From: Armatimonadota bacterium
Lineage (GTDB): Bacteria; Armatimonadota; UBA5829
Reading direction: 5' to 3'
Assembly: GCA_026392045.1 (NCBI GenBank)
Contig: JAPLCU010000041.1
Span: 84-64,083, forward strand
Length of the DNA: 64,000 bases
Shown here: in pieces, positions 1-64,000 of the stretch
How the letters are laid out: the number at the start of each line of letters is the position of its first letter
Numbering within the stretch: the stretch's first letter is position 1
Program-made: the position numbers and the translations under genes
The notes under the pieces: model-generated
Seen by the model: the letters and a program-made list of their open reading frames with translations, nothing else
What the model was told of the DNA's origin: nothing
Database searches by the model: none

Positions 1-135
1 CGGGAATGGCGATTATCGACGAGGTAACAAGTTTCATCAAACGTCAATTCCCGCAGCTTGCCCTTACATGGCTGCGGGAACTCTTGAATGTGCTAAATTG
101 GGAGCTCTGATGTTTTAGCCGTTCCCGCAGCATAC
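1..135. repeat. REP-like palindromic units, family 1 (arms GCTGCGGGAA / TTCCCGCAGC around a ~35-40 nt variable loop); the first unit is cut by the window edge
   Basis: cgggaatggcg (1-11) pairs with cgtcaattcccgcagc (42-57). gctgcgggaac (71-81) pairs with gttcccgcagc (121-131). The same arms recur at 13273-13573 and 48063-48123. Confidence 0.6.
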
Positions 136-154
136 CGAAAATCCGGCACAAGCG

Positions 155-2176
155 CTACTTTGTCGGTGTCCCCTTCGGTCCGTTCTCACCCTTTGCCCAC
201 TTCAGCGAAAAGTAAGGAAAACCGTTGGGGCCATCGTTGCTGATGAGGTTGGTTTTGGAGCCGCTGTTGCCGTAAATCTCCATCGAGTATCTCCTTTTTC
301 TGAGCATGCCTTCGCGTGGGGGCTTTGTGTCATTTGGAGAAACGGCTATCGTGCTGCCGCCATACGAAAGACCGCCGCCGCCCGTTGCCTCCAATTTGAG
401 CTCTACCCAATTCTCTTTGCTCGTGATCCGCATTTTAAGCCTGGACAGCGCTTTAGGGTCGGTGGGGAGTAAGCGCTGGTTACGGAAAGTGCGATCATGA
501 TCGTACTGTGTGAATCCGTCATTGCATTTCTTACACGCCGCTACAAGCAGCGCCGACTCGAAAAAGCTCATTGGAATCCCGGACTCCGACCTCGCCATCA
601 GCTTCTCTTCCGGGCTAAGGGAGTCATATAGAGCCCACAGCGGCTTCATCGGGCCGAAACTCGCCATCGTGAGGATCGCAAGATCTCTGTTACCTGATAT
701 CCAACCATTATATTGCTCATCTGTCAGAGTGGTGAGCGGGGTCGCATCGTCGAGGTTCACGCCTCCCTTTTCCAGCTTAGACTTCATCTGCCGGATGAGG
801 CTCACTGGTACCAGACCCGCGTGCTGATCAATCCAAGATCGTGATACCGCAACCACAAGCTTGTTATCAGCGTCCGTAAGGCAGTCTACGTCCCAACGGA
901 ATAATCTAAGCACGTCTTGGATTGTCAGTTTTTCTTGTGGAAGACTGCTGATTCGACTGCTTATTCTCTGGCTGTTGAAGTCTTCGCAGACGATGGTATA
1001 CCCGCTTGCGTCCGAAAGCGCCAGTATCACATCCGCAAGGGTCGGAAGCCCGTCCAGTTTCTCCGGGGCTTTGAGCTTAACTTTTGTCGCCAAAAACTCC
1101 TGGATCGGGTCTTTCCATTCCACCGGAGTATACTTGGTCCTGATATCGCTGCCGCCGAGCGGATCAGGCAGTGAATTACTTGTCTCCGGCAGTTTGACAT
1201 ACTCCAGTGCATCCCGGATGCTCACATTGAGGCTGTCCACAACAGCATCGCCACGTTCATTGTGAGCAGGGGAATTGACGCAGATCTGCGGCCAGATACT
1301 ATCTGATTGCTCACGCGTATAAAGGATCACCTCGCTCTGCTCTATCTCCTGTTGAGTGGCTTTACTGTTTAGAGTGTATGAGCCAGGGAAGCTGAAACCT
1401 GACTCGTGTCTCTTGCGCATTACCGCCACTAGATCAAGCAGGGCCAGCCGCACGTTTTCCGGCAAGCTTTCTCCCTGGAGAATAACCTGTTCGCCAGCTT
1501 TCAGGGAGTCTCGCGCACTGTTACCCAGAGCGCTTACAAGCCTGCCAATCGCCCGAGCATTGTTGAACTTCAAGCTCTTATCATCATCACCTGTCTCTTC
1601 AGGTCGGGATGCCAGGCTCTCCGCCGCCGCCCATTCCCTATCAAACTTCTGTCGCTTTTGAATATTCTGCGCGATCTCGTGCTCGGCCAGCGCCCTCTCC
1701 ATTCTAATGGTGCGGACGAACCGGTACTTGCGCGGACTGTCGACGGTCTTGCTTGAGGTGAGGGCAACGTGGCTCACATCGGCAATGGTTGATAGCAACT
1801 TGCCGAGTTTGATATCTTTCGCGCTGATGGTGACCGGGATATCTCGGACGCGCCAGTCGCTGTTGTTCTTGCCGCTGGCGATGGCGACGCCCGTGATCCG
1901 GCTAAGCTCGCTGGCAATATCTTGAAGCCGCCCCTGTTTGACCTGGTAGGTGACTTTCTTGCTGAGACGATCGTCAGGCCCAGATTTCGTATCGACGGGC
2001 TGAGAGGATATTGCCGTGGGTGTGTTGGGGTCCACTTCAACCTTGCCATAAGCCGATGACGGGTCTGGTTTTACGAGCATAAGAAGGCAGATTGCAGCCA
2101 AAATTAGATAACGCACTTTTGCGATTCTCCTTGCTGCCAGCATCATCATTTTAGTTGTTGTTGGAGTTCTTCTCAT
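155..2176 (-). CDS. hypothetical secreted protein (673 aa) with an N-terminal signal peptide and no recognisable domain
   Basis: Long ORF with a GGGAGGAAAGG Shine-Dalgarno upstream of the ATG at 2176. The hydrophobic N-terminus (ILAAICLLMLV) is followed by Ala-x-Ala-like cleavage context. Confidence 0.6.
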   Translation of the reverse strand: MRRTPTTTKMMMLAARRIAKVRYLILAAICLLMLVKPDPSSAYGKVEVDPNTPTAISSQPVDTKSGPDDRLSKKVTYQVKQGRLQDIASELSRITGVAIASGKNNSDWRVRDIPVTISAKDIKLGKLLSTIADVSHVALTSSKTVDSPRKYRFVRTIRMERALAEHEIAQNIQKRQKFDREWAAAESLASRPEETGDDDKSLKFNNARAIGRLVSALGNSARDSLKAGEQVILQGESLPENVRLALLDLVAVMRKRHESGFSFPGSYTLNSKATQQEIEQSEVILYTREQSDSIWPQICVNSPAHNERGDAVVDSLNVSIRDALEYVKLPETSNSLPDPLGGSDIRTKYTPVEWKDPIQEFLATKVKLKAPEKLDGLPTLADVILALSDASGYTIVCEDFNSQRISSRISSLPQEKLTIQDVLRLFRWDVDCLTDADNKLVVAVSRSWIDQHAGLVPVSLIRQMKSKLEKGGVNLDDATPLTTLTDEQYNGWISGNRDLAILTMASFGPMKPLWALYDSLSPEEKLMARSESGIPMSFFESALLVAACKKCNDGFTQYDHDRTFRNQRLLPTDPKALSRLKMRITSKENWVELKLEATGGGGLSYGGSTIAVSPNDTKPPREGMLRKRRYSMEIYGNSGSKTNLISNDGPNGFPYFSLKWAKGENGPKGTPTK

Positions 2177-2262
2177 TGTCTACCTTTCCTCCCGGGTCAG
2201 TTATACCATAGAGTTTGTCCATACTGCTAACATAATATTTGAATATGTAGCAAATCATTGAA

Positions 2263-2292
2263 TTATATCACGCACTTTGGGGGGGTGTCAAG
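2263..2292 (-). promoter_or_regulatory. sigma70-type promoter on the minus strand: TTGACA, an 18-nt spacer containing a C7/G7 homopolymer, and an extended -10 TGaTATAAT
   Basis: Reverse complement of 2261-2296 is agTCTTGACAcccccccaaagtgcgTGaTATAATtc. The G run is at 2280-2286. It lies ~85 nt upstream of the ATG of the 155..2176 gene. Confidence 0.45.
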
Positions 2293-2328
2293 ACTTGTTT
2301 TGTAGTCTTGTCTATGCAAAGCGAAATT

Positions 2329-2360
2329 GGCTGGATTGCAAATCCAGCCCCAACATTAGT
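2329..2360. repeat. family-4 motif GGCTGGATTGCAAATCCAGCC + CCAACATTAGT
   Basis: Near-identical 31-bp motif at 45772-45802 and 46868-46899 (GGGC(A/T)GGATTGCAAATCCGCCC(A/G)AAC(G/T)TAGT). Confidence 0.5.
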
Positions 2361-2468
2361 CCGAGAACGGTTTTCCCGGACTATCCAGGGAGTGGGCCGC
2401 GTAAACCCATTATGTTTTTATATGTTTTGGCACGCTTTTTGTGCCGAAAAAAAGCACAATTATCAGGC

Positions 2469-2500
2469 ATGCTTCGGGACGAAAAACAGTCCCGAAGCAT
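2469..2500. repeat. family-6 hairpin ATGCTTCGGGAC-gaaaaaca-GTCCCGAAGCAT
   Basis: Its 26-bp core is the exact reverse complement of cttcgggactgtttttcgtcccgaag at 59084-59109. Confidence 0.5.
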
Positions 2501-2605
2501 ATTAAACCGTCATTTACCGCATCTAATGAGTCTTGGATGTAGGAAGAGCTAACTTTGAAAGCTGTAGTCAGAGGCAGTTTTGGCGTGATCATTGAAGTTG
2601 ATTGT

Positions 2606-2645
2606 GCGGCAGGGGGCGGAATTGCTCCCGCCCCCTGCCGCATAG
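2606..2645. other. perfect 15-bp GC-rich inverted repeat TGCGGCAGGGGGCGG-aattgct-CCGCCCCCTGCCGCA; candidate terminator for the upstream minus-strand gene
   Basis: Perfect palindrome ~90 nt downstream of the stop at 2733. No U-tract on either strand. Confidence 0.35.
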
Positions 2646-2732
2646 GTTCCGGCGTATCGTTTTCCCACGCCGGGATCGTCCCTCGAATCAGGCTGCCACA
2701 TGGACTATCGTGATCGCCTGGTCCGCGCATGA

Positions 2733-4750
2733 CTAAGGCAATGGCACGTTAATGACAGTGTTCACCATTGTAACCGAAGCATACAAGCCCAACGCTCTGC
2801 CTTCCAACGTCGTTATTCTCACTTCGCCGGAGGTAGAGATTTCGACTCCTGCAGAAGCAATAATGGTTCCCACCATGTTAGCGCCAGCGTTGATCGTCGC
2901 TGCACTGCCGACCTGCCAATAGACGTTGTTGGGATTGCCGATGCCGTCCTTGAATATAACCTCGGCAATTAATGGGTCACTTGTGTCGCCCACGGTGAGT
3001 GATGCCCCCATCTGGAAGACCCAGACTGCATTCGGGTCACCCAAAGCGTCGAGCGTTAGAGTTCCCCCTGCCTCTATATTGAACGTGTCTCCCGCGGCTT
3101 TGTAGACGCCAGGGGCGAGGACCAGCCCACTTAGCTCGCCGGAGGCACTTGGATCAGGCCCCGTTGGGGCTAATCCTGCGAGATCGTTCCACGCTTCGAG
3201 CGAGTCGTCAAAGGCCGCCTGTGCTATCGCCATTGTGGCCAAAGTTCCTCCCACAGGAGTACCACCTGGGTGCGCCGGTGGCGGTGCATCAGTGTATATC
3301 CTCCCGGTGACCTCTCCATCAGGTGCACCGTATTCGTCTCCGGTGCTATCGAAGAATGCGACCACCAAAGTAGAAGCAGCCGTGGTTCCAATATCACCAT
3401 CGATGACGGTAAGGATCCCCTCGTTGGTTATCCCGGCACCACCCCCGAAAGCGCCGAAGGAGGCGGCCGATCCAAGGTCTCCTGGTGCTGGACCCGGCGC
3501 GAAATTGGCCGTGACCGTCTTGTCCTCGTCCATCGTGATCGTGGTCGGATTCATTGTGCCGCTCAAATCGCCGCTCCAGCCGACAAAGTGGTAGCCTGCC
3601 GCCGCCGCCGCCGTCAGCCCAATCACAGTTCCATAGTTATACGTCGGCTGATTCAGCGACTTCATCACATCCCCGTTCTCCGCAATTACCGTCAGGGTGT
3701 AGTTGTTGCCAACGATGAATGTGGCGCTGGGTCCGGCGGCAAGCGCTAAATTACCTGCCGCATCGGATGCCGTGTTCGCCGCTATCGAGATTCCCAGCGT
3801 ACCATTGCCGGTGATACTGGAAATCCTTACCGTTCTGGTTGCCGTGCCACTACCGGAAACAGCTACCGTTCCGTTGGCCGTGCCTGTCTTGTTCAGTGTG
3901 ACATTACCCGCCACAAGCGTGACAGTATTAGCGCCGCCGTACGTAATCGTATAGGTTATCGGGCCACTCCTCGTCTGCAATGCCGAGGGAGCGCCGATAC
4001 TGATTGTCGGCCTGGTGTTGTCAACGGTGAACCTGGTGCTGGGTCCGGCGGCAAGCGCTAAGTTACCAGTCGTATCGGATGCCGTGCTCGGCGCTATCGA
4101 GATCCCCAGCGTACCATTGCCGGTGATACTGGAAATCCTTACCGTTCTGGTTGCCGTGCCACTACCGGATACAGCTAACGTTCCGTTGGCCGTGCCTGTC
4201 TTGTTCAGTGTGACATTACCTGCCAGAAGCGTGACAGTATTAGCGCCGCCATACGTAATCGTATAGGTTATCGGGCCATTTCTCGTCTGCAATGCCGAGG
4301 GAGCGCCGATACTGATTGTCGGCCTGGTCACATCATACGTCACCGTATTGTCGGTGGAGGTAGATGCCTTGCTGGCATTACCCATTTGACGTCGTGCGCG
4401 ACACCGGCCGCCAAGTTCGCAATCACCGTACCACTGCCCGTCATGCCGGTGACGGCCACGTTGTATGTCTTACCGGTCCCGGTGACCGTGCGAACCAGTG
4501 TGCCGGGCGCTGTACCGGTCAGGGTGACATCGCCAGCGGCGAAGTCTTTGACCGCCTTGCTGAAGACCACGGTGAAGTTGATCGGCGACGTCCTCGTCGG
4601 GTCGGCTTGGCCGACTTTCTGATTGATGGTGACGGTGGGCTTGACGACCAATTGTGCAGGCACCATTGATGCCCATCCGACTACAGAAACGACCAGAATT
4701 AATAACGTAAGCCCTAAATATGTGGTGTATATGCGCATTTTCTTGTCCAT
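2733..4750 (-). CDS. repeat-containing surface protein with a C-terminal ice-binding-like (DUF3494-type) beta-helix domain; an apparent frameshift near 4385 splits it into ORFs 4340..4750 (signal peptide + repeat 1) and 2733..4385
   Basis: The N-terminal ORF has a signal peptide and a ~100-aa unit resembling the two near-identical tandem ~100-aa repeats in the 550-aa ORF (also visible as a DNA tandem repeat, ~3700-4000 vs ~4010-4300). The C-terminal region shows LGSAASFGAFGGGAGITNEG...GDIG, typical of the ice-binding-like family. Both frames are open over 4340-4385. Confidence 0.55.
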
Positions 4751-5446
4751 TACTTACCTCCAAATTTCATTGTCAAGCCGATGAAGTATCTGGAACCATT
4801 GCCTAAACCAACCTGGCAGGTGAGATCTGGTGTAATGGGCTGGCGAATCGTGGCGCCAAACATGCTCCCGGCAGCAATATCATCAATTATGTAGTCAAAT
4901 CCGAAAGTCGTTTTCCCAGGCGCTACAAACTCTATTCCCATCATTCCGGTGAGGTTGCTGCTTGATGCGCTTTGGTTCGGCCTCTGATAGAGCAAGCCGA
5001 CAGTAGCTCTGTATCTGTCACCTATGCAACAAAGTCTATCGCTAGCGACCAGGTATAGGTCGGTCTCTGCGGTATTGCCGCTGAGGTACATCACACCAGC
5101 CGCTATGCTAGGCGACTTCTCACTCTCATGTGCGAAAATGTACTTCGCATTGATGCCTTTGACTGCAGTGTAGTCTTGGACATTGAAGTAGCTCAGGCCG
5201 ATTTCCCCATTCGCAACCCCATAACCAAGGGTCACAACGGGGAATACAACTATCCCAACGTCAGCCACCTTGGGCCTGTCATAGGCCAACATCATCTCGA
5301 AGTTCCCTTCCGTCACGACCTCTGCCGTAGGTAAGTTCAGAATTCCCGTAGGGCCGATTGAGGAGGGTGCGCTGAATGACGCCGTTGCCATCAAAGACAC
5401 TAACGTCACCAGTCCTGCCAACAACACGTTCTTTTTCATCTGCATA
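4750..5446 (-). CDS. secreted protein with a signal peptide (possible beta-barrel/outer-membrane-like); its stop overlaps the downstream adhesin-like gene start (TAATG)
   Basis: ORF with an AAGGAG RBS 8 nt before ATG (MQMKKNVLLAGLVTLVSLMATASFSA). Alternating hydrophobic pattern. Confidence 0.5.
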
Positions 5447-5791
5447 TGCATAACTCCTTCTGAGCCTGTCCCATCCATGGTTGGAAGTGGTAGCTCTACT
5501 GAATGCTACACTGCTTTTTCCTTTTTGTCAATCTTTTCGTCCAGTATTGGGGACAGAGCCTTATTTGACAGCAAACAACATAAGTGATCACCTGCTCCGG
5601 AAATCCCAGTCCCTTCCCACTCATTCCCTTCCAGACTCTCCGCTCTCTGCTCTCCACTCTCCGCTGTTCCTGTGAGAGAGTTCAGTCTTGTGGGATTGGA
5701 AAAAAAGCGAGAAATTCAACTGGTGCAAAATACCCCAAAAATATGTTCTCCAAAGGTAATGTTTTTGGAGGTGGGTGCATAAGTAGTCCAT

Positions 5792-5908
5792 GTGAGTGGA
5801 TTAGATGATCTGACAAGAGAAGAACTGATAGAGCTGGTTTTGAAGCTACACGAGATACTGCAGGCTCAGCAGCGAGAGATTGCTGAGTTTAGGTCTTTTG
5901 GGATTTGA
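5792..5908 (+). pseudogene. IS66-family transposase (TnpC-like) N-terminal fragment of ~38 codons, truncated where a family-5 hairpin element begins
   Basis: Translation VSGLDDLTREELIELVLKLHEILQAQQREIAEFRSFGI* resembles the leucine-zipper N-terminus of IS66 transposases (L-x-EELIALVL...LFGxKSEK). The stop is created inside the repeat. Confidence 0.4.
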
Positions 5909-5976
5909 GTGGAGCGTCAGCGGAACGGAAATCCCAAAACAAACTGCGGCACAACCAAGAGGAAATCGCGGCAAAC
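5895..5976. repeat. family-5 hairpin element copy 1 (stem TTTTGGGATTT / AAATCCCAAAA plus a conserved 3' tail ...CAACCAAGAGGAAATCGCGGCAAAC)
   Basis: Same element at 46921-47000 and 47298-47373, with compensatory stem changes (TTTCGGG/CCCGAAA). Confidence 0.55.
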
Positions 5977-6130
5977 GGGTCGCTTGAAGGATACGCAGCA
6001 TACCCGAATAATTATATATTTCTTAGATGCTACAGCTTCCGCCCATAAGTCGGCATACGTAACGCCAGGTATCCGCCCACACCAGGGCGGCGCTTCGCGC
6101 CTGGCGTTACTTTGCCGAATGGTCCAAAAT

Positions 6131-6175
6131 GTCAGTCATGTCAACATATATAGGTATGACATGACTGACATTGAC
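6131..6175. other. 13-bp perfect inverted repeat GTCAGTCATGTCA-N13-TGACATGACTGAC just downstream of hcp; a nested IR lies at 6086-6114
   Basis: Palindrome 22 nt beyond the hcp stop. On the minus strand it is followed by AUUUUGG. Possible terminator. Confidence 0.35.
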
Positions 6176-6196
6176 TTATTTATGGCACATTTTCTT

Positions 6197-7849
6197 TTAG
6201 CCGAGGATTTCTTTCAAATCCTGCTCGACTGTTGTAGTCGGCGCTATGTTGAACTTATCAACCAGCACATTAAGCGCGGCGGGAGTTACGAACGCCGGCA
6301 GGCTTGGGCCGAGTTTGATATTCTTGATTCCCAGGTGAAGCAGGGTGAGCAGGATAGCTACAGCCTTCTGCTCATACCAGGATAGAATCATCGAAAGCGG
6401 CAGATCATTAACCCCGATTCCGAATGCGTTTGCAAGCGCAACTGCTATCTGAATTGCTGAGTAAGCGTCGTTGCACTGGCCGATATCCAGCAGTCTCGGA
6501 ATGCCGCCGATGTCGCCGAAATCGAGTTTGTTGAACCGATATTTGCCGCATGCGAGCGTCAGGATAACGCAATCTTTCGGCACGGCCTGGGCGAAATCGG
6601 TAAAGTAGTTTCTGCCTGGCTTGGCGCCGTCGCAGCCGCCAATCAGGAAGAAATGCTTGATCGCGCCGGCTCTTACGGCATCGATAACCGGTCCCGCAAT
6701 GTTCATTACCGCGTTGTGACCGAATCCGACCATGATTGTCTTGCCGGAACCGTCTTGCGTGAATCCGGGAGCTGCAAGCGCAGCTTCTATTACAGGGGTG
6801 AAATCTTTCTTGCACCCGATGTGCGTCACGCCCGGCCAAGCAACAAGCCCGGTGGTGAAAATGCGATCACTGTATGTTTCGCGCGGCTTCTGGATGCAGT
6901 TTGTGGTCATGAGAATCGCGCCAGGGAACGCATCAAATTCTTTCGCCTGATCCTGCCATGCGCCGCCGTAATTGCCCACGAGGTGCGAGTGCTTTTTGAG
7001 CTCAGGATAGCCATGAGCCGGGAGCATTTCGCCGTGGGTGTAGATATTGATTCCCTTGCCCTCGGTCTGCTCCAGGAGCATTTTCAAATCTTTGAGATCA
7101 TGGCCGGAGACTACGATTGCCTTGCCCTTGACAGGCTCGATGCGGACCGCCGTCGGCACAGGGTCGCCGAACGCGCCGGTATTTGCCGTGTCCAGAAGCC
7201 CCATTACCGTAAGGTTCAGCTCGCCAACTTTAAGCGACCACCCAAGCAGGTCATCTATGCTAGGGCTTGGTGTCGTAAGGAAGTCCAACGCTTCATGGAA
7301 TGTGGCGTAAACTTCATCGCTCTCTTTGCCAAGGACACGAGCATGGTCAGCGTAGGCCGCTGTGCCTTTCAGGCCATAAGTGACCAGCTCGATAAGGCCG
7401 GTGATATCATCGCCAAGAGTCGATTTTCGGCTCAATACGCCTACTTCTCGGCCTTGAGCTACCAGGCCGTCGATGTCTGCCGCAGGAGCCCATGCTGCCG
7501 GGCCGCTGAGCGTTTCGGGAGTCTGGCCTTTCGCTGCTGCTGCCGCTTCATACATTGCTTTGGCTTTATTTTTGATCTCGCCTGCTTTTTTGAGGAATGA
7601 TTCAATTCGAGCTGGGTCGAAATCCACATTGGTGACCGTCGTGAAGAGCGCTTCGATCAGAAAAGCGTCTACCTCGTTATTGACTGCGCCGAGTTTTCTC
7701 GCGCGGTTGGCATACATCGAGATACCCTTCGACGCATAAACCAATAGGTCTTGAAGCGTTGCTGTGGTTTCGTCCTTACCACACACGCCGCGAACCGTGC
7801 AACCCGTTCCCATTGCAGTTTGTTCGCACTGATAGCAATACATACTCAT
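6197..7849 (-). CDS. hcp: hybrid cluster protein / hydroxylamine reductase
   Basis: N-terminal MSMYCYQCEQT cysteine motif. Full-length 550 aa typical of Hcp. GGAGG RBS. Confidence 0.9.
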   Translation of the reverse strand: MSMYCYQCEQTAMGTGCTVRGVCGKDETTATLQDLLVYASKGISMYANRARKLGAVNNEVDAFLIEALFTTVTNVDFDPARIESFLKKAGEIKNKAKAMYEAAAAAKGQTPETLSGPAAWAPAADIDGLVAQGREVGVLSRKSTLGDDITGLIELVTYGLKGTAAYADHARVLGKESDEVYATFHEALDFLTTPSPSIDDLLGWSLKVGELNLTVMGLLDTANTGAFGDPVPTAVRIEPVKGKAIVVSGHDLKDLKMLLEQTEGKGINIYTHGEMLPAHGYPELKKHSHLVGNYGGAWQDQAKEFDAFPGAILMTTNCIQKPRETYSDRIFTTGLVAWPGVTHIGCKKDFTPVIEAALAAPGFTQDGSGKTIMVGFGHNAVMNIAGPVIDAVRAGAIKHFFLIGGCDGAKPGRNYFTDFAQAVPKDCVILTLACGKYRFNKLDFGDIGGIPRLLDIGQCNDAYSAIQIAVALANAFGIGVNDLPLSMILSWYEQKAVAILLTLLHLGIKNIKLGPSLPAFVTPAALNVLVDKFNIAPTTTVEQDLKEILG

Positions 7850-8286
7850 TTTGAATCCTCCTGTTTTGTAATTTTGCTCTCTGCCAAATCGGCAAGAGAA
7901 GTCTGATAGAAATACTTCTGAAAACCGTCATTCACTTCTTTTACTAAATCGCCCATTACGCACTTTTCTCTGGAGCAATTCGTGTTGCCCAGTATGCAGC
8001 CTTGCAGATGTAAAGGGCCTTCCATCGCAATATAAATGTCCATTAGCGATATCTCAGACGGGTCAATAGCGAGCTTAAACCCGCCGCTGGGACCGCGTGT
8101 TGCATCCACCAGCCCAGCACGAGCAAGCCTCTGGAGCACCTTCTGAAGGTGGTTTTTAGAGGCGCCCATCGCTTCAGTCATTGTATCCGTCGAAATAAGA
8201 TACCCCTTGCTTTCTGCAAGTATACCCATTGCGTGAAGCGCCAGAGAAGTGGCCTCTGATATTCTAAGCATACTTGGTGAGCTCAT
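7846..8286 (-). CDS. Rrf2-family transcriptional regulator (NsrR/IscR-like), co-transcribed with hcp
   Basis: N-terminal MLRISEATSLALHAM helix-turn-helix typical of Rrf2. Three Cys in the C-terminal half. Start chosen at M31 with a GGAGAA SD. Overlaps the hcp start (ATGA). Confidence 0.75.
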   Translation of the reverse strand: MSSPSMLRISEATSLALHAMGILAESKGYLISTDTMTEAMGASKNHLQKVLQRLARAGLVDATRGPSGGFKLAIDPSEISLMDIYIAMEGPLHLQGCILGNTNCSREKCVMGDLVKEVNDGFQKYFYQTSLADLAESKITKQEDSK

Positions 8287-8548
8287 GTTCTGTGTTTCTC
8301 CGATAGTAACTGGTAATGTAATACCACAATACCGCATTATCCAAACAATGTCAACAGATTTTTTGTAATTTGCCAAATAAATATATGTTGGGTTGCTTTA
8401 AGCCTCGGAAAAAAGCAGATTCCTCGTCGTTTCTCCTCGGAATGACGGCGTATGAGGTGTTTGATCTGATTCGGGTTTCCCGAAACAACTTTCTCGCTAC
8501 TTTCTCGCAATAGCTGGGCTAATGGTGTAAAATATTGGCAGCAATACA

Positions 8549-9564
8549 ATGGGAGTATCCTCTTTGAAATCACTACTCGCACGTTTCTCTGCCTTAAACC
8601 GCGACCTCAAGATTTTGTGGTTCGCGATCTTCTGTTTGTCCTTGGGCTCCGGCATATTCGGCGCTTGCAACAATAACTTTATGACCGAAGTTTTGAAGAT
8701 TAAACCAGGCCAGCTTGGAATTGTTGAATCGATCAGAGAGACGCCCGGTTTTCTGTGCGTTGTGCTGGTGGCGATATTGATGAGCATTGCGGAGCCGCTG
8801 CTTGCATCTATCGGCATGTTTGTATTGGGAATCGGCACGGCTGCGTATGCATCGGTCTGTGGCTTGCCGAGCCTGATAATCTGGTCTTGGGTTGCGAGCC
8901 TGGGTTTTCATGTATGGCAGGCGCTGCAGTCCAGTATGGTTCTAGGATTGGCCGAGGCAGGCAAACAGGGCAAGCGAATGGGGCAGACCACGTGTGTGGC
9001 TAGTCTCGGTGTGATCTGCGGCGCGCTTTTGGTGCGTCACTTTTCCTATGGAGTGTCCTTTTCGAATTGGTTCCTGCTGAGCGGCGCCTGGATGGTGGCT
9101 GGCGCAATCTCGATGATCTTCGTTAGACGCAATATCGGTCACCCAGATAAGCCGAAGTTCGTTTGGAAGCCCAAGTATCGTTTGTATTACATCTTAACCC
9201 TGTTGGAAGGAGGGCGTAAGCAGGTTTTTATAACATTTGCCATATATGCGCTCACCTGGGAGTTTGGGGTCAAGATGGGAACAATAGCCGTGTTAGCGCT
9301 CATCTGCTTTACCTTTCTGCAACCTGCCTCTCGACCTATTTGCAGAAGATAACGGACCCCGAGGATCTCATGCCGACTCTTTCGATGGGTGTATCTTTCA
9401 ACCATACCGCTTCGGTGATCGTGCCTCTTGTCGGCGGGTTATTGTGGGCGAATTTTGGTTATGGCGCAGCGTTTTATGGAGGAGCTGTGTTGGTTGGAAT
9501 ATCAGCGCTAATAGCTACAAAAGTGCCGGTTCATAAGCCCAAAGTGGCTCAGGAGGCTGCATGA
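8549..9564 (+). CDS. MFS-type transporter; apparent frameshift around 9290-9340 (ORFs 8549..9352 and 9340..9564)
   Basis: Two adjacent ORFs of hydrophobic TM helices in shifted frames. The second has only a TTG start and no independent RBS. The end overlaps the next gene by 4 nt. Confidence 0.5.
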
Positions 9565-10835
9565 GCATTCCGAGAGTAGTTATTATCGGCGGCGGCGCAG
9601 CAGGTATGCTTGCGGCCGGCCGCGCTGCCGAGTGCGGCGTGAAAGCTGTGCTCTTGGAAAAGGGACCGATGCTCGGGCGAAAGCTGCGTATTGCCGGAAA
9701 GGGTAGGGGGAACATTACCAACACCGCTGATTTGCCGGAGTTCATCGAGGCGTTTTCTCCTAATGGCAAGTTCCTCTATGGCGTTTTCTCAAGGTTCTTT
9801 CGAGATGATCTTTTGGTGATGCTGCATGATTTGGGCGTGGAGACCAAAGAGGAGCGCGGCGGACGGGTGTTTCCTGTGTCTGACAAGGCATCGGATGTGG
9901 CGGACGCATTTGAGCGCTGGATGGAGGAGCGCGGGGTGAGTGTTAAGCTCAACGCAAGGGTGAAATCTCTGGATATCGCGGGCGCTGATGACGATCACCA
10001 GCGCCCACGCGTGGTTGGCGTTAACCTCTATGGCGGTCGGATGGACGCCGACGCCGTGATAATCGCCACAGGCGGCGTGTCTTACCCTAAGACCGGTTCG
10101 ACAGGCGATGGATACGCGATGGCTCGCGAGGCTGGGCATACGATTGCTGCTCCCAAGCCTGCCTTGTCCGCGCTTGTTACTCAAGAGGAATGGGTAAGGG
10201 GCTTGGCGGGCCTTTCGCTCAAAAATGTTGAAGTGACGCTGCTTATAGAGCCGCCCGGCGCAGATAAGCCTAAGAAAATAGTTTCTGAGTTCGGGGAGAT
10301 GCTTTTCACGCATAACGGAATCTCCGGGCCGATTATCCTCACGCTCAGCCGTAAAGCCGGAACGCTGCTGGGGCAAGGCAAGGTGATGGTCTCGATAGAT
10401 CTCAAGCCTGCGCTGACCAGCGAGCAGCTTCATGAGCGGCTAATTAGAGATTTCAAGCAGAACACATATTATAAGAATTATTTGCATGAGCTGCTGCCGC
10501 GCCTGCTATTGGAACCTTTTGCATCGCTCACGGGCATTGATCACGAGAAGCCGGTGAACTCAATCACGGCTGTCGAACGTGCGAGGGTTGTTGAGCTTCT
10601 CAAGGATTTCAGAGTAACGGTCGCGAAAATGGCTCCGATGGACGAGGCGATTGTCACCCGGGGCGGGGTAAGCATAAAAGAAATAGACCCGCGCACGATG
10701 ATGAGCAAGCTGGTCGATGGCCTTTTCTTTGCCGGTGAAGTGATAGATATCGACGCCGAAACCGGCGGCTATAACCTGCAAGCCGCGTTTTCCACTGGAT
10801 ATATCGCGGGGGAATCTGCGGCGGAGTTTTTGTAG
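9561..10835 (+). CDS. NAD(P)/FAD-dependent oxidoreductase, HI0933/BaiN-like flavoprotein
   Basis: N-terminal VVIIGGGAAGMLAAGRAAECG dinucleotide-binding motif. C-terminal GGYNLQAAFSTG typical of the family. Confidence 0.8.
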   Translation: MSIPRVVIIGGGAAGMLAAGRAAECGVKAVLLEKGPMLGRKLRIAGKGRGNITNTADLPEFIEAFSPNGKFLYGVFSRFFRDDLLVMLHDLGVETKEERGGRVFPVSDKASDVADAFERWMEERGVSVKLNARVKSLDIAGADDDHQRPRVVGVNLYGGRMDADAVIIATGGVSYPKTGSTGDGYAMAREAGHTIAAPKPALSALVTQEEWVRGLAGLSLKNVEVTLLIEPPGADKPKKIVSEFGEMLFTHNGISGPIILTLSRKAGTLLGQGKVMVSIDLKPALTSEQLHERLIRDFKQNTYYKNYLHELLPRLLLEPFASLTGIDHEKPVNSITAVERARVVELLKDFRVTVAKMAPMDEAIVTRGGVSIKEIDPRTMMSKLVDGLFFAGEVIDIDAETGGYNLQAAFSTGYIAGESAAEFL

Positions 10836-10881
10836 TATAATAGTATTGAAAAGTATCCAAACAAACCATTAGAGGTGAATT

Positions 10882-11436
10882 ATGAATACCGGAATAATTG
10901 TTGTGCTTGCGTTTGTTGCGCTGATTGTACTGTTTGTGATTGGCAAGTATAACCAGCTTGTGCAGTTGAGAAATCGTATTGAGAATGCATGGTCTCAGAT
11001 CGATGTGCAGCTTAAGCGCCGTTATGATCTGATTCCGAACCTGGTCGAGACCGTCAAAGGTTATGCTGCCCATGAAAAGGGTGTCTTTGAGCAGGTTACG
11101 CTGGCGCGGAGCGCGATGGGTAATGCGCAGGGCGTAAAAGAGCAGGGCGAGGCCCAGAATATGATCACCGGTGCGCTCAAGAGTCTGTTTGCGGTGGCTG
11201 AGGCTTATCCCGATCTCAAGGCCAACGAACAGTTTATGATGCTTCAGGAAGAACTTTCAGGCACCGAGAGCAAAATCGCCTATGCGCGGCAGTTTTATAA
11301 TGACACCGTGATGGCGTTCAACACTCTCATTCAGAGCTTCCCCACCAATATGATCGCGGGTAGCTTTGGGTTTGGTGAGAAAGAGTATTTCCCGATGGAT
11401 GAAGCTGAGCGCGGGCCTATTAAGGTGGATTTCTAA
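10882..11436 (+). CDS. lemA: LemA family protein
   Basis: N-terminal TM followed by [31 protein letters not shown], typical of LemA. Precedes htpX as is often seen. Confidence 0.85.
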
Positions 11437-11478
11437 TGATGTATGTCGCGCTATAGAGCTTAGAATCGGAATATCAAT

Positions 11479-12363
11479 ATGTATGAACAAATCTCGGGTA
11501 ATATCTGGCGTTCGCGTTTGCTGTTGGTGATGTTTCTGGCGATTTTGATCGGGATAGGTTACGTGTTTTCGCGAGCGTATAATGACCCGTTTATTATGCC
11601 GCTTGCTATTGTGATTGCGGTTGCAACCACCGTCGGCAGCTTCTATTACAGCGATAAGATCGTGATTGCCACTACCGGCGCCCGTGCGGTGGACAAGGAC
11701 GAGTTTCCGCATTATGTAAACTCGGTGGAAGGCATCGCCATCGCTGCAGGGCTGCCGTGCCCGCGGATTTTTGTTATAAATGACCTCGCGCCGAATGCAT
11801 TCGCAACCGGACGAGACCCTGAGCATGCCCTGATATGCGTGACTACGGGCTTGCTGGGCATGATGGACCGCACCGAGCTTGAAGGCGTGATCGGGCATGA
11901 GATGTCGCATATCGAGAATTACGATATTCGATTTATGATGCTGGTGGCGGTATTGGCGGGCTCGATTGCGCTTATGTCGGATTTCTTCTGGCGTATGAGA
12001 TGGTTCAGAAGCAGCAGCCGCGACAGCAACGGAGGCGGGCAGGCGCAGGCGATATTTATGATTATTGGGCTGGTTCTGGCAATACTCGCGCCGCTTTCGG
12101 CTGCATTGGTGCAAGCGTGGATATCTCGGCAGCGAGAATACTTAGCCGATGCCAACGGCGCTCTGTTGACGCGCTTCCCGGAAGGCCTCGCGAACGCTCT
12201 CGAACAGATCGCCGAAGATCCCAACAAGCTTCAATCCGCAAACAAAGCAACTGCGCATCTGTTCATCGCAAACCCTTTGAAAGACCACGGCGGCGCTATG
12301 AACAGCCTCTTCGACACTCACCCGCCAATTGTTGAGAGGGTAAGAAGATTGCGGGAGATGTGA
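11479..12363 (+). CDS. htpX: zinc metalloprotease HtpX (M48 family)
   Basis: HEMSH zinc motif (GHEMSHIENYD). TM segments. C-terminal FDTHPPIVERVRRLREM. Confidence 0.85.
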   Translation: MYEQISGNIWRSRLLLVMFLAILIGIGYVFSRAYNDPFIMPLAIVIAVATTVGSFYYSDKIVIATTGARAVDKDEFPHYVNSVEGIAIAAGLPCPRIFVINDLAPNAFATGRDPEHALICVTTGLLGMMDRTELEGVIGHEMSHIENYDIRFMMLVAVLAGSIALMSDFFWRMRWFRSSSRDSNGGGQAQAIFMIIGLVLAILAPLSAALVQAWISRQREYLADANGALLTRFPEGLANALEQIAEDPNKLQSANKATAHLFIANPLKDHGGAMNSLFDTHPPIVERVRRLREM

Positions 12364-12448
12364 TATAGCAAAAATTATATGTGGGAACGACTGCGACCAC
12401 TGCGCTTCCAGTTCTACGCATTCAAGATTTCTCGCAGCATCAAGAATC

Positions 12449-12961
12449 CTACTTCGCCGTGTCGTTGGCGACAGTATCCTCAAGTTCAATATAGACCTTG
12501 GACACTTCCGGGCAGACTTCTTCGGCTTTGTCAAAAAATCTGACTTCGATTTTGGGCTTACCTGAATCTTTAACGATCTTCGCGATCCAGTTCTTACCTG
12601 TCACGAGCGATAGCAGGTTCATTGCTTTACGCACAGATACTTCATCCGTAGGAACATCCAGTTTGCCGTAACGCAATATAACGTTACCTGTAAAATGACA
12701 CCCGCTGGCTTGCACCACTATGGGTAAGTCAGGCATTTGTTTCTTGACTCGATCAAAACCTACTATTTGACTAATTGCATCATCCGGTGATGAAGCAGAA
12801 ACACTTAGTCCTGTTAAGTCAGTCGTAAATGGATAAGGGAAAGATGGCTTGTTAGGTACGTAGCGAAGGAACTTGCCATTCTTATCCCGCAATTCGCTTG
12901 CTCCAGGTGTCTGGTACAGTCTTGGCACATAATTAAAGTACCCGGTCGATGCTCTCGTCAT
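12449..12961 (-). CDS. hypothetical protein (170 aa) inside the inserted segment; possibly a continuation of 12933..13241 via a frameshift
   Basis: ORF only. Overlaps the upstream ORF by 29 nt. Confidence 0.35.
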   Translation of the reverse strand: MTRASTGYFNYVPRLYQTPGASELRDKNGKFLRYVPNKPSFPYPFTTDLTGLSVSASSPDDAISQIVGFDRVKKQMPDLPIVVQASGCHFTGNVILRYGKLDVPTDEVSVRKAMNLLSLVTGKNWIAKIVKDSGKPKIEVRFFDKAEEVCPEVSKVYIELEDTVANDTAK

Positions 12962-13241
12962 AAGAGTGTATCGTTATCTTTGTTTCAGCTGTGCCAGCCG
13001 TTAATTCCACACCTACCGGCATACCGATTTTTTCTGCGACGGCCAGAAAAACCGCACTTGCTGGCACGTTTACAGCATAAATACTTTTAATACGTACCTT
13101 CCAGCAAGCAAATATCTTATGGCTATTTTTCTGCCCCAATTCCCCCAAACAAACCGTAGGATTGGACGACGAAAGAGACGGCGCCGCAAGTAACATTGAG
13201 CCTGCCACCATCAGCGCTAAACTCTGCAATTTATGTTTCAT
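12933..13241 (-). CDS. small secreted protein (102 aa) with a signal peptide; the ORF-track N-terminal extension to 13646 is a translation of REP repeats
   Basis: ATG at 13241 is preceded by GGGAGGAAGAAT. MKHKLQSLALMVAGSMLLAA signal peptide. Confidence 0.45.
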   Translation of the reverse strand: MKHKLQSLALMVAGSMLLAAPSLSSSNPTVCLGELGQKNSHKIFACWKVRIKSIYAVNVPASAVFLAVAEKIGMPVGVELTAGTAETKITIHSYDESIDRVL

Positions 13242-13272
13242 ATTCTTCCTCCCACAAAAAAGGTTATAGTTT

Positions 13273-13573
13273 GTATGCTGCGGGCACGGCTGCCTGCACT
13301 TTGTTGGCAGATTTGCGCGTTCAAGAGTTCCCGCAGCTATTACACAATCAGCCGGTGATAGCTGCGGGAATTGACGTTTGATGAATCTTGCTGCGTTGTC
13401 GCTCATCGCCATTCCCGCAGCATCAAAATCGGCAAACGCCGGAATTGACGAATCCTGAGCGCTTACAGTAAAGTTAGACGTGCCCGCCGTCGTTGGTGTT
13501 CCCGATATTGTATGCTGCGGGCACGGCTGCCTGCACTTTGTTGGCAGATTTGCGCGTTCAAGAGTTCCCGCAG
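13273..13573. repeat. REP-like array, family 1: two identical 64-bp units (13273-13336 and 13510-13573) plus chained GCTGCGGGAA/TTCCCGCAGC hairpins between them
   Basis: Exact 64-bp direct repeat. Inverted-arm pairs at 13329-13376 and 13367-13420. A degenerate arm is also at 12418-12449. Confidence 0.7.
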
Positions 13574-13686
13574 CATCAATTGTTGAGAGGGTAAGAAGAC
13601 TGCGGGAGATGTAGCCGATTTTGTGCTGGTATTGGATTTCCACCACAGCTGCGCCCTGGAACGGATTTCCAGGACGATCTTACATT

Positions 13687-14565
13687 CTAATACCCGTAAG
13701 CATTTGGCAGGTTCTTACCCCATGAGATGATCTCGCTGCTGCGCTCGAGGCCTTGCTTCACGTGCTCAATTATGTAGCTCATGCTGCCGGGGCTGATTTC
13801 TACCACCTTGGCGATATCGCGCAGGCTGATGTTTGCTGTGAGGTCCGGAATGCATGGCGCTGATATGCGTTTGGCGAGCATATCGGCAGCGAATACAGTC
13901 CGTGCGAGGTCTGAGTATTGCGTCGCGCATTCCGGTGTGTGATGGCAGGCGATTGCCTGGACCAGCTTTTCGGGGAAGCCCCATTGCTCCGTTACATATT
14001 GGCCAACTTCAGCGTGGTTCGAGGATAGGAAGTTGTTTTCCACTGTGATCATGTCTTCTTTGCATTTACGGCAACCCTCCACAACCGCCATGAATCTCAG
14101 CGGCAGCATGCAGGCTATCACAAGCTTGCCGATGTCGTGCAAAAGCCCGGCTATGAATACGGTCTCGTCTTTCCTGCGGTCAAAGCCGGACATATAGGAG
14201 TAAATCTCCTCTGAAGCAATAGCGCAGGTGACCGAATGCAGCCACATTGCCTGCCAATCGAAGCCGGGGAATACTCGGCGCGGAAACATTGCCTCCAATA
14301 CCGACGCCGAAGCGGCGAGATTGCGGACGTATCCGAAACCAAGAACCAAGATGGCGCTTGAGATCGTATCCACTTCCTGCATTCTATGGAAATAGGCGGA
14401 GTTTGCCAGCCGTAGCAGCCTGGATGTCAATGACTGGTCAATCATCACGGCGTTGGCCAGGTCCTGCGCGCTCGTGTCGGGATTGCGAGTGATCTGGATG
14501 ATTCGAGACAATATAAACGGCATGCTGGGCAGCTCGATGTTGACTGACGACGGACTTAACATCAT
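13687..14565 (-). CDS. HDOD-domain signalling protein
   Basis: LTSRLLRLANSAYF ... GLLHDIGKLV motifs characteristic of HDOD. Start set at MMLSPSS. Confidence 0.7.
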   Translation of the reverse strand: MMLSPSSVNIELPSMPFILSRIIQITRNPDTSAQDLANAVMIDQSLTSRLLRLANSAYFHRMQEVDTISSAILVLGFGYVRNLAASASVLEAMFPRRVFPGFDWQAMWLHSVTCAIASEEIYSYMSGFDRRKDETVFIAGLLHDIGKLVIACMLPLRFMAVVEGCRKCKEDMITVENNFLSSNHAEVGQYVTEQWGFPEKLVQAIACHHTPECATQYSDLARTVFAADMLAKRISAPCIPDLTANISLRDIAKVVEISPGSMSYIIEHVKQGLERSSEIISWGKNLPNAYGY

Positions 14566-14728
14566 AACCTCTTTTGGCGAGTTTGTACATGAGGTTCTTC
14601 CATATATCGGTGATATACAATGGCAACAGGAATACGGGGATGTTGTGTCAGGCGGCAAATAATCTAAAATACACAGCCGGAATTATGCCGGTCGACTGCA
14701 AAAAGTTTATCCGGGATTCAGTAGGCTG

Positions 14729-16432
14729 ATGTTTGGGCAATATTGCCTGCATAACTATCGCGCACTTGCGAATGCAGGCAGATTGGCTTACCATGTGGGT
14801 ATGGCAGTTGATTTATATGAGAAAGCAAAAGCCAGGCTTGCAAAAGAATCCGGCAGATTGAGCATCAATGGGGCGGCTGCGGTGCGCTTCGCGTTGGCAT
14901 TTCCCAACGTATACAGCGTGGGGATGGCATCGCTCGGTTACCAGCTTGTGTATCAGATGTTGAATTCATTGCCCAACGCTTCCTGCGAACGGGTGTTTTT
15001 GCCGGATGATGGCGACCTCGAAGAGCACGAGCGCACGCAAACGGAAGTATTCACTCTGGAAAGCCTCAGACCGCTTTCTGAGTTTCATGTGCTGGGCTTT
15101 TCGATATCGTTTGAGCTTGATTATATTAACGTCCTCAAAATAATCAAGCTTGGCAACTTGCCGGTTTTGAGCTCCGAGCGAGGCGATTACGACCCGATTG
15201 TGATTGCAGGGGGGCCATGCGCTTCGTTTAACCCCGAGCCTCTTAGCGATTTCATAGATGTGTTTGTAATCGGCGACGCTGAAGAGGCGCTGCCTGAGAT
15301 GGTGAATGCCATCGAGCGCACACTCGGTAAACCACGCCTGCAAAGGCTTGAGGCGCTGGCGGGAGTGGCGGGGGTATATATTCCCATATTAAACAATAAA
15401 GCAAGCCGCGCAATCGCACGCGATCTAGACATTTACCCCGCAGCATCTCTAATTCACGCTGACGACGCTCAGTTTGGCGACATTAGTCTGGTTGAAATCT
15501 CTCGTGGGTGCGGCAGAAAGTGTCGGTTTTGTTTGGCCGGGCACATCACACGTCCGCCAAGACCTCGATTGCTATCTGAAGCGCAAATTAGAGGAAAATC
15601 GCGGATGGGTCTTGTAGGCGCTGCTGTTTTCGATCACCCAGACTCCATAAATATATGCCGTTCGATAGTGAATTCTGGCGGGGAGTTTACTGTGTCATCA
15701 TTACGGCTGGAAACAGTCACTCCCGAACTTGCGGGTCTGATGGCGTCTGGAGGGCAGAGAACTCTTACTATTGCGCCTGAGGCTGCCACGGATCGCCTGC
15801 GCAAGGCGATAAACAAGTATTCGACTGATGAGCAGATATTTACAGCTATATCCATCGCGTATGAGTCAGGGTTCAGGCGGGTAAAGTTATACTTTATGAT
15901 TGGTTTGCCGACTGAGACCAACGACGACATCGCAGCGATTATCGATCTTACGAAGCGGGTGTCGCGTGAGTATCCATCCATGCAGTTTCAAGTTTCCGCC
16001 AGCAGTTTCGTGCCGAAACCGTGGACGCCTTTCCAGTGGCATGTGATGGAACGTGAAAACGTGCTTAAAAAGCGTTATGCGATGCTTCGCTCGGGGATAT
16101 CCTCCATCAAGAACGCTCAATTTGGAGGAGAAAGCCCGAGGCTTGCGTCGGTTCAGGGTTACCTTGCGAGGGGCGACCGCAGCTTGGGACGAGTTCTATT
16201 GACGGCATTGGAGAACGGTGGAGATTACGGCGCCGCGCTTCGCGAGACCGGTGTTGACGCCTCGCAATATCTATATCGCGAGCGATCAGTCGAGGAGATT
16301 TTGCCCTGGGACCACCTTGATATGGCTGTGGATAAGAATTACCTCTGGCGCGAGTATGAAAAATCATTGGAAGGAAAGTTATCTGAGCCTTGTAATGTCG
16401 GCGGGTGTCAGGCGTGCGGAGCGTGTAAATAA
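14729..16432 (+). CDS. B12-binding-domain radical SAM protein
   Basis: CxxxCxxC (GCGRKCRFC) radical SAM motif after an N-terminal B12-binding-like region. C-terminal Cys cluster CNVGGCQACGAC. Confidence 0.75.
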   Translation: MFGQYCLHNYRALANAGRLAYHVGMAVDLYEKAKARLAKESGRLSINGAAAVRFALAFPNVYSVGMASLGYQLVYQMLNSLPNASCERVFLPDDGDLEEHERTQTEVFTLESLRPLSEFHVLGFSISFELDYINVLKIIKLGNLPVLSSERGDYDPIVIAGGPCASFNPEPLSDFIDVFVIGDAEEALPEMVNAIERTLGKPRLQRLEALAGVAGVYIPILNNKASRAIARDLDIYPAASLIHADDAQFGDISLVEISRGCGRKCRFCLAGHITRPPRPRLLSEAQIRGKSRMGLVGAAVFDHPDSINICRSIVNSGGEFTVSSLRLETVTPELAGLMASGGQRTLTIAPEAATDRLRKAINKYSTDEQIFTAISIAYESGFRRVKLYFMIGLPTETNDDIAAIIDLTKRVSREYPSMQFQVSASSFVPKPWTPFQWHVMERENVLKKRYAMLRSGISSIKNAQFGGESPRLASVQGYLARGDRSLGRVLLTALENGGDYGAALRETGVDASQYLYRERSVEEILPWDHLDMAVDKNYLWREYEKSLEGKLSEPCNVGGCQACGACK

Positions 16433-16543
16433 AAAAAATTCTATATTATCCTAGTATTTAGAAGGAAACTTGCTAATCTATGGGTAATTAGTATATGATT
16501 AGTCGTTAATCTTTGATTGACGACCAGAAACTGATGCTTTAAC

Positions 16544-17218
16544 ATGTCAATTATTGCGGACAATTTGAGCGCCGTAAGGCAGCGCATAGACGCTGTTGCG
16601 AGGAAGTCCGGGCGAACCGGTGAGGATATTAACCTTATTGTGGTCACAAAGACCCGCAGCGTGGCGGAAATAAGAGAAGCCATTGCTTGCGGGGTGACCG
16701 ATACCGGTGAGAATTATGTCCAGGAGGCCGAGCTGAAGTTCGGGGAAATCGGCGATATTGTAAGATGGCATATGATAGGGCATCTGCAGCGCAATAAGGT
16801 GCGGCACGTTGTTGAGTTTATTAGTATGATTCACAGCGTGGATGACGAAGCTCTTGCAAGAGAAATATCGCGCAGGGCCGAAGCCATCGGGAAATGCATC
16901 GATGTGCTGATTGAAGTGAAGGTATCAGGCGAGCCGACAAAGTTCGGTATTGGGGCTGATGAAGCTCTGAGAATCGCCGAGGGGATATCGCAGTTGTCAG
17001 GAATACGGGTTTCGGGTTTGATGGGAATGGCGCCTTTTTTGGCCGATCCGCGCGAAACCAGACCTTATTTTTTACAACTCAAAGAACTATGGGACAAGCT
17101 GCCGGATGAGCAGCGGCTTTACCTCTCCATGGGGATGACCCAGGACTTCGAGATTGCTATCGAAGAGGGGTCGAATATGGTGCGAATCGGCACGGCCATA
17201 TTCGGTCAGAGAGCATAA
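16544..17218 (+). CDS. yggS: YggS-family pyridoxal phosphate homeostasis protein
   Basis: Typical length. Motifs LIVVTKTRS and HMIGHLQRNK. Confidence 0.85.
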   Translation: MSIIADNLSAVRQRIDAVARKSGRTGEDINLIVVTKTRSVAEIREAIACGVTDTGENYVQEAELKFGEIGDIVRWHMIGHLQRNKVRHVVEFISMIHSVDDEALAREISRRAEAIGKCIDVLIEVKVSGEPTKFGIGADEALRIAEGISQLSGIRVSGLMGMAPFLADPRETRPYFLQLKELWDKLPDEQRLYLSMGMTQDFEIAIEEGSNMVRIGTAIFGQRA

Positions 17219-17366
17219 AGCAGCCCTGACGCACATTATCAAATATAATAAAGACCAAAGGCGCAGGCAAGATGCCCGGCGCCGGGTGCGCTCAGTTACG
17301 GATCGGAAGTGACGCCCAACACCCAACCATGACTGGCACCATTAACTTATGGGAGGGTTTACTAAC

Positions 17367-17819
17367 ATGAGAGCAGCACCGCAAGAAGAATATGATGATC
17401 TGCAGAGGACTGTGTGGGAGAAATTCAAAGATAAAATCGGCTTGGGCGATTATGAAGAAGATGAAGTAGATTTCATCGATGAGCCCAGCGGAAGAAGAAG
17501 AACCACTACAGTTCGAGTGCATTCATCCAGACCGACTTTTGTCTCGGTATGGCTGACGATTCAGTCGTTCGAGAACGCCCAGCAGGCGGCTGACGGCCTT
17601 AAATCAGGTCATCAGCAGATTGTTAACCTGGAAAAGGCAACACCTGAGGTATGCGTGAAGGTAATCGACTTCCTCAGCGGAGTCATTTACGCCCTGGATG
17701 GATATATCGAGAAGGTTGGGGACAAGGTTTACTTGTTCACTCCAGCTAATTATGTGATCGAAGTGGAAAATGGCGGGAATGGAAACCGTAAGGTCAACGC
17801 CGGGTTCCACGACAACTAG
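17367..17819 (+). CDS. sepF: cell division protein SepF
   Basis: C-terminal SepF domain. GGGAGGG SD 9 nt before the ATG at 17367 (the ORF-track start 17349 lacks an SD). Confidence 0.8.
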   Translation: MRAAPQEEYDDLQRTVWEKFKDKIGLGDYEEDEVDFIDEPSGRRRTTTVRVHSSRPTFVSVWLTIQSFENAQQAADGLKSGHQQIVNLEKATPEVCVKVIDFLSGVIYALDGYIEKVGDKVYLFTPANYVIEVENGGNGNRKVNAGFHDN

Positions 17820-17944
17820 TTTAACCGGGGCCCAGCGCTTTTGTGCTGGGTCTTTGTGTTCATGCCTGTTGCCGCAGGGGCTTTTTGCCGAAGTTTACAT
17901 AGTAAACTTGCACAACATAGGCAGAAATAATCGACTGAGGATAT

Positions 17945-18763
17945 ATGATGACAACCAAAAATATGGGCAAACTTGCAGTAATCGGCGCGGGAGCTATCGG
18001 CACGGCGCTTGCCAGGGGGTGGATATCGGCTGGGCTATTTGAGCCGGGCGATGTCACGATGGCAGATATCGATAAGAAACTGCTTGAAACGCGTTCAGCG
18101 CAGATGGGCGTTAAAGTGACGACAGACAATGGCGAGGCCGTAAGAGCGGCTGATGTTATTTTGCTTGCGGTGAAGCCCAACATCACGGCGCTGGCGTTAT
18201 CGCAGATTTGCGGAGCCTTGAAGGGTGGGCAGTTGGTTGTCTCTATCGCGGCGGGGGTGAAACTGCATGTGATTGAGTCCCGCCTACCTGAGGGGACGGC
18301 CGTTATCAGAGCTATGCCTAACACGCCGTGTATGGTGGGCGCCGGAGCTACTGCTTTTTGCAGAGGCAAGCACGTCACTGATGCACACGTTGTCATAGGC
18401 AAAAAGCTCTTTGATGCGGTCGGGATTGCGTTGGAAGTCCAGGAGAAGATGCTGGACGCTGTGACTGGTTTGAGCGGCAGCGGGCCTGCTTATGTATATA
18501 TAATGATCGAGGCGCTTTCGGATGCTGGCGTGCGAGTCGGCCTTGCGAGGGATGTTGCAATGCAGCTTTCGGCGCAGACGGTTATGGGCGCGGCGCGGAT
18601 GGTGTTGGAATCTAATGAACATCCGGGCCAGCTAAAGGACCGCGTAACCAGCCCTGGAGGCACGGCTATTGCAGGCATAGATGCCTTGGAAAAAGCCGGT
18701 TTCAGGTCTGCGATCATCCAGGCTGTCAAAGCTGCGACGAAGCGCGCAGAAGAATTAGGATAG
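17945..18763 (+). CDS. proC: pyrroline-5-carboxylate reductase
   Basis: N-terminal AVIGAGAIGTALARG Rossmann motif. C-terminal SPGGTAIAGI, typical of ProC. Confidence 0.85.
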   Translation: MMTTKNMGKLAVIGAGAIGTALARGWISAGLFEPGDVTMADIDKKLLETRSAQMGVKVTTDNGEAVRAADVILLAVKPNITALALSQICGALKGGQLVVSIAAGVKLHVIESRLPEGTAVIRAMPNTPCMVGAGATAFCRGKHVTDAHVVIGKKLFDAVGIALEVQEKMLDAVTGLSGSGPAYVYIMIEALSDAGVRVGLARDVAMQLSAQTVMGAARMVLESNEHPGQLKDRVTSPGGTAIAGIDALEKAGFRSAIIQAVKAATKRAEELG

Positions 18764-18780
18764 TGATATCTCACTCTTGG

Positions 18781-18870
18781 TGCGAATTACATGTCACCCT
18801 GAACTTGTTTCAGGGTCTGCACTTCGATAAATAGATGCTGAATCAAGTTCAGCATGACAGTTTACGCACT
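18781..18870. repeat. family-2 structured palindromic element, copy A: terminal IR AATTACATGTCA/TGACA.. enclosing two hairpins (CCCTGAA-cttgtt-TCAGGG and ATGCTGAA-tcaag-TTCAGCAT)
   Basis: Homologous copy at 33690-33775, with compensatory base changes in both hairpins. Confidence 0.6.
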
Positions 18871-18916
18871 ATTTGGGAGCGCTTACATATAATGTTGATC
18901 TATAAAGGAAACTAAC

Positions 18917-19390
18917 ATGGCATTAACACCTATTGATATACTCCATACTGAGTTCAAAAGTTCATTCAAAGGCTACAACAAAAGCCAGGTTGATGATTTT
19001 GTGAGTGCCGCGAGCGATGCTCTCGAGAGCGTCTTGCGGGAGAAATGCGAATTGATGCACAAAGTAGACCAGTTACAGGCAGAGGTTGACAGAGTGCGCA
19101 AAATCGAATCGGCTATGTCTGATGCCCTCACGCTTGCTCAGAAGAGCGCGGATGAGGTCAGAGCGAGTGCCCACAAGCAGGCCGAACTGACCCTTAAAGA
19201 AGCAGAAAATGCGCGCGTGCAAATGACCATAGATAACCAGAGAGAGATCGAACGTCAAAGGGCCGATATCGCACTTCTGCAGGAGACTAAGGGGCGTTTT
19301 GAGTCCGAGTTCAGGCTTACGCTGCAAATGTATAAGGATTGGCTGGAAAAGAGCATGCCGGAAAATCTGATTCGGAGCGAGGTCGCCTGA
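18917..19390 (+). CDS. divIVA: DivIVA-domain protein
   Basis: N-terminal MALTPIDILHTEFKSSFKGYNKSQVDDFV is the canonical DivIVA N-terminus. Coiled coil. Confidence 0.8.
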   Translation: MALTPIDILHTEFKSSFKGYNKSQVDDFVSAASDALESVLREKCELMHKVDQLQAEVDRVRKIESAMSDALTLAQKSADEVRASAHKQAELTLKEAENARVQMTIDNQREIERQRADIALLQETKGRFESEFRLTLQMYKDWLEKSMPENLIRSEVA

Positions 19391-19391
19391 T

Positions 19392-20822
19392 TTGGAGATA
19401 GAAACTCCTCATTCGCCGAACCAGAACAAGTCTTGGCTTATCTATATGCTGGTGATCGGGCTTTTGGTCGTCGGCATTGTTACGCTGAACATAACCGGTC
19501 TCCGGATGCGCCCAGCTAATTCTCAAGCTGGGGTTGGTTCTGAGAATGATTATATCGTTGGCGATACTTATGTCAGGCAAGCCATATCGGCAATTCCTGT
19601 CTTTGAGGCCGCAGACAGCGCTCAGAAGGCCATCGAGGCTTATGAGCAAATTGGCTCGGAGCCAGCAGCCATTCGGCGGATTGGGGTTGTAAAACAGCTT
19701 TTGCTGCATAAATCGGGCAAGCATGAGTTTGAATTGCTCGGTGAACCTAAGCAGTTTCGAGATGTTACCAAAGCCGAATCAGCTAAACTTGCCTCAGAAT
19801 CGCAGATGTGGATAAGCATATTTGAAGCAAAGAGCTTGGACCCTGATCGAGCTCAAAAATATGCCAAACAAATCAAAGCCCTCGACCTTGGCCCTATCAA
19901 AGACAGGGCAATCGCTGAGGTTTACGATAGGGCAGGCGAGAAGTTGAAGGCATTGGCTCTGAGAAATGCTGCCAGCGAGAACGCCGCTGTCTGGATAGTG
20001 ACGCTCTGCATTGTATTTATGTTTGCCAGCGCCGCTGGACTCGCGGGGATTGTCTTTTGCATTATCTTTCTTGTTAGATTCTCGGACGATCTTAAGCATG
20101 CTGCTGCTCCAAAAATCCAGCCGGAAATCCTTCTTATCAGCTTTCTCTTGTATTTTGTGGGTTTTTCTTTCATTGAGCTTTTGAGTGGTGTATTTGCAGA
20201 TACCGCGGGAATTGGCGAAAACGATTCTGTGGGGATCGCAATCCGACTTTGTCTCCAGCTCTTGTCTATGATACTGGCATTTTCATTGGGCGTGGCTGCG
20301 TTCAAGAATATGACTACGCTCTCGGGCGAAGATGCTGGAGAAATCGGCCTAAAGTTCAAGCCTATATTTGGCAAAATATTATGGGGAGTGGCTGCGTATT
20401 TTGCCGCCCTGCCTTTGTTGGGCGTTGCCGCTGTGATATCAAGTGAGCTTTCGAAGACTGTTTTCAAGGATGTGCAAACGCCGGAGCATCCGATAGTCGA
20501 GATGGTCATAAAGGGTGGGGCGCCGATTCTGATTGTGTTTGTGCTTGCTGTTATCGCAGCGCCAATTGTTGAGGAGGTGTTCTTCAGAGGAATGCTGTAC
20601 ACGGCGCTGCGCACAAAAATGGGAGTTTGGGCCGCAGTTTTGCTCTCTGGGACGATATTTGCCGCTCTTCACCCGACATTTCCCGGGCAGTTTCTTCCGC
20701 TTTTGGCGTTGGCGATGGTGTTGGCGTTGGTGCGCGAAAAGACAGGTTCGCTGCTGCCTGGCATTGTTTGTCATGCGATAAATAACACTATCGCATTGAT
20801 GCTGGTATTTTTGGCTTTTTAG
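19392..20822 (+). CDS. CPBP-family intramembrane metalloprotease (CAAX protease-like) with a long N-terminal extension
   Basis: EEVFFRG, FAALH and HAINN motifs in the C-terminal TM region. Confidence 0.7.
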   Translation: MEIETPHSPNQNKSWLIYMLVIGLLVVGIVTLNITGLRMRPANSQAGVGSENDYIVGDTYVRQAISAIPVFEAADSAQKAIEAYEQIGSEPAAIRRIGVVKQLLLHKSGKHEFELLGEPKQFRDVTKAESAKLASESQMWISIFEAKSLDPDRAQKYAKQIKALDLGPIKDRAIAEVYDRAGEKLKALALRNAASENAAVWIVTLCIVFMFASAAGLAGIVFCIIFLVRFSDDLKHAAAPKIQPEILLISFLLYFVGFSFIELLSGVFADTAGIGENDSVGIAIRLCLQLLSMILAFSLGVAAFKNMTTLSGEDAGEIGLKFKPIFGKILWGVAAYFAALPLLGVAAVISSELSKTVFKDVQTPEHPIVEMVIKGGAPILIVFVLAVIAAPIVEEVFFRGMLYTALRTKMGVWAAVLLSGTIFAALHPTFPGQFLPLLALAMVLALVREKTGSLLPGIVCHAINNTIALMLVFLAF

Positions 20823-20968
20823 GAATTTTCAGGAGAACTTGCATTATGGAGAATATTTATGGAACTAGCTCCGCGCTGTTTTCGTAATTCTACTGGTAAT
20901 TATTTTGCCTGTTTTATGCAGTTTTGATCGAATGGAGGTGGTATTTCAAAGAATGGTAGCGTAGGTGG

Positions 20969-20997
20969 TTGACTCACCCGTGGATTTATAGTAATAT
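20969..20997 (+). promoter_or_regulatory. sigma70-type promoter TTGACT-17 nt-TAATAT upstream of the PpiC gene
   Basis: Near-consensus hexamers with 17-nt spacing, 36 nt upstream of the ATG. Confidence 0.5.
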
Positions 20998-21032
20998 ATC
21001 AAACAGTACATTATCGAAAGGAGCATTTATTA

Positions 21033-22157
21033 ATGCGAAGAAAGAAACTGGTATTGATGATGGCAGCGCCAGCTTGTATGGCGCTATGTTCTATGGTGTA
21101 TGCAGCGCCAACAGCCGCACCGAAGGCTGTAGTTGCAAAGACGTTCAATCAAAAGGCAGAAATGGATAAGTTCTGGAATGGCCCAGACAGCGCCGTAGTT
21201 GGTAAGATATCCGGCGTAAATGTGACCAAAGGCGAGCTTATCAAGGCTCTTTGGGACAGAACCGCTCCAAACATGCTTGCTGAGTTGCTTGATCTGAAGA
21301 TGCTCGAGCAGGCGGCTAAGAAGCAGAAGTTACAGGTTGGCAATGCTGATATTAACAAAGAGATAAAAGAAGTCCTCAAGCAGACGCAACTTCCTAGCAA
21401 AGAAGCTCTTATGGAAAAATTCAAAGTAACATACGGGTTCTTCTATGGAAAGCTGAAATTTCAGGCAATCTTGAAAAAACTGGCCGTTGCGAAAACCAAA
21501 GTTGATCCGGCTGAGTATGCTCAGTATATGAAAGCCAGCCATATTTTGATCAGATTCGACCCGTCTATAGCCGATAAGACTCAGCAGGATGCCGCTGCCA
21601 AGACAAAGATCGATGAGATTGCCGCCAGACTCAAGGCAGGCGAAGATTTTGCCAAGGTTGCTAAAGAAGTATCCGAAGATCCGATCAGCAAAGAGAAGGG
21701 CGGTTCTCTCGGTTGGTTCTCCAAGGGGGGTGGGATGGTGGCGGAATTCGAGCAGGCTGCATTTGCTCTGAAAGCAGGTCAGATCAGCGAGCCTACCAAG
21801 ACCACCTACGGTTATCACATTATCAAGGCTGAGGCTATTGGTAAGGATGCCACTGGAGCTGAAAAAGCAGAGCTCAAGCAGATGATCACTGACACAAAGG
21901 TTCCCATGCAAATGCAAATGATCGTTAATGACCTCAAGATCGAAAGCGCCAAGTCGAGAGTAGATAATATTTCTCTTCCGGTTGATCCTAATGCTATGCC
22001 CACAATGGGAGCCCCTGGAGGTCCCAGGCCGGGATCTGGTGGACCTGGTGGCCCCAGGCCGACGATTAGACCGACACCTCCGCCTCCGCCTACACCAAGC
22101 GACAGGCCGGCAACGCCGCCAACTCCGCCGACGCCGCCAACTCCTCCCACTGAGTAG
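21033..22157 (+). CDS. PpiC-type peptidyl-prolyl cis-trans isomerase (PrsA/SurA-like) with a C-terminal Pro/Thr-rich tail
   Basis: Signal peptide. Parvulin motif (ASHILIRF...GGSLGWFSKGGMV). Tail PTPPTPPTPPTE. Confidence 0.8.
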   Translation: MRRKKLVLMMAAPACMALCSMVYAAPTAAPKAVVAKTFNQKAEMDKFWNGPDSAVVGKISGVNVTKGELIKALWDRTAPNMLAELLDLKMLEQAAKKQKLQVGNADINKEIKEVLKQTQLPSKEALMEKFKVTYGFFYGKLKFQAILKKLAVAKTKVDPAEYAQYMKASHILIRFDPSIADKTQQDAAAKTKIDEIAARLKAGEDFAKVAKEVSEDPISKEKGGSLGWFSKGGGMVAEFEQAAFALKAGQISEPTKTTYGYHIIKAEAIGKDATGAEKAELKQMITDTKVPMQMQMIVNDLKIESAKSRVDNISLPVDPNAMPTMGAPGGPRPGSGGPGGPRPTIRPTPPPPPTPSDRPATPPTPPTPPTPPTE

Positions 22158-22182
22158 TTGTTAGATAAGACAAATGAATAAT

Positions 22183-22217
22183 AGGCCGCAGGAATATTAT
22201 CCTGCGGCCTATTTTTT
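22183..22217 (+). terminator. rho-independent terminator after the PpiC gene
   Basis: AGGCCGCAGGA-atattat-CCTGCGGCCT followed by TTTTTT. Confidence 0.8.
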
Positions 22218-22232
22218 CGTATAGCGCAATGC

Positions 22233-22258
22233 GGCTCAGGGGGACCTTCGCCCTCCCC
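22233..22258. repeat. family-3 unit GGCTCAGGGGGACCTTCGCCCTCCCC (reverse orientation relative to 41287-41312)
   Basis: Exact reverse complement of the 26-mer at 41287-41312. Confidence 0.55.
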
Positions 22259-22304
22259 GCGTACAGTTACTTCGGTATCCTGATGCCGAAGCCTACCGTA
22301 CAAG

Positions 22305-23315
22305 CTATCCTTGGTTCTGAAACGCTTCCACAAGCGCCACGATATTCTCCGGTGGGACATCGAACGGGACGTCGTGAGTGGGAGCGGCGATGTAACCGCC
22401 GCCTGCGCTCATTATGGCTATGGTTTCATGGGTGATTTTCTTAACTTCATCAGGCGTTACAAATGGCAGCGCCCGCTGGGTACTAATGCCTCCCCAGAAT
22501 GTCAGATCTTTGCCGAACTCGCGTTTTACCGATTTGAGGTCATAAATCTCGGGTTGGAATGTTTGATACATATTCAGGCCAATCTCGATAAGATCAGGAA
22601 ACAGGTCTTGAATGTCGCCGCATGAGTGCTGAGATACAAAGCGCCCGGCGCTGCTGATACGTTCATACATCTTCGCCATTCTCGGCTTGATGAACCGCTG
22701 CCAGTGCTTGGGTCCCATAATTGTGCCCTTTTGCTGGCCCCAGTCGTCCCCGAAATGGAAACCATCGAACGGGTATTCCATAGCGATATTCACGATTTTG
22801 AGATTGTGTTCGCAGATTCCATCAAGAAGCTCGTGCACGAATTCGGGATCGATTATCATGTCCATGAGCAGATTTTCCATACCCCGCAAGGTCCAGGCGC
22901 GCTCGAACATCGAGAAACCGATTGCGGCTATGCGGCAGCGGTCGCCGGCATTTGCGATAACTTCCTCATACTCGCGTCGCAGTTTCTGCTCATCTAATTC
23001 AGGAAATGAATAGCCCTTCATTGACGGCTCGGTAAGTACGAACCCTTCTATGACGCCGATGTCCTTATCTGCGCCGTTTCTATTCCAATTCACCCCAAAA
23101 TGATCAAGCCAATAGCCGGAGCCGGGTTCGGTTTCCTGCAGATAGCCGTCGTAATATGCTTTGGTGATATGGTTTCCGATTTGGTCGATATAATCCGGAT
23201 CGCCTACATATTGTGTAAGCCGTTCATGAGCCTGGTGGGTGAGCTCGATATTATAAGGTGCAAAATCGGTGTCTTTGTGATTTATCGCATCCAAAACTCT
23301 TTCGCGTCGAGTCAT
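22305..23315 (-). CDS. uroporphyrinogen decarboxylase (URO-D) family protein (methyltransferase-like)
   Basis: Length and C-terminal motifs of the URO-D/MtaA-like fold. Confidence 0.65.
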   Translation of the reverse strand: MTRRERVLDAINHKDTDFAPYNIELTHQAHERLTQYVGDPDYIDQIGNHITKAYYDGYLQETEPGSGYWLDHFGVNWNRNGADKDIGVIEGFVLTEPSMKGYSFPELDEQKLRREYEEVIANAGDRCRIAAIGFSMFERAWTLRGMENLLMDMIIDPEFVHELLDGICEHNLKIVNIAMEYPFDGFHFGDDWGQQKGTIMGPKHWQRFIKPRMAKMYERISSAGRFVSQHSCGDIQDLFPDLIEIGLNMYQTFQPEIYDLKSVKREFGKDLTFWGGISTQRALPFVTPDEVKKITHETIAIMSAGGGYIAAPTHDVPFDVPPENIVALVEAFQNQG

Positions 23316-23559
23316 TATTGCGCTGGACCTCCCTGCAATGCATTTCTACGGGCTTATGGTACCACGCCTGAATTAACTCGTCAATGGCTACTTTTCATCG
23401 TTGCACCATTCTGTGATTCGGGATATAGTTGCCATAAGCGGAATATCCCTGTTTGGAGTGTGGCGAAACGCAGGGACGATGCTTGTTGGGACACGAACAA
23501 ATGGGCGGTGATTCAGAAATCACCGCCCAGAACTATCTCTTGGATGTTGAGGTTCGAGA

Positions 23560-24456
23560 TTACTTAGCGGCAGGTTTCTTAGCCGGTGTTTTGGACGGCT
23601 TCTTAACCGGTGGCTTAACGACCGGTTTGATGGCTGGTTTAACAGCGGTTTTAGCGGGAGCCTCCACGGCTTTTTCGGGCGAAGCGGTCTTTGCTTGCGC
23701 AGCCGCGTTTTGAATGGTTGCGCAGGGCAGAATAACCGGGAGCATTTTGTCATAAATAGAAGAACCTGAGCTATCATCGCGCCCTGCACTCGTGCGCAGC
23801 AATGTGATACCAACAATTTTGCCGTCAGTGGTGAAAGAAGGACATCCAAGACTGTTAATATTGGAAACCACGTAGCACAGCCTGGGCTTAGTGACAATGG
23901 CTGAGACACGGTTCAGAGATATTGAAATTGATCTGTTCGCTATCTGACCAAGCCTGGAGAAAGTCAATGTTTGATCCATCAACAGTGGAGCGGCGGACTG
24001 AGAAAGGTCGATATATTTGAATGGCTGATCGGCTGCCTTTTTCGGGCGAAGGAAAACCATGTCAAGGTCGCGGTCACGCAGAACTATATCAACCGGAACT
24101 TCGGTGTTATCAGATAATCTGATTTTGGCATCGATGACTTTTGATGTCATCTGCATTGAGCTATCGCCGCCCATCAACCGCTCGGACATATCTCCGGGGT
24201 TGGATTCAGCAAGCGATGTTATAACCAAACCCGAAGGGTCGATTATCACGCCGGTAGAATTGGACTTGGTTTCGCGCTTGTCGCTATCCATGCTCATTTC
24301 AATTACCATCTCGACGGTAACAATGGCGTCTTTGTTGGCTTCATATATTTTGCGGCTGCTTTCAGCCACTTCATCGGCGCGGCTGATTGCGCAGCAACCT
24401 GCGGCCAAAACAGCCGCCATCAGCGCTATGATATAACTCTTGCGATTCTTCGACAT
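23560..24456 (-). CDS. secreted HtrA-like trypsin-fold pseudoprotease with a Lys/Pro-rich C-terminal tail
   Basis: Signal peptide. Aligns to the protease domain of the neighbouring HtrA, but catalytic His (TNHHV -> TSLAE) and Ser (GNSGGP -> LGCPSF) are replaced. Asp is retained. The tail is AKTAVKPAIKPVVKPPVKKPSKTPAKKPAAK. Confidence 0.55.
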   Translation of the reverse strand: MSKNRKSYIIALMAAVLAAGCCAISRADEVAESSRKIYEANKDAIVTVEMVIEMSMDSDKRETKSNSTGVIIDPSGLVITSLAESNPGDMSERLMGGDSSMQMTSKVIDAKIRLSDNTEVPVDIVLRDRDLDMVFLRPKKAADQPFKYIDLSQSAAPLLMDQTLTFSRLGQIANRSISISLNRVSAIVTKPRLCYVVSNINSLGCPSFTTDGKIVGITLLRTSAGRDDSSGSSIYDKMLPVILPCATIQNAAAQAKTASPEKAVEAPAKTAVKPAIKPVVKPPVKKPSKTPAKKPAAK

Positions 24457-24490
24457 TGAACATTCTCCTTTTATTTGTCTGTTTAATGGG

Positions 24491-26536
24491 TTATTCGTTC
24501 CAACTTGGCTTGATTTCGAGGAATCGTGTGCGGATTCCTCTTTTGACTTCGAATACAACTACTTCCGGTTTTTTTTGAGCAATGTTTTCCATTGCTTTCT
24601 TGAGTTCATCCAGCTTCTTGATGGGCGCGCCGTCGATCATAGTGATAACATCGCCTGCTGAGAGCCTCCCCAGCGCTGCTGAACTGCCATCAGCAACAGA
24701 TTCAACATAAGCGCCGGTCTGGCCCTGATTCACCTGGCCATTGGCCTTGTCTGAGAAAGTGATGTCTCGGGCAGTGAATTCAAGATTTGCATCTTCGTAT
24801 CTAGGGTAATCGCGCGAAGGTTTTGGGGCGGCGTCCAGCTTGACTTTTACTATAGACGCCTTGCCCCCTCGAACAACGGATAAATCAACCTCTGCGCCGA
24901 TGTCATACTGCCTTATCAAGCTTGAGAGCACCTCTTCATCGCCTATCTGATCAGCCGGTATTTCCTCACCGTCCAGTTTGATGATCAAGTCGCCCACCTT
25001 CATGCCAGCCTTGGAAGCGTTGCAGTTGGGGAAGACCTGAGTGATGCGAACTCCCATCTTGCCTGCAACACCGAGCGCCTTGGATAGCTCACTGGTCAAT
25101 ACTTGGGAGTCGATTCCAAGCCATGCTTTGGCGATTTCGGCGCCAGGCTCCGACATTTCTTCCTTGCCGATCTTAACGACCGTCATATATTCTTTTTCAT
25201 TGCGCTTGAAGACAATTAAGGTGGGCACCGGGTCTTTTTTGCCATCGGTGAGCGTTTGCGTAATTGTCTTGAGCTGGTTGATGTCTTTAATAGCGTCCGG
25301 GCCGATCTTTAAGATTATGTCTCCTTCGTTCAGCGCAGGCTTAGCGGAACCTGCAGGGCCGCTGGGGAGAATCCCGCTCACCATAACTCCGTCTTTGGTT
25401 GGCAATTGCATTTCTTTTTGCATAGTCTGCGTTATGTTTGTGGCGCATATCCCCCAGCTTTTGATCTCGTGCTCTTTATCGAGAGCTTTTTGCCTTTCCA
25501 CTGTGGTGACTGCAAAGCTGAGTTCGGTGGTGTTGCGCAGAACTTTCATCTGGGTGGTTTTACCGACGGGTATATTGGTGACGAACTGATTGAACTGCGG
25601 AACCTGTTCTTTGAACTGAGCGTTGCATTCGGCGCCATCTATGCTAAGTAAAATGTCACCGGCCTTAAGACCGGCCTTTGCAGCAGGCGAGCCTTCCATG
25701 ACACTGCTGACAAGTATGCCCTTGTTTGTTTTGGAGGACCTAAGCAGCGGCTGCACTTCGGCTCCTACCCAGCTCCGCTTCACCGTACCGGTTTTAATCA
25801 ACTGCTCAGCGATGTCTTTTGCCAAATTACTCGGAATTGCGCCAGCTAAGCCGAAGCTGATTTCGTTGATTCCAATGATTTGACCGTCTCTGTTGATTAA
25901 CGGTCCACCGGAGTTTCCGGGTTCGATCAGCGCATCATGGCCAATCCATTTGACTATAGAACCCACATCTTCGCCATCAAGTGTTAATTCAGAGTCAGAA
26001 AACTCTTCAGGCATCATCATTTCAGTATTGCTGATAATGCCCATTGTAACCGACTGCGATATCGCAAATGGGCAGCCCATTGCAAACACTCGGTCGCCTA
26101 CTTCTAACGCGGATGAATCCCCAAACGAGGCTGCCGGGAAAGGCTTTCCGTCGGGTGAAATCAGTTTTATCACACAGATGTCCGCGAGAGGGTCTGAGCC
26201 AACTAATTTAGCTTCGACTTCGCGTCTGTCGGATAGGGTGCAGACGATATGCTCGGCATTCATCGCCACGTGATGATTGGTAACAGCATAGCCCTCGGGG
26301 GAGATTATGACTCCGCTTCCGGCAGATTCCGTCTTTACCTGACGGCCCTGCCGGTAATCGGCGGATGCGACCAATATGCGCACCAGGGCGGGACGAACGG
26401 CTGCAACGGCAGCAGTCATTTCCTGCTTGACATCATCCGCCGCCATTAGCGGTTGAGCTGCCAAAGTAAGCGAGATGAGCAGGAGTAAAGTAATAAAACG
26501 ATTCCGAGAAAGCTTATTGATGAGTTCGAAGTGCAT
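24491..26536 (-). CDS. HtrA/DegP-family serine endoprotease with four PDZ domains
   Basis: Catalytic triad present (TNHHV, DPLADICVIKL, GNSGGP). ~380 aa after the protease domain contain four GLGV/GD-type PDZ-like modules. Start at M131 (MHFELINK, signal peptide) with a GGAGG RBS. Confidence 0.8.
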   Translation of the reverse strand: MHFELINKLSRNRFITLLLLISLTLAAQPLMAADDVKQEMTAAVAAVRPALVRILVASADYRQGRQVKTESAGSGVIISPEGYAVTNHHVAMNAEHIVCTLSDRREVEAKLVGSDPLADICVIKLISPDGKPFPAASFGDSSALEVGDRVFAMGCPFAISQSVTMGIISNTEMMMPEEFSDSELTLDGEDVGSIVKWIGHDALIEPGNSGGPLINRDGQIIGINEISFGLAGAIPSNLAKDIAEQLIKTGTVKRSWVGAEVQPLLRSSKTNKGILVSSVMEGSPAAKAGLKAGDILLSIDGAECNAQFKEQVPQFNQFVTNIPVGKTTQMKVLRNTTELSFAVTTVERQKALDKEHEIKSWGICATNITQTMQKEMQLPTKDGVMVSGILPSGPAGSAKPALNEGDIILKIGPDAIKDINQLKTITQTLTDGKKDPVPTLIVFKRNEKEYMTVVKIGKEEMSEPGAEIAKAWLGIDSQVLTSELSKALGVAGKMGVRITQVFPNCNASKAGMKVGDLIIKLDGEEIPADQIGDEEVLSSLIRQYDIGAEVDLSVVRGGKASIVKVKLDAAPKPSRDYPRYEDANLEFTARDITFSDKANGQVNQGQTGAYVESVADGSSAALGRLSAGDVITMIDGAPIKKLDELKKAMENIAQKKPEVVVFEVKRGIRTRFLEIKPSWNE

Positions 26537-26768
26537 TTTTCCTCCCAAGGGCGAGTCGGTGAGTTGTATGCGATAGCATACTCGATATTCTACAATAATT
26601 ATATACCTATCTCTGCTATATTGGAAGATAAACTTATCCGCGCATTGCATCAAATCGACAAAAATGGTATCCTCTGTGGTAGATAATAGGCTCTTCATTA
26701 TATAGATTCGTGTGGGTTCGCTCCCACGATTGATGATTATCTGACAGGGCGGAGTTACAGAGGTAAAT

Positions 26769-27914
26769 ATGGCAGTGCAGGAAGCAGGATCGATAGGAAT
26801 AGTTGAAATCCGGTATTTCACATTTGCAGCGCCTCCTAATGAGCTGCAGTTGGAATGCGGACGAACATTGGGGCCGATCACGATCGCGTATGAAATGTAT
26901 GGCGAAATGAACGCTGACAAGAGCAATTGTATTCTTGTGTGCCATGCTCTTTCTGGCGATTCCCACGCTGCGGGAAGATATCATCTTGATGATCCCAAGC
27001 CTGGTTGGTGGGACAGCATGATCGGGCCGGGTAAGGCATTCGACACTGATAAGTATTGCGTTATTTGCTCGAATGTCATTGGCGGGTGCAAAGGAAGCGC
27101 CGGGCCTGGTTCAATTGATCCGGCAACAGGTGAGGTCTATGCGTTAAACTTTCCGATGGTTACCATAAGCGATATGGTGCAGGCGCAGAAAGCGCTGGTC
27201 GACTATTTGGGGATTAGGCAGCTTTTGTGCGTGGTCGGCGGCAGCGCGGGCGGAATGCAGGTGTTGCAGTGGGCGGTTTCTTACCCGGATATGGTGCGGC
27301 TGATTATTCCTATTTGCTCAACAGCAAGGCTTAGCGCTCAGGCGATTGGTTTTGATGCGGTGGGCAGGCAGGCGATTATGGGCGACCCCAATTGGATGGA
27401 TGGCAACTATTATGGCAAGTCGATTCCCAGCATTGGCCTTGGGATTGCAAGGATGGTTGGGCATATAACTTACCTGTCCGAAAAATCAATGCATACAAAG
27501 TTCGGCCGTGATTTGCAGGATAAGCCCAACTTTGATTATGACTTCTTGACTGAGTTTAAGGTTGAGAGTTATTTAAGCTATCGCGGGGATGAGTTTGTTA
27601 AGAGATTTGATGCAAACTCATATTTGTATATAACCAAAGCAATGGACTATTTCGACCTCGCGCAGCCGACTGGCGATTTGAGACGGTCATTATCGGTAGC
27701 GAAGTCAGCGTTTTTGGTGATATCGGTGTCTTCGGATTGGCTATTTCCTCCGTATATGTCCAAGGAGATTGTTTCAGCGCTTAGGAGGAATAATATCGAT
27801 GTGAGCTATGCCGAATTGCAGTCAGATTACGGCCATGACGCATTCTTATTGGAAGTGGATGTTATGACGCGCCTGATAACGAGCTTCCTTGAATATGGAC
27901 AGCCCGCGGAATAG
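26769..27914 (+). CDS. metX: homoserine O-acetyltransferase
   Basis: Alpha/beta-hydrolase MetX signature. Followed by metW. Confidence 0.9.
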
Positions 27915-27958
27915 CGCGGCGATTGATTTTATTATTGAGTTAGGATGAAGCTTCAAAT

Positions 27959-28564
27959 ATGCCAGATAAGATTAGACCGGAATTTAGATGTATAGTGGAT
28001 ATGGTGGAGCCGGGCAGCAGTGTGCTGGACATGGGCTGCGGCGAAGGACATCTTATGAGGGCGCTGCAGGTCAGCAAACGCGCTCGGGTGCAAGGCATAG
28101 AGCTTTCGGACACTGCCGTTCAAGAATGCGTGGCGAATGGGTTGTTTGTATATCATGGCGACCTTGACGAGGGCTTGGCGGATTTCAACGACCAGAGTGT
28201 GGATTATGTGATTCTTACCAGCACTCTGCAAGTGTTGCATAGGCCGGATTTTCTGATAATGGAAGCCGCCAGAGTCGGGAAACGTTGTATAATATCTATA
28301 CCAAACTTCGGTTATTGGCGAGTGCGTTTTCAATTAATGTGTTTCGGTGAGATGCCGCGCACAAAAAACTTGCCTTATGAATGGTACAATTCTCCGAATA
28401 TTCACCTTACCACTTTGCGCGACTTTCGGCGATTCTGCAAAGAGCGTGGATTAAGGATTTTACGAGAGACTGATCTTGTTTTAGGCGAGGACATGTATAA
28501 AGTTGTGCCTGCATTGCCGAACTTTTTTGCCGATTACGGAATCTTTTTGCTTGAGCATGAGTAA
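27959..28564 (+). CDS. metW: methionine biosynthesis protein MetW
   Basis: SAM-dependent methyltransferase-like MetW N-terminus (VLDMGCGEGHLM). Confidence 0.85.
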   Translation: MPDKIRPEFRCIVDMVEPGSSVLDMGCGEGHLMRALQVSKRARVQGIELSDTAVQECVANGLFVYHGDLDEGLADFNDQSVDYVILTSTLQVLHRPDFLIMEAARVGKRCIISIPNFGYWRVRFQLMCFGEMPRTKNLPYEWYNSPNIHLTTLRDFRRFCKERGLRILRETDLVLGEDMYKVVPALPNFFADYGIFLLEHE

Positions 28565-28652
28565 ATTGCATGCAAATAAGTTGATCAATAATATAGCTTT
28601 ATACGAAGGAATAAGCTATACTACTGACTAAGAATGACTTTGGAGGAATGAT

Positions 28653-29615
28653 ATGAAACTATTTTCTAAAAGTGCTCTTCTCTTGGCGACACTGTGTGTC
28701 GCTATCCCTGTTATGCAGGGTTGTTCAAAGAATGTAAGCTCTGGGCAGCTTGTAGTTGGCTTCTCTCAGATCGGTTCTGAGAGCGACTGGCGCAGAGCTC
28801 ACACCAAGAATATTCAGGACGAAGCCCGAAAGCGCGGCATTAAACTGATGTTCTCGGATGCTCAGCAGAAGCAAGAAAACCAGATCAAGGCCATAAAGAA
28901 CTTCATCGCTCAGAAAGTGGACGTAATCATCTTGGCTCCGGTTATTACGAGTGGTTGGGAACCCGTGTTGCGCGAGGCTAAGGCCGCTAAGATTCCTGTG
29001 ATTCTTTCGGACCGTACTGTTGATGTTTCGGATGACAGCCTTTGGGTTACTCATGTTGGACCTAATCTTACCGAAGAAGGCCGAATGGCTGGCGAGTGGT
29101 TGGCTAAGAAAATGAATGGCAAAGCCAATATCGTTGAGCTTACCGGTACCGCCAGTTCCGCTCCCGCTCGTGATCGCAAAATTGGTTTCCAGAATGCTAT
29201 CAAAAATTTCCCTGGTATGAAGATCATCAAGAGCCAGACCGGTGACTTCAAGCGCGTTACCGGCCAGCAGGTTATGGAAGCATTCATCGCATCCGAAGGC
29301 AAGAATATCCAGGCTGTTTATGCGCATAATGATGATATGGCTCTCGGCGCTATCCAGGCTTTGGAAGCTGCCGGTATCAAGCCGGGCAAGGATGTTATAA
29401 TTGTCTCCATCGATGGCGTCAAAGCTGCATTTGAGGCTATGATCGCTGGCAAGCTCAATTGCAGCGTCGAGTGCAACCCACTGATGGGCCCAGCTCTATT
29501 TGATGCTTGCGAAAAGGCAGTCAAAGGCATTGCACAACCGAAGGAAATGCCATCTAAGGAACAATGCTTCGATCAGAGCGTTGCTGCAAAGCTTATCGGT
29601 TCCAGAAAGTATTAA
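28653..29615 (+). CDS. ytfQ: sugar ABC transporter periplasmic binding protein, YtfQ-like (galactofuranose-type)
   Basis: High similarity over the whole length to E. coli YtfQ (VGFSQ.GSES.WR.., IKA...F.AQ.VD.I..APV...GWEPVL.EAK.A.IPV.L.DR). Confidence 0.85.
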   Translation: MKLFSKSALLLATLCVAIPVMQGCSKNVSSGQLVVGFSQIGSESDWRRAHTKNIQDEARKRGIKLMFSDAQQKQENQIKAIKNFIAQKVDVIILAPVITSGWEPVLREAKAAKIPVILSDRTVDVSDDSLWVTHVGPNLTEEGRMAGEWLAKKMNGKANIVELTGTASSAPARDRKIGFQNAIKNFPGMKIIKSQTGDFKRVTGQQVMEAFIASEGKNIQAVYAHNDDMALGAIQALEAAGIKPGKDVIIVSIDGVKAAFEAMIAGKLNCSVECNPLMGPALFDACEKAVKGIAQPKEMPSKEQCFDQSVAAKLIGSRKY

Positions 29616-29718
29616 TTCGGCGTCTTGCCTCTGGCAAGCGATGAATTGACCACAAAATCAAAGAGAAAGATAAGGGAGTGCGACTTAATTCAGCCGCACT
29701 CCCGATCTTAGTACAATT

Positions 29719-31257
29719 ATGACAGAACAAACCAACTTAATCCTCGATATGAAGTCAATAAGCAAGACTTTCCCCGGCGTTAGGGCCCTATCCAATGTGG
29801 ATTTCTGCGTGAAACCTGGTGAGGTGCATTCTGTGATGGGCGAAAACGGCGCAGGCAAGTCTACGTTGCTCAAAATACTTACCGGAGTATATTCCCTGGA
29901 AACCGGCAAAATTGTCTTGGACGGAAAGCCTTTCAAGCCGACATCGCCTGTTGACGCACAAGCCAAAGGCATCAGCGCTATCCATCAGGAAGTTAGCCTG
30001 CTGCCGTATCAGAGTGTTGCTGAAAACATCATGATCGGTCGTCAGCCAAAGAACTTCTTCGGCGCGATACGCTGGGGTGAGCTCAATAGATTAGCCAATA
30101 TTGCTATGCAGCGTCTTGGTTTGAATATAGACGTCACCCGCTCAATCTCAGATTACCCCGTTGCTATAAGACAAATGGTGAGCATCGCGCGCGCTGTCGA
30201 TATGAAATGCAAGATTCTGGTCATGGACGAACCGACCTCAAGCCTTGATGAAGGCGAAGTCAAGGAGCTCTTTGCCGTGGTAAGGAATCTCCGAGATGAG
30301 GGTGTTGGAATTGTATTTGTTACACATTTTCTTGACCAGGTCTACCAGATCACGGACCGGATAACGGTTTTGAGAAACGGAGAGCTTGTGGGCATGTTTG
30401 AGGCCGCTCAACTGCCGAAACTGGGTCTGGTTGGTCATATGCTCGGAAAGAACCCGGATGAGGTCCAAGCGCTGTTCGTTCAAAAGGCCGAATCTGCGCA
30501 CGTGGAAGGCAGCAAACCATTTGTTGAAGCTAGAGGCTTGGGAAGAGTTGGCGCTGTTAAGCCTTTCGATTTGGAGATAAGAAGCGGAGAGGTTTTGGGT
30601 TTAGCCGGACTTCTCGGCTCAGGGCGCACAGAAGCGGCGCGGCTATTCTTCGGCGCGGATAAGCCGACCTCAGGCACGATCGCTGTTGATGGTAAGAACC
30701 TCGGCAGGCTTTCTCCGAAAGTCGCTATAGATAACGGTATTGGCTTTTCACCCGAAGACCGGCGAACCGAGGGCATTATCCCTGACCTCAGCGTTCGAGA
30801 AAACATCTGCCTTGCTATCCACAAGAAAATTTCCCCCGGCGGCTTCATATCGCTCAAAAAGCAGGTCGAAATCGCTGAAAAATACGTAAAAGCGCTCAAT
30901 ATTTCCACGCCGAGCATAGAACAGCCGGTTAAGAACCTGAGCGGCGGAAACCAGCAGAAGGTTATCTTAGCGCGGTGGTTGGCTTCGCAGCCCAAACTGC
31001 TTATTCTTGATGAACCGACAAGAGGAATCGATGTCGGCGCGAAATCTGAAGTAGAGACAGCTATGAAGGATCTTTCGAAAGATGGCATGGCGATACTTTT
31101 TATCTCATCTGAGCTTGAGGAAGTTGTCCGCTCCAGCCATCGGGTGGCTGTTATGAAGGATCGGGCAAAGATAGCCGAGCTGAGCGGAGACCAAATAGAC
31201 GAGCAGGTAATCATGAGTGTGATTGCAGGGGGAGGGCAGCATGCGCAAACAAACTAA
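29719..31257 (+). CDS. ytfR: sugar ABC transporter ATP-binding protein with two NBDs, YtfR-like
   Basis: Duplicated Walker A / ABC signature (GENGAGKST ... LSGGNQQK). Confidence 0.85.
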   Translation: MTEQTNLILDMKSISKTFPGVRALSNVDFCVKPGEVHSVMGENGAGKSTLLKILTGVYSLETGKIVLDGKPFKPTSPVDAQAKGISAIHQEVSLLPYQSVAENIMIGRQPKNFFGAIRWGELNRLANIAMQRLGLNIDVTRSISDYPVAIRQMVSIARAVDMKCKILVMDEPTSSLDEGEVKELFAVVRNLRDEGVGIVFVTHFLDQVYQITDRITVLRNGELVGMFEAAQLPKLGLVGHMLGKNPDEVQALFVQKAESAHVEGSKPFVEARGLGRVGAVKPFDLEIRSGEVLGLAGLLGSGRTEAARLFFGADKPTSGTIAVDGKNLGRLSPKVAIDNGIGFSPEDRRTEGIIPDLSVRENICLAIHKKISPGGFISLKKQVEIAEKYVKALNISTPSIEQPVKNLSGGNQQKVILARWLASQPKLLILDEPTRGIDVGAKSEVETAMKDLSKDGMAILFISSELEEVVRSSHRVAVMKDRAKIAELSGDQIDEQVIMSVIAGGGQHAQTN

Positions 31258-32344
31258 GCCGACTGCAGCGCCCCGTTTATTTTTACACAAAGAAGGACTT
31301 TATAAGGCGTTATTACCATTTGTGGCATTGCTTGTAGTAATACTAATTTGCGCATTTTCCATGCACTTCATAGTTATTAATTCTAAAGGGATTAGTGTTA
31401 AATGGGCAGCTCTACTTGATACGCTGCTTGTCATCGGAAGGCAGGCGACTCCCGTAATATTGATGGCGATGGCTATGACATTAGTTATTGCTACGAAAGG
31501 TATCGACCTTTCGGTCGGCGCTGTTGCTGCGATTTCAGGAGTAACATCGGCGGTGTTATTATTGGCGCCGAAGCCTTTACCGTTGCCCGCGATTATCATG
31601 TTTTGTCTCGGTATAGGTGTGTTGGCAGGCATTTGGAATGGTATTCTAGTAGCCTATTTGAGGATTCAGCCATTTATTGCAACCTTAATTCTTATGGTTG
31701 CGGGACGCGGAATTGCACAACTTCTGCCAACATGCAAACCTGGTGAAACAGAGGGCGCAATTCTTACTTTGCCTCTCAATAATCCGCATTCTAACCCGAT
31801 ATTTGGGCAATTCTGTGAGTTGGGCAATGGGGCGTTCTTAGGATTGCCAAACAGATTCTATCTTGTGGCATTGGTGTGTGCTGTTACGTGGTTTATTGCG
31901 CGAAAAACTGTCTGGGGCACGTATATCGAGGCTGTCGGAAGCAACGAAACCGCATCCAAGTATTGCGGTGTGAACTCATCAATGGTGAAAGTGTTTGTCT
32001 ATGCGTTCTCTGGGGTTTGTGCTGCGCTGGCGGGTTTGTTGCTAACGGCACAAGTTGCTTCTGCTGATGCGAACACGATGGCTCTCAGAGACCACAATGA
32101 GCTCGATGTTATACTCGGGGTTATTGTTGGTGGTACGGCGTTTAGCGGCGGAAAGTTTAGTCTTTTTGGCTCTCTTATGGGTGCGCTCATTATGAGGACG
32201 TTGATTTTCACAGTTCAGGCCGCTGGTTTGAACTGGGGATATGCTTTGGCGATGAGAGCGATTACCGTTGTGATTGTGTGTTTGATTCAGTCGCCGGCAT
32301 TTAGAGCGTCAGTGGCGAATATTTTTACACGTAGGAGCGCGTAG
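31241..32344 (+). CDS. ytfT: sugar ABC transporter permease, YtfT-like
   Basis: Polytopic permease. Start at 31241 is preceded by GGGGAGGG. Overlaps the ytfR end. Confidence 0.8.
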   Translation: MRKQTKPTAAPRLFLHKEGLYKALLPFVALLVVILICAFSMHFIVINSKGISVKWAALLDTLLVIGRQATPVILMAMAMTLVIATKGIDLSVGAVAAISGVTSAVLLLAPKPLPLPAIIMFCLGIGVLAGIWNGILVAYLRIQPFIATLILMVAGRGIAQLLPTCKPGETEGAILTLPLNNPHSNPIFGQFCELGNGAFLGLPNRFYLVALVCAVTWFIARKTVWGTYIEAVGSNETASKYCGVNSSMVKVFVYAFSGVCAALAGLLLTAQVASADANTMALRDHNELDVILGVIVGGTAFSGGKFSLFGSLMGALIMRTLIFTVQAAGLNWGYALAMRAITVVIVCLIQSPAFRASVANIFTRRSA

Positions 32345-32348
32345 GATT

Positions 32349-33635
32349 ATGTCGACAGTTGTTTCAAATAATACTCAAAAAATATCTGGGTTGGCGAATA
32401 AAATTTTCAACGTGCGAACCATTCCAATGCTTGCAACCATTTTTGTCTGCCTGGCGCTTTATATTGTCGCCAGAGCCACAAGCCCTAGCTTTGGCTCAGC
32501 CTATGTGTTCATAAATCTATTTGTTGATAATGCGGCGCTGGGCATTGTCGCTGTTGGAATGACAATGGTCATCGTTTCAGGCGGGATAGACCTTTCGGTG
32601 GCGGGTGTGGTCGCTCTTTGTGCATGCGTAATTGCCAAACTTATGGGCGCTTACCACCTGCATCCGGTGATTTGCTGGGTGATTGCCCTTTGTATCGGCA
32701 CGGGAATGGGTTTTCTGACGGGATGTGTGGTGCGTTATTTTAAGATAGAGCCGTTCATCGCGACATTGGCTGGGCTATTCCTCGCGCGCGGAATCGCGTA
32801 TATGATAAGCAATGAGACTGCTATTCCGATAGAGCACCCATTCATGACCAGGATGACCGAGATCGGCTTGCCGATTAAATTTGGGTTTTCAGCGGTAACT
32901 CATTTTTGCGGTTTTCGCTGGGACCCGTTATGGATAGGTTTCCCTGCGTTGGCGGTACTTGCTGTTGTAGCAATCGGCCTGTATATTACGTTATTCACAT
33001 CGCATTTTATGGGATTGCCTGTTGGGCGAACAAAAATCAGGGTTTATGCTCTCAGAGGTTTCTTAGCTGCATTAGCTGCGACAGTGTTCACTGTCTGTCT
33101 TCTCCAATTGGTTTTTCCAATTGGGTCATATTGGATTGGTTTTCGTTGGGATCCTATATGGATCGGGCTGCCCGCATTGGTTTTGCTTGCAGTTGTTGCT
33201 GTTGGGCTGTATATTACTTTCTTTACTTCGTTTGGGCGCAATCTATTCGCTGTTGGCGGCAATGAGGATGCCGCGCACTTGATGGGGCTGCCTGTTGGGC
33301 GGACCAAAGTGATGGTTTACATGCTCAGCGGATTCCTTGCCGCATTGGCTGCGATAGTGTTTACGATTTACCTGCCCTCCGGCGACCCGACCGGCGCTGA
33401 TGGCTGGGAGCTCAATGCAATTGCCGCATCAGTTATCGGAGGCACTCTGATGACCGGTGGAGCGGGTAATGTGTTTGGAACTCTTATCGGCGTTATGATT
33501 CTGGGAATTATTATGTCCAGCATGGACTTCCATAACGTGAGCTCGTATTACGCAAAAATCGTTATCGGCGTGTTGCTGTTGGTTTTTGTAGTTTTGCAGA
33601 GATTCTTGAGCGGCAGCTCGTTGCGCAAGAATTAG
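32349..33635 (+). CDS. yjfF: sugar ABC transporter permease, YjfF-like, carrying an internal diverged tandem duplication (~32911-33138 vs ~33139-33400)
   Basis: Permease motif FGRNLFAVGGNEDAAHLMG is present only in copy 2. The duplicated ~76-aa segment begins GFRWDP(L/I)WIG(F/L)PAL in both copies. Confidence 0.75.
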   Translation: MSTVVSNNTQKISGLANKIFNVRTIPMLATIFVCLALYIVARATSPSFGSAYVFINLFVDNAALGIVAVGMTMVIVSGGIDLSVAGVVALCACVIAKLMGAYHLHPVICWVIALCIGTGMGFLTGCVVRYFKIEPFIATLAGLFLARGIAYMISNETAIPIEHPFMTRMTEIGLPIKFGFSAVTHFCGFRWDPLWIGFPALAVLAVVAIGLYITLFTSHFMGLPVGRTKIRVYALRGFLAALAATVFTVCLLQLVFPIGSYWIGFRWDPIWIGLPALVLLAVVAVGLYITFFTSFGRNLFAVGGNEDAAHLMGLPVGRTKVMVYMLSGFLAALAAIVFTIYLPSGDPTGADGWELNAIAASVIGGTLMTGGAGNVFGTLIGVMILGIIMSSMDFHNVSSYYAKIVIGVLLLVFVVLQRFLSGSSLRKN

Positions 33636-33689
33636 GAAATAGGGAATAGGGAACAGACGGGATTGATGAGTAAGAGTTCAGTCTTAGTG

Positions 33690-33775
33690 TATTTGTCATT
33701 CCGAACTTGATTCGGAATCTAAGCCTTAAGCGTAACATATCCTGAATCGAGTTCAGGATGACATGTAATTCCCGC
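33690..33775. repeat. family-2 structured palindromic element, copy B (hairpins TTCCGAA-cttgat-TTCGGAA and ATCCTGAA-tcgag-TTCAGGAT; end GACATGTAATT)
   Basis: Homologue of 18781-18870. Stems are conserved through paired substitutions. Confidence 0.6.
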
Positions 33776-33892
33776 AAGACTGAACTCTCTCATTGATGAT
33801 GGGCTTGAGCTCCTGAACCACTGAATAGTGTAAAATAGGTTATTCTAGAGTTGCCATTCATAAGGACGTTTGATGCTTTTAGAGAGGTATAT

Positions 33893-36610
33893 ATGGAGTT
33901 GGAGTTGGAAAACAATACTTGTTTGAATAGCGCTGAGTTTGATCTGAAGCTGGATAATGGCGCGGTTGTTGGTCTCAGGCGGGTGGAAGACTCATTCGAT
34001 ACGCAATATATCCTGCCTGGTAAGAGGCTGGGGGATGTTATCTTGCGCTATCGGCAAGGAGCTGGCGAGTGGGTGCAGACCGATACGGGTGTACTGGCAG
34101 GAAGCGGGCAATTGACCCCGATAACGTCTTGCTGCGGTTCGCAATATGGCGCTAAATATAATATTGATGATCGCTTAAATCTGGTAAGCCGATTCGACCT
34201 GCAGGGCGGCTATCTCAATTGGATAATTGCGATCAGCAACAATTCAGACCAGCCTATTGAGATCGGCGATCTGGCGCTGCCGTTTGAGATGAATACCGTG
34301 TTTGCCTGGAATAAGCCTGCGACTGAAAGCGTGTTCAAACATAGCTTTATATCCGGTTATTGCTCGTATATGTTTTGGATGAGGCCCAATAGTGTGGGGC
34401 CTTACCTTGCGATGACGACTTTCGATAATACGAAACTTGAGTTTTATGATGCGTTCAGGAGCAATACCGGCGAAGGCAGCTTCAAGGCTTATGTTCATTC
34501 CGCGGCAGAGGGCGCTATTGCCAAGGAAAAGGGCTGCAACTGGCGACAGCCCAACACCAGCCTTATTCTCGCTCCTAAGGGCTCTAATGGCGATGCTGCG
34601 ACCTATGGCTTCAAGTTCCAGTGGGCTGCGGATTATGATGCTGTGCGGCAGGTCTATGTGGATGAGGGCAAGATTGATATTCAAGTCGTCCCCGGAATGA
34701 CCATTCCCAGCAATCTCTTTGCCAAATTCTCCCTGCGGACAAAGCAGAAGATCAATTCTCTTGAGCTGGAGTTTCCTGAAGATTCTGAGATTGAATATCT
34801 GGGAACCGCAGACGAGCTTACCCAGCTTTTTCAGGTGAAATTCAAGAAGCTTGGCGAGAATCTGATTACAGTCAATTACGGCGATGGCTGTTATATGTTC
34901 CTTGAGTTCTTTGTAACGGAGCCCATTGAGACTCTTATTAAGAAGCGGGGCGCGTTTATCAAGAAATGCCGGCACAAGGACCCCAGCAAATGGTATAACG
35001 GTCTGATTTCTGAATGGAATATGGAAACTCAGGTTTTGCTTGGGCCTGATAACTACGATAAGATCAAGGGATGGCGTATTTACGAAGTTACCTGCGATGA
35101 CCCCGGGCTGTGTAAGCCGTCGTTCTTAGCTGCGAAAAATGCTGAGTATCCTGTTCAGGATGAAGTGGATGCTCTTGATTATTACATCGAGAACTTCGTC
35201 TGGGGCGGCCTTCAGCGCACTACTGAGGAAGAATACTCGTATGGCATCTACGGCATTCCTGATTGGAAAACGCTCAGGGACAGCGCAGACCCCGGTGCAA
35301 AAGGGCAGACGCATATCTGGCGGATCTATGATTATCCGCACATCGCTCTGATGTATTTCGGGATGTATAGAGTGGCCGCGCAATTCCCGAACATTAAGAC
35401 CAAACTCGACAAGATCGAGTATCTAAAGCGCGCGTATGGCACTGCAGTCGCTATGTTCACCATTCCCACAGAGACTAGAGATTGGAGCGCATATAAGACC
35501 GGCCTTTACAACGAGCTTGTGTATCTGGACATCATCGATGCGCTTGAAGCCGAGGGCATGAGCGTGCAGGCGTATCGGCTGCGCAAGCATTGGGAGAAGA
35601 AAGTCAGATACTTCGTTAATGATAACCCGAGCATGTTCGGTTCGGAGTATCCGTTTGATTCTACGGGTTTCGAGAGCACTCACGCGTTTGCCAAGTATGC
35701 AAAAGCTCATGCAGTTGTGCCGGATACTGAAGAAGGCAACAAGAAGGACATCATATTGCCTGAAGCGGCTGATAAGTTCATGGAGATGCAGACAGCGTGC
35801 AACATCTTCTGCCGCGGTTGGCTGGAGCCTTCGTATTTTCTGCTTGGGAGCGATTATCGAGGCTGCGGCAACACTGCTTACCTTTTGAGTTACATGGCGC
35901 AGATGGGCGGGTGGTCACTATTGGATTACGCTTTGTATCACACTGCTGACCCGTTCCCATATCTGCGGCTGGCTTATGCTTCATATCTCAGCTCCTGGGC
36001 TTTGATGAATTCGGGAACTCCCGAATCTAACTATGGTTACTGGTACCCCGGCGCTGAAAACGATGGCGGGGCAGGGGGCGGCTTTGAGCCTGCGCCTTAT
36101 TGCCATACATGGCTCGAGCAGCCATGTTCACGCGGTTCATGGTACTATTCGTGCGAGATCGATCTTGGTTTCAGCGGCGCATTAAGGGCTGCTGCGACCG
36201 TGCTTGCGGATGACCCGCTCTTTGGCATGTTCTGTTATGGCGGAGACTTTGAAAAGATAATTGGCGGCATCAATATCCATCCTAAAGATGGCTTGCGGAG
36301 ACGTTTCCACGCTGTGATGGCAAATCAACGTCTTCATATAGAATTGGCGAGCGATCACTTTGATTCTGAAGCTCCGATCTATCTAGCCGATAATTTCTCT
36401 GAGATCAGGTTTTGCATTGAGAACGAAGGCGGCCATTCACATGAAACAAAATTGCGGCTTTCGGGTATGAAAGCAGGGAAATACGTTGTCTGTGTGGAAG
36501 AAAGTACTAAGGAATGTTATAATGTAACAGATCAAGGCGATCTGCAAATCTCTTTGCCATTAGCAAGCAAAAAACAAGTCGCTTGCGTTGCAATCAAAAG
36601 GGCTATCTAA
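33893..36610 (+). CDS. large hypothetical cytoplasmic protein (905 aa) with no signal peptide and no recognised domain
   Basis: GAGAGG SD 5 nt before the ATG at 33893. Long uninterrupted ORF with normal codon usage. Lower GC than the flanks. Confidence 0.65.
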   Translation: MELELENNTCLNSAEFDLKLDNGAVVGLRRVEDSFDTQYILPGKRLGDVILRYRQGAGEWVQTDTGVLAGSGQLTPITSCCGSQYGAKYNIDDRLNLVSRFDLQGGYLNWIIAISNNSDQPIEIGDLALPFEMNTVFAWNKPATESVFKHSFISGYCSYMFWMRPNSVGPYLAMTTFDNTKLEFYDAFRSNTGEGSFKAYVHSAAEGAIAKEKGCNWRQPNTSLILAPKGSNGDAATYGFKFQWAADYDAVRQVYVDEGKIDIQVVPGMTIPSNLFAKFSLRTKQKINSLELEFPEDSEIEYLGTADELTQLFQVKFKKLGENLITVNYGDGCYMFLEFFVTEPIETLIKKRGAFIKKCRHKDPSKWYNGLISEWNMETQVLLGPDNYDKIKGWRIYEVTCDDPGLCKPSFLAAKNAEYPVQDEVDALDYYIENFVWGGLQRTTEEEYSYGIYGIPDWKTLRDSADPGAKGQTHIWRIYDYPHIALMYFGMYRVAAQFPNIKTKLDKIEYLKRAYGTAVAMFTIPTETRDWSAYKTGLYNELVYLDIIDALEAEGMSVQAYRLRKHWEKKVRYFVNDNPSMFGSEYPFDSTGFESTHAFAKYAKAHAVVPDTEEGNKKDIILPEAADKFMEMQTACNIFCRGWLEPSYFLLGSDYRGCGNTAYLLSYMAQMGGWSLLDYALYHTADPFPYLRLAYASYLSSWALMNSGTPESNYGYWYPGAENDGGAGGGFEPAPYCHTWLEQPCSRGSWYYSCEIDLGFSGALRAAATVLADDPLFGMFCYGGDFEKIIGGINIHPKDGLRRRFHAVMANQRLHIELASDHFDSEAPIYLADNFSEIRFCIENEGGHSHETKLRLSGMKAGKYVVCVEESTKECYNVTDQGDLQISLPLASKKQVACVAIKRAI

Positions 36611-36722
36611 TTCAGTAGCTTAAGTTTTGATTCAGTATATTTTTCAGTAAGTAATTCATACTGGCTGTGGGCAGGCAGAAATGTATTATGGTTATTGCTT
36701 CAAAAGCCAGGAGGTATAAACT

Positions 36723-37400
36723 ATGTCGAAAGTAAAAATGAAACGTGGATTTTCTTTGATTGAGCTGTTGGTGGTCATTGGAATTATAGCCATTTTGGCT
36801 GCGATACTTTTTCCAATGCTCACCAAAACTCGTGAGAAAAGCAAGCAAGTCAAGTGCATGAATAATGCGGCTCAGATGGGCAAGGGCTTCAAGATGTACG
36901 GCCAAGATTGGGACAACAAGTTTCCCATCAGCGCAGAGGTCAATAACGGTAAGGGCCAGTGCTTGCTCTACGATGACCTGAAAAAATACATATCCAACAA
37001 TTACAACCTGTTTATATGTCCAGCTGATACAGGCGATGCTTTGATCGGTTTGAGTAGTGCGCCCTACTGGAAGGGATATTTTGGATCAAGTTGGGCGTGG
37101 CCTAATGCTTATTCAGGTGGAAAATGGGTTTGTGGTTTCTCTCAGGATAATCCGCGGCCGTCATCCGGAACTTACAACTGGGCTCAACTTATGCCTTTAA
37201 CTAGACGCCCTGTAGTATTCGATCATCGCCCGTGGCATTGGGGTGTGAAAGGGCAGACCGTAGGTGATTGGGGTAACATCTCAGGAAAATGTAGTGTTCT
37301 CTGGTGCGATGGGCATGTGGGTATGTGTGGATACAAAACGATGTTAGCAATTATGGAGGCGGGAGGCAGCACCACTATGCCAACTGGACTTGAGTGGTAG
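36723..37400 (+). CDS. prepilin-type N-terminal cleavage/methylation domain protein of the DUF1559/H-X9-DG class
   Basis: N-terminal KRGFSLIELLVVIGIIAILAAILFP. C-terminal ...SVLWCDGHVG. AGGAGG RBS. Confidence 0.8.
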   Translation: MSKVKMKRGFSLIELLVVIGIIAILAAILFPMLTKTREKSKQVKCMNNAAQMGKGFKMYGQDWDNKFPISAEVNNGKGQCLLYDDLKKYISNNYNLFICPADTGDALIGLSSAPYWKGYFGSSWAWPNAYSGGKWVCGFSQDNPRPSSGTYNWAQLMPLTRRPVVFDHRPWHWGVKGQTVGDWGNISGKCSVLWCDGHVGMCGYKTMLAIMEAGGSTTMPTGLEW

Positions 37401-37431
37401 TTGTTGATAGTGTAAGCTGAATAGGTAATAA

Positions 37432-37478
37432 AAAGCTGCACCATGGTTTAGTGATTCTTGGTGCAGCTTATTTATTTC
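37432..37478. terminator. bidirectional rho-independent terminator between convergent genes
   Basis: AAAGCTGCACCA-15 nt-TGGTGCAGCTT flanked by A-rich and T-rich runs. Confidence 0.65.
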
Positions 37479-37496
37479 AATACAATCGAATATTCA

Positions 37497-38417
37497 TTAC
37501 GCGCTGGCTGATATCGGCGATGGTGTCTCATCGTCAGATTCAGGCATGGTCGGTTTGCCAGGCTTACCAGAGCCCAAACGCCAAATGATAAGATAGATCA
37601 GGCTGCCTATTCCAATTAGGCCAAGTCCGACCCATCCGCTTTGCCAGTTCCACAAGAACGGGATTTTTGCTGGCCACCATTTTTCCTTCAGAAACTCGAT
37701 GTTTTGCAGCAGAATCGACATGCGGGTCATAATCGTATTGCCGAAAAATCCACCGAATAGGATCATCAATAACCATCGGCCAACTTCAGCAGTTCTCTTC
37801 ACCACAGGATTTGAGTGGTCGAATGAGAACAAGAAATACACCATTACCGTTATTACACCAACAAGAAAAATGATGTTGCTAATGGATTGCCAAAAGTCGA
37901 ATGGCACACCGCCACCCAGAAATGGCTGCCCATTAGGCCAGATTGCAGAATGCGCCCCAGAGATGAGCGGTCTGGCTGAGTCTATGATTTGAGGCACATT
38001 TGGCAGCAATTGCTGCTTGAAAATGATGCCTCCATTGGCGCCGACGGTGATGCCAATAACGATTCTTGAAAGCCACATATACTTTCTGCTGGTTTGGAAA
38101 TACCAGAGAGATCCCAAAAGCCCCAAAGACAAGAACAGGATAAACGTTCCAGGGTTATCCACGACGCACCGTATAAAAGAACCAATCCAACTGCTGCTTT
38201 TGTAGTTTGGAATTAGTCCGCAGAACTTATCCCACCACAGCGGCCCCAGAACCTGTTTCCACGTTACGATAAGAGTATATCCCGTTCCAATGCCGATGCA
38301 GGTATTGAGCACAATTCTATAGATCTTGTTGTCATTATACAGGAACGAATATATCGATAGAACAATAACTACGCTTATCCATGCCTGAAGGAGTAGTTTC
38401 ATCGATTCATCAATCAT
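37497..38417 (-). CDS. polytopic integral membrane protein (unknown function)
   Basis: Multiple TM helices. Start ATG (MIDESMK) overlaps the upstream stop (ATGATTGA). ~40% GC. Confidence 0.6.
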   Translation of the reverse strand: MIDESMKLLLQAWISVVIVLSIYSFLYNDNKIYRIVLNTCIGIGTGYTLIVTWKQVLGPLWWDKFCGLIPNYKSSSWIGSFIRCVVDNPGTFILFLSLGLLGSLWYFQTSRKYMWLSRIVIGITVGANGGIIFKQQLLPNVPQIIDSARPLISGAHSAIWPNGQPFLGGGVPFDFWQSISNIIFLVGVITVMVYFLFSFDHSNPVVKRTAEVGRWLLMILFGGFFGNTIMTRMSILLQNIEFLKEKWWPAKIPFLWNWQSGWVGLGLIGIGSLIYLIIWRLGSGKPGKPTMPESDDETPSPISASA

Positions 38418-39276
38418 TGTTGGCCTTCTTTCGTTTAGCGGCAAAATAACCAATATTGCCGAGCACAATAGCAAAAATAATGACTAAGTGCCCGTATGCC
38501 AAAGGTAGGATAAGTTTGGAACCATAGTTTTTGCGGTCTGTAATACTATTCGGGTGCAGCAATTTATCATACTCTGCCCCACCGCGAGCTCCGACCAAGA
38601 ACCCTGCAACCTGCCCGGACGGCATATATCTGTATATCGTAGTTGAGCTGATTCCGCCGCCGCCAAACACCAATTTGGTGCCATAGACCTCATGTATAAA
38701 TCCAATGTAGTCTTCAGATGGCCAGTAGTTTGTGCTGGTTAAGAGCCCAACATCATTAATGTTATTAAGATTCTTCGTGATGGGAATATCTGTGGTATAA
38801 TGTCCTTTTACGTCTTTTTCGAACTGTTTCTTAAAGTCTTTGGCAAATAGTTGCATAGCGAACGCGCCACCCTTGGTGATGCCCAGATTGACCCAGTCAA
38901 CACCATACTCTATATCTTTGAACTCTGGATGGCTCGCAATTAACTTTTTAATAATATCGTCAGTGTAGCTGGGAGCCAACGCATCGCCATCCAGAGCAAA
39001 AACCACGAACTTCTGCCTGTTTCGCAGAAGATGCTCGAAAAGGGCTTCTGTTTGTCCTTTGTTTTCACCCACAGAGCCAGGTCCCCAAGGACTGTCAACA
39101 AGCACAATCTTGTCTTTCGGAACGCTTTGCACGGCGTCATAGTAAGCCTGCGTTTCAGGCGAAACATAGACGTCAATGTCAACAGGCCGAATGAACGGTA
39201 TTGTACAGGCAATGGCGACGAAGAGATAAATCCATCTTCTGTCCATTGTCTGGAGTCTTGCGAGAAAATCTAACAT
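38410..39276 (-). CDS. bitopic membrane protein: N-terminal TM, ~220-aa soluble domain, C-terminal TM
   Basis: Hydropathy pattern only. No recognisable motif. Confidence 0.55.
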   Translation of the reverse strand: MLDFLARLQTMDRRWIYLFVAIACTIPFIRPVDIDVYVSPETQAYYDAVQSVPKDKIVLVDSPWGPGSVGENKGQTEALFEHLLRNRQKFVVFALDGDALAPSYTDDIIKKLIASHPEFKDIEYGVDWVNLGITKGGAFAMQLFAKDFKKQFEKDVKGHYTTDIPITKNLNNINDVGLLTSTNYWPSEDYIGFIHEVYGTKLVFGGGGISSTTIYRYMPSGQVAGFLVGARGGAEYDKLLHPNSITDRKNYGSKLILPLAYGHLVIIFAIVLGNIGYFAAKRKKANND

Positions 39277-39278
39277 AG

Positions 39279-40385
39279 TTATAACTCCCTATCAAAGAAT
39301 GCGCCACGCTCAAGCGAGAGCCAGTAGCGCAGACCAATTGCCATAGATGCCAACATAATTCCAAACCACATGCCGCGTTGTGAAGCTGTGTTCAAAACAA
39401 GCTGAAGCCATCTGCTTATAGCAGGCACCAAACCTGTTTGTCCAGGAATCCAACTTGTCAAATATACTCCAAATGGAATCTGTCCAAGCATAACAATCAG
39501 CGCCGAGACCATCATCAACACCGCTTCGCGAGATTTCGCTTTGAATGAGCGATATGCCGCAGAGGCCAGATAAAATGACAGAAGCGAGAATGTGGCGGAA
39601 TAGAATGCAAACTGAATATATTGGGCAACTGTATCATTCAGCAGAAGAAGAATCTTGTGGTAGTTGGTGTCAGGTTCGGCTCCATACCCAATGCCGGCAA
39701 ATATTCCAAATACAAGCCCTGCAAAGAAAAGCACACTCATATACCATTCTTTGGTTTTCTTGCGAATGGCGGATGAGTGCATTATCCAAAGACTGAACAA
39801 TGCAAAACCCCAAGCCATCGTCGCCAACACGATTAGACCGTTACTAACATCAGTCAATATGCTGGAAACGTAGGTTGTCGGCCCAATCTGAGATACAAGA
39901 TCGCCGACTAGTAAACTGCCCGGATCATCAATCTGGCTTTCCCCACCGGAGTTCTCCATCCTGAATGAAACAGTTTTCGATTTACCATTTTCCACTTTGG
40001 CGTTGATGGTCTTTGTTCCGCCGAGAATCCCAATGGTCAGCTCAGCTTTGTTTTTTCTGCAGATAATGCCTCTCTCAGAATTGTCCATTGCAATAATGCT
40101 TGTAGTTGAAAGCTCAATATCTGATGTGGCGATTCTCTTTGTTTGATCGCCTTTGATCCAATCAACCATCAGTTTGTCTGTGACAGGCATTTTGACAGTG
40201 CGTTTGAATGTTGTAAGTTCTAGCATAACATCACTGGCCATGGTATCCATATCAGTAATAGAGACAACTGACGTGACGATACCGGACGTGCCCTGTCCAG
40301 GCATAATTGGAGGCACTGCAAACTCCAAGAAGTAGTAGAGCCCAGCCACAAACGTAACTATTAAAATGAGTTTCTTTTTCCACAT
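39279..40385 (-). CDS. membrane protein with one N-terminal TM, a ~190-aa extracytoplasmic domain and five C-terminal TMs (ABC-2-permease-like topology)
   Basis: Topology inferred from hydrophobic segments. 2-nt gap to the downstream gene. Confidence 0.55.
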   Translation of the reverse strand: MWKKKLILIVTFVAGLYYFLEFAVPPIMPGQGTSGIVTSVVSITDMDTMASDVMLELTTFKRTVKMPVTDKLMVDWIKGDQTKRIATSDIELSTTSIIAMDNSERGIICRKNKAELTIGILGGTKTINAKVENGKSKTVSFRMENSGGESQIDDPGSLLVGDLVSQIGPTTYVSSILTDVSNGLIVLATMAWGFALFSLWIMHSSAIRKKTKEWYMSVLFFAGLVFGIFAGIGYGAEPDTNYHKILLLLNDTVAQYIQFAFYSATFSLLSFYLASAAYRSFKAKSREAVLMMVSALIVMLGQIPFGVYLTSWIPGQTGLVPAISRWLQLVLNTASQRGMWFGIMLASMAIGLRYWLSLERGAFFDREL

Positions 40386-40390
40386 GGTTG

Positions 40391-41167
40391 CTACTTCCCA
40401 AATATATTGTAGAGTATGGCCAGACCGGATGTCGAACCAAACGTCACAAGTAATGTTCCAGCTATGATGACCAGAAGAATAGCTATCTTGCAGTAGTCTT
40501 GGCCCACAATGCTGCCAAGCATCGTAGGTTCTCGCGTCAGGTAAGCGCCTGCGGCGTATAATTCTTCACCAATAACGGTATAATCGCAGGTTGCGATGAA
40601 GAATGGTATCTGATTCGGTTCTGCGCATCCCGCTATTTGAACAGCGCCTACATGTTGTCCTGGTTCGGTATAAAGCAGCGCCGTAAAGTCGTAGGAGCCG
40701 AAATAGAAGTGGGAAGCCGTTTTTTCGTCTTTCATTATCTGGGCAGAAGCCAGAGCAGTTTGGTCGCCTTGAGCCGCGAGAAATCGAATGTCCTTTGCAT
40801 CAAACAGCTCAGGACGCCCCTCAGCAGCGTATGCTCCTTTTACAACGTCCTCTGCAACAGGTATAACGACAGGAACACATGTGAATACAATAACACGGGC
40901 TCCCATCTTTGCGGCGGTTTGAGCTACATGGCCTAGAACTCCGATAGCCGCAAGGGTCGGCGCCGCAGTAAAGTCAGCATTGCCCGTGTTGAATAGCATC
41001 GGGCGCCCCATTTCGGTTGCTCGACCTACAGCCTCGTCAATCTCCTTCAGACCGGCAATTCGGCGGATATATATCTCCTTGCCGGATCGTGCTGAAAAGA
41101 TTTTGTAGAGGATGATGGCCGCGATCGCCATGATAATTATGAAGATTTGTGAGTTTGCGTGTTGCAT
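40391..41167 (-). CDS. membrane-anchored protein (N- and C-terminal TM, central soluble domain)
   Basis: ORF with hydrophobic termini. 5-nt gap to the next gene. Confidence 0.55.
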   Translation of the reverse strand: MQHANSQIFIIIMAIAAIILYKIFSARSGKEIYIRRIAGLKEIDEAVGRATEMGRPMLFNTGNADFTAAPTLAAIGVLGHVAQTAAKMGARVIVFTCVPVVIPVAEDVVKGAYAAEGRPELFDAKDIRFLAAQGDQTALASAQIMKDEKTASHFYFGSYDFTALLYTEPGQHVGAVQIAGCAEPNQIPFFIATCDYTVIGEELYAAGAYLTREPTMLGSIVGQDYCKIAILLVIIAGTLLVTFGSTSGLAILYNIFGK

Positions 41168-41286
41168 ATAATCTCCAGTCCCCTCAAGTTAATATTTTGG
41201 AACTATGCGCCAGATACAACTCATCAATAATAACGCAGATTTTCCCTTAGCGCAAATATATATTCAAATTCACTCTCGGTGAGTGA

Positions 41287-41358
41287 GGGGAGGGCGAAGG
41301 TCCCCCTGAGCCGTTTTCCTTCGCAGCTACAAGGCTCGGCGGGAGCCTCGCCCTCCCC
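41287..41358. repeat. family-3 inverted pair (GGGGAGGGCGAAGGTCCCCCTGAGCC ... GGCTCGGCGGGAGCCTCGCCCTCCCC) forming a long hairpin in the 192-bp gap inside a co-directional gene string
   Basis: Two inverted copies of the 26-mer separated by 20 nt. A third copy is at 22233-22258. Confidence 0.6.
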
Positions 41359-41359
41359 G

Positions 41360-42481
41360 TTATTGTGCAATGATCTCCACGTTTGCGCGTGGAACGATGA
41401 CATCCTGTCCGTCAGCCAGTTTAGCTTCAAGAACCCTGACAGTTGAACCCGACGGCACCACAACCGGCTCAGGAGGCAGACCTGTCACAGTGCCGAGTTG
41501 ACCAAAATAAGGCTCGCGTATGCATCGAATGTTTGCGCCGATATCAAGATATTGCACAGGGTCAGCAACTTCATCATCCGACACGGCAATATCCAACGGC
41601 ACAATAATCTCTGGTCGAATAACACCTGCTCTGATCTGAGTTGCGCCGTTGATTGAAGCGCGCTTTCCCTCAAGACTCTTGAGCAGATTGAATGTCCTAT
41701 CGGCCATTCTGATAGACCCGAATCCCTCAGTAATAATAAGGGAAGTGCAAATATCTTCCTGACCGGTAATCGCTACGCCGATGTCATATCCGAGGAAGTC
41801 GATAAGCTCGCGGTCGATGATAGCGCCTGCCACAACACCCGCCGCCTTGACTGAAATAGCCTTTTTGAGCGCTGCGCCGGATACGTTTGAGCCGCCGACA
41901 ATGACTTTTCCTTCCATAGAAGCATCGATCATAGAATCGGTAAGCGGCTGATCCGGTCCAGAGACCAGAATTGCGATTTCGCCGATCTGTTCTCCGCCTA
42001 CTCCAAAGATTCCCTGGATCATTGCAGCCTCAGTCTCAACAACTACGCCTTCGTCAGGTATAACCTCAGAGACTTTGCCGCGCACATATCCTTTAACCTC
42101 GATAGGTGTCGAGGGAAGACGTATGCCGATATTGCCCGTCGTGTCTGAAATGAGCTCGATTGTGCCGTTGATCGGTGATTTGACCTCGTTGCGCATGAGC
42201 CCAAAGAATGACTTTGTCTCGGCAATTATCTGACTGGCAGTAACAACATCACCCACACCGACTCTAAGCGCATTATGAAGACCAGCGGAGTCAACACCCA
42301 AAATCTGGGCCGCTCTTACGGTTTGCATAACTCCCGGAATCTGTGTGTGTGCAACAACGGTATCCGGCTCCACCATATCACCGCTATTAACGAGCACTTG
42401 CCCCTTGAGCGGCAATCGTCTGAACTTTCTAACGAGTGTTCTGGGGCTGACTTTGAGCCCTGGTGTATAAGCAGTTCCCAT
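41360..42481 (-). CDS. hypothetical soluble protein (373 aa), translationally coupled to the upstream MutL-like ATPase
   Basis: ATG is 2 nt after the upstream TAA, with GGTGGGAGG inside the upstream gene end. No family recognised by eye. Confidence 0.65.
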   Translation of the reverse strand: MGTAYTPGLKVSPRTLVRKFRRLPLKGQVLVNSGDMVEPDTVVAHTQIPGVMQTVRAAQILGVDSAGLHNALRVGVGDVVTASQIIAETKSFFGLMRNEVKSPINGTIELISDTTGNIGIRLPSTPIEVKGYVRGKVSEVIPDEGVVVETEAAMIQGIFGVGGEQIGEIAILVSGPDQPLTDSMIDASMEGKVIVGGSNVSGAALKKAISVKAAGVVAGAIIDRELIDFLGYDIGVAITGQEDICTSLIITEGFGSIRMADRTFNLLKSLEGKRASINGATQIRAGVIRPEIIVPLDIAVSDDEVADPVQYLDIGANIRCIREPYFGQLGTVTGLPPEPVVVPSGSTVRVLEAKLADGQDVIVPRANVEIIAQ

Positions 42482-42483
42482 AA

Positions 42484-44268
42484 TTAGCCTCCCACCTCTA
42501 GTCCAAGCGAGCTATGCCACTCCTGGAGTTTTGAAATTCTGAGTTTCTTATCAGTTGGAAGTTGCATCGGCCTTCCGCGTGTGTCAATCATCAGACCGAC
42601 CGTGCCGCCCTCAACTTTGGCAGTAACCGGCTTGCCTTTGCCCGCGCCCATATCAAAGTTTCTTCCCGGCCTGATAGTGACCTCTTTGGTCTCGCCAAGA
42701 CCCAGCGGAATCACAGTCAGCGTGCCGCATTTGAATGCCTGATCGCTGCCGTCGATTGTGATTGTGCAGGCAGCGTCTCCAGCCTTGCCATTTCCAACAG
42801 GCGCGATAACATGCCCAAACTTGATCAAGCAGTCTCGTTCAAAGACTTGCGCGGCGGCTTCAGGGTGAACAACCGATAGCACGCCGAGCTGAGGCATCAT
42901 GAAGATAGAGTCCTTAGCCAGCATCGTGATGCCCTCAGGCTGATACGCATCCATCATCATATACGCTGTCTCTGCGGCTCTCGGAGCGTGAGATAATACA
43001 CCGCCGCTTCCGATAATCATGTCCAGGTTCATCATCTTAACCAGAGTCTGGCCGGTTTCGGACTGATCCATAATCTCGCCGATGGTTCTTACTTGTTGAA
43101 CGCCCTTTAACGATCTTGCAAGTGACTTATGATGATCGAAAGCAAGCCTCAAAGCCTCGCGAGAGACAGCCTGCTCAATTCGTAGATCATCCAGCGTATG
43201 CGGGATCGTAGTTGGGCGGATCATCTTGTTCCTGAGCCTGTTTCTGAGGTCTGTTTCGTCTGAATCGAATGGCACCCATCGCTGAATATTGGCAATACCC
43301 GCTTCGGTGAGCACGTTGCAGATCGAGTAGCTCATACCGAGATTTGCGCTGACCGTTCTTGTGAAAGTGCCGTCAAAGACTGAGAAAACGTCGGTCGTTG
43401 CGCCGCCGATATCAACTGCCAGCACATTCATACTGAACTGTGCGGCAATCGTCTCGATGATTCTGCCGACCGCATTTGGGGTAGACATAATCCCCGAATC
43501 GGTCCATGAAGAAAGCTTTCCGTAACCCGGAGCCTGCTGCATGACGTGTTGGAGGAAAAGCTCATGGATCGCCGCTCTTGCCGGGCCGAGGTTTTCGGCC
43601 TCAAGGGAAGGCCGAAGGTTATCGACAACTTTCAGGTCGACCTTCTCCTTGAGAATATCCATGAACGGCTTGCGCGCTTCCTTGTTGCCTGCGAAGATGA
43701 CGGGTAATTTCATACCCAGGCCGAGCCTCGGTTTCGGGTCTGCCGCCAAAAGCATTTCGGCAATTTCAGCAAGATGCTTGACGGTGCCGCCATCCGTGCC
43801 GCCTGATGTCAGGATCATATCCGGGCGCAGTTCTCGGATTCGGCGGACTTTCTCATAATCTTTACGTCCATCATCAACGGCAATAACGTCAATAATGATA
43901 GCTCCAGCGCCTAGAGCGGCCCTTTGCGCACTTTCGGCGCTCATTGATTTTACAACGCCAGCCACCGTCATCTGCAATCCGCCGCCGGCGCTTGAAGTCG
44001 ACAGATATAGATCAACACCTGTCTTTTCTCCGCTCGCTGGACGCATGATCAAACCGCCATCGTCAATAATCTTTCTTCCGGACAGTTCCTCGATTTCTCT
44101 AACGGCATTCAAGACGCCCACGGTAACATCATCGAATGGAGCTTCAACAGTAGTTGGAGCTTCACCGCGTACAGATAAGCGATATTCGCCGTCGATTTTT
44201 TCTATGAGGATAGCCTTGGTGGTAGTACTTCCGCAATCGGTTGCAAGTATAATATTTATCTCTGCCAA
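42484..44268 (-). CDS. glutamate mutase subunit L (MutL/GlmL)-like ASKHA-fold ATPase with a ~130-aa C-terminal extension
   Basis: N-terminal ILATDCGSTTTKAIL phosphate-1 motif characteristic of GlmL-like actin-fold ATPases. No adjacent mutS/mutE. Confidence 0.7.
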   Translation of the reverse strand: MAEINIILATDCGSTTTKAILIEKIDGEYRLSVRGEAPTTVEAPFDDVTVGVLNAVREIEELSGRKIIDDGGLIMRPASGEKTGVDLYLSTSSAGGGLQMTVAGVVKSMSAESAQRAALGAGAIIIDVIAVDDGRKDYEKVRRIRELRPDMILTSGGTDGGTVKHLAEIAEMLLAADPKPRLGLGMKLPVIFAGNKEARKPFMDILKEKVDLKVVDNLRPSLEAENLGPARAAIHELFLQHVMQQAPGYGKLSSWTDSGIMSTPNAVGRIIETIAAQFSMNVLAVDIGGATTDVFSVFDGTFTRTVSANLGMSYSICNVLTEAGIANIQRWVPFDSDETDLRNRLRNKMIRPTTIPHTLDDLRIEQAVSREALRLAFDHHKSLARSLKGVQQVRTIGEIMDQSETGQTLVKMMNLDMIIGSGGVLSHAPRAAETAYMMMDAYQPEGITMLAKDSIFMMPQLGVLSVVHPEAAAQVFERDCLIKFGHVIAPVGNGKAGDAACTITIDGSDQAFKCGTLTVIPLGLGETKEVTIRPGRNFDMGAGKGKPVTAKVEGGTVGLMIDTRGRPMQLPTDKKLRISKLQEWHSSLGLEVGG

Positions 44269-44655
44269 TCCACATCACCATTTTTGTGGAGCCATAATCA
44301 GCCCCACCACTATGTAAAGATATTAGCTCAAAAAGAGCTGTGTCAGATATGTAATTATGTTCAGCCTATATTCTACATCATAGAAGCGCTTTGATGCTAG
44401 ACATTTTTTTGCGAAGTTTCAATCTGAGCTCAGAAAATGTATGGTTCAAGAAGCAGATTTGACAGCCGCAATTTACTTATTAGGTTTTTGCAGGGCCAAT
44501 TCCTCTTTTTGGAAAGAGTAAAGTTATTTTGATGCGAGATTCGGCAAATCCAGTCACTCACCGAAAGTGTCCTCTTACCTCTTACATCCTCCCTTCCAAC
44601 TCCACCCTTGGATATGATACAATGCAATGTCAAATTGAGAGCATAGGTGATATAA

Positions 44656-45747
44656 ATGAAAGTTGGAATTGTGGGGCTGCAGGGCTGCGGCAAGACCACT
44701 TTATTCAGAGCCCTCACCAGGGGCAAAGTTAAAACAGAAGATAGCTACGGCGCATCGAGCGGCAAGCCGAATATTGGCGTTGTCAGCGTACCTGATCGTC
44801 GTGTTGACTATTTCGCGCGCCAGTATAATCCCAAAAAAGCAACTTATGCAAGCATCGAATTTATCGATGGCGCTGCGCAGGTTGCCAAAGACGACGGCAA
44901 GAATAAGTTCGGCTCGGATTTCTTCTCAGATGTCCGGCAAGTGGACATGCTCGTTCATGTTGTTCGCGCCTTCACTTCAAAAACTGGTGACGAACCATCC
45001 CCTATGAATAATATTCAGGCTCTTAATGATGAGTTGGCGCTCTCTGACCTGCAAGTGATCGAAAACCGTATCATGCGCGTGGAAAAGCAGCTTCATGGTG
45101 TCAAAAAGGGCGTAACAACACCCGCAACGCAGGAAATGGATGTATTGGAGCGCCTAAAGACCGCCCTTGAAGAGGGGAAGCCTATGAGCGGCGTTCAGTT
45201 GACTCCAGAGGAAAAGAAGGCAATAAGCAGCTACGATTTCCTTACGCTTAAGGCTATGGTAATCGTGCTTAATATCCCCGAAAGCGAGATTGCTTCTCCT
45301 GGTGAAACTACGCTGAAGTTCAGAGAGTTTTGCGCTGAGGCCGGTTTGCCTGAGAGCGAGCTTTGCGCTGAGGTGGAGATGGAAGTCTCCGAGCTTGATG
45401 ACGAAGAGGAAGCTGAGTTCCTCGAGTCTGTTGGCATAAAAGAGCCGGCTCGCAATGTCTTGATCCGCGAATGCTATAAAGAGCTTGGCCTGATTTCGTT
45501 TATTACAGCAGGCGAGCCGGAAGTGAGAGCGTGGACGCTCAGAGCAGGTTCAAAAGCAGTTGAAGCCGCCGGAACTATTCACTCAGACCTCGCGCGAGGC
45601 TTTATACGCGCTGAAGTTGCAAACTTCAAAGAGATCGAAGCCGTCGGAAGCTGGGAGGCTGCGAAGCAGCAGAATGTAGTGCAGCTAGTCGGCAAAGATC
45701 ATATAATTCAAGATGGCGACGTGATGTATATTCGGTTTAAGGTCTAG
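44656..45747 (+). CDS. ychF: redox-regulated ATPase YchF / OLA1-family GTP-binding protein
   Basis: P-loop GLQGCGKTT. C-terminal TGS-like DGDVMYIRFKV, comparable to the YchF C-terminus. Confidence 0.8.
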   Translation: MKVGIVGLQGCGKTTLFRALTRGKVKTEDSYGASSGKPNIGVVSVPDRRVDYFARQYNPKKATYASIEFIDGAAQVAKDDGKNKFGSDFFSDVRQVDMLVHVVRAFTSKTGDEPSPMNNIQALNDELALSDLQVIENRIMRVEKQLHGVKKGVTTPATQEMDVLERLKTALEEGKPMSGVQLTPEEKKAISSYDFLTLKAMVIVLNIPESEIASPGETTLKFREFCAEAGLPESELCAEVEMEVSELDDEEEAEFLESVGIKEPARNVLIRECYKELGLISFITAGEPEVRAWTLRAGSKAVEAAGTIHSDLARGFIRAEVANFKEIEAVGSWEAAKQQNVVQLVGKDHIIQDGDVMYIRFKV

Positions 45748-45771
45748 AGCCAGGTAACATCTGACCAATGC

Positions 45772-45802
45772 GGGCAGGATTGCAAATCCGCCCAAACGTA
45801 GT
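45772..45802. repeat. family-4 motif GGGCAGGATTGCAAATCCGCCCAAACGTAGT
   Basis: Matches 2329-2360 and 46868-46899. Confidence 0.5.
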
Positions 45803-45890
45803 ATTGCGTGCCGGATCAGAGATTCCGGCCGAACATAGTTCTGCTAGCACGATTCCTGAATTTGACACATCTAGCATGGGGACGTAGAAT

Positions 45891-46859
45891 GTGCTGGAAA
45901 TATTCAATTGCCAGGAGAAGTTATTGATAGTCACGCTAACCCCGAATACTGCGATTGATATCACTTATACGGTTGAGGGCTTCGGCCTTGATCGTGTGCA
46001 TAGGCCCAGTGAGGTGCGCACAGTTGCGGGCGGCAAGGGGATAAATGTCGCACGGGTTCTAAAGACTCTGGGCAACGATGCTATCGCCACCGGGTTTGTG
46101 GGCGGAAAAACGGGTGATTCTATTCTTGAGAAAATTTCCGCTGAGGGATTGTCACACGATTTCGTGCGTGTAAAAGGCGATTCAAGGCTGTGTATTGCCA
46201 TTGTCGATCCGAAAACCGGCACTCAGACAGAAATTAATGAGAATGGCCCAGAGATTTTGGGCGATGAGCTTGCGTCTATGCTGGAGAAGGTCAAAACGCT
46301 CATTGAGGGCCGAAAGTATGTTGTTTTGTGCGGAAGTTGCCCGCCGGGTGTGCCAACCTCGTTTTATGGGGATATCATATCGTTAGCCAAGAAGGCAGGC
46401 GCTGTAACGATATTGGACGCCAGCGGCGCGCACCTGAGTGAAGCTCTAAAATCCGGCCCATATATGGTTAAACCAAATCTCACCGAGCTTGCACAGCTCG
46501 CGGGCAGAGAGATGGTAACTCTTGAGGAAATCGTAGCGAGCGCTAAGAGCCTGAAGCAGTTTGGAGTGAAGATTATGGTGGTCACTATGGGAAAAAGTGG
46601 AGCCGTCGTAACGGACGGCGTTCAAGCGTGGATGGCTGTATCTCCAGAGATTAAGTTCGCCAGCGCTGTAGGCTCCGGCGATTCATTTATGGCTGCGTTT
46701 ATTCACTCGATGGCTGCGGGGCAGACAATGCCGGATGCGCTTACAATGGCGACAGCAGCAGGCGCCGCAAATGCCGCAACCTATGGCGCCGGTTTTTGCT
46801 CGAAGGAAAGCATAATGGATCTTTGCGCTAGTGTTTCGATACAAAAACTGGACTTATGA
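45891..46859 (+). CDS. PfkB-family sugar kinase (1-phosphofructokinase / tagatose-6-phosphate kinase-like)
   Basis: LTPNTAIDITY N-terminus. C-terminal GSGDSFMAAF...ATAAGAANA ribokinase-family motif. Confidence 0.75.
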   Translation: MLEIFNCQEKLLIVTLTPNTAIDITYTVEGFGLDRVHRPSEVRTVAGGKGINVARVLKTLGNDAIATGFVGGKTGDSILEKISAEGLSHDFVRVKGDSRLCIAIVDPKTGTQTEINENGPEILGDELASMLEKVKTLIEGRKYVVLCGSCPPGVPTSFYGDIISLAKKAGAVTILDASGAHLSEALKSGPYMVKPNLTELAQLAGREMVTLEEIVASAKSLKQFGVKIMVVTMGKSGAVVTDGVQAWMAVSPEIKFASAVGSGDSFMAAFIHSMAAGQTMPDALTMATAAGAANAATYGAGFCSKESIMDLCASVSIQKLDL

Positions 46860-46867
46860 GAAACTTT

Positions 46868-47000
46868 CGGGCTGGATTGCAAATCCGCCCGAACTTAGTT
46901 ATTTCGGGAAACCCTCGGTGTTTCGGGATTTGAGTGGAGCGTTAGCGGAACGGAAATCCCGAAATAAACCACGTAACAATCAAGAGGAAATCGCAGCAAA
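46868..47000. repeat. composite repeat: family-4 motif (46868-46899) followed by family-5 hairpin copy 2 (46921-47000)
   Basis: Sequence identity to the copies at 2329/45772 and at 5895/47298. Confidence 0.6.
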
Positions 47001-47018
47001 TACGTCTAATGCATAAGA

Positions 47019-47282
47019 GTGAAATGGAAAAACATTATTGAATCACTGAATGTTATGGCCGAGCATGCTAATGGCGGATGCCGATATGCCGCTTGGAAAG
47101 AGCAAGTGAGAGCTCTGGCAATATGGAACGCGCCAAAGCTCTATGAAAAGATTAGTTATATTCACGCAAATCCGGTTAGGCGAGGGCTGGTCAAACATCC
47201 AGGTGATTGGCTGCATTCGAGCTATAGGTTCTATGAACACGAAGAGCAGGTGTGCTTACCTGTTGTTCCTATAGATTGTTAG
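47019..47282 (+). pseudogene. REP-associated tyrosine transposase (RAYT / IS200-like) C-terminal remnant, flanked by two direct family-5 hairpin elements
   Basis: ...YIHANPVRRGLVKHPGDWLHSSYRFY matches the conserved RAYT C-terminus (YI..NPVK.GLV....DWP.SS). The N-terminal HuH catalytic region is absent. Confidence 0.55.
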
Positions 47283-47297
47283 ATAGTGCGTCCGGAG

Positions 47298-47373
47298 GTT
47301 TCGGGATTTCCATTCCGCCTGCGGCTCCATTCAAATCCCGAAACACCGAACAGCGTAACAACCAACAGGACAC
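47298..47373. repeat. family-5 hairpin element copy 3 (stem GTTTCGGGATTT / AAATCCCGAAAC with a different loop)
   Basis: Same stem and 3' tail (..GTAACAACCAACAGGACACCG) as copies 1 and 2. Confidence 0.55.
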
Positions 47374-47550
47374 CGGTGCAGTCAGGCTCGCTGCCGAAGC
47401 TGCCGGGCCGCGTGACCTGTCGGGCTGTAGGGATACTATGAGCAGATGGCATAACTAACAACGAACTCCGCAGTTGGGCTCTGATCTTGAACAGATACAC
47501 CGTCCACTTATGCCATTACCAACACTCGTGCAATAAAAAGGACTACCACA

Positions 47551-48048
47551 ATGAAAAGAAAAAAATTAGCTATTGGAGCCATTCTGGTTAGTTGTGTTCT
47601 TGTAGCAGCGACAGTCAAAGTCTACTTCAAGACGATCTCCTGTCCACCAAGATCTGACTATGGATTATGTAGAAATAATATTACGGAGGCTGAGTTTAGC
47701 ATTCTTTGTTTTTTAGAAAAGAATGGACGGTTGCCTATCGTTAAAGGAAATGTGGACGACGAAGTATACTCAGCGATCGTGTTTAAACAAATCGCACGTT
47801 GGGACAAGAAATGGGGTTTTAGATATTTTATGAAATGTCCGAAAGACAAGACAGATACAATGACAAGCTATCGCATAAATTCCCAGTTAATGGGTAAATC
47901 GCTCAAAGATATTCCGGAAGATAAGCTTTCTCAGGTAGTTCTGGTATACGAAACAGAGCATGATGGGACCCATAATTTTGTGGGTCACGCTGACGGACAC
48001 ATCCGTAGCGGTCATTGGGATGCAAAAAAACACGCCGTCTCCAAATGA
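47551..48048 (+). CDS. hypothetical membrane-anchored protein (165 aa) with a His-rich C-terminus, AT-rich, in a REP-bounded pocket
   Basis: N-terminal TM (LAIGAILVSCVLVAATV). ...HDGTHNFVGHADGHIRSGHWD. Local GC is clearly below the flanks. Confidence 0.5.
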   Translation: MKRKKLAIGAILVSCVLVAATVKVYFKTISCPPRSDYGLCRNNITEAEFSILCFLEKNGRLPIVKGNVDDEVYSAIVFKQIARWDKKWGFRYFMKCPKDKTDTMTSYRINSQLMGKSLKDIPEDKLSQVVLVYETEHDGTHNFVGHADGHIRSGHWDAKKHAVSK

Positions 48049-48062
48049 ACAGTGTTGAAGAT

Positions 48063-48123
48063 GCTGCGGGAATGGCGGCAAATGATGCTCCTGTAAGATT
48101 AAACAAAGGTCAATTCCCGCAGC
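48063..48123. repeat. family-1 REP unit GCTGCGGGAATGGCG-N32-TCAATTCCCGCAGC
   Basis: Arms identical to the unit at 1-57. Only the loop differs. Confidence 0.6.
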
Positions 48124-48190
48124 TATCAATTCTCTGACGCGCCTCAACTTACTTCCCACTTTGTGCTCTGCGCTGGTATAATATTGTGTT

Positions 48191-50548
48191 ATGGAACAAC
48201 ATACGCTCAAGGTTCTTGAGTTCGACAAAATAATATCGAAGCTTAAAGCTCAGGCTGCTTGCTCTTTGGGGCGGGAAGTTGCTGCGCTTACGTTTCCGAC
48301 CACGGATATTGAAGTTGCGCGGCGTATGCAGAAAGAGACCAGCGAGGCGCGGGCTATTCTTGATTATGAGGGCAATATTCCTCTTGGCGGGCTTACTGAT
48401 ATTCGCAAGTTTGTCGAGCGCTCGTCTGTAGGCTCACTGCTGCAGCCCGAAGAGCTGCTTTCGGTGCAGAGCACGCTTCGCGCCTCTAAGAGATTGGGGC
48501 AGTTTCTTGTAAAGCTTAGAGATAAATATCCGCTGCTTGGCGATCTTGCTAGCGAAATTGATCATTTCGATCACATTGATTCTGCCATTGCCGGCGCTAT
48601 CTCATCAAATGCCGAGGTTATGGATTCAGCCAGCCAGGCGCTTGCTCGCGCCCGTACCGAGCTGCGCAGCGCTCAGTCTCGCATCACTGAGAAGATGAAC
48701 TCTTACCTTCAGGGCAGCTACCGCACGATCATTCAAGACCCCGTCATAACAATTCGCAGCGACCGCTATTGCATTCCCATAAAGGCCGAGCACAGAGGGC
48801 AGTTTCCAGGCATAGTTCACGATGCCAGCACATCCGGCGCAACGTTATTTATCGAACCCGCCGCGGTAGTCGAACTTGGCAACAAGCGCAGGCAGTTGAT
48901 CGTTAAAGAGCGCGAGGAGGTCGAAAAAGTCCTTGCCAGGCTTACCGGCATGATAGGCGAATGTGTTGACCGAATCATGGCGATGCTCAATGTTGTCGGC
49001 ATGATAGATTGCATTGCCGCGCGAGCAAAGCTTGGCATTGCATTTAAGGGCACCGAAGCGTTCCTGAATGACAACGGCCAGATAGAGATTATTTCTGGTC
49101 GGCATCCGCTGCTTACCGGTGAAGTTGTTCCCATAGATATTACTCTCGGAAAAACATTCAACGCGCTACTAATCACCGGCCCTAATACCGGCGGAAAAAC
49201 CGTAAGCCTGAAAACGCTGGGGCTATTTTGTCTTATGGCGGCGAGCGGTCTGCAGATTCCCGCGTCACCTGGCACCGAGCTTGCAATTTATGATAATATC
49301 TACGCTGATATCGGCGACGAGCAGAGCATCGAGCAATCGCTGTCAACCTTTTCTTCTCACCTGAATAATATTGTGCGCATCACGCGCGGCGCTGGCAGCA
49401 ATTCGCTTGTTTTGATGGACGAAGTCGGGGCAGGCACGGATCCCGCCGAGGGCGCAGCGCTCGCGAAGGCTATTCTCGATTTTCTTCTTGCGAAGGGCGC
49501 CAAGATAGTTGCAACCACCCATTACGGCGAGCTTAAAGAATTTGCGTATATGCGCGAGGGTGTTGAAAACGCGTCTGTTGAGTTTGACCCCATTAGCCTG
49601 CGCCCAACATATCGCCTGATGATAGGCGTGCCCGGCAGCAGCAACGCATTTGCCATCGCGGCGCGCCTGGGGCTTGATTCAGCAATTACCGATGCCGCAA
49701 AAACCAATCTTTCAACTCATACCGAATCCAGCGATGAGCTTATCAGGCAGATAGAGGAAAGTCATAGGGTTGTATCAGAGCAGCGAAAAATTGCCGAGCA
49801 GAAATCCGCAGAGGCTGAAGAACTCAGAAATCGCTATCAAAAGCAATTGGGCGGCTTAGACAGCGCCCGGGAGCGAGCTGAAAGGCAGGCAAAATCGCGC
49901 GCTGAATCTGTTGTGGAATCATATTCACAGCGGCTTGATGAGACCCTCGAAGCGCTCGCAGCCCAGAAACCTGATACAAAACGCGCTCAAGACCTCAAGA
50001 AAAAGGTCGAGAAGCTCGTTGAAAAGATGGAAGAGAATGTCGTGAAGCCTATGACCAAGGAGAACCGCGACGAGGCGTTTCCTAAAGGTACGGCATTTTC
50101 GGTGGGTGCGCGTGTAGGAATAGCAAATGTTAATCATGATGGTGAAATCGCCGAATCGCCCCAGGGTGGGAAGGTGGTTGTGATGGTTGGCAATATGCGC
50201 GTTACTGTGCCCGTTTCAGCTCTTAGGAAGCCCCAGGGCGCTTCGGCGCGCGAGCTAAGATCGCAGCCAAACGAATCTCGCATCAGTTTCGAAAAGGCCA
50301 AAGATTTCAAACAAGAAATCCATCTTAGAGGTATGCGGGTTGAGGCGGCGTTGGAAGTTTTGGACAAGTATATGGACGATGCCATGGCTGCGGGCGCAGA
50401 ATCGATGCGAATAGTTCATGGCAAAGGCACCGGTCAGCTTCGGCTGGCGGTTTGGGAGTTCCTCAAGCATCACCTGGGAGTGCTTTCGTATAAAATCGGA
50501 GAACAAGACGAAGGCGGTTTTGGCGTTACTATCGTTCAGATGAAATAA
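48191..50548 (+). CDS. mutS2: endonuclease MutS2 (with C-terminal Smr domain)
   Basis: MutS domain V Walker motifs. C-terminal Smr (IHLRGMRVEAALEVLDKYMDDAMAAG..IVHGKGTG). Confidence 0.9.
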   Translation: MEQHTLKVLEFDKIISKLKAQAACSLGREVAALTFPTTDIEVARRMQKETSEARAILDYEGNIPLGGLTDIRKFVERSSVGSLLQPEELLSVQSTLRASKRLGQFLVKLRDKYPLLGDLASEIDHFDHIDSAIAGAISSNAEVMDSASQALARARTELRSAQSRITEKMNSYLQGSYRTIIQDPVITIRSDRYCIPIKAEHRGQFPGIVHDASTSGATLFIEPAAVVELGNKRRQLIVKEREEVEKVLARLTGMIGECVDRIMAMLNVVGMIDCIAARAKLGIAFKGTEAFLNDNGQIEIISGRHPLLTGEVVPIDITLGKTFNALLITGPNTGGKTVSLKTLGLFCLMAASGLQIPASPGTELAIYDNIYADIGDEQSIEQSLSTFSSHLNNIVRITRGAGSNSLVLMDEVGAGTDPAEGAALAKAILDFLLAKGAKIVATTHYGELKEFAYMREGVENASVEFDPISLRPTYRLMIGVPGSSNAFAIAARLGLDSAITDAAKTNLSTHTESSDELIRQIEESHRVVSEQRKIAEQKSAEAEELRNRYQKQLGGLDSARERAERQAKSRAESVVESYSQRLDETLEALAAQKPDTKRAQDLKKKVEKLVEKMEENVVKPMTKENRDEAFPKGTAFSVGARVGIANVNHDGEIAESPQGGKVVVMVGNMRVTVPVSALRKPQGASARELRSQPNESRISFEKAKDFKQEIHLRGMRVEAALEVLDKYMDDAMAAGAESMRIVHGKGTGQLRLAVWEFLKHHLGVLSYKIGEQDEGGFGVTIVQMK

Positions 50549-50556
50549 TAGGAGGG

Positions 50557-50967
50557 TTGATTATGTCTGTTGAAAAAGCTCAGATTTTCGCGATGATTGC
50601 TATGGCGATTGATGCAAGAGAGAAGGCGTACGCGCCCTATTCTAACTTCAAAGCAGGCGCGGCTGTGCTTACCCAGTCAAAGGTGTTTTCTGGATGCAAC
50701 GTCGAAAACGCCTCGTACGGCCTCACGATGTGCGCTGAGCGAGTCGCTATTCAAAAGGCCGTTGCTGAGGGTGAAACTAAGATTTTGGCTGTGGTGATTG
50801 CTGCGGGAGATGACCAAATCGTTCGTCCGTGCGGAGCGTGCTTGCAGGTGATCGCTGAGTTTGCCGCGTCTGGCAGCATTCCTATAGTTACCGCGACCGT
50901 TAATGGAGAATATGACATTCATTCGCTTGACGAATACATGCCGATGCGTTTTGAGCTTAAGGAGTAG
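50557..50967 (+). CDS. cdd: cytidine deaminase
   Basis: CAERVAIQKA and PCGACLQVIAEF zinc-binding motifs. Confidence 0.85.
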   Translation: MIMSVEKAQIFAMIAMAIDAREKAYAPYSNFKAGAAVLTQSKVFSGCNVENASYGLTMCAERVAIQKAVAEGETKILAVVIAAGDDQIVRPCGACLQVIAEFAASGSIPIVTATVNGEYDIHSLDEYMPMRFELKE

Positions 50968-50970
50968 GAT

Positions 50971-52008
50971 ATGTCCAATATGCTTAAAGAGATTCACCAG
51001 CAGCCCGATGTTATCAAAAAACTTGTCGGGCAGGAGCTTCATGCCGCCGAGAAACTTGCGGCTGAGATCAGGCAGCGGGATATACGCCTGGTGACAATAG
51101 CAGCGCGCGGCACGTCGGATCACGCTGCCATTTATGGTAAGTATTTGCTCGAAATACAAAATGCTATTCCTGTTGCTCTCGCGGATTGCTCTGTTTTTAC
51201 GCTCTATCATGCCGCTATGCGCCTCGAAAACACGCTGGTTATCGGAATATCGCAATCTGGCGAGGCGACTGATGTGGCCGAGTATCTTGAATGCTCAAAA
51301 ACCCTCGGCGCAGTTACGCTTGCTATTACAAACGAACCCGATTCGCGTCTTTCGCGTATCGCTGATCATACGATTTTGTGCCACGCAGGCCATGAGCTTG
51401 GCGTGGCGGCAACAAAAACCTACACATCCACTCTGGCAGCAATTTATCTGCTAAGCGCCTGTCTGTCCGGTGATGCTGCTGGAATCCAGAAGCTGCTTTC
51501 ATGCGCCGATGCGATGCGCGATGTGCTGAAGATGCAGGACCAAATCTTTGACAAAGTTGAGCGTTACAGATACATGACGTCCGGCTATGTGCTTTCGCGA
51601 GGGTTCAACTATTGCACTGCCCTTGAAGCCGCCCTGAAGCTCGCGGAGACAAGTTATCTGGGTATGCTGGGGTATTCCGCCGCAGATTTTCTCCACGGCC
51701 CCATTGCCGCAGTGCACGAAGATCAGGCGTGTTTCCTGATAGCGCCGCCGGGGAGGACGTTTGATGGTATGATGGATATGGCCGCACGTCTCAAAGAGCG
51801 AAAGGCAGAAACTATTATATTGAGCAGCGAAGATCAAATACTGGCGCTCGCGACCACGCCTTTCAAAATAGACGTCGAGCTGGATGAGGATTTAAGCCCG
51901 CTAATTTACATAATTCCAGGCCAACTTTTCGCCTGCAAATTGGCGCAAGTAAAAGGCTATGACCCAGACCGCCCGCGTGGTCTTACCAAAGTTACACTCA
52001 CAAGGTAA
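50971..52008 (+). CDS. SIS-domain sugar-phosphate isomerase/deaminase-like protein (two SIS domains)
   Basis: Tandem SIS motifs (VTIAARGTSDHAA ; GISQSGEATD). Confidence 0.7.
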   Translation: MSNMLKEIHQQPDVIKKLVGQELHAAEKLAAEIRQRDIRLVTIAARGTSDHAAIYGKYLLEIQNAIPVALADCSVFTLYHAAMRLENTLVIGISQSGEATDVAEYLECSKTLGAVTLAITNEPDSRLSRIADHTILCHAGHELGVAATKTYTSTLAAIYLLSACLSGDAAGIQKLLSCADAMRDVLKMQDQIFDKVERYRYMTSGYVLSRGFNYCTALEAALKLAETSYLGMLGYSAADFLHGPIAAVHEDQACFLIAPPGRTFDGMMDMAARLKERKAETIILSSEDQILALATTPFKIDVELDEDLSPLIYIIPGQLFACKLAQVKGYDPDRPRGLTKVTLTR

Positions 52009-52012
52009 AAAT

Positions 52013-53134
52013 ATGATCAACAAATTACGCATACAGAAGACTTTTATAGAATTGCTTCAAATAAACAGCCCGTCAAAGCACGAGCGGGGCATGGCTGATT
52101 ACCTCAAACCGAGGCTCGAAGAACTCGGTTTTTCCGTCGAAGAAGATGACACCGGCTCGCGCATCGATGGCGACACCGGTAACATAATCGCATTCAAACC
52201 GGGCACGATCCCAGGGGCGAAAAGCGTTTTTCTTGGCGCTCATCTGGATACAGTCGAACCAACTGATAAGCTCAAAGTAGTCATTGATGGCGAAAAGATA
52301 AGCTCAGACGGCACAACCATTCTTGGCGCAGATGACAAAGCAGGAATAGCAGCCATCATCGAGGGGCTGCAGTCGATTATAGATGACTCAAAACCGCACG
52401 GCGACATTCAGGTTATCTTTAACGTCAGCGAAGAGATCGGCCTGCTTGGCGCGCGATTTATGGATCATTCCAAGATTAAATCTGATTATGGTTTTGTTTT
52501 CGACACCCAAAAGCCTGTTTGCTGCATAACCTGGAGCGCGCCATCGCACGTAAATTTACTCGTTGAAATCACCGGCAAGGCATCGCACGCGGGCATGGCC
52601 CCTGAGAATGGTGTGAGCGCAATCCTGGCATCTTCTAATGCCATTTCAAAGATGCGGTTAGGCCAAATAGACCACGAGACCACAGCCAATGTCGGCGTAA
52701 TCGAGGGCGGAAAGGCGCGAAACATCGTTCCCGACCGAGTCACCATCAAAGCTGAAGCGCGAAGCCGAGATGAAGCCAAACTTGCTGCCCAGGTCGAGCA
52801 TATGAAAGCGACCTTTGAGGAAGAAGCCTCAAAAATCGGCGCAACGGCTGATGTGCATACGGAAAATGAATATTCGGCTTACCGCTGGACCGAAACCGAC
52901 GACATCGTCAAGCTCGCCGCAGCGGCAAGCAGGCGAATCGGGCTGGAGCCTGTATTTGTGGATGGTGGGGGCGGCAGCGATGCGAATGTGTACAACATGG
53001 CCGGCATTCCAGTCTTAAACATAGGCGTGGGCTACGGCGGCGCCCACAGCTCTTCTGAGAGCGTCACCGTAACTGACATGGCCAAGTGCGCCGAGTATGT
53101 GGTAGGCCTTATCGAAACTGCGGCGGAGGGCTAG
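52013..53134 (+). CDS. M20-family metallopeptidase (tripeptidase-like)
   Basis: HLDTV, GADDKAG and E-E (SEEIGLLGA) metal-binding motifs. The start at 52013 has better RBS spacing than 51959. Confidence 0.75.
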   Translation: MINKLRIQKTFIELLQINSPSKHERGMADYLKPRLEELGFSVEEDDTGSRIDGDTGNIIAFKPGTIPGAKSVFLGAHLDTVEPTDKLKVVIDGEKISSDGTTILGADDKAGIAAIIEGLQSIIDDSKPHGDIQVIFNVSEEIGLLGARFMDHSKIKSDYGFVFDTQKPVCCITWSAPSHVNLLVEITGKASHAGMAPENGVSAILASSNAISKMRLGQIDHETTANVGVIEGGKARNIVPDRVTIKAEARSRDEAKLAAQVEHMKATFEEEASKIGATADVHTENEYSAYRWTETDDIVKLAAAASRRIGLEPVFVDGGGGSDANVYNMAGIPVLNIGVGYGGAHSSSESVTVTDMAKCAEYVVGLIETAAEG

Positions 53135-53137
53135 AGA

Positions 53138-54226
53138 TTGCTTACACGCGCACGGGGCAAGGTAGTGTCCATAATCGCTTATCGCAACGAAACCCTTGAG
53201 ATAGCAGTCGATATTGACGGCGCTCCGGGCAAGGCGATCGCATATACTAATCTAACGGGCGAGCTGCAGGTGGGCGATGAAGTTTTGCTCAACACCACGG
53301 CAGTCGCCAAAGGCCTCGGCACTGGCGGATATCACTTTGTAATGGCCAATCTCACAACGCCCGAGAGCACAAACGAAACAGACTTGGGGCACGTCGTGAA
53401 AGCGCGTTATACGCCCGTCCAGCATACCGTGCTCTCAGTTGAAGAGAATGATTCACCGTTCCGCAAGGCTTTCGAAAAGTTCGAGACGCTCAACGCCATG
53501 CCCATAGTAATCGGCCAGCTTCACAGTCAGCTTGCTCCCGCTGCAGGCGCTATCAAACGCTTGTCACATGGCCGCGCAAAGGTTGCCTATATCATGACGG
53601 ATTCTGCTGCGCTGCCGCTTTCGTTCAGTCGGCTCGCGCACGAGTTGCGCTCAAAAGACCTGATCGATGCGACAATTACGGTCGGACAGGCTTTTGGGGG
53701 TGAATACGAGGCTGTAAACATTTTCACGGGGCTAATTGCGGCAAAGGAAATAGTGAAAGGTGATGTTGCCATAGTCTGCCCGGGGCCTGGAAATGTCGGC
53801 ACCGGCACTACTTACGGTTTTTCTTCCATTGAGCAGGGAGACATAGTTAACGCAGTAAATATTCTTGGAGGTTCGGCTATCGCAATCGCAAGAATCAGCT
53901 TTGCCGACCCGCGCCCGCGCCACCAGGGTCTTAGTCATCATACTCTGACCTCTTTAGGCAACGTGGCGCTCACAAAATGCACTCTCGCGCTTCCTATGAT
54001 GGATCAGATGCGGCTCCTTGCGGTTGAAGAGCAAATAAACCACTCAGCTATCGCCTATAAGCATAGATTGAGAATTATGGATGGATTGCCGGGCATAATT
54101 GAGTTGCAGGAAAAAGGCATAAAAATGTATAGCATGGGCAGAGGTTTCGAAGAAGATCAAGAATATTTCTTAAGCGCGGCTGCTGCAGGCGCGGTTGCTG
54201 CCGAAATGTTGAGATCTCCAGGCTAG
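53138..54226 (+). CDS. DUF3866-family protein
   Basis: LNTTAV.KGLGTGGYHFV block, recalled as typical of DUF3866. TTG start immediately after the M20 stop. Confidence 0.55.
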   Translation: MLTRARGKVVSIIAYRNETLEIAVDIDGAPGKAIAYTNLTGELQVGDEVLLNTTAVAKGLGTGGYHFVMANLTTPESTNETDLGHVVKARYTPVQHTVLSVEENDSPFRKAFEKFETLNAMPIVIGQLHSQLAPAAGAIKRLSHGRAKVAYIMTDSAALPLSFSRLAHELRSKDLIDATITVGQAFGGEYEAVNIFTGLIAAKEIVKGDVAIVCPGPGNVGTGTTYGFSSIEQGDIVNAVNILGGSAIAIARISFADPRPRHQGLSHHTLTSLGNVALTKCTLALPMMDQMRLLAVEEQINHSAIAYKHRLRIMDGLPGIIELQEKGIKMYSMGRGFEEDQEYFLSAAAAGAVAAEMLRSPG

Positions 54227-54440
54227 ACCCTGCAATATTACCATAATCTATTGTTCTGCCTATTAAACTCTCCATAAGTGTGAGGTAATCTGTTATAATA
54301 GATATATACTGCCGGTCTGCAAAAAGCTCATGGTCATGGGTAAATATCCCGATGTGATTTCCTGAAACTAATTGTAGTCCTCGCGGCGTATGAACTATTG
54401 TGGTATTCAATCGCATCCTGTAAGCTGACGCTTTGTAACA

Positions 54441-54600
54441 GCTCACTCTTTGTGAGAATACACGTACAAACTAGCATCCTGAGCTCCGTCGAAGGGTGCG
54501 GATAAGTCTAATCAAATGTAATTTCCCTGCCGCGTGCTTCGTCCTTCGACGCTGCTCAGGATTGCTCAGCATGCTCACATTGTACTCATCAAGAGTGAGC
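54441..54600. repeat. 160-bp imperfect inverted repeat (MITE-like or structured RNA): ~56-bp arms around a 47-nt loop, followed by a T-run
   Basis: Left arm gctcactctt..catcctgagc..cgtcgaagg. The reverse complement of the right arm is gctcactctt..aatcctgagc..cgtcgaagg. Confidence 0.5.
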
Positions 54601-54616
54601 TTTTACGACGCTTTTG

Positions 54617-54646
54617 TTGACACCGCAAGTTGGTTGTAGATATAAT
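54617..54646 (+). promoter_or_regulatory. consensus sigma70 promoter TTGACA-18 nt-TATAAT upstream of secDF
   Basis: Exact consensus hexamers ~90 nt upstream of the GTG start. Confidence 0.55.
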
Positions 54647-54734
54647 ATAATCTGTTAAGTAATTGTTTCGGCTTCGGGCTGGGCGTGCGCAATTCGCATG
54701 TGCTGGCTTAAAAGTATCTTGGGAGGATTCATTA

Positions 54735-57230
54735 GTGTCCAATTATCAAAAGCACTTTCTAATTACGATCGCTCTGGTCATTGCTGCAGTGGCAATATTT
54801 TTTTCTAAGGATTTGCCATTCCGCAAGGGACTGGACATTGACGGCGGCATGCGGGTTGTTTTCCAGGCTGACCCGACGGACCGCGCTGCATGGGGTAAAT
54901 TTACCTCTGACGAGAAGAAGAAAAAGATGGAGTCAGTCCGCAACATCATCGAAAAGAGGGTGGGTGGATTCTCTGGCGTTTCTGAACCAATAGTTTATAT
55001 TCAGAATTTCGACAGGCTTGTAGTTGAGATGCCTGGTGTAAAGGATCCTGAAAAAGCTCTAAAAGAAATCTCGTCCACAGCAGCGCTTGAATTTTATTAT
55101 CTAAGAAATATTCGCAATGCCAATAACCCTATGGGGCAGTGGCAAATGTCCTCTGAGGGCGGCGAAAACAGAAGTTACATGTTTATTGGTCCGAACAACG
55201 AGAGAATAGACAGCATAAAGAATGCTCCTGAAGTGCTCTCGAAGGTTGTTGACACAAAAGCAAACAAACCGGAGCTTACCGGTAAGGATATTCTGCCTAA
55301 TGCAAAAGCAGGTATCAATGGCAGGCAGCAGATCAACATCAGCATCGAGTTCAACAGAGAAGGAGCCATAACATTCGGTGACTTTACTCGCAAACACGTT
55401 AATGATGCTCTCGCTATTTTCTTTAACGGCGAATTGCTGACTGCTCCGAACATTAATGAACCGATTATGGACGGCAATGCCGAAATCACCGGCTTCAGAA
55501 GCCTGCCTGAGGCAAGACAGATCGCCGGATTGCTTAATGCTGGCGCTTTGCCTATTCCTCTTAAGATTCTGGCAAAGGATGTCGTTGAGCCGACACTCGG
55601 AAAAGAGACAATCAGCAAGGTTGTTGTGGCTGGTATAATGGGCCTCGCGCTGGTTATTGCGTTTATGTTTGCTTATTACAAACTTCCGGGCGCCATTTCG
55701 GTTGTTGCGCTGATTCTGTATACACTGTTCACTTGTGCTGTATTTAAGCTGTTTAAGGTTACCATGTCGCTGGCTGGCGTTTCGGCTTTGATCATATCCA
55801 TTGGTATGGCTGTAGACGCCAACATTCTAATCTTTGAGCGGCTAAAAGAAGAACTGCGCTCGGGTAAGACTCTGCGCGCTGCAATTGATGCCGGTTTTGG
55901 CCGTGCGTTCACGGCGATCTTTGACTCCAATATGTGTACTGCCATCACCTGCGCCATTTTGATGTCATTTGGTAGTCCATCGGTAAAGAGTTTTGCTATG
56001 ACTCTGATCATTGGTGTTGCGATCAGTATGTTCACGGCAATCACGGTGACCAGAACAATTCTTCACTTGCTTGTGACCTGGGAATGGGCTCAAAAGCCGT
56101 CGCTTTACGGTCTTAACACTGGCTGGCTGCACAATATGAGCTGGAATGTTGTTGGCAAGCGCAACTGGTTCTTTGCATTTAGTGCTTTGCTTATCGTTCC
56201 GGGTGTGATATTCCTGTTTGTTAACCATGCGAAATACGATGAATACCTCAAGAGAGGCATTGAGTTCCAGTCGGGAACTTCGATTCAGGCTACATTTGAG
56301 AAGCCTGTTGTGCATGCTGCATTAAAGGCTGCTGTGGAATCGATTTCTAAGCCTGCCGAAGTCCAGCTGAGCAAAGTTGATGGTATGGAAAAACGCGCAT
56401 TCATCAAGACATTGCCTTTGGGCCAGGGCAAAGAAATTCAACTACGCACACTTCTTAATGATCAATTTGGTCTTCTAAAGAGTGCCGGACATCCGGTATT
56501 CGATTCTGTGAGCAGCGTTGACCCTACTGTTAGTAGGGAGTTGACTAGCAAAGCTTTCTTGTCGGTATTGATTGCTTCTTTGTTGATTATTCTATATCTC
56601 ACCGGGCGCTTCGCTATCGGTGGTCTTGCTGAAGGCTTCAAGTATGGAGTATGCGCTGTTATTGCGCTGATTCATGATGCTCTGTTTATCCTTGGTCTGT
56701 TTGCAATCCTTGGATACTTCTTAAACTGGGAAATTGACAGTTTGTTTGTGACCGCTGTTCTGACCATTATCGGTTTCAGCGTTCACGACACCATCGTTGT
56801 ATTCGACAGGATTCGTGAAAATCTAAGGCATAGAGAGCGCGGCGAGAGTTTTGAGGCGCTTGCAAACAAGAGCATCATGCAGACATTGACAAGATCTATC
56901 AACACAACGCTGACGGTTGTATTGACATTGTCTATGTTGATCGCATTCGGCGGCCCGCTGCTGAGGCACTTTTATATAACTATGCTTGTTGGTATCATCA
57001 TCGGAACTTACTCGTCGATCTTCAACGCGACGCCGTTGGTTATCGTTTGGGATAAGCTTGCAAGCAAGACTGTTGCCGAACCTAAGAAGAAGGTGTTCGA
57101 GGATAAGGCGCTTGTTGAGAAGCCGAAGGCTGCCTCAAAGGCTGCTGTGGACTCTATCGAAACCGATGAATCCACCGCTGCCAAGAGCGATCGCATCAAG
57201 CGCAAGACAACCAAGAAACGCAGATTCTGA
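54735..57230 (+). CDS. secDF: protein translocase subunit SecDF (fused SecD-SecF)
   Basis: SecD periplasmic domain plus 12 TM and a SecF half. GTG start preceded by GGGAGGA. Lys-rich C-terminal tail. Confidence 0.85.
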   Translation: MSNYQKHFLITIALVIAAVAIFFSKDLPFRKGLDIDGGMRVVFQADPTDRAAWGKFTSDEKKKKMESVRNIIEKRVGGFSGVSEPIVYIQNFDRLVVEMPGVKDPEKALKEISSTAALEFYYLRNIRNANNPMGQWQMSSEGGENRSYMFIGPNNERIDSIKNAPEVLSKVVDTKANKPELTGKDILPNAKAGINGRQQINISIEFNREGAITFGDFTRKHVNDALAIFFNGELLTAPNINEPIMDGNAEITGFRSLPEARQIAGLLNAGALPIPLKILAKDVVEPTLGKETISKVVVAGIMGLALVIAFMFAYYKLPGAISVVALILYTLFTCAVFKLFKVTMSLAGVSALIISIGMAVDANILIFERLKEELRSGKTLRAAIDAGFGRAFTAIFDSNMCTAITCAILMSFGSPSVKSFAMTLIIGVAISMFTAITVTRTILHLLVTWEWAQKPSLYGLNTGWLHNMSWNVVGKRNWFFAFSALLIVPGVIFLFVNHAKYDEYLKRGIEFQSGTSIQATFEKPVVHAALKAAVESISKPAEVQLSKVDGMEKRAFIKTLPLGQGKEIQLRTLLNDQFGLLKSAGHPVFDSVSSVDPTVSRELTSKAFLSVLIASLLIILYLTGRFAIGGLAEGFKYGVCAVIALIHDALFILGLFAILGYFLNWEIDSLFVTAVLTIIGFSVHDTIVVFDRIRENLRHRERGESFEALANKSIMQTLTRSINTTLTVVLTLSMLIAFGGPLLRHFYITMLVGIIIGTYSSIFNATPLVIVWDKLASKTVAEPKKKVFEDKALVEKPKAASKAAVDSIETDESTAAKSDRIKRKTTKKRRF

Positions 57231-57280
57231 GACCCCGCTCTTGCGGGGTTCCAGGTGATCCGCTATACGGAGCCCGCGTT

Positions 57281-57316
57281 ATCCAAGCGATGACGCGGGC
57301 TTTTTTAACAAGTAAA
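57281..57316 (+). terminator. rho-independent terminator after secDF
   Basis: AGCCCGCG-15 nt-CGCGGGCT followed by TTTTTT. Preceded by a second small hairpin at 57242-57259. Confidence 0.75.
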
Positions 57317-57332
57317 TGAAGAGCAATTTAGC

Positions 57333-59054
57333 ATGAGCAATGATGGATACAACGAGATACGCTGGGAAGTTATTTCTTGTGATGAGGCCTTAGTCCATCG
57401 CCTTGCAAGCGAGGCAGTGATTGATGTTGTCATTGCTCGCCTGCTTGCTAATAGAGGAGTTAAGACTTCGCAAGAAGTGGACGCTTTTTTGAAGCCCTCC
57501 CTTTCTCAGCTTCATGACCCATCATTGCTGCCGGATATGGACGTTGGTGTAGAACGAATCGCCTTGGCGCTTAAGCTCGGCGAGAAGATCTGTGTGCATG
57601 GTGATTACGATGTTGATGGAGTCACAAGCGCTGCTCTCCTGGTGCGCACACTCACCGCTCTTGGCGGCAGCGTCGATTATCTCCTTCCGCATCGCCAGAG
57701 AGATGGGTATGGCATAAAACCTGCCGCTGTGGACGCAATAAAGGCCAGAGGGTGCGATTTGATAGTCACCTGCGATTGCGGCATCACTGCTTGCAATACG
57801 GCGCTTCGAGCTAATGAGCTTGGTATGGACATGATCGTGACGGACCATCACGAGCCTGGCGCCCAACTGCCTGAGGCCATTGCCGTGATTAACCCAAAGC
57901 GTTGTGATTCGACTTATCCATTTCCTGAGCTTGCTGGGGTAGGGGTTGCATTTAAGTTTGCCCAGGGTATTGTGCGCCATCTTGGTCACGATACGGATGC
58001 TTTCGCTCAGAGGTTTGTCGATTTGGCCGCACTCGGGACTGTTGCGGATGTGGTTCCGTTGATTGGTGAGAATCGCGCCATAGTAAAGTTTGGTTTGGAT
58101 GCTATCCTGAACAGCAAAAAGATTGGTTTTGGCGCTGTATTACGGTCTGCGAATTTCACGGGGAGCGTGTTGACCGCTTACCACCTTGCGTTCATATTGG
58201 CGCCTCGGATAAACGCGGTTGGCAGAATGGACGATGCTCACAGCGCCCTCAAGCTATTTCTTACCAAAGACCATGACGAGGCCCGCAGGCTGGCTTTGGA
58301 GATGGAGCGGCATAATTCCAATAGAAAAATCGAGCAGAAAAGAATATTGGAAGAGGCTCTTGCGCAGGTTAAGCTAAAGGATTTATCTACAACACGCGTG
58401 CTTGTGCTATCCGGTGAAGGCTGGAACGGCGGCGTTGTCGGCATAGTCGCTGGAAGGCTGTGCGAGACGTTCAATAGACCTGTGATTATGCTTCGACGCA
58501 ATCCCGAAACCGGCATAGCCAGCGGATCGGCGCGCAGTCGCTTCCCATTTAACCTCATAGAGGGACTGAGCGAGTGCGCTGATATTCTTTGCGGTTATGG
58601 CGGGCATGCGCTGGCTGCGGGCTTGAGTGTAATATTCGAGAACATAGAAGCATTTGAAGAACGCATTAACACGATTGCGGCTGATATTATTAAAGATGAA
58701 GATTTGCTTCCGAAAATTGAGGCTGAAGTCGAACTGGAGCCTGGTAAGATAACACGCCAACTTGCAGATAGCATCGCCAATCTTGAGCCGTTTGGCGCGG
58801 GTAATCCTGAGCCTGTGTTTATGACGCGTGGGTTTATTGTAAAGCAGCGGCAGCGCGTGGGAGATGGTTCGCACATGAAGCTGACTGTCCAGGGCGAAAA
58901 CTGCGCGCCAATCAATTGCATAGCGTTCCGTATGGGCGAATATGTAGACCGCCTTGAGCTTGGCGATACTGTGGATATGTGTTACAATATTAGACTCAAC
59001 TCATTCAATGGAACTGAATCTGTGCAGCTTACGGTAAACGCAATTAGCTGCTAG
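57333..59054 (+). CDS. recJ: single-stranded-DNA-specific exonuclease RecJ
   Basis: DHH motifs (HGDYDVDGVTS ; VTDHHEP) and the DHHA1 region. Confidence 0.9.
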   Translation: MSNDGYNEIRWEVISCDEALVHRLASEAVIDVVIARLLANRGVKTSQEVDAFLKPSLSQLHDPSLLPDMDVGVERIALALKLGEKICVHGDYDVDGVTSAALLVRTLTALGGSVDYLLPHRQRDGYGIKPAAVDAIKARGCDLIVTCDCGITACNTALRANELGMDMIVTDHHEPGAQLPEAIAVINPKRCDSTYPFPELAGVGVAFKFAQGIVRHLGHDTDAFAQRFVDLAALGTVADVVPLIGENRAIVKFGLDAILNSKKIGFGAVLRSANFTGSVLTAYHLAFILAPRINAVGRMDDAHSALKLFLTKDHDEARRLALEMERHNSNRKIEQKRILEEALAQVKLKDLSTTRVLVLSGEGWNGGVVGIVAGRLCETFNRPVIMLRRNPETGIASGSARSRFPFNLIEGLSECADILCGYGGHALAAGLSVIFENIEAFEERINTIAADIIKDEDLLPKIEAEVELEPGKITRQLADSIANLEPFGAGNPEPVFMTRGFIVKQRQRVGDGSHMKLTVQGENCAPINCIAFRMGEYVDRLELGDTVDMCYNIRLNSFNGTESVQLTVNAISC

Positions 59055-59062
59055 CAGGGCAC

Positions 59063-59184
59063 GGATAAAGTGAGAATGATATACTTCGGGACTGTTTTTC
59101 GTCCCGAAGGGTGAGGTTCTCAAGCGTGCTTCGGGGCGAAGGGAGCCCGCGAAGCATAGTTCGCCTGATTAGCAGACTTTATCC
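59063..59184. repeat. structured palindromic element: outer stem GGATAAAGT/ACTTTATCC enclosing two hairpins (CTTCGGGAC-tgtttttc-GTCCCGAAG ; TGCTTCGGGG-cgaaggga-GCCCGCGAAGCA)
   Basis: First hairpin is identical (inverted) to 2472-2497. Architecture parallels family 2. Confidence 0.45.
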
Positions 59185-59196
59185 GGAGGCTGCTAG

Positions 59197-59259
59197 ATGA
59201 GCGTGCCGTTGATCTATTTGGTGCGTGAACTGGAATTATGGCCGATATTGAAAGTTTGA
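59197..59259 (+). CDS. possible 20-codon leader uORF ([20 protein letters not shown]) overlapping the rel start
   Basis: GGAGG 7 nt upstream of ATG. Ends 20 nt inside rel in another frame. The rel ATG itself lacks an SD. Confidence 0.2.
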   Translation: MSVPLIYLVRELELWPILKV

Positions 59260-61457
59260 TTCAAAAAGTCCAGTCATATAATCCGGAGGCTGATGTTGAT
59301 CTCATTCGCCGTGCCTTTGACTACGCCTATGAGGCTCATAAAGATCAAATACGCATTTCCGGTGAACCATACATAACTCATCCGCTTGCCACTGCTGAGA
59401 TTTTAGCCGACCTCGAAATGGACAATGTAAGCATTGCTGCGGCATTGCTGCATGATGTGGTCGAAGATCAGGATTTCTCAATAGATGATATCCGTAAGAA
59501 TTTTGGTGATGAGATTGCCGGGTTGGTGGATGGCGTTACAAAACTCGCGCTTGCTGACTTTGATGTTGGCGAGGAAAACCTGGAAGAGCCTGAGGATGCT
59601 CCGAAAAAGAAGAAGACGGCAGAGTTCAGGCGCAGCGCGGAAAATCTGCGAAAGATATTCCTGGCGATGGCGCGAGACCTGCGGGTTATGGTAATTAAGC
59701 TTGCCGACAGACTTCATAACATGTCCACGCTGGATAATGTCTCGCGCGAGCAGCAGATCAAGGTTTCGCGAGAGACCAAGCAGATATACTGCCCGCTTGC
59801 GCACCGGTTGGGTATTTGGAAGATCAAATGGGAACTCGAAGACTATGCATTCAAATATCTCGAACCCGAAGCCTACGCGGACATCAGTGATAAGGTCAAC
59901 CGTCACCGCAATGACCGCGAAGAAGAACTCGCCGAAGCTGTTGATATGATGCAGCGCCACCTCGCCAAAGACGGTATCGAAGCTCATATTCAGGCGAGAC
60001 AGAAGCACCTGTGGAGCATTTATCAGAAAATTAAGCGTGAAGAGGTCGAGTTTTCTGAAATATACGATCTTTCAGCGATCCGCGTGATTGTCAACCGTGT
60101 AGGTGACTGTTACCACGCACTCGGGTTGGTGCATGACCTCTGGATGCCTATTCCTGAGCGATTTTCAGACTACATTGCGAAGCCCAAGTCTAATATGTAC
60201 CAATCGCTGCACACCAAAGTGATTGGACCGCGCGGAGAGCCGCTGGAAGTGCAAATACGCACTTGGGATATGCACCGAGTTGCGGATTTCGGTGTGGCCG
60301 CGCATTGGCAATACAAGGAGCGTGTACACGGTGGTGATGAGTTTGAGCGTAAGCTATCATGGCTTCGGCAGCAGCTTTTTGACTGGCAATCAGACAGCAT
60401 TGACGCCGGTGAGTTTCTGCACAGCGTCATAAACGATTTGTTTACCGATCAGGTCTTTGTTTTTACACCCAGGGGCGACGTTATTGACCTGCCGGCCGGT
60501 TCAACTCCCGTAGATTTCGCCTATAGGATTCACAGCGATGTTGGCAACAAATGCGTTGGCGCGAAAGTAAATGGCCGTATTGTTCAACTTACATATAAGT
60601 TTAACAACGGCGATATTGTGGAAATCATCTCACGGTCGAACAGCCAACCGAGCAGAGACTGGCTAAGCTTCGTAAAAACTTCTCACGCCAAAAATCGCAT
60701 TAAGAGCTATTATCGAAAGTTGTATTTTGGCGACAGCGTGATCAAAGGCCGAGATATGCTGGAACGCGAACTCGAACGGATCGGTCAGGATGCTCACCAC
60801 CTTAAAACCGCTGATTTGAACTCCGTCGCAAAGCAATTGAATCTTCACAATGAAGAAGACCTGCTTGCCGCAGTGGGCTACGGCCATGTCACGCCGCTTA
60901 CCGTCATCAATAAGCTAAAGCTCCCTACGTTCCCTAAGGCCGAGGCGATTGTTATAGAAGCCCCTAAGTCCACTACGGGTAAAAAGGGCCTGGCGGTCAC
61001 TCTGGACGGCGTCAAGAACTTAATGATTTCTCGAGCAAAATGCTGCGCGCCTCTGCCTGGTGAAGATGTGGTCGGCTATATCTCCCGCGGAAAAGGTGTT
61101 GTTCTGCATTCGGCTGCTTGTCCGAACGCGGCTGTATTCAAACTGCATGAGCCTGAGCGATTGATCGAGATCAACTGGGTCGAAGCCGCTGGTGATAGCT
61201 ACTCGACGGATATCAAGATCAAAGCTATGGACCGTCTCGGGCTTCTTAACGATATTACGGCGGTTTTTTCTGAGTCGAAAATCAACATAACCGGCGCGAA
61301 AATAAAGTCATTAACTGATAAAACTGCAAACATTGATCTGACGGTCGATGTGACTGATATCCGAGCTCTTAATGATGTAATTACTAAACTAAACAGCATT
61401 TCAGATGTGCTGGTCATAGACCGTGTCTCCGGGCACATGTCATCAAAGGTCAGGTAA
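59238..61457 (+). CDS. rel: bifunctional (p)ppGpp synthetase/hydrolase Rel (HD, synthetase, TGS, ACT)
   Basis: HD motif (LLHDVVED). RelA/SpoT synthetase region. C-terminal TGS and ACT. Confidence 0.9.
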
Positions 61458-61459
61458 CC

Positions 61460-61763
61460 ATGAAAGCTGTGGCGCAAAGAGTCCGGTCGGCAAGCGTGGC
61501 GCTTGATGGGGTGGAAATATCCCGCATTGGAAAGGGACTCGCCATTCTTCTGGGTGTTGCGAAAGATGACGCCAGCAAAGATGTAAATTATCTCGCGGAG
61601 AAAATTGCCAACCTCAGAATCTTCGAAGATGAAGCTGGCAAGATGAACCTCTCCAGCGTTAAGCGCTTGCGGCGTTGCGGTGCAAACCGGTCAGTTTCAA
61701 GCGCACATGCTCTTTGCAATAGAGAACGATGGACCGGTAACAATACTTTTGGATACAGCGTAA
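61460..61763 (+). pseudogene. dtd: D-aminoacyl-tRNA deacylase (dtd) remnant with an internal ~55-codon deletion and +1 frame change
   Basis: N-terminal [15 protein letters not shown]...[13 protein letters not shown] in frame 2. The C-terminus ...[30 protein letters not shown] is in frame 0 and ends at the TAA at 61761-63. The central VSQFTL/GxRPSF region is missing. Confidence 0.6.
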
Positions 61764-62623
61764 TGACTATGCCTTGGGAAGACGGGCCGTTAGAGGTTCA
61801 GTTAGATACATTTGAAGATCGGATGCGTCATGGCGCTCCTGTGACTGCACCGGTTTCCGAGTCTGCGTATGAGTGCCAGGAAATCGGCGATACTCTCTGC
61901 AATGAGGGCCGAGTGCGCGATGCTATCGTGCATTATCGCAAGGCTGTTGAGCTTGAGAAAAACAACCCCAGCTACCATACTCGCCTTGGGGATGCTTATG
62001 CGTATTCAGAAATGTCGGTGCAGGCGGTAGCTCAATACCGCAAAGCCATAAAGATCAGCCCACGGCGAGCCGAACCTCACTTTTGCCTCGCTGAGATATA
62101 CAGACATTACGGTAAATGGACGGCCGCAGTCGTCGAATACCGCAGGGCCACTGCGTTTAACGCGATGAACCCTTTTTATCACTACAAGCTTGGTGATGCA
62201 CTCTGGCACGTCGGTCTTCATGACGAAGCGATATGCCAGCTTGAGATATCTGTGCAGATAGCGCCGATTGATGGTTTTTATCATTTTCGCTTGGGCGACA
62301 TGTATGGCCGTGTCGGGCGATTGGGCAATACCATTATCGAGATGCAGCAGGCGACCATATTCAGCCCATTAGATTCATATTACAGCTTTCGTTTGGCGCT
62401 CTCCTATTTACGCGGCGGGTTCCCGGAAGATGCCGTTCAGGCGCTCAGGCGCGCGATCAAACTCAAGAAAGATGAACCAGCTTACCATGCGGTATTAGCG
62501 GAGGCATACAAAGCCAGCGGTGACGTGGAACGTGCTGAGATTCACCAAAGATACGCGAAGGAGATGGATTACTACGATGTTGTGTGCCTGGCTATCGTTA
62601 GAAATGAAGAGAGAAGCAATTGA
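61763..62623 (+). CDS. TPR-repeat protein (the ORF track fuses it to dtd)
   Basis: ATG overlaps the dtd-remnant stop (TAATG). Repeated Y-x-A-x-L 34-aa units. Confidence 0.65.
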
Positions 62624-63249
62624 GCTTAGAGTTTAGAAATATTGCAGTGGGTGAGCTACAATCGAATTGTTATATTATTTGGGATGATGACACGCGAAAA
62701 GCTGCGATAATCGATCCTGGTGACGAAAAAGAGAATATTATAGCGTCTGTAGACACACTGAACCTGGAAGTCGAATACGTGTTACTTACACATGGCCACT
62801 TCGATCACATATTCGTTGCAGGTGATATCGCGGAGCGTTATGGAGCTCCGATATGCATGAATGCTCAAGACTTATCTATTGTAAATCAGAGCCTGGTCTT
62901 AGCAGACCCGTTCTATGATGTTGCCTCATTCAAATCGTTTATTCCCTCGCAACTATTGAACGATGGCGATATCATAACTCTTGGTTCCTCAAAGGTCAAA
63001 GCGCTCCATACTCCGGGACATTCCCAGGGCGGTTTGTGTTTTGCAACTGATGCGGGCGTCTTCTGTGGGGATACCATATTTGCGGGTTCGGTTGGCCGCA
63101 CTGATTTACTCGGCGGTTCCCATGAACAGTTGATCGAGTCGATCAGAGCGAAGATACTGACTATGGATGACTCGACCCCTCTATACCCTGGGCACGGCCC
63201 CTACACTACCGTTGGCGAAGAGCGTGAGTTTAACTTCTATCTAAGGTAG
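62620..63249 (+). CDS. MBL-fold metallo-hydrolase (GloB-like)
   Basis: THGHFDH motif, HTPGHS, and a downstream Asp/His. Confidence 0.8.
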
Positions 63250-63315
63250 AACAACCAACAACCGTCAACTATGCTATAATTGTGCGGTTAAGCAAGCATA
63301 AAGGAGATAATCGGC

Positions 63316-63606
63316 GTGAGGCTGACCAGGCAAGACATAGAAGGCGTTGCTCATCTCTCCCGGCTGGAGCTGTCTGAAGAAGAAATGGAAAAGCTCACCG
63401 GACATATAAATCGGCTTCTGGAGAATTTTGAGGAGCTGCAGGAACTCGATACGGATGATATCGAGCCCACCTCGCATGTGATCCCCGTTTACAATGTATT
63501 CCGCGAAGATAAATCCAGGCCATCGCTGCCGCCGGAGGAAGTGGTCGCTAATGGCCCGCAGGTGGACGGCGCGTGCTTCGTGGTGCCGAGGGTGGTGGAG
63601 ACGTAA
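63316..63606 (+). CDS. gatC: Asp/Glu-tRNA amidotransferase subunit C
   Basis: GTG start with an AAGGAG RBS. GatC-like sequence ([14 protein letters not shown]...). Confidence 0.85.
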
Positions 63607-63607
63607 T

Positions 63608-64000
63608 AATGGCCGATAGACTTTTTGAACTAACCACACACGAGCTTCATGACCTACTCAAGACCAGGCAGGTCAGCGCTGTGGAGGTCGCCCAGAGCTT
63701 CAACGAACGTATAGACGCCGTCGATGGCAAGGTGCGTTCTTTCGTGACCACAACCCCCGAGCTTGCGCTTGAGCAGGCGAAGATGGTTGACGAGGCTATC
63801 GCAAAAGGCGAGAAACTTGGTCCGCTCGCCGGAATTCCCGGCGCAATTAAAGACAATATGAACACGCGCGGCATTTTGACCACGTGTTCGTCTAAGATAC
63901 TATATAACTACAAGCCGGTCTATGATGCAACGGTTGTTAAGAAACTTGCTGGTGCGGGCGTGGTGACTGTTGGCAAGACCAACTTGGACGAGTTCGCGAT
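63608..64000 (+). CDS. gatA: Asp/Glu-tRNA amidotransferase subunit A (N-terminal part; continues beyond the window)
   Basis: ATG overlaps the gatC stop. [27 protein letters not shown]...GIPGAIKDN amidase signature. Not in the ORF track because no stop lies within the window. Confidence 0.85.

Follow-up and report, generated by a model that had tools for sequence, protein, structure and literature searches.

A consensus extended -10 promoter with a probably incidental C7 run in its spacer, upstream of a secreted-protein gene in an uncultured Armatimonadota bacterium

A near-perfect promoter of the housekeeping type stands before a secreted-protein gene of an uncultured Armatimonadota bacterium, in the stretch of 64,000 nt that was analysed here as a whole (the window), and we regard it as real. 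Its spacer contains seven consecutive C residues, and the original prediction was that slippage in this run may make expression of the downstream gene phase-variable. We think it probable that this is a strong, constitutive extended -10 promoter in which the C7 run is incidental. The run as a dedicated slipped-strand switch is not supported on present evidence, the stability of the tract being itself something that we infer.

Identification of the promoter

Read directly from the window, the minus strand carries cTTGACA-CCCCCCCAAAGTGCGTGA-TATAATt. The predicted arrangement, TTGACA, an 18-nt spacer with seven C, the TG of an extended -10 and TATAAT, is borne out by the sequence, and only the span had been misplaced by one base, at 2263-2292 where the true span is 2262-2291. 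The elements of the promoter, the gene and the region preceding them are as follows.

2291-2286, minus strand: -35 hexamer TTGACA, 6/6 (sequence and consensus scan)
2285-2268, minus strand: 18-nt spacer CCCCCCCAAAGTGCGTGA (sequence and consensus scan)
2285-2279, minus strand: C7 run abutting the -35 hexamer, equal to G7 on the plus strand at 2279-2285 (sequence)
2270-2269, minus strand: TG of the extended -10, TGaTATAAT, pattern TGnTATAAT (sequence and consensus scan)
2267-2262, minus strand: -10 hexamer TATAAT, 6/6 (sequence and consensus scan)
2255-2256, minus strand: putative transcription start, a purine 6-7 nt past the -10 (predicted from sequence)
2177..2254, minus strand: 5' untranslated leader to ATG 2176, from the putative start; no significant structure (z = 0.59)
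2188..2192, minus strand: Shine-Dalgarno GGAGG before ATG 2176; L008, the relative with 97% identity, has both
155..2176, minus strand: gene for the secreted protein, 673 aa long, or 653 aa if started at GTG 2116; signal peptide at the N-terminus (ORF and orthologue comparison)
2116-2114, minus strand: alternative start GTG, preceded by AAGGAG at 2127-2132; matches the MRY... start of all orthologues
2349-2329, minus strand: terminator-like hairpin (9-bp stem, T-rich tail) lying 38 nt before the -35
2605..2642, minus strand: hairpin with a perfect 15-bp stem, 3' of the ice-binding-family gene (2733-4385) and likely its terminator

In a consensus scan the promoter scores 12/12 with the TG and is the sole perfect match within positions 1-6000. 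Perfect TTGACA-N16-18-TATAAT sites number two across the whole window, against 0.015 +/- 0.12 expected from 200 dinucleotide-preserving shuffles, the same shuffles that provide the expectation for G/C runs given below. The second (TTGACA-18-TATAAT at 54617-54646, plus strand) drives secDF, which is identified by a match to Pfam SecD_SecF_C at 1.1e-69. Because these sites so far exceed the shuffles, and because both are intergenic and oriented towards a gene, we conclude that the organism uses this consensus and that the promoter is real. It sits 85 nt upstream of ATG 2176 and combines the features of a housekeeping promoter: TTGACA and TATAAT 16-18 nt apart, TG at -15/-14, a frequency above chance and intergenic placement. 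It had been described as a consensus promoter with an extended -10, and that description holds: the promoter is of sigma-70 type and correctly positioned to drive the gene for the signal-peptide protein.

A sceptical reading would be that the consensus match is non-functional, and that the gene is transcribed by read-through from the ice-binding-family gene or from a promoter of another sigma factor. The sigma-factor specificity of Armatimonadota is presumed here and the start position is a prediction, both of which leave room for such a reading, but we consider it most improbable. Perfect sites are more than 100-fold above shuffles with both facing genes, nothing besides the perfect promoter rises above 8/12 between 2177 and 2732, and the hairpins at 2605-2642 and 2329-2349 separate the upstream gene from the promoter. 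The nearer of these probably insulates the promoter from upstream read-through, and the two together argue for an insulated, independent start. A riboswitch or attenuator in the leader was also considered, and dropped because the leader folds no better than shuffles and Rfam, at gathering and E-value thresholds, gave no match in the promoter region or the leader.

The region further upstream has a peculiarity of its own. The 550-aa ORF at 2733-4385 (minus strand) has two 104-aa repeats, an InlB B-repeat and an ice-binding-like domain; a 136-aa ORF at 4340-4750 (minus strand), with a signal peptide and a Big_12 Ig-like domain, overlaps it out of frame. Together they resemble one surface-protein gene frameshifted near AAATGGG (junction ~4375-4390), where there is no long repeat. 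A pseudogene would account for the pair, as would an assembly error, or these may simply be two genes.

The downstream gene and its product

The claim that the gene at 155..2176 (minus strand) encodes a secreted 673-aa protein of unknown function stands. The N-termini of the orthologues read MRY... and then have a hydrophobic core and an A-x-A motif, as is typical of Sec signal peptides. All orthologues start at the equivalent of GTG 2116, so the actual product may be the 653-aa form; against this, the closest relative, L008, has kept both ATG 2176 and the GGAGG before it. An 18-nt near-repeat (16/18) exists between the region of this GTG (2102-2119, AAAGTGCGTTATCTAATT) and the spacer and -10 of the promoter (2261-2278, AAAGTGCGTGATATAATT), and we rejected it as meaningful because it is at chance level (~0.4 expected per 6 kb by our own estimate).

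The 673-aa product has an exact counterpart in MCX6344516.1, encoded on a 64,221-nt contig of an 'Armatimonadetes bacterium' MAG; this record emerged through members of its protein cluster, whereas exact look-ups of the 673-aa and 550-aa products gave no hit. The 673-aa product matched no Pfam or NCBIfam family and no sequence relative in the PDB. Homologues occur only in Armatimonadota or in unclassified MAGs and metagenomes (8 proteins, 6 genome loci). An AlphaFold model built on the 8-sequence alignment has a mean pLDDT of 71.5, and among PDB structures it comes nearest, though weakly, to the PilQ N0 domain (E = 0.2, probability 0.96), so that the model gives only a hint that the protein might contain secretin-N0/STN-like modules.

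Spacer length in Armatimonadota promoters

Were C7 a slipped-strand contingency tract, gain or loss of a C would give spacers of 17, 18 or 19 nt and make the secreted protein more or less strongly expressed, stochastically and heritably. We judge this reading rather improbable, and the spacing itself contributes to that judgement. The original prediction took 18 nt to be suboptimal against an optimum of 17, which is a weak premise, since the two are near-equal in E. coli and every perfect promoter found in the lineage is N18. The window and the fetched loci, which without duplicates make up 123 kb of Armatimonadota DNA, contain three perfect TTGACA/TATAAT pairs, all N18 and none N17:

2291-2262, minus strand: the promoter described here
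54617-54646, plus strand: the secDF promoter
3817-3846, plus strand, in the fetched locus L010: a third perfect TTGACA-N18-TATAAT promoter

The orthologue in L003 and L004 has TTGACG-18-TACAAT. When a perfect -35 was paired with any -10 of at least 4/6, only spacers of 17 (six sites) and 18 (three sites) stood out, with none at 15, 16 or 19, although off-target spacings of 23, 25 and 28 also reach three to four. We rejected relaxed-hexamer counts as too noisy to be evidence of a preference, and consider only the perfect and near-perfect classes to be informative. An 18-nt spacer is normal for the best promoters in this lineage, a hint that it is well tolerated or preferred in Armatimonadota, and the spacing shared with secDF and the third perfect promoter counts against a slippage switch.

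On a consensus backbone in E. coli, 18 bp comes close behind 17 bp and spacers of 15-19 bp all give high expression, which may not hold for Armatimonadota, and the TG motif makes up for weak -35 contacts (PMC8695583). By analogy, a promoter with perfect hexamers and an extended -10 should be insensitive to a one-base change in its spacer, and if 17-19 bp are all active, then slippage in the C7 tract is predicted to have little phenotypic effect.

The tract could instead act at a fixed length, if a rigid, G+C-rich and under-twisted segment beside the -35 were to set the strength or supercoiling sensitivity of the promoter, or partly to offset the extra base pair. Spacer composition alone shifts the strength of a consensus promoter almost 10-fold (PMC8695583), and this favours such static tuning, but the perfect N18 promoters of secDF and L010 have no homopolymer, so a C-run is not required for 18-nt spacing, and the argument from twist is speculation. 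We regard static tuning as unlikely.

The homopolymeric tract

The presence of a simple sequence repeat between the -35 and -10 elements, with C7 straight after TTGACA, is what gives the slipped-strand reading its appeal, for this is where the tracts of porA, fetA and opc lie. G/C homopolymers in the window reach their greatest length in this run (G7 on the plus strand); the other long ones are two G6 (15209-15214 and 21725-21730), with zero C runs of at least 6. The single run of at least 7 is no surprise, the shuffles giving 3.25 +/- 1.8, and those of at least 6 are depleted (3 against 15.0 +/- 3.9). Runs of at least 5 are about two-fold enriched in the non-coding fraction, which holds 6 of the 27 runs and makes up 11.8% of the sequence. 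No further G/C run of at least 7 exists in ~59 kb of relatives' non-duplicate DNA, the duplicate copy L001 being the sole other match.

The architecture that was predicted stands in part: there is a homopolymer in the spacer, in the geometry of porA, opc and fetA, but phase variation does not follow, the tract being too short, its 18-nt spacer normal and its like missing from relatives and homologues. C7 falls short of the length needed for hypermutability, since documented promoter G/C tracts are 9-14 nt and variability is usual at 8 or more. PhasomeIt sets its G/C cut-off at 7 or more, so C7 just reaches it, but its authors caution that mutability may there be <1e-5 and switching inefficient; in Campylobacter jejuni NCTC 11168 the direct evidence concerns tracts of eight or more (PMC6321876). 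Variable homopolymers in Neisseria meningitidis are predominantly of at least 8, and SSRs are over-represented genome-wide (PMC5084427), while intergenic G/C tracts documented in Neisseria are of 9-14, for example fetA C(10-14) (PMC5953494). No such excess of long SSRs (a 'phasome') was found within the 64 kb of genome examined, where G/C runs are depleted instead. C7 is at or below the bottom of the known phase-variable range, in a DNA segment that avoids such runs.

Two observations are nonetheless counted among the points against an incidental C-run. The longest G/C run in ~124 kb sits inside the spacer of a perfect promoter, before a protein with a signal peptide, which is mildly unusual (the chance that the longest run of the window falls in a promoter spacer we estimate, post hoc, at roughly 0.5-5%); and the window encodes only MutS2 for mismatch repair. 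In a weaker variant of the slippage reading, C7 is a low-rate rheostat that would shift levels of the secreted, N0-domain-like protein in natural populations. We think this very unlikely. We know of no SSR-based contingency promoter in a free-living member of the Armatimonadota, among which a low-rate C7 rheostat would be the first; if phase variation did operate here, SSR contingency loci, known from host-adapted pathogens, would also occur in an uncultured phylum of the environment.

Other copies and homologous loci

The C7 promoter is known from only two assemblies, which may come from the same sample. The sole other copy lies on Logan contig L001 (SRR20698647), which is 100% identical to the window over 2389 nt (2498-110) and likewise has C7. 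An unchanged tract in a second assembly counts against slippage, but L001 may derive from the MAG's own sample and is for that reason weak evidence of tract stability. Pattern scans for the promoter with its tract length left free found nothing in genome or metagenome contig collections.

The ends of this contig fall in sequence of some interest. Just 3' of the stop codon, in window 47-136 (minus strand), there are two copies of GCTGCGGGAA(C/T), at 131-121 and 57-47, and one of its complement GTTCCCGCAGC, at 79-69, a set capable of forming hairpins; L001 ends inside this set (window 110) and begins inside another hairpin (2498).

The closest relative of the gene is found on L008 (JGI contig Ga0315287_10000585; the region described here is 1-1440), with 97% amino acid identity over the first 205 aa. 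Homology to the window in L008 DNA begins only ~27 nt upstream of ATG 2176 (window ~2203). An IS1380-family transposase gene (PF13701, E = 6.5e-95) lies directly upstream in the same orientation, and between it and the 673-aa-gene homologue there is a different promoter, TTGACG-17-TATACT. Neither ends of the IS nor target duplications were seen. On L007 (514-1020), which shares JGI sample 3300032397 with L008, homology to the window stops ~20 nt past the stop codon (window ~135). No JGI members were found in the clusters of neighbouring window proteins, and the more distant orthologues occupy unrelated genomic contexts.

In 10 homologue loci, the 500 nt upstream of the gene are free of G/C runs of at least 6 and of A/T runs of at least 7. 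As the promoter of L008 is also different, the tract is not a trait of the gene family, and its absence from the closest relative and all homologue loci tells against the slipped-strand reading. One orthologue locus, L006, has a tRNA-like sequence (recognised by eye, ~970-1045) after a TTGATC-17-TGcTATAAT promoter and before the start codon of the orthologue.

Other sequence elements

Back-to-back with the secDF promoter of the window is a conserved element of ~175 nt (54425-54600, minus strand), which recurs in L003 (4735-4905), L004 (~1965-2140) and L009 (~1240-1410) and is thus common to the window and a different Armatimonadota genome, with a 37-nt core, GCTCACTCTTGATGAGTAYAATGTGAGCATGCTGAGC, that is identical. 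In L003 its position is immediately 5' of the 673-aa-gene orthologue. A long imperfect hairpin is predicted for it and it matches no Rfam family; an ncRNA that has escaped annotation and a MITE-like repeat are both possible identities.

Good promoter matches at 45862-45890/45891 and 48153-48182/48191 end 0-8 nt before the first possible starts of ORFs for a PfkB kinase and MutS2, which suggests either that these have leaderless mRNAs or that the ORF starts are over-extended.

Proposed mode of expression

We propose that the gene is served by a sigma-70/sigma-A type promoter with an extended -10, which would be strong and essentially constitutive. Transcription would begin near 2255 on the minus strand, with the upstream hairpin insulating the promoter from the preceding gene. 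The mRNA would be monocistronic, and its product a Sec-exported protein whose family has so far turned up only in MAGs of Armatimonadota. On this proposal C7 is a mere part of the 18-nt spacer and would, at most, tune promoter strength statically through spacer composition. The feature is an ordinary strong promoter and its practical value is modest, but it and the secDF promoter are textbook-perfect, and work on Armatimonadota could use the two as reference points when predicting promoters or building expression tools.

Comparison with other bacterial promoters

In structure the promoter is akin to the extended -10 promoters recognised by sigma-70 and sigma-A in E. coli and Gram-positive bacteria, with which it shares perfect -35 and -10 hexamers, a TG one base before the latter and a spacing that falls in the range of 17 +/- 1 nt. 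It differs from them in that it belongs to an uncultured Armatimonadota MAG and is known from sequence, and in that 18 nt seems at least as common as 17 nt among the best matches.

Its likeness to contingency promoters is one of geometry. In the Bordetella pertussis fim2/fim3 promoters, with their poly-C, and in the Haemophilus influenzae hifA/hifB promoter, with its TA repeat, the length of the repeat sets the spacing of promoter elements, but these repeats are much longer than C7 and switching has been shown experimentally. The fim2/fim3 repeats comprise ~13-15 C, in a system that depends on the activator BvgA, and hifA/hifB has 9-11 TA units.

The porA, opc and fetA promoters of Neisseria are nearer in form, each having poly-G or poly-C between -35 and -10, upstream of a gene whose product is exported or lies at the surface, where the tract is thought to alter sigma-factor binding (PMC2791445). 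Their tracts are of 9-14 nt, vary both between and within strains, and belong to a species in which SSRs are over-represented. The Armatimonadota promoter, in contrast, has a tract of 7 nt in DNA depleted of G/C runs, and its perfect hexamers and TGn should tolerate spacers of 17-19 nt.

A further resemblance concerns the relative L008 and not the window. There, as in ISEcp1-type elements of the IS1380 family, a transposase gene lies upstream in the same orientation, with a promoter before the adjacent gene that the element may have supplied; by this analogy, the homologue of the 673-aa gene in L008 may have been mobilised by one-ended movement of an IS1380-family element.

Follow-up and report, generated by a model that had tools for sequence, protein, structure and literature searches.

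A second copy of the htpX 3' end, joined to a REP array, as a probable recombination footprint in an Armatimonadota genome

The last 38 nt of htpX occur twice in the 64,000-nt stretch of DNA analysed here (the window), once at the end of the intact gene and once as an orphan that directly follows a REP arm and lies beside a convergent HDOD gene. The duplication was confirmed, and it is best seen as a one-off recombination footprint, real but ordinary. It could well have been a single recombination between a REP-filled and a compact allele of the locus, with one homologous junction in htpX and one illegitimate junction at the CAA of a REP arm. The features of the locus are listed in Table 1.

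Table 1. Features of the htpX-HDOD locus, in window coordinates
Feature	Position	Strand	Remarks
htpX, M48 metalloprotease, 294 aa, intact	11479..12363	+	Pfam Peptidase_M48, E = 1e-30
Proximal, functional 38-nt htpX tail	12326..12363	+	encodes (P)IVERVRRLREM*; TTG, TGA
Complete though degenerate REP unit 3' of the htpX stop	about 12380-12440	+	gap-free alignment to 67-nt unit
Putative C-terminal fragment of frameshifted secreted-protein gene	12449..12961	- (frame -2)	homologue residues about 122-283
Putative N-terminal fragment of the same gene; signal peptide, GGAGG ribosome-binding site	12933..13241	- (frame -1)	homologue residues about 49-112
REP unit 1, subfamily 1	13271..13339	+	13271-13337 identical to unit 3
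REP unit 2, subfamily 2	13356..13424	+	81% identical to unit after HDOD in relative L025
Degenerate REP-like unit, arms GCCGGAATTGACG and GTGCCCGC	13436..13490	+	weak assignment
REP unit 3	13508..13576	+	right arm joined directly to orphan tail
Orphan 38-nt htpX tail	13577..13614	+	CTG, TAG; at tail position of empty-site relatives
Unique spacer, orphan stop to HDOD stop, 72 nt	13615..13686	.	7-bp hairpin 13655-13673
HDOD/HD-domain gene, convergent with htpX; ancestral right-hand neighbour	13687..14562	-	Pfam HDOD, E = 2.5e-56

A BLAST search of the 64-kb window with the last 60 nt of htpX recovered the second tail with E = 1.8e-13, and the best further match to the gene end was a 14-mer. The 36-nt cores (12326-12361 and 13577-13612) match at 97%, and with the stop codons included 35 of the 38 nt are identical. 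An earlier note on this DNA, made from the letters alone, had recognised the repeat and placed the distal copy 1 nt too low, at 13576-13613 instead of 13577-13614. The copies are identical across their first 23 nt. They differ at T12349, which is a C in the orphan (TTG and CTG, both Leu), and in the stop codon, TGA in the proximal copy and TAG in the orphan; 3 nt separate them in all, and every change is coding-neutral, as the earlier note had stated. When three random substitutions were simulated in the htpX tail, all of them were neutral in 1.1% of simulations, or in 3.5% with transitions only. Aligned in another way, the copies differ by an indel of 5 nt, placed in the proximal one (ATG[TGATA]TAGC versus ATGTAGC). 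The similarity begins at the REP junction and stops at the stop codon, past which no significant duplication was detected and the flanks are unrelated (p = 0.8; p = 0.08 for the first 45 nt). This confinement to the tail is what two genuine gene ends from different contexts would show. The orphan had been described as out of frame with every upstream ORF, yet it is in frame with a GTG ORF of 44 codons (13480..13614), which is absent from the protein collection and is probably meaningless. The HtpX of the window is identical to the NCBI MAG protein P0001 (Armatimonadetes bacterium), and its HDOD protein is 100% identical to P0122.

The empty site was located by way of matches to the HtpX and HDOD proteins, whose contigs were then looked up; scans of genomes and metagenomes with HtpX returned only relatives of at most 74% identity, with unconserved downstream genes and no empty site. 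L029/L030 belong to the genus of the window genome, have the radical-SAM and HDOD synteny in common with it, and carry an HDOD gene of 86% amino acid and about 87% nucleotide identity. There, htpX runs on upstream of the 38-nt point and 5 nt lie between its stop and that of HDOD. In a more distant relative (L027/L028), the order HI0933-LemA-HtpX is followed after 9 nt by a convergent HDOD gene. Because htpX converges directly on HDOD in both relatives, about 1,251 bp were inserted within the htpX tail, 38 nt before its stop, and the orphan lies at the site of the ancestral tail. The earlier proposal, that DNA was inserted at the end of a gene and restored it, to be checked by a search for an empty site in related genomes, was borne out by these two relatives.

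The other form of the locus was seen in the close relative L020, whose HtpX is 96% identical in amino acids. Here the orthologous degenerate REP unit comes after the gene, and in its right-arm region this unit matches the window at 26 of 31 positions (0 of 2000 shuffles were as good). In L025, which comes from the same assembly, a REP unit follows HDOD after 38 nt; the filled allele is pieced together from these two separate contigs, L020 for the htpX side and L025 for the HDOD side. Judging from these layouts, both parental allele types exist in the genus, filled without an orphan (L020, L025) and compact (L029/L030). Both gene ends are likewise present and functional there, TTG/TGA in L029 and CTG/TAG in L020. 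No second htpX tail was found in L002, L009 and L020-L023, several of which are short contigs, and the site is unoccupied in L027/L028.

The origin from two alleles, the direction in which DNA was transferred and the enzymology are inferred as follows. The ancestral layout would have been compact, with htpX and HDOD convergent and few bases between their stop codons, and the filled allele would have comprised htpX, the degenerate REP unit, the secreted-protein gene and the REP array. In the lineage of the window, one event would have joined a compact and a filled allele of this locus. One crossover would have been homologous, inside or upstream of htpX, and the other joint illegitimate, linking the end of a REP arm (...CCCGCAGCAT-CAA) to the resident htpX (...CGC-CAATTG) 38 nt before the stop, with CAA as the overlap. 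The route may have been homology-facilitated illegitimate recombination (HFIR) of a linear fragment or, equally, a single (Campbell-type) crossover, through the tail, with a circularised fragment. Since the incoming DNA would have carried a complete htpX 3' end, the gene would have remained intact, while the resident last 38 nt would have been displaced 1,251 bp downstream to persist beside HDOD as a non-functional orphan. For this reading we count the empty sites in L029/L030 and L027/L028, the neutrality of all differences (p about 0.01-0.035 under random change), the two functional tail variants of the genus together with the filled allele without an orphan in L020/L025, the lower G+C of the insert (44-46% versus 52-57% in the flanking genes), the lack of mobile-element genes among the neighbouring ORFs and the lack of a second tail in relatives. 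The putative 3-nt overlap and the 1.25-kb insert fit HFIR as described in PMC3240628.

HFIR is known from Acinetobacter baylyi, Streptococcus pneumoniae, Pseudomonas stutzeri and E. coli conjugation and combines one homologous with one illegitimate junction, with micro-homology of 3-10 bp and inserts near 1 kb in size; when a circle recombines by a single crossover, the homologous segment becomes duplicated (PMC3240628). The htpX locus would be alike in its two kinds of junction, with a putative 3-nt microhomology at the illegitimate one, and is alike in its insert of about 1 kb and the lack of a dedicated mobile-element enzyme. However, the htpX event is read from a natural genome instead of being observed, its donor would be an allele of the same locus and not unrelated DNA, and its illegitimate joint lies on a REP arm. 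The event also resembles "C-terminal displacement", minus the protein change. Displacement that leaves orphan 3' fragments is described for rhs, cdiA and T6SS effector loci, with HFIR proposed as the mechanism (Jackson et al. 2009, as represented in PMC5361080; Kirchberger et al. 2017, PMC5361080). In these systems too, a new 3' end is supplied and the old end is moved downstream as an orphan, but the new tail is a different toxin domain, the orphan keeps its immunity gene and the arrangement has a selective function, whereas the two htpX tails specify 12 identical residues and show no sign of diversification.

Several observations stand against the two-allele reading. The GTT and GTA codons shared by the two copies are absent from L029 and L020, which requires that donor and recipient were very close kin or that the first 23 nt were homogenised later. 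The filled L020 carries the variant of the orphan and the empty L029 that of the proximal copy, opposite to the simple expectation, so that further recombination or parallel transitions would be required. No recombination breakpoint is visible in htpX, where the 118 differences from L020, one close relative, are evenly spread across 60-nt bins. The gap between orphan and HDOD, 72 nt in the window versus 5 or 9 nt in relatives, is not accounted for. In addition, the CAA microhomology is deduced from other arms, and the distal junction between REP arm and orphan is known from the MAG contig only. The shared codon states and the identity of the first 23 nt speak for duplication in situ. Illegitimate or REP-associated recombination at CAA between sister chromosomes would then have copied DNA from 12326 onwards, most of the second copy would have been deleted and substitutions would have followed; alternatively, patch repair of a break would first have copied unit 1 and afterwards the htpX tail. 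Over 67 nt, units 1 and 3 are 100% identical, a hint that copying took place locally and recently, and REP sequences have reportedly been found at the join points of tandem duplications in Salmonella (Shyamala et al. 1990). However, such an origin takes at least two steps, including a deletion that happened to begin at the stop codon, it requires that three changes were all neutral or all fell in the constrained copy (p about 0.01-0.035), and it leaves the exact match of the orphan to the tail position of the empty sites unaccounted for. We consider it unlikely.

The REP family of the window is real, consisting of a short, multi-copy, intergenic and hairpin-forming unit of REP or BIME-like type. 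The pattern CTGCGGG-N45-CCCGCAG was found five times in the window versus 0.01 expected, always with 59 nt from core to core, and is present in the relatives L021 and L025 too. The units have inverted-repeat ends, fold as DNA with z = -2.0 to -4.1, and sit between genes. The exact direct repeat that had been given as 64 bp extends over 67 nt (13271-13337 = 13508-13574), and what had been taken for a lone degenerate arm after htpX is indeed a repeat, in the form of a complete degenerate unit (0 of 2000 shuffles scored equally well against the 67-nt unit). The orphan starts directly after ...GTTCCCGCAGCAT, the right arm of unit 3, with the junction GCAGCAT/CAATTG. CAA also stands directly 3' of two further arms of the same family (12429-12443 and 13412-13426), which makes a 3-nt overlap with htpX (...CGC/CAATTG) plausible; the fusion to a REP arm claimed by the earlier note was thus observed, and the microhomology claimed with it is plausible from these other arms.

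REP, BIME and REPIN repeats are associated with RAYT transposases (PMC3116915, PMC3337134). Like them, the units of the window are short, palindromic at their ends, intergenic, clustered in alternating orientation, hairpin-forming and conserved in their lineage; they differ in belonging to Armatimonadota, in their arms of about 10-12 nt and in the constant 59-nt core-to-core unit. Also in contrast to REPIN/RAYT systems, a scan of 30 larger window ORFs, among them every one of at least 150 aa within about 10 kb, revealed no RAYT (Y1 HUH transposase). We know of no case in which REPIN movement duplicated 38 nt of its target. The earlier note spoke of REP-mediated recombination, but REP DNA is established as the site of one junction and not as the agent of the event. 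The htpX tail does hold a look-alike of the REP core (CTGCGGGAG versus REP CTGCGGGAA), which with the adjacent REP arm makes an 8-bp inverted repeat (TCCCGCAG/CTGCGGGA). By way of this pseudo-arm, a RAYT-like, REP-processing enzyme might have inserted a recombinase-less cassette with REP borders into the coding tail and restored that tail in doing so, which we regard as very unlikely; if true, REP arrays could bring cargo into gene ends.

The two small secreted-protein ORFs that had been counted in the insert appear instead to be pieces of one frameshifted gene, as the homologues P0242-P0249 (270-290 aa) match both fragments. Nine close homologues of the protein were found at E ≤ 1e-10. The shift of reading frame falls between about 12936 and 12973 and would predate or follow the recombination. 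A Pfam scan assigned no family to the C-terminal fragment, and a word-indexed search with the 170-aa ORF gave no homologues, while the full HMMER search found them; exact look-ups of the cargo ORFs matched the MAG itself and nothing else. For annotation, two "hypothetical proteins" would thus be halves of one frameshifted gene, and the 237-aa "hypothetical protein" called by NCBI (NT018_05565, 12933..13646) over-extends the N-terminal ORF and reads antisense across both the REP array and the orphan tail.

Islands at tRNA genes, like the ICESt1/ICESt3 and CIMEs that Streptococcus thermophilus has at the fda 3' end, are integrative elements that restore the 3' end of the gene they enter. The htpX insert is similar to them in that direct repeats with the last bases of the gene (the 38-nt copies) flank it, the gene is intact and an empty site exists. 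It could be a decayed or non-autonomous, CIME-like element, a circle with the last 38 nt of htpX in its attP, integrated by a site-specific recombinase from elsewhere, with the tails as attL and attR. In agreement with this, the homology block stops where the gene does, as is seen for elements targeting tRNA genes or the 3' ends of genes, and the insert is lower in G+C. However, Pfam scans of the same 30 ORFs returned housekeeping families only, with no integrase, transposase or excisionase domain within about 10 kb, and the insert holds nothing more than a frameshifted secreted-protein gene and REPs. BLAST against phage and plasmid collections gave no match to the whole feature. L020 and L021 have REP-rich DNA 3' of htpX, yet without a second tail, which means that att-like use of the site does not recur, and one border of the insert is a REP arm. 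We therefore find an integrative element quite unlikely, and the cassette capture or integrative system envisaged in the earlier note found no support, an attC fit being likewise absent. As for an integron cassette, the unit ends (CGGGAAC ... GTTCCCG) do not fit RYYYAAC ... GTTRRRY, and no integrase was found nearby. A transposon with a target-site duplication of 2-15 bp and terminal inverted repeats at either end was rejected because 38 nt are duplicated, a repeat arm is missing from the left end of the insert and no transposase was found among the scanned ORFs. A Xer/dif-type site was ruled out on sequence. A tRNA/tmRNA-type att site or a known RNA was ruled out too, since Rfam gave no match in the region or the entire window, which contains no tRNAs. 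A promoter and terminator scan gave nothing over shuffle expectation.

Finally, the MAG contig might be a chimera of co-existing strain haplotypes, with a junction of REP arm and tail that exists in no single cell. Independent Logan contigs (SRR20698647) break off at 12931 on one side and exactly at the HDOD stop (13687) on the other, so that 12932-13686 is covered by the MAG contig only and strain heterogeneity is possible there; the 102-aa product of 12933..13241 and the start variants tried were in no other assembly on record. However, a de Bruijn chimera requires a shared k-1-mer, whereas REP arm and tail share 3 nt and the tails at most 23 identical nt. In addition, the Logan contigs confirm the proximal junction and the cargo up to 12931 at 100% identity, and the structure is internally coherent and agrees with the synteny of relatives. 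An artefact is highly improbable.

The htpX event does not reveal a new mechanism or function. It provides a natural example, from the sparsely sampled phylum Armatimonadota, of how two convergent genes in a compact arrangement would have gained accessory DNA with neither gene lost: the incoming DNA would have supplied its own gene end, and the former end would have stayed as a dated scar. The genus appears to hold both filled and empty alleles of the htpX-HDOD locus, and REP-rich intergenic DNA is a site of structural change in the lineage of the window. The locus is thus a concrete case for testing whether REP arms favour illegitimate joins.

The window belongs to an Armatimonadetes MAG, and its HtpX is identical to the NCBI protein P0001, which is carried on a 64,221-nt contig. 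The htpX gene ends in ...CACCCGC followed by CAATTGTTGAGAGGGTAAGAAGATTGCGGGAGATGTGA, and a second copy of its final 38 nt lies at 13577-13614, reading CAATTGTTGAGAGGGTAAGAAGACTGCGGGAGATGTAG; a BLAST of the 3'-terminal 60 nt of the gene against the window recovered this copy with E = 1.8e-13. The earlier note had described a duplicated 38-nt tail with coding-neutral differences, which is indeed seen in the sequence, with the distal copy placed 1 nt too low. Three nucleotides differ between the copies, and the peptide and a stop codon are preserved despite all three. In simulated trials, an all-neutral outcome was obtained for 1.1% of random triple substitutions, or for 3.5% when only transitions were used. 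For the stop difference, MAFFT gave an alternative 5-nt indel (ATG[TGATA]TAGC vs. ATGTAGC). The homology between the copies runs from the REP joint to the stop codon, and the flanks outside it are unrelated.

Features between htpX and the HDOD gene
Feature	Position	Strand	Remarks
htpX	11479..12363	+	Pfam Peptidase_M48
Degenerate but complete REP unit	~12380-12438		~16 nt past htpX stop; gap-free alignment to array unit
Cargo ORF, 170 aa	12449..12961	-	overlaps 102-aa ORF
Cargo ORF, 102 aa	12933..13241	-	signal peptide and GGAGG ribosome-binding site
REP unit 1	13271-13339
REP unit 2	13356-13424
Degenerate unit	~13436-13490
REP unit 3	13508-13576
Spacer, unique in window	13615-13686		72 nt, orphan stop to HDOD stop; 7-bp hairpin 13655-13673
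HDOD gene	13687..14562	-	convergent with htpX

The REP units have the form CTGCGGG-N45-CCCGCAG, with a core-to-core spacing that is always 59 nt, and 5 occurrences of this form were found in the window against 0.01 expected. The units fold into hairpins closed by their own ends (z = -2.0 to -4.1), neighbouring units pair as tight arm-loop-arm hairpins (for example, 13328-13343 with 13355-13370), and their arrangement is BIME-like. The family is also present at two loci from relatives' contigs, L021 and L025. Units 1 and 3 share 67 nt of identity, the exact direct repeat that had been put at 64 bp. For the degenerate unit behind htpX, none of 2000 shuffles equalled its gap-free alignment to the downstream repeat unit. 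The second tail copy (the orphan) is fused directly to the right arm of unit 3 (...GTTCCCGCAGCAT). Because CAA also follows two other arms of this family, the joint at unit 3 would overlap htpX by CAA, in keeping with the 3-nt microhomology proposed earlier. The htpX tail itself contains a look-alike of the REP core (CTGCGGGAG), which forms an 8-bp inverted repeat with the adjacent REP arm; an 8-mer match of this kind is not improbable by chance, so it is only a lead for the more novel reading, that a REP enzyme might have mediated the joining through this look-alike.

Other repeats were observed in the window and its relatives. A second family of ~140 nt (window 54462-54606; L021 944-1059 and 1742-1867, both downstream of htpX; L022 1002-1117; L027 4360-4501) folds into a long hairpin (RNA fold -52 kcal/mol, z = -3.1); between genera its conservation is 70-76%, and it has no match in Rfam. 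A third repeat of ~50 nt (window 5891-5940, 46917-46964 and 47298-47347 (-); L027 9402-9450) has a 12-bp perfect stem, GTTTCGGGATTT ... AAATCCCGAAAC, and is 88-94% identical to the L027 copy, above the coding genes of those genomes (~74-78%).

The two small secreted-protein ORFs noted previously between the tail copies turned out to be parts of one gene. A full HMMER search revealed 9 homologues at E ≤ 1e-10, and the 7 retrieved at full length have 269-292 aa; in TBLASTN, the homologues matched in frame -1 with residues ~49-112 over the 102-aa ORF, and in frame -2 with residues ~122-283 over the 170-aa ORF. Because the homologues span both ORFs in two frames, the cargo is, as judged from these alignments, a single secreted-protein gene of unassigned function broken by a frameshift between ~12936 and 12973. 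No Pfam family matched it. The 237-aa hypothetical protein annotated by NCBI (MCX6344528.1, NT018_05565; 12933-13646 (-)) runs antisense across the entire REP array and the orphan tail, and probably results from calling the 102-aa N-terminal fragment of the frameshifted gene too long.

Empty sites, for which a comparison of relatives' htpX loci had been suggested, were located through protein matches and contig look-ups; scans of the collection with HtpX returned distant relatives only. In L027/L028 (HtpX 77% identical), the order MFS-HI0933-...-LemA-x-HtpX upstream is that of the window, HDOD follows on the opposite strand, and 9 nt separate the two stops. L029/L030 share the radical-SAM|HDOD arrangement of the window (HDOD 86% aa and ~87% nt identity), and 5 nt past their HDOD stop, ...CTTCGACACTCACCCGCCAATTACTGAAAGGGTGAGAAGATTGCGGGAGATGTGA appears in reverse complement; it is an ordinary htpX tail, and on the upstream side of the 38-nt point it runs on into the gene. 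Over HDOD and the tail, the window aligns collinearly with L029; the two diverge exactly at the 38-nt boundary, beyond which the window has REP unit 3 and L029 has htpX. The ancestral state is therefore htpX converging directly on HDOD; an insertion of ~1,251 bp lies 38 nt ahead of the htpX stop codon, and the original tail position is now held by the orphan. Since the spacer measures 72 nt in the window vs. 5 or 9 nt in these relatives, ~67 nt was gained separately. An Rce1-like (CPBP) gene lies upstream of HDOD in the same orientation in L025 (206-826) and L026 (241-882), its place being taken by a divergent radical-SAM gene in the window (14729-16432) and L029, so within the group the right-hand side of HDOD was rearranged too; an Rce1-like domain protein is encoded farther along the window, at 19392-20822.

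Filled loci were found as well. L020 (GCA_009885305.1), the closest htpX relative (96% aa, 89.5% nt), has CTG and TAG as in the orphan and, ~62 nt after the htpX stop, a degenerate REP arm that is the orthologue of the window's proximal arm, followed by unrelated low-complexity sequence; it has no cargo homologue. This DNA (L020 1290-1428) ends in tandem-like GGAGAGC/GGAAGG-rich repeats, at which the contig stops. In L025, from the same assembly, a REP unit 81% identical to unit 2 lies 38 nt past HDOD, and the orphan tail is absent. In L021 (HtpX 81%), the gene is followed by 1.1 kb of non-coding, REP-rich DNA. No second copy of the own htpX tail occurred in L002, L009, L020-L023 or L027/L028, the short L029/L030 contigs not being counted. 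It is thus common in this lineage for REP-rich DNA to follow htpX, but the window alone has a duplicated tail.

The direct repeats, regenerated gene and empty site are all consistent with a site-specific integrative element at the htpX end, the analogy drawn in the earlier note. However, the ORFs within ~10 kb are housekeeping genes (YggS-like, SepF, ProC, an Rrf2 regulator and prismane among them) and include no recombinase or transposase, the site is not used recurrently in the relatives, and phage and plasmid similarity is absent; this reading is improbable. An assembly artefact is also unlikely, because only 3 nt are shared at the joint. It keeps a small probability, because contigs assembled independently from run SRR20698647 (Logan), 100% identical to the window, end at 12931, by the cargo frameshift, and at 13687, exactly the HDOD stop. 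These ends suggest that between 12932 and 13686 haplotypes coexist or coverage is low, and may reflect strain heterogeneity in this segment instead of an artefact.

Two genuine gene ends joined by recombination fit better than a copy that drifted later, because of the limits of the homology, the neutrality of all differences and the presence of both variants at functional htpX ends within this genus (TTG/TGA in L029, CTG/TAG in L020). Had the copies started out identical, such a pattern would arise with a probability of about 0.01-0.035. Duplication in situ followed by deletion, or a templated patch repair, is favoured by the identity of units 1 and 3 and by the window-specific GTT and GTA codons, common to both copies and absent in L029, L020 and the outgroups, but it takes a larger number of steps, and the match with the stop codon would be coincidental. 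If two gene ends were joined, these shared codons imply that the parents were close kin or that the first 23 nt were later homogenised. In the simplest single event, a filled allele would have recombined with a compact one through a homologous crossover in or upstream of htpX and an illegitimate joint at CAA on the REP arm; a circularised fragment entering by one crossover would likewise duplicate the homologous segment and yield the same product. The 72-nt spacer, vs. 5-9 nt in relatives, fits a simple two-allele event poorly, and the tail variants are opposite to its expectation, the filled L020 having the orphan's variant and the empty L029 the proximal one. Stops alternate between TGA and TAG across the relatives, and the transitions may thus have occurred in parallel. 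Within htpX, no breakpoint can be seen.

This pair of a homologous and an illegitimate joint matches the signature described for homology-facilitated illegitimate recombination, with 3-10 bp of micro-homology and inserts of ~1 kb (PMC3240628). The same process has been proposed for rhs and T6SS loci, where C-terminal displacement leaves 3' regions orphaned (PMC5361080); the window likewise has a displaced, orphaned gene end, whereas its HtpX protein is unchanged. The insertion is real and well delimited, with a displaced gene tail and the backing of empty sites, and most likely represents the scar of a single recombination in REP-rich DNA rather than a new mobile system.

Follow-up and report, generated by a model that had tools for sequence, protein, structure and literature searches.

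Two palindromic elements in an Armatimonadota genome

What kind of sequence are the two hairpin-rich elements, one at 18781-18870 and the other at 33690-33775, that lie immediately 3′ of plus-strand genes in a 64,000-nucleotide stretch of an Armatimonadota contig (the window)? An earlier note, made from the letters of the window, had described them as a three-stem element, with two internal hairpins that carry compensatory changes and a retained outer repeat, and had named a DNA cruciform or REP, a small RNA, or a MITE as possible identities. In the reading that we favor, at a probability of roughly three in four, each locus is a tags-outside (‘HH’) heterodimer of CGTC-2-type REP units and most likely represents non-autonomous selfish mobile DNA.

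Anatomy of the two copies

Both copies are doublets of two 27-nt units in inverted orientation, with their tags pointing outward and a variable spacer of 18-20 nt between them. Each unit is made of the tag TGTC, an 8-bp stem, a 5-nt loop and a short tail. The features are as follows.

18770..18791, left flank of copy 1, which resembles the flank of inverted copy 2 (CTCACTCTTG, GTGCG, AATTACA)
18792..18818, plus strand, arm A of copy 1 (REP unit), with tag TGTC at 18792-18795 and tail CT
18817..18834, spacer of copy 1, 18 nt
18833..18859, minus strand, arm B of copy 1 (REP unit, minus-strand reading), TGTC-ATGCTGAA-cttga-TTCAGCAT-CT
18860..18886, right flank of copy 1, with a weaker likeness to inverted copy 2 (TAC..CACTA ... 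CTTAC)
33673..33685, left arm of the outer inverted repeat of copy 2, AGAGTTCAGTCTT
33694..33720, plus strand, arm A of copy 2 (REP unit), TGTC-ATTCCGAA-cttga-TTCGGAAT-CT
33719..33738, spacer of copy 2, 20 nt
33737..33763, minus strand, arm B of copy 2 (REP unit, minus-strand reading), TGTC-ATCCTGAA-ctcga-TTCAGGAT-AT
33776..33788, right arm of the outer inverted repeat of copy 2, AAGACTGAACTCT

In arm A of copy 1, the 8-bp stem is formed by 18796-18803 with 18809-18816 around the loop CTTGT (18804-18808). By direct reading, the hairpins of copy 1 are ACCCTGAA-cttgt-TTCAGGGT (18796-18816) and ATGCTGAA-tcaag-TTCAGCAT (18835-18855), and those of copy 2 are ATTCCGAA-cttga-TTCGGAAT (33698-33718) and ATCCTGAA-tcgag-TTCAGGAT (33739-33759). 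In full, copy 1 reads gtgcgAATTACA-TGTCA-CCCTGAA-cttgt-TTCAGGG-T-[18 nt]-A-TGCTGAA-tcaag-TTCAGCA-TGACA-gtttacgcac, and copy 2 reads gtgtatt-TGTCA-TTCCGAA-cttga-TTCGGAA-T-[20 nt]-A-TCCTGAA-tcgag-TTCAGGA-TGACA-TGTAATTcccgc. Counting the adjoining A/T pair, each of the four stems forms a perfect helix of 8 bp closed by a 5-nt loop; no two stems are alike, and each difference is matched on the partner strand, just as had been claimed for the internal hairpins. Within each copy the arms are 80-81% complementary, the right arm being the reverse complement of the left-arm kind of unit. The window contains the pattern TGTCA-N4-GAA-N5-TTC-N4-T four times, where 0.33 occurrences would be expected, and none of 100 shuffles reaches this count. 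The tag TGTC stands 5′ of all four window arms, with CGTCA and AGTCA variants in related loci, the stem starts with AT in three arms and with AC in one, and the tails read CTG, CTA, CTA and ATG.

The outer part of the proposed structure did not survive. A 12-nt inverted repeat, AATTACATGTCA/TGACATGTAATT, had been thought to be kept in both copies, but it is absent as such, and only TGTCA/TGACA is common to the four ends. In copy 1 the repeat is found on the left only, the right side being TGACAGTTTACG, and in copy 2 on the right only, the left side being GTGTATTTGTCA. Similarly, AATTACA adjoins a single arm in each copy and is not a family feature. In copy 1 this is the left arm, and in copy 2 it is the right arm, where AATTACA lies 5′ of the unit on the minus strand (plus-strand TGTAATT, 33764-33770). 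The copies had been compared in the weaker register: copy 2 aligns to copy 1 with a score of 88 when reverse-complemented versus 74 in the register used before, and in the reverse-complement register the likeness runs about 25 nt beyond both ends. Thus, the two copies are oppositely oriented relative to their plus-strand neighbors. The stem changes are compensated in either register. In addition, GTGCG (18780-18784) pairs with CGCAC (18865-18869) in the flanks of copy 1, and copy 2 sits inside a perfect 13-nt inverted repeat.

Both copies follow plus-strand genes, as originally reported. Copy 1 lies downstream of proC (Pfam P5CR) and is followed by divIVA, and copy 2 lies downstream of a gene for a yjfF-like BPD_transp_2 permease and is followed by one for a DUF5695 protein. 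The absence of U-tracts was likewise borne out, since neither copy contains a plus-strand stem-plus-U-tract terminator. The yjfF-like ABC permease (32349-33635) is 428 aa long, whereas nearly all of the homologs listed (at least 120) have about 300-370 aa, and the closest among them have 337 aa; its extra length is due to an internal tandem duplication of about 230 nt (32910-33091 and 33138-33364), the copies of which are 74-77% identical.

A family of doublets across bacterial phyla

The family was collected by a scan of one genome per bacterial species, in which only TGTCA, GAA and TTC were fixed in each arm and tags-outside doublets were required. At least 130 doublets were found at 120 or more loci, and 112 of the 130 doublets listed have perfect 7/7 stems in both arms, though four stem positions per arm had been left free. 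The doublets listed span at least about 18 phylum-level groups, as the groups are named in the records. The hosts among the matches listed belong to the Bacteroidota, Ignavibacteriota, Spirochaetota, Nitrospirota, Campylobacterota, Bdellovibrionota, Alpha-, Gamma- and ‘Delta’-proteobacteria, Chloroflexota, Planctomycetota, Firmicutes, the Melainabacteria lineage, Dependentiae, Elusimicrobiota, Calditrichota, Caldisericota and Firestonebacteria, together with many Patescibacteria. Arms that are 100% identical to window arms over 28-29 nt occur in Elusimicrobia, Spirochaetia, Bacteroidetes, Syntrophales, Thermodesulfovibrionales and a MAG of the cyanobacterial lineage.

Across the doublets listed, the spacer measures 7-37 nt, within the limits set by the search pattern, and the arm consensus, taken from 108 distinct arms, is TGTCATnCTGAACTTGTTTCAGnATCT. 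The triplet that begins with the last T of the stem is TCT in 209 of the 265 arms listed and TCC in 40. Stem types among the matches listed include TGCTGAA (77), TCCTGAA (52), CCCTGAA (38), TTCCGAA (29) and TTCTGAA (28), and the same few types (TGCTGAA, TCCTGAA, CCCTGAA, TTCCGAA and others) recur across phyla. Hence, the differences between the two window copies are better taken to reflect subtypes of the unit that recur than compensation of mutations at each site. Besides doublets, there are solo units and tandem arrays. In an Ignavibacterium MAG (L004, 1445-1680), three CGTC-2 doublets follow each other directly as a tandem array of doublets. Phages were considered as a main carrier and rejected, because only eight stretches with the element were present in 2.9 million viral contigs. 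One IMG/VR phage contig (L126) has two CGTC-2 doublets between ORFs, 2.7 kb apart (2190-2261 and 4964-5035).

Base pairing is maintained by covariation

Selection on a folded structure, which the earlier note had proposed from two copies, was examined by covariation over 108 distinct arms, arm A of copy 1 among them, with 500 shuffles as control. Watson-Crick or wobble pairs fill 97.2% of the stem cells compared with 85.9% after shuffling, and 107 cells are changed on both sides where 28 are expected. The covariation score is 0.338 versus 0.115 for the shuffled arms, none of the 500 shuffles scoring as high, and pairing drops to at most 54% when the partner column is slid. For example, pair 7-23 is C-G in 46 arms, G-C in 31 and T-A in 24, while pair 5-25 is A-T in 99 of the 108 arms and pair 6-24 is T-A in 85. 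The search pattern had fixed three pairs out of eight and no more, so the variable pairs constitute independent evidence. The base-paired structure of each unit is maintained across many phyla. Mismatches are rare, with no excess of G-T wobble pairs over A-C (7 versus 10 in 2112 cells).

Energy minimization gives another picture of the doublet as a whole. For copy 1, the fold of lowest predicted energy is not the three-stem one but a single long hairpin in which arm pairs with arm (-21.6 kcal/mol as DNA, z = -6.2), and such a hairpin is predicted for 116 of 128 doublets. Because folding favors the long hairpin, the case for two local hairpins is made by covariation, that is, by evolution, and not by thermodynamics. 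The whole window yielded no Rfam match at the gathering score, and a relaxed Rfam scan of copy 1 (18700-18950) returned chance-level matches far below that score.

Doublets combine unlike arms

Heterodimers account for 130 of 132 doublets and for both window copies. Only 2 of the 132 have identical stems in both arms, although 21 would be expected and none of 2000 shuffles fell below 10, so the arms differ much more consistently than chance would allow. As the search pattern demanded tags-outside dimers, the orientation of the dimer is not an independent test, whereas the heterodimer rule is. The second variable stem position is typically G in one arm and C in the other, an opposition that places mismatches in the alternative long arm-to-arm hairpin. 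Long perfect palindromes are unstable in DNA, and the difference between the arms may keep the two local hairpins from collapsing into one such palindrome.

Match to CGTC-2 REPs and other known systems

Di Nocera, De Gregorio and Rocco (2013, BMC Genomics 14:522, PMC3733652) sorted REPs into GTAG- and CGTC-tagged superfamilies. According to the parts of their survey that describe CGTC REPs, the tag is often TGTC, the stem is 8 bp long in families 1 and 2 and nearly always has A and then T as its first two residues, the loop is 5 nt long in families 2-4, and a short unpaired 3′ tail mostly fits CCA (Di Nocera et al. 2013). In the same parts, these REPs are mostly ‘HH’ dimers, with tags outside, and heterodimers predominate in CGTC-2 and CGTC-3 ‘with no obvious explanation’; they lie between co-directional and convergent genes, near 3′ ends, with some copies intragenic, and are described as having no associated transposase. 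CGTC-2 is reported there in the genera Novosphingobium, Sphingobium and Sulfurovum, and the hosts reported belong to five phyla (Di Nocera et al. 2013).

The elements studied here share with CGTC-2, as these parts of the survey present it, the tag, the 8-bp stem starting with A and T, the 5-nt loop, HH heterodimers, sites near gene 3′ ends, occasional in-frame copies, the lack of a linked transposase and the sequence of the unit itself. The supplement of the survey gives RHSELVSGS as the peptide of an intragenic CGTC-2 copy in Sulfurovum SUN_0512 (Di Nocera et al. 2013), and this peptide is the unit translated, matching CGTCAT-TCT-GAACTTGTTTCAGGATC. Moreover, when a doublet built from the two commonest arm types was used in a BLAST search, replicons of N. 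aromaticivorans, Sphingobium and Sulfurovum were matched, and the agreement of these genera with those reported to have CGTC-2 supports membership in this family. Membership of the CGTC-2 REP family is therefore well supported, with some uncertainty over the tail consensus, and the REP option, one of those originally listed, fits in tag, stem, loop, heterodimers, context and sequence.

The class had been described before, and what the elements add to it is confined to their hosts. Armatimonadota, like most of the approximately 18 groups found here, lie outside the five phyla reported in the survey, and the groups beyond that published range include Patescibacteria, Elusimicrobiota, Dependentiae, Nitrospirota and Ignavibacteriota. 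In detail, the tail seen here is C-T/C-N (CT/CC-N) versus the general CCA consensus of the paper, from which a consensus specific to CGTC-2 may differ, and the likeness between the window copies also takes in about 25 nt of additional flanking sequence.

Other systems resemble the doublets in part. REPINs and their RAYTs (Bertels and Rainey 2011) provide the same arrangement of two inverted palindromic REP units with a short spacer and intergenic dispersal, a 4-nt unpaired tag at the foot of the hairpin, and heterodimeric arms as in the Y/Z2 units of E. coli BIMEs. However, the guide of the REPIN/RAYT system is GTAG (GT[AG]G), whereas the four window arms all have TGTC, and REPIN/RAYT repeats are lineage-specific, vertically inherited and co-evolving with a single-copy RAYT, whereas the unit in the window is common to many phyla. 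Within the CGTC superfamily itself, the survey’s account equates CGTC-1 with Neisseria dRS3 (the dRS3/NIME repeats) and Rickettsia RPE-6, and CGTC-4 with RPE-4 (Di Nocera et al. 2013). RPEs are the classic palindromic repeats found in frame in protein genes, and CGTC-2 behaves likewise in MetE, TsaD and FemAB, although both window copies are intergenic and not intragenic. In contrast, dRS3 is ATTCCC-N8-GGGAAT, with another loop length and stem, and is known for clustered units and phage integration sites. At the ends of IS200/IS605 elements (PMC6006769), as here, a guide tetranucleotide precedes the foot of a subterminal hairpin some 20-25 nt long and target sites are not duplicated, and these hairpins are recognized in single-stranded DNA (PMC6006769); the hairpins of the doublet differ in being inverted and not in the same orientation, with no TnpA gene between them and no cleavage-site motif defined. 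Finally, bacterial MITEs (Correia/NEMIS, RUP, ERIC) are also small, non-coding, dispersed elements with inverted-repeat ends, often transcribed with their neighbors, but they have terminal inverted repeats defined by sequence and the target-site duplications of DDE enzymes, whereas the window arms are covarying hairpins with no duplication.

Genomic context and presence among relatives

Of the 132 doublets, 112 are intergenic, with 25 in convergent and 7 in divergent contexts, and gene 3′ ends lie a median of 44 nt away. No orientation bias was detected relative to co-directional flanking genes (18 versus 12, p = 0.36), and the genes flanking doublets are unrelated housekeeping genes. The element carries no target-site duplication: direct-repeat lengths at the boundaries equal those of the shuffled control, and no offset is in excess. 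Nothing beyond TGTCA is conserved family-wide except a frequent T at position -1. A conserved outer stem was rejected, as the flanks of TGTCA/TGACA are no more complementary than shuffled pairs, and only about 7% of doublets, copy 2 included, lie inside a larger inverted repeat. The element can also sit in frame inside conserved genes. In-frame intragenic doublets occur in genes for MetE, TsaD, FemAB and a GT2 glycosyltransferase, and Treponema MetE has two of them, one encoding ‘NCHSEFSSESVDSQSLKQVQGDKL’ and the second a similar peptide.

The element is present or absent between close relatives. In the closest relative (GCA_009885305.1, ProC 96% identical), the proC-divIVA spacer is 50 nt long and lacks copy 1. 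The rest of this spacer has diverged as well, so the empty site is not a clean one and a deletion in the relative could also account for it. In a relative with 81% identical ProC (L122, 3815-3900), the proC-divIVA spacer contains another two-hairpin palindrome, CTTTCGGGACTTCAGTCCCGAAAG ... TATCGGGACTGAAGTCCCGATA, and palindromic repeats have landed in this spacer repeatedly. Other relatives have yggT between proC and divIVA (L123, 2957-3214; L124, 2772-3029), a gene that is absent from this position in both the window and the closest relative. As for copy 2, an independent Logan assembly of the same organism (SRR20698647; L150, 2623-2684) ends ...TATTTGTC, exactly at the TGTC tag, and a break at this point is what a multi-copy repeat would be expected to cause.

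Weighing selfish DNA against host function

One rival explanation is in terms of RNA. Structures of this kind are reported to play roles at mRNA 3′ ends for some E. coli REPs, and the doublets could be cis-acting 3′ UTR elements, under selection for a structure that protects the upstream mRNA from 3′ exonucleases or that attenuates or terminates transcription. Both window copies do follow plus-strand genes, the family favors convergent and co-directional spacers with a median of 44 nt from the stop codon, and the CGTC survey, in its discussion of expression, argues for transcription of many REPs (Di Nocera et al. 2013). However, the doublet has the same reading on either strand, the window copies are oppositely oriented, and the family has no orientation bias relative to flanking genes (18 versus 12). 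G-T pairs are no commoner than A-C pairs (7 versus 10), there is no plus-strand U-tract in the window copies, and Rfam gave no match. Furthermore, some copies are in frame inside genes, a relative with 96% identical ProC lacks copy 1, and loss of insertions that disrupt promoters would account for the bias toward 3′ ends just as well. We therefore consider a 3′ UTR function improbable, and the small-RNA option raised before is disfavored by the same strand symmetry, absent orientation bias, lack of wobble excess and lack of an Rfam match.

Another rival assigns a role to the DNA itself. Binding of gyrase, IHF or a nucleoid protein has been proposed for E. coli BIMEs, and a host-maintained protein-binding or topological site serving chromosome function would suit the dyad symmetry of the doublet and a sequence that is highly conserved across phyla. 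Yet the bases of the stem covary freely while pairing is kept, the element is present or absent between close relatives and some copies lie in coding sequence. In addition, REP family sizes are stated in the survey to vary 50-fold and to be uneven among species, from which its authors argue that a general function for the host is unlikely (Di Nocera et al. 2013). Such a site seems very unlikely to us. In a classical MITE, the DDE transposase of a related insertion sequence would bind the 27-nt arms in double-stranded form as terminal inverted repeats. The size of about 70-90 nt, the dispersed intergenic copies and the 80-81% complementarity of the arms suit this reading. However, the outer terminal inverted repeat does not exist as described, there are no target-site duplications and nothing is conserved outside TGTCA; each arm is a covarying palindrome, which an enzyme reading sequence would not need; the arms are kept different from one another; the spacer varies from 7 to 37 nt; solo units and arrays exist; and no insertion sequence with such ends was seen among 103 flanking ORFs or in a metagenome scan. 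We regard the classical MITE as highly improbable. Non-autonomous CGTC-2-type REP doublets remain our preferred reading.

How the doublets might move

If the elements are mobile, an unpaired tag, pairing that is kept despite a varying stem and the lack of target-site duplication together form the substrate architecture of HUH/Y1 enzymes, and propagation through single-stranded DNA is preferred for this reason. The doublet would be copied or moved while the DNA is single-stranded, with an enzyme acting in trans that might read the hairpin and the 4-nt tag at its foot, in the way that IS200/IS605 TnpA and REP-associated tyrosine transposases (RAYTs) handle their substrates. Doublets would have landed in intergenic spacers just downstream of genes, and any effect on the upstream mRNA, such as 3′-end protection or attenuation, would be a side effect.

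Searches for the enzyme itself were negative within their range. A motif scan of the 64-kb window and of 880 kb of related loci detected no HUH/Y1 motif, no transposase was present among the 20 of 55 window ORFs scanned with Pfam, and no protein family is enriched near doublets, the 103 flanking ORFs having given 147 unrelated Pfam families. An association of such hairpins with small GIY-YIG nuclease genes was considered and rejected, because the Pfam scan of these 103 ORFs revealed no enrichment. A tblastn search of plasmids with E. coli RayT gave no match on the Treponema, Sphingobium and Novosphingobium replicons that carry the repeat. Two RAYT-like genes of Bacteroidota are flanked by hairpins other than CGTC-2 units, those in Fulvitalea being GTAG-tagged. 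AATTACA was rejected as well, both as an end common to the family and as the terminus of a parent insertion sequence, with 3 real units in 17 metagenome matches.

Neisseria offers one connection between a RAYT and a CGTC repeat. Bertels and Rainey tied a Neisseria REPIN with the master sequence ATTCCCGCGCAGGCGGGAATC to a Group 2 RAYT, and this master sequence is dRS3 and hence CGTC-1. In an N. gonorrhoeae locus (L154, 960-1100 and 1690-1720), GTAG hairpins lie directly on both sides of the RAYT homolog, and a tags-outside dRS3 doublet lies 130-240 nt upstream of it. As the GTAG hairpins adjoin the gene and dRS3 is further off, the link between RAYT and dRS3 is suggestive but not decisive. A further counterpoint to a RAYT/REPIN-like mode is that RAYT/REPIN systems are specific to their lineages, whereas about 18 phylum-level groups have near-identical units here.

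A bolder proposal is that the CGTC-2 doublet is a single, nearly sequence-invariant mobile element common to these approximately 18 phylum-level groups, including Patescibacteria and Dependentiae with their reduced genomes, with no dedicated transposase. We find this unlikely. Were it true, the element would be propagated by an unrecognized family of nucleases or transposases, or by some conserved enzyme with a housekeeping role that acts on hairpins in single-stranded form, and the rule of different arms would be part of a recognition code, beyond guarding against palindrome instability.

Consequences for annotation and other repeats in the window

The CGTC REP superfamily is the large class of bacterial palindromic repeats with no established mobilizing enzyme. 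That one of its families is nearly unchanged over about 18 phylum-level groups, with arms that are kept different, sharpens the question of the enzyme and does not answer it. In practice, these elements should be masked as REP doublets in annotation and not be called small RNAs, terminators or small ORFs. Translated units (e.g. CHPELVSGS, MLKQVQHD) contaminate gene calls and add about 20-30 residues to proteins such as MetE and TsaD.

The window contains further repeats. A second palindromic family has the core (A/G)TTCCCGCAGC, with 10 copies against 1.75 expected, and its copies are mostly inverted pairs that form hairpins. Its sites are as follows.

47-81, 121-131, 13327-13421, 13564-13574, 26967-26977 and 48063-48123, sites of the (A/G)TTCCCGCAGC repeat

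As CGTCA precedes the copy at 41-57, this family may be another CGTC-tagged REP type. An 84-nt repeat (5892-5975 and 46917-47000, 87% identical) holds an 11-bp hairpin with a compensated change, TTTTGGGATTT/AAATCCCAAAA versus TTTCGGGATTT/AAATCCCGAAA. A perfect 16-nt inverted repeat, AATGTCAGTCATGTCA-N13-TGACATGACTGACATT (6128-6172), lies in the spacer downstream of the minus-strand ORF 6197-7849 and might be a candidate protein-binding site. Lastly, a 300-nt tandem duplication (3704-4003 and 4016-4315, 94% identical) is found inside the long minus-strand ORF 2733-4385.

Follow-up and report, generated by a model that had tools for sequence, protein, structure and literature searches.

A leaderless DUF5695-family protein encoded downstream of a YtfQ-type importer in an Armatimonadota bacterium is distantly homologous to the PL27 L-rhamnose-alpha-1,4-D-glucuronate lyases

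In a stretch of 64,000 nucleotides from an Armatimonadota bacterium, here called the window, the four genes of a YtfQ/GafA-type furanose ABC importer are followed on the same strand by a gene for a protein of 905 amino acids. This raises the question of what the protein does and whether its position behind the importer tells anything about its role. A sequence-only reading of the window had described a very large soluble orphan protein without signal peptide or recognisable motif, reminiscent of carbohydrate-active enzymes, and had proposed that it processes the imported sugar or oligosaccharide, possibly as a member of a new glycoside hydrolase or phosphorylase family.

The gene is an intact open reading frame on the plus strand, running from an ATG at position 33893 to a stop at 36610, with the sequence GAGAGG located 5 nt 5' of the start codon. 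Upstream of this ATG there are just 14 further in-frame codons before a stop, and no signal peptide is gained by including them. Reading frame, translation and upstream codons thus agree with the description of a large soluble protein without signal peptide. The conserved domain begins at about residue 15 and is preceded by Sec or twin-arginine (TAT) leaders in most homologues, whereas the 905-aa protein carries no leader.

Already the first Pfam scan ruled out that the protein is an orphan. It matched DUF5695 (PF18951) with 205.7 bits and E = 1.4e-60, covering residues 45–607 and a second stretch, and thereby cleared the curated gathering threshold of 25.2 bits, so that the supposed lack of a recognisable motif did not hold either. 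NCBI already contains a 100% identical protein (P0001) under the name 'DUF5695 domain-containing protein [Armatimonadetes bacterium]', scoring of 8,000 candidates yielded more than 2,193 homologues, and the family forms 1,701 clusters at 50% identity. No NCBIfam model matched the protein, and a single-sequence phmmer search against the PDB found nothing. DUF5695 is a very large bacterial family, of which the members studied so far are all lyases acting in the trimming of plant arabinogalactan-proteins. What had been taken for a possible new family is thus a member of DUF5695, remotely homologous to polysaccharide lyase family PL27; more precisely, the protein, which already had a name, belongs to a clade that is uncharacterised within a known superfamily.

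This main clade of DUF5695 is found in Acidobacteriota, Gemmatimonadota, Verrucomicrobiota, Planctomycetota, Paenibacillaceae and Armatimonadota. The 905-aa protein aligns with its members over the full length at 50–73% identity and keeps every one of the approximately 190 columns that are invariant in the clade. Of the positions conserved to 95% or more in the clade, eight differ in it, including those of the lineage-specific changes Q360R, G737C and H745C. The glutamine at position 360 is conserved superfamily-wide, but the same exchange occurs in a 71%-identical homologue (P0003) and is therefore a lineage trait and not an error. G737C and H745C, both at clade-conserved positions, are unique among 43 aligned sequences, and H745 is not conserved beyond the main clade.

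Sequence and fold both show homology of the protein to the PL27 L-rhamnose-alpha-1,4-glucuronate lyase. When the clade profile was compared with the PDB, the sole match was 5NO8 (E = 5.4e-9), the structure of BACCELL_00875, which is a PL27 Rha-GlcA lyase composed of a beta-sandwich and an (alpha/alpha)6 barrel (PMC8377490). The full sequence of this enzyme was put together from a metagenome contig with a frameshift (L091) and confirmed by comparison with the PDB. Profile alignment of the clade with PL27 by hhalign gave a probability of 98.4% and E = 4.6e-15 over 483 columns with 20% identity, pairing residues 15–589 of the query with residues 30–541 of PL27; for the second half of the barrel, the alignment (hhalign with relaxed settings and MAFFT) is of low confidence. 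An AlphaFold2 (AF2) model of the protein (pTM 0.82) was matched by Foldseek to 5NOK and 5NO8 with E of about 1e-26, TM scores of 0.71–0.73 and about 14% structure-based identity, and the matches that followed had E above 1e-6 and TM scores of about 0.2. Both the fold of a carbohydrate-active enzyme and an (alpha/alpha)6-type barrel, which had been one of the earlier guesses, were thus recovered. The relation is also visible from the other side, as BACCELL_00875, the founding PL27 enzyme, reaches 27.3 bits on PF18951, just over the cut-off, and PF18951 is present in nearly all PL27 relatives listed. However, an HMM built from 30 PL27 sequences only, used as a stand-in for a dbCAN-type family call, matched the protein in just two short fragments, with a score of 16.2 bits (E = 5.7e-6), and the protein is therefore not a member of PL27 proper.

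The predicted architecture resembles that of PL27 in its N-terminal beta-sandwich and (alpha/alpha)6 barrel. Residues 1–342 (33893–34918, plus strand) form a beta-sandwich region that can be aligned to its N-terminal counterpart in PL27 and holds N116, as seen from AF2 secondary structure, hhalign and the superfamily alignment. Residues 345–766 (34925–36190, plus strand) are predicted to form the (alpha/alpha)6-type helical barrel, presumably the catalytic domain. A C-terminal beta-sandwich predicted by AF2 at residues 769–903 (36197–36601, plus strand) is an addition that the 694-aa PL27 enzyme does not have, the PL27 alignment stopping at the end of the barrel.

Within the barrel, the motif WRIYDYPH (residues 476–483; 35318–35341, plus strand) corresponds in profile and superfamily alignments to NRGYNYMW in PL27, and its R477 and Y481 are invariant in the main clade, in divergent DUF5695 members and in PL27. 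A second motif, SEYPFDSTGFEST (residues 584–596; 35642–35680, plus strand), contains E585, which is invariant across the superfamily and pairs with E537 in HEVNYEQS of PL27 (hhalign and superfamily alignment). The aromatic- and glycine-rich segment singled out in the sequence-only reading, YGYWYPGAENDGGAGGGFEPAPY (residues 714–736; 36032–36100, plus strand), has 11 positions invariant in the 43-sequence alignment and aligns with the conserved AYMYPYKIDGVKAEFYDPYANDQDW of PL27 in hhalign with relaxed settings and in the MAFFT superfamily alignment. The AF2 model is weak in several conserved loops including this one, with pLDDT below 50 at residues 707–718 and 727–750. Across the sampled superfamily, the invariant residues, with PL27 counterparts in parentheses, are N116 (N131), R477 (R447), Y481 (Y451), Y492 (Y462), E585 (E537) and Y667 (Y613), i.e. 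arginine, tyrosine, glutamate and asparagine, and no conserved carboxylate pair is evident in the superfamily alignments. Many aspartates and glutamates of the barrel are invariant in the main clade and not found in PL27, for example D480, D589, E594, D654, D724 and E732. Further differences are W453 and H612 of PL27, which are replaced by H483 and S666, and a strongly diverged second half of the barrel. The N-terminus of BACCELL_00875 is hydrophobic and signal-like, whereas the 905-aa protein is leaderless. The Rha-GlcA lyases of PL27 include BACCELL_00875, BT0263 and BACFIN_07013. A secreted or periplasmic location and an arabinogalactan-protein utilisation locus, both expected of a PL27 enzyme, were not found for the 905-aa protein in the window.

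Other carbohydrate-active families showed much less similarity. No Pfam or NCBIfam match to GH121, GH127, GH142 or GH146 was found for the 905-aa protein. A GH146 structure (8K7Y) appeared at rank 45 in Foldseek with E = 1.1e-3 and TM scores of 0.24–0.30, and GH121 and GH142 were not among the top 50 matches. GH94 structures matched the AF2 model with E between 4e-6 and 7.5e-5 and TM scores of about 0.2 only, and no likeness of the kind expected for a GH94 or GH65 phosphorylase emerged. As most family members are secreted and the GH94 matches are weak, the proposed phosphorylase is unlikely for the family. GH121 was also discarded as a structural relative, as it resembles GH142 and GH63 instead, with a beta-sandwich, (alpha/alpha)6 barrel, beta-sandwich layout (PMC7263609).

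At least 277 DUF5695 loci were confirmed. To get an idea about the physiological context, the neighbours of DUF5695 genes were surveyed at 80 genome loci of relatives; clusters of open reading frames overlapping or antisense within the DUF5695 gene or lying in high-GC DNA were left out as spurious. Genes of GH127 type (beta-L-arabinofuranosidase) were found at 33 of the 80 loci, at 20 of them within 500 bp. S9/DPP-IV peptidases were found at 17 loci, proline-racemase-family genes of the hydroxyproline type at 11, M24 peptidases at 10, GH51 and GH27 at five each and a POT peptide transporter at four. With GH127, GH51, GH27, GH78, GH38 and GH2 genes among the neighbours, the earlier assignment of a carbohydrate role gains support, and the combination of GH127, prolyl peptidase and proline-racemase-family genes points to a role in the breakdown of hydroxyproline-rich plant glycoproteins, to which PL27 is linked as well. 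A genuine PL27 gene has different neighbours, with GH43 genes next to SusC and a hybrid two-component regulator, as in the polysaccharide utilisation loci of Bacteroides. Genes for uronate processing did not turn up in the neighbourhoods of the DUF5695 family. This absence weighs little, since a genuine PL27 gene, taken as a positive control, likewise lacks GH88 and GH105 within 10 kb, and the argument against lyase chemistry from missing GH88/GH105 genes was therefore dropped. In contrast to the main clade, none of the typical GH127, peptidase or proline-racemase-family neighbours lies within the 64-kb window, which contains housekeeping genes plus the importer.

In Paenibacillaceae, an apparent operon consists of genes for an AraC regulator, a GH127 enzyme, a DUF5695 protein, a binding protein and two permeases, and both enzymes are leaderless. 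This arrangement recalls the HypBA system of Bifidobacterium longum, in which GH121 (HypBA2), GH127 (HypBA1) and an ABC importer serve the use of beta-L-arabino-oligosaccharides of hydroxyproline-rich glycoproteins (PMC7263609). Relatives of the 905-aa protein likewise lie beside GH127 genes and ABC importers, and the domain layout of GH121 is that of the AF2 model; however, homology between GH121 and the 905-aa protein is undetectable. A functional analogy between the DUF5695 clade and HypBA, which we purely infer, would rest on these likenesses.

The importer of the window lies on the plus strand and comprises a YtfQ/GafA-type periplasmic furanose-binding protein (28653–29615; NCBIfam YtfQ_transport and PDB matches), a YtfR-like tandem ABC ATPase (29719–31257; Pfam ABC_tran in two stretches and NCBIfam YtfR), a YtfT-like permease (31223–32344; NCBIfam) and a YjfF-like permease of 428 aa (32349–33635; NCBIfam), which contains an insertion relative to the 331-position model. 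The listed TTG start of the YtfT-like permease overlaps the ATPase gene, and the true start may therefore be later. The closest PDB matches of the binding protein are YtfQ (2VK2, E = 5.6e-92), GafA (5OCP, E = 2.6e-91) and 6HBD (E = 1.4e-84), and ribose-binding proteins match it at about 1e-42 or weaker. This four-gene CUT2 layout, with binding protein, tandem ATPase and two permeases as in GafABCD and YtfQRT-YjfF, together with a binding protein nearest to YtfQ and GafA, identifies a furanose importer. The components had been called clear orthologues of the E. coli galactofuranose system; YtfQ, YtfR, YtfT and YjfF are indeed their best NCBIfam models, but all four scores are below the equivalog cut-offs (372.7/510, 642.4/850, 254.7/535 and 344.2/363 bits). 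The YtfQ/Gaf family also includes members specific for L-arabinofuranose, and its importers bind monosaccharides (PMC10191376). Phe40, the residue to which Shewanella GafA owes its specificity for arabinose, appears in the printed alignments as histidine in the binding protein of the window and as glutamate in YtfQ, which makes the ligand of the importer unpredictable. No arabinose or galactose catabolic genes were found near the importer. Since importers of this kind carry monosaccharides, nothing in their cargo is an obvious substrate for a cytoplasmic enzyme of 905 aa. A thematic link may be mentioned, as Gaf/YtfQ importers take up L-arabinofuranose and the DUF5695 family is associated with beta- and alpha-L-arabinofuranosidases.

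Importer and DUF5695 gene are separated by a spacer of 258 bp (33636–33892), in which consensus scans detected neither a promoter nor a terminator. The spacer contains a long imperfect palindrome at about 33662–33797, and a hairpin spanning about 135 nt is strong when folded (z = -4.2). The idea that the palindrome is a mobile repeat or an RNA already described was rejected, as just a 13-mer of it recurs (at 5677), the similarity does not extend further and Rfam has no matching family.

From these data, the 905-aa protein is probably a carbohydrate-active enzyme of the PL27 superfamily. It would be a cytoplasmic DUF5695/PL27-superfamily enzyme built of beta-sandwich domains at the N-terminus, an (alpha/alpha)6 barrel and a further beta-sandwich at the C-terminus, and its sugar substrate would lie in the central barrel pocket, as in PL27. 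The conservation of the tyrosine and arginine residues suggests that they may be catalytic, and a tyrosine is reportedly the base proposed in the abstract of the PL27 lyase study. Catalysis would most likely be a PL27-like beta-elimination by tyrosine and arginine on a plant glycoprotein glycan whose cap contains uronic acid, and the linkage cleaved is probably not the Rha-GlcA bond of PL27. Judged from the neighbourhoods of its relatives, the clade would help to degrade hydroxyproline-rich plant glycoproteins of the arabinogalactan-protein or extensin type, in partnership with beta- and alpha-L-arabinofuranosidases, alpha-galactosidases, prolyl peptidases and proline-racemase-family (hydroxyproline-type) enzymes. 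The copy in the window, having no leader peptide, would act on small imported fragments. Its place after a Gaf-type importer would probably be a lineage-specific juxtaposition, with at most co-regulation by arabinofuranose-containing plant material. As a whole, lyase chemistry included, this explanation is tentative and stands at a little under an even chance.

The chemistry might instead be hydrolytic. The main DUF5695 clade would then be a new glycoside hydrolase family on a PL27 scaffold that cleaves a neutral linkage in extensin-type glycans, e.g. as a beta-L-arabinobiosidase analogous to GH121, as an alpha-1,3-L-arabinofuranosidase or at the bond between sugar and hydroxyproline, and the copy in the window would serve as a cytoplasmic hydrolase of small arabinofuranosides after their import. 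This is possible, with the balance of probability against it. The neighbours amount to a nearly complete extensin toolkit without uronate enzymes (GH127-like genes at 33 of 80 loci, GH51, GH27, peptidases, racemase-family genes and POT), and extensin, the best fit to these neighbourhoods, is not known to contain uronic acid, so that a hydrolase is favoured on this point. The barrel aspartates and glutamates peculiar to the main clade, the position of the window gene after an importer whose family takes L-arabinofuranose and the resemblance of the Paenibacillaceae GH127-DUF5695-importer operon to the Bifidobacterium beta-arabino-oligosaccharide system (PMC7263609) point in the same direction. 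However, the only characterised relatives are lyases, conservation in the sampled superfamily comprises arginine, tyrosine and a single glutamate without a carboxylate pair, and GH121 and GH142 are outside the top 50 Foldseek matches. A wider formulation, which we regard as rather doubtful, would make the main clade a new carbohydrate-active family, either of hydrolases or of lyases with a new specificity, comprising thousands of proteins from soil phyla that perform a hitherto unassigned step in hydroxyproline-rich glycoprotein breakdown, e.g. by releasing arabinofuranosyl residues from hydroxyproline or glucuronate, with the window copy acting on imported fragments and co-regulated with an L-arabinofuranose importer.

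The model of the sequence-only reading, a dedicated and co-transcribed partner of the YtfQRT-YjfF-type importer that processes an imported galactofuranose-type sugar or oligosaccharide, is unlikely. Shared strand, the 258-bp gap without consensus terminator or promoter, the cytoplasmic location of the protein and L-arabinofuranose as a thematic fit are in line with it, but the suggested co-occurrence with ytfQ-like sugar-uptake loci largely failed. A YtfQ-like binding protein was found within 10 kb at none of the 80 genome loci, any CUT2-type ATPase or permease occurred at just four, and none of the three closest relatives (65–73% identity) has a YtfQ-type importer alongside; they adjoin GH38, GH2 or unrelated genes. 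The importer adjacency is thus absent in every relative examined and is ruled out as a conserved feature. The strong hairpin in the spacer, the mostly secreted family and a sub-clade whose conserved neighbour is a downstream prepilin-like gene and not the importer also argue against the model, and importers that bind monosaccharides have no need of a 905-aa glycan-cleaving enzyme (PMC10191376). It is very unlikely that the copy in the window is a paralogue in decay or with a changed function, whose ancestral activity may be lost or altered. It does lie outside the usual gene context of the family, has no leader and carries the eight changes at conserved positions, including Q360R, G737C and H745C. 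Nevertheless, the reading frame is intact and full-length, all invariant columns are kept, Q360R is shared with P0003, H745 is conserved in the main clade alone and leaderless copies also occur in intact Paenibacillaceae sugar operons.

Hydroxyproline-rich glycoproteins such as extensins and arabinogalactan-proteins are abundant components of plant cell walls, and their microbial breakdown was worked out chiefly in Bifidobacterium and Bacteroides. The result for the window is the more modest one, as the protein had already been named and its adjacency to the importer is not conserved. For the family, PL27 homology and gene neighbourhoods now tie the 1,701 clusters of DUF5695 to the breakdown of these glycoproteins in soil phyla. 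Once established, the activity would probably give a new CAZy family or a new specificity within PL27, and thousands of gene annotations reading 'DUF5695' would improve with it, which makes the clade a reasonable target for enzyme discovery.

Directly downstream of the DUF5695 gene, a protein of 225 aa with a prepilin-type N-methylation motif is encoded on the plus strand (36723–37400; Pfam N_methyl). Along its entire length, it shares 48% identity with the product of the gene directly 3' of P0003, and the pair of DUF5695 and prepilin-like genes is thus kept in one close relative.

The 905-aa open reading frame at 33893-36610 (+) was confirmed; its frame at its longest spans 33851-36610 (+), and the best start is ATG 33893, preceded by GAGAGG 5 nt upstream. 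The gene can be extended by only 14 in-frame upstream codons before a stop. Because neither the best start nor these codons provide a hydrophobic leader, the protein is predicted to reside in the cytoplasm, in agreement with the sequence-only reading, which had seen no signal peptide. The same reading took the protein for an orphan, and this view had to be given up: it matches Pfam DUF5695 (PF18951) with 205.7 bits (E = 1.4e-60), and NCBI holds an identical sequence named 'DUF5695 domain-containing protein [Armatimonadetes bacterium]'. Homologues scored at 50-73% identity number more than 2,193 and belong to Armatimonadota, Paenibacillaceae (Cohnella, Paenibacillus), Gemmatimonadota, Verrucomicrobiota, Planctomycetota and Acidobacteriota. 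When 1.84 billion cluster representatives were searched with a profile, 1,701 clusters reached E <= 1e-3, among them multi-domain proteins as long as 2,700 aa. A literature search on DUF5695 returned nothing beyond PL27.

Most DUF5695 homologues carry Sec or twin-arginine leaders, but these are lacking in the window protein, in its closest relatives and in the copies from Paenibacillaceae. Twin-arginine leaders (S/T-RR-x-FLQ) were found on many homologues, those from Gemmatimonadota, Longimicrobiales and Capsulimonadaceae among them (for example homologues P0013, P0016, P0019, P0053 and P0087; loci L013 and L016-type). Such leaders point to export after folding, perhaps together with a bound cofactor or metal.

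A PDB search with the single window-protein sequence gave no match. A profile of 43 homologues (A1) retrieved exactly one PDB chain, 5NO8_A (E = 5.4e-9), which is BACCELL_00875, one of three characterised PL27 L-rhamnose-alpha-1,4-D-glucuronate lyases (PMC8377490); the paper gives this enzyme a beta-sandwich and an (alpha/alpha)6 barrel. The AlphaFold2 model of the window protein (mean pLDDT 79.8, pTM 0.82) comprises beta domains (residues 1-342), a helical barrel (residues 345-766) and a beta-sandwich (residues 769-903). When this model was compared with the PDB by Foldseek, 5NOK and 5NO8 ranked on top (E about 1e-26) with a target-normalised TM-score of 0.71-0.73 (14% identity across about 750-800 aligned columns), and all remaining matches had E > 1e-6 and TM about 0.2. 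The early guess of an (alpha/alpha)6 carbohydrate-active fold is thereby upheld at the level of the predicted structure.

The full 694-aa BACCELL_00875 sequence was reconstructed from a metagenome contig and checked against the PDB. It reaches 27.3 bits on PF18951, slightly over the 25.2-bit gathering threshold, and PF18951 is present in nearly all PL27 relatives listed, so that, on these scores, PL27 is a marginal subgroup within Pfam DUF5695; one Bacteroides cluster among these relatives bears the NCBI name 'DUF5695 domain-containing protein'. When profiles of the window protein's clade and of 30 PL27 sequences (A2) were aligned, the probability was 98.4% (E = 4.6e-15, 483 columns), the second half of the barrel being alignable only with relaxed hhalign settings. 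With a PL27-only HMM the window protein reached no more than 16.2 bits (E = 5.7e-6), split between two short fragments, so a dbCAN-type pipeline would not assign it to PL27. It is also 211 residues longer than BACCELL_00875, and its C-terminal beta-sandwich has no counterpart in PL27. The window protein is best seen as a member of a sister clade of PL27 that is uncharacterised, very populous and extended in architecture.

A MAFFT superfamily alignment, independent of hhalign, used 20 divergent DUF5695 representatives as a bridge. The polar residues N116, R477, Y481, Y492, E585 and Y667 are strictly conserved in the main clade, in these representatives and in PL27, with R352, Y431, Q441 and Y488 close behind, and two motifs stand out in the superfamily, WRxY(D/N)Yx(H/W) and (S/H)E. 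The segment quoted in the sequence-only reading (36032-36100, residues 714-736; YGYWYPG..NDGGAGGGFEPAPY..W) is placed opposite the conserved AYMYPYKIDGVKAEFYDPYANDQDW of PL27 by both hhalign and MAFFT. Every clade-invariant column is kept in the window protein, which deviates at eight positions where conservation in the clade is 95% or more. Q360R (34970-34972) is shared with the 71%-identical homologue P0003; in the superfamily alignment, 39 of 40 other sequences have Q at this position. Two Cys substitutions eight residues apart, G737C (36101-36103) and H745C (36125-36127), are unique to the window protein and fall in a conserved loop of low confidence in its model.

The sequence-only reading had tied the protein to the upstream importer, but this adjacency is not conserved in the relatives examined. 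No YtfQ-like binding protein lies within 10 kb on either side in any of 80 genome loci, taken one per species, and a CUT2-type ATPase or permease occurs in only four, all Gemmatimonadaceae, 6-8 kb away. The three closest relatives have other neighbours: a DUF6262 gene precedes the DUF5695 gene in the 73%-identical relative, a GH2 gene is divergent from it in the 71%-identical one and a GH38 gene precedes it in the 65%-identical one.

All neighbouring ORFs were clustered, real clusters were annotated, and HMMs made from them were used for re-search. This identified a GH127-type beta-L-arabinofuranosidase-like protein in 33 of the 80 loci (20 within 500 bp), S9/DPP-IV prolyl peptidase in 17, an HExxH protein without Pfam match in 16, an NPCBM/melibiase-like protein in 14, a second DUF5695 copy in 13, a member of the proline racemase / hydroxyproline epimerase-dehydratase family in 11 (nine adjacent), M24 Xaa-Pro peptidase in 10 and SusC/SusD in 8-9. 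GH51 alpha-L-arabinofuranosidase (5/80), GH27 alpha-galactosidase (5/80) and a POT peptide transporter (4/80) were counted in the initial clustering alone. In 49 of the 80 loci, GH127, a prolyl peptidase or a proline-racemase-family gene is present, singly or together. Annotated contigs give the same picture: those of Paenibacillaceae combine an AraC regulator, GH127, DUF5695, a binding protein and two permeases, adjoined by M3 and M24 peptidases; proline dehydrogenase is also nearby in Cohnella, and a Phycisphaerae copy follows a GH78 rhamnosidase. Read against established plant cell-wall chemistry and two published reports (PMC7263609, PMC10850190), this set would fit the linkages of hydroxyproline-rich plant glycoproteins, namely Hyp-O-arabinosides, Ser-O-alpha-galactose and arabinogalactan-protein caps. 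None of these recurrent families occurs anywhere in the 64-kb window, the rest of which carries housekeeping genes (for example metX/metW, HtrA-like protease, MutS2, SecDF, RecJ and RelA/SpoT). The DUF5695 family is a good enzyme-discovery target, but the window locus itself adds little beyond pointing there.

Two or three DUF5695 copies lie within 20 kb in 13 of the 80 loci (L019, L027, L034-L037, L040, L045, L046, L057, L061, L072 and L090), which suggests that copies diverged in specificity inside one degradative locus. The HExxH neighbour (about 340 aa, HEFAHAIH; L090 13324-14346 (-) and 15 other loci) has no Pfam or NCBIfam match and may be an uncharacterised metallopeptidase of the same pathway.

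The window protein belongs to the DUF5695/PL27 superfamily, shares its fold and retains its conserved polar core. The barrel would hold the substrate pocket at its centre, and the conserved Tyr/Arg/Glu set would carry out catalysis; in PL27, a tyrosine is reportedly the proposed catalytic base. PL27-like beta-elimination is slightly favoured, tentatively, because lyases are the only characterised relatives and because the sampled superfamily conserves Arg, Tyr and a single Glu rather than a carboxylate pair. Both points count against hydrolysis on the same scaffold, an only slightly less likely alternative that draws on the arabinofuranose- and extensin-flavoured neighbourhoods, because extensin contains no uronic acid. 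The absence of GH88/GH105 was dropped as an argument against a lyase, as a genuine PL27 gene likewise lacks them within 10 kb.

The four genes upstream encode, by Pfam domains, a Peripla_BP_4 binding protein, a tandem ABC ATPase and two BPD_transp_2 permeases. Their proposed orthology to the galactofuranose system held in part: YtfQ, YtfR, YtfT and YjfF are the top NCBIfam matches, yet each of the four stays under its equivalog cut-off. The closest solved structure to the binding protein is E. coli YtfQ (2VK2, E = 5.6e-92); Shewanella GafA (5OCP) gave E = 2.6e-91, Mycobacterium GafA (6HBD) E = 1.4e-84 and ribose-binding proteins about 1e-42 or weaker. YtfQ/Gaf transporters take L-arabinofuranose and/or D-galactofuranose and outside Proteobacteria are often tied to arabinose use (PMC10191376). 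As the importer carries monosaccharides, it would be unable to supply substrate to a glycan-cleaving enzyme. A perfect 12-bp GC-rich stem-loop (29674-29703) separates the binding-protein and ATPase genes, as is typical of ABC operons in which the binding-protein transcript is stabilised. The YjfF-like permease (32349-33635, +) has 428 aa and matches the 331-position model in two stretches, which indicates a mid-protein insertion of about 100 residues.

The 258-bp spacer between importer and DUF5695 gene (33636-33892) has a minimum free energy of -81.5 kcal/mol (z = -4.2 versus shuffles) and contains a long imperfect palindrome or hairpin of about 135 nt (33662-33797). Scans of the spacer found no consensus promoter or terminator, and the palindrome lacks a T-run and matches no Rfam family; the one part of it that recurs is the 13-mer AGAGTTCAGTCTT, at 5677-5689. 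The palindrome may act as an attenuator or in mRNA stability, or be a mobile-element relic.

The gene directly downstream of the DUF5695 gene (36723-37400, +) encodes 225 aa with a prepilin-type N-methylation motif; the product ends in ...CDGH..., reminiscent of H-X9-DG/DUF1559 proteins. Over its full length it shares 48% identity with the product of L092 6598-7266, directly downstream of P0003, and is the only conserved neighbour found in the sub-clade, in this one relative alone. Similar N_methyl genes lie near DUF5695 at L002, L006 and five Verrucomicrobiota loci. A four-gene block led by a DUF6754 protein (37497-41167, -; 258, 368, 288 and 325 aa), the last three proteins of which have no Pfam match, recurs with the same order and similar sizes on a related contig (L006 594-4235) near the DUF5695 homologue P0004 and is a conserved operon in this lineage. 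Finally, a 550-aa protein (2733-4385, -) has both an ice-binding-like domain (PF11999, E = 2.8e-44) and a Listeria-Bacteroides repeat.
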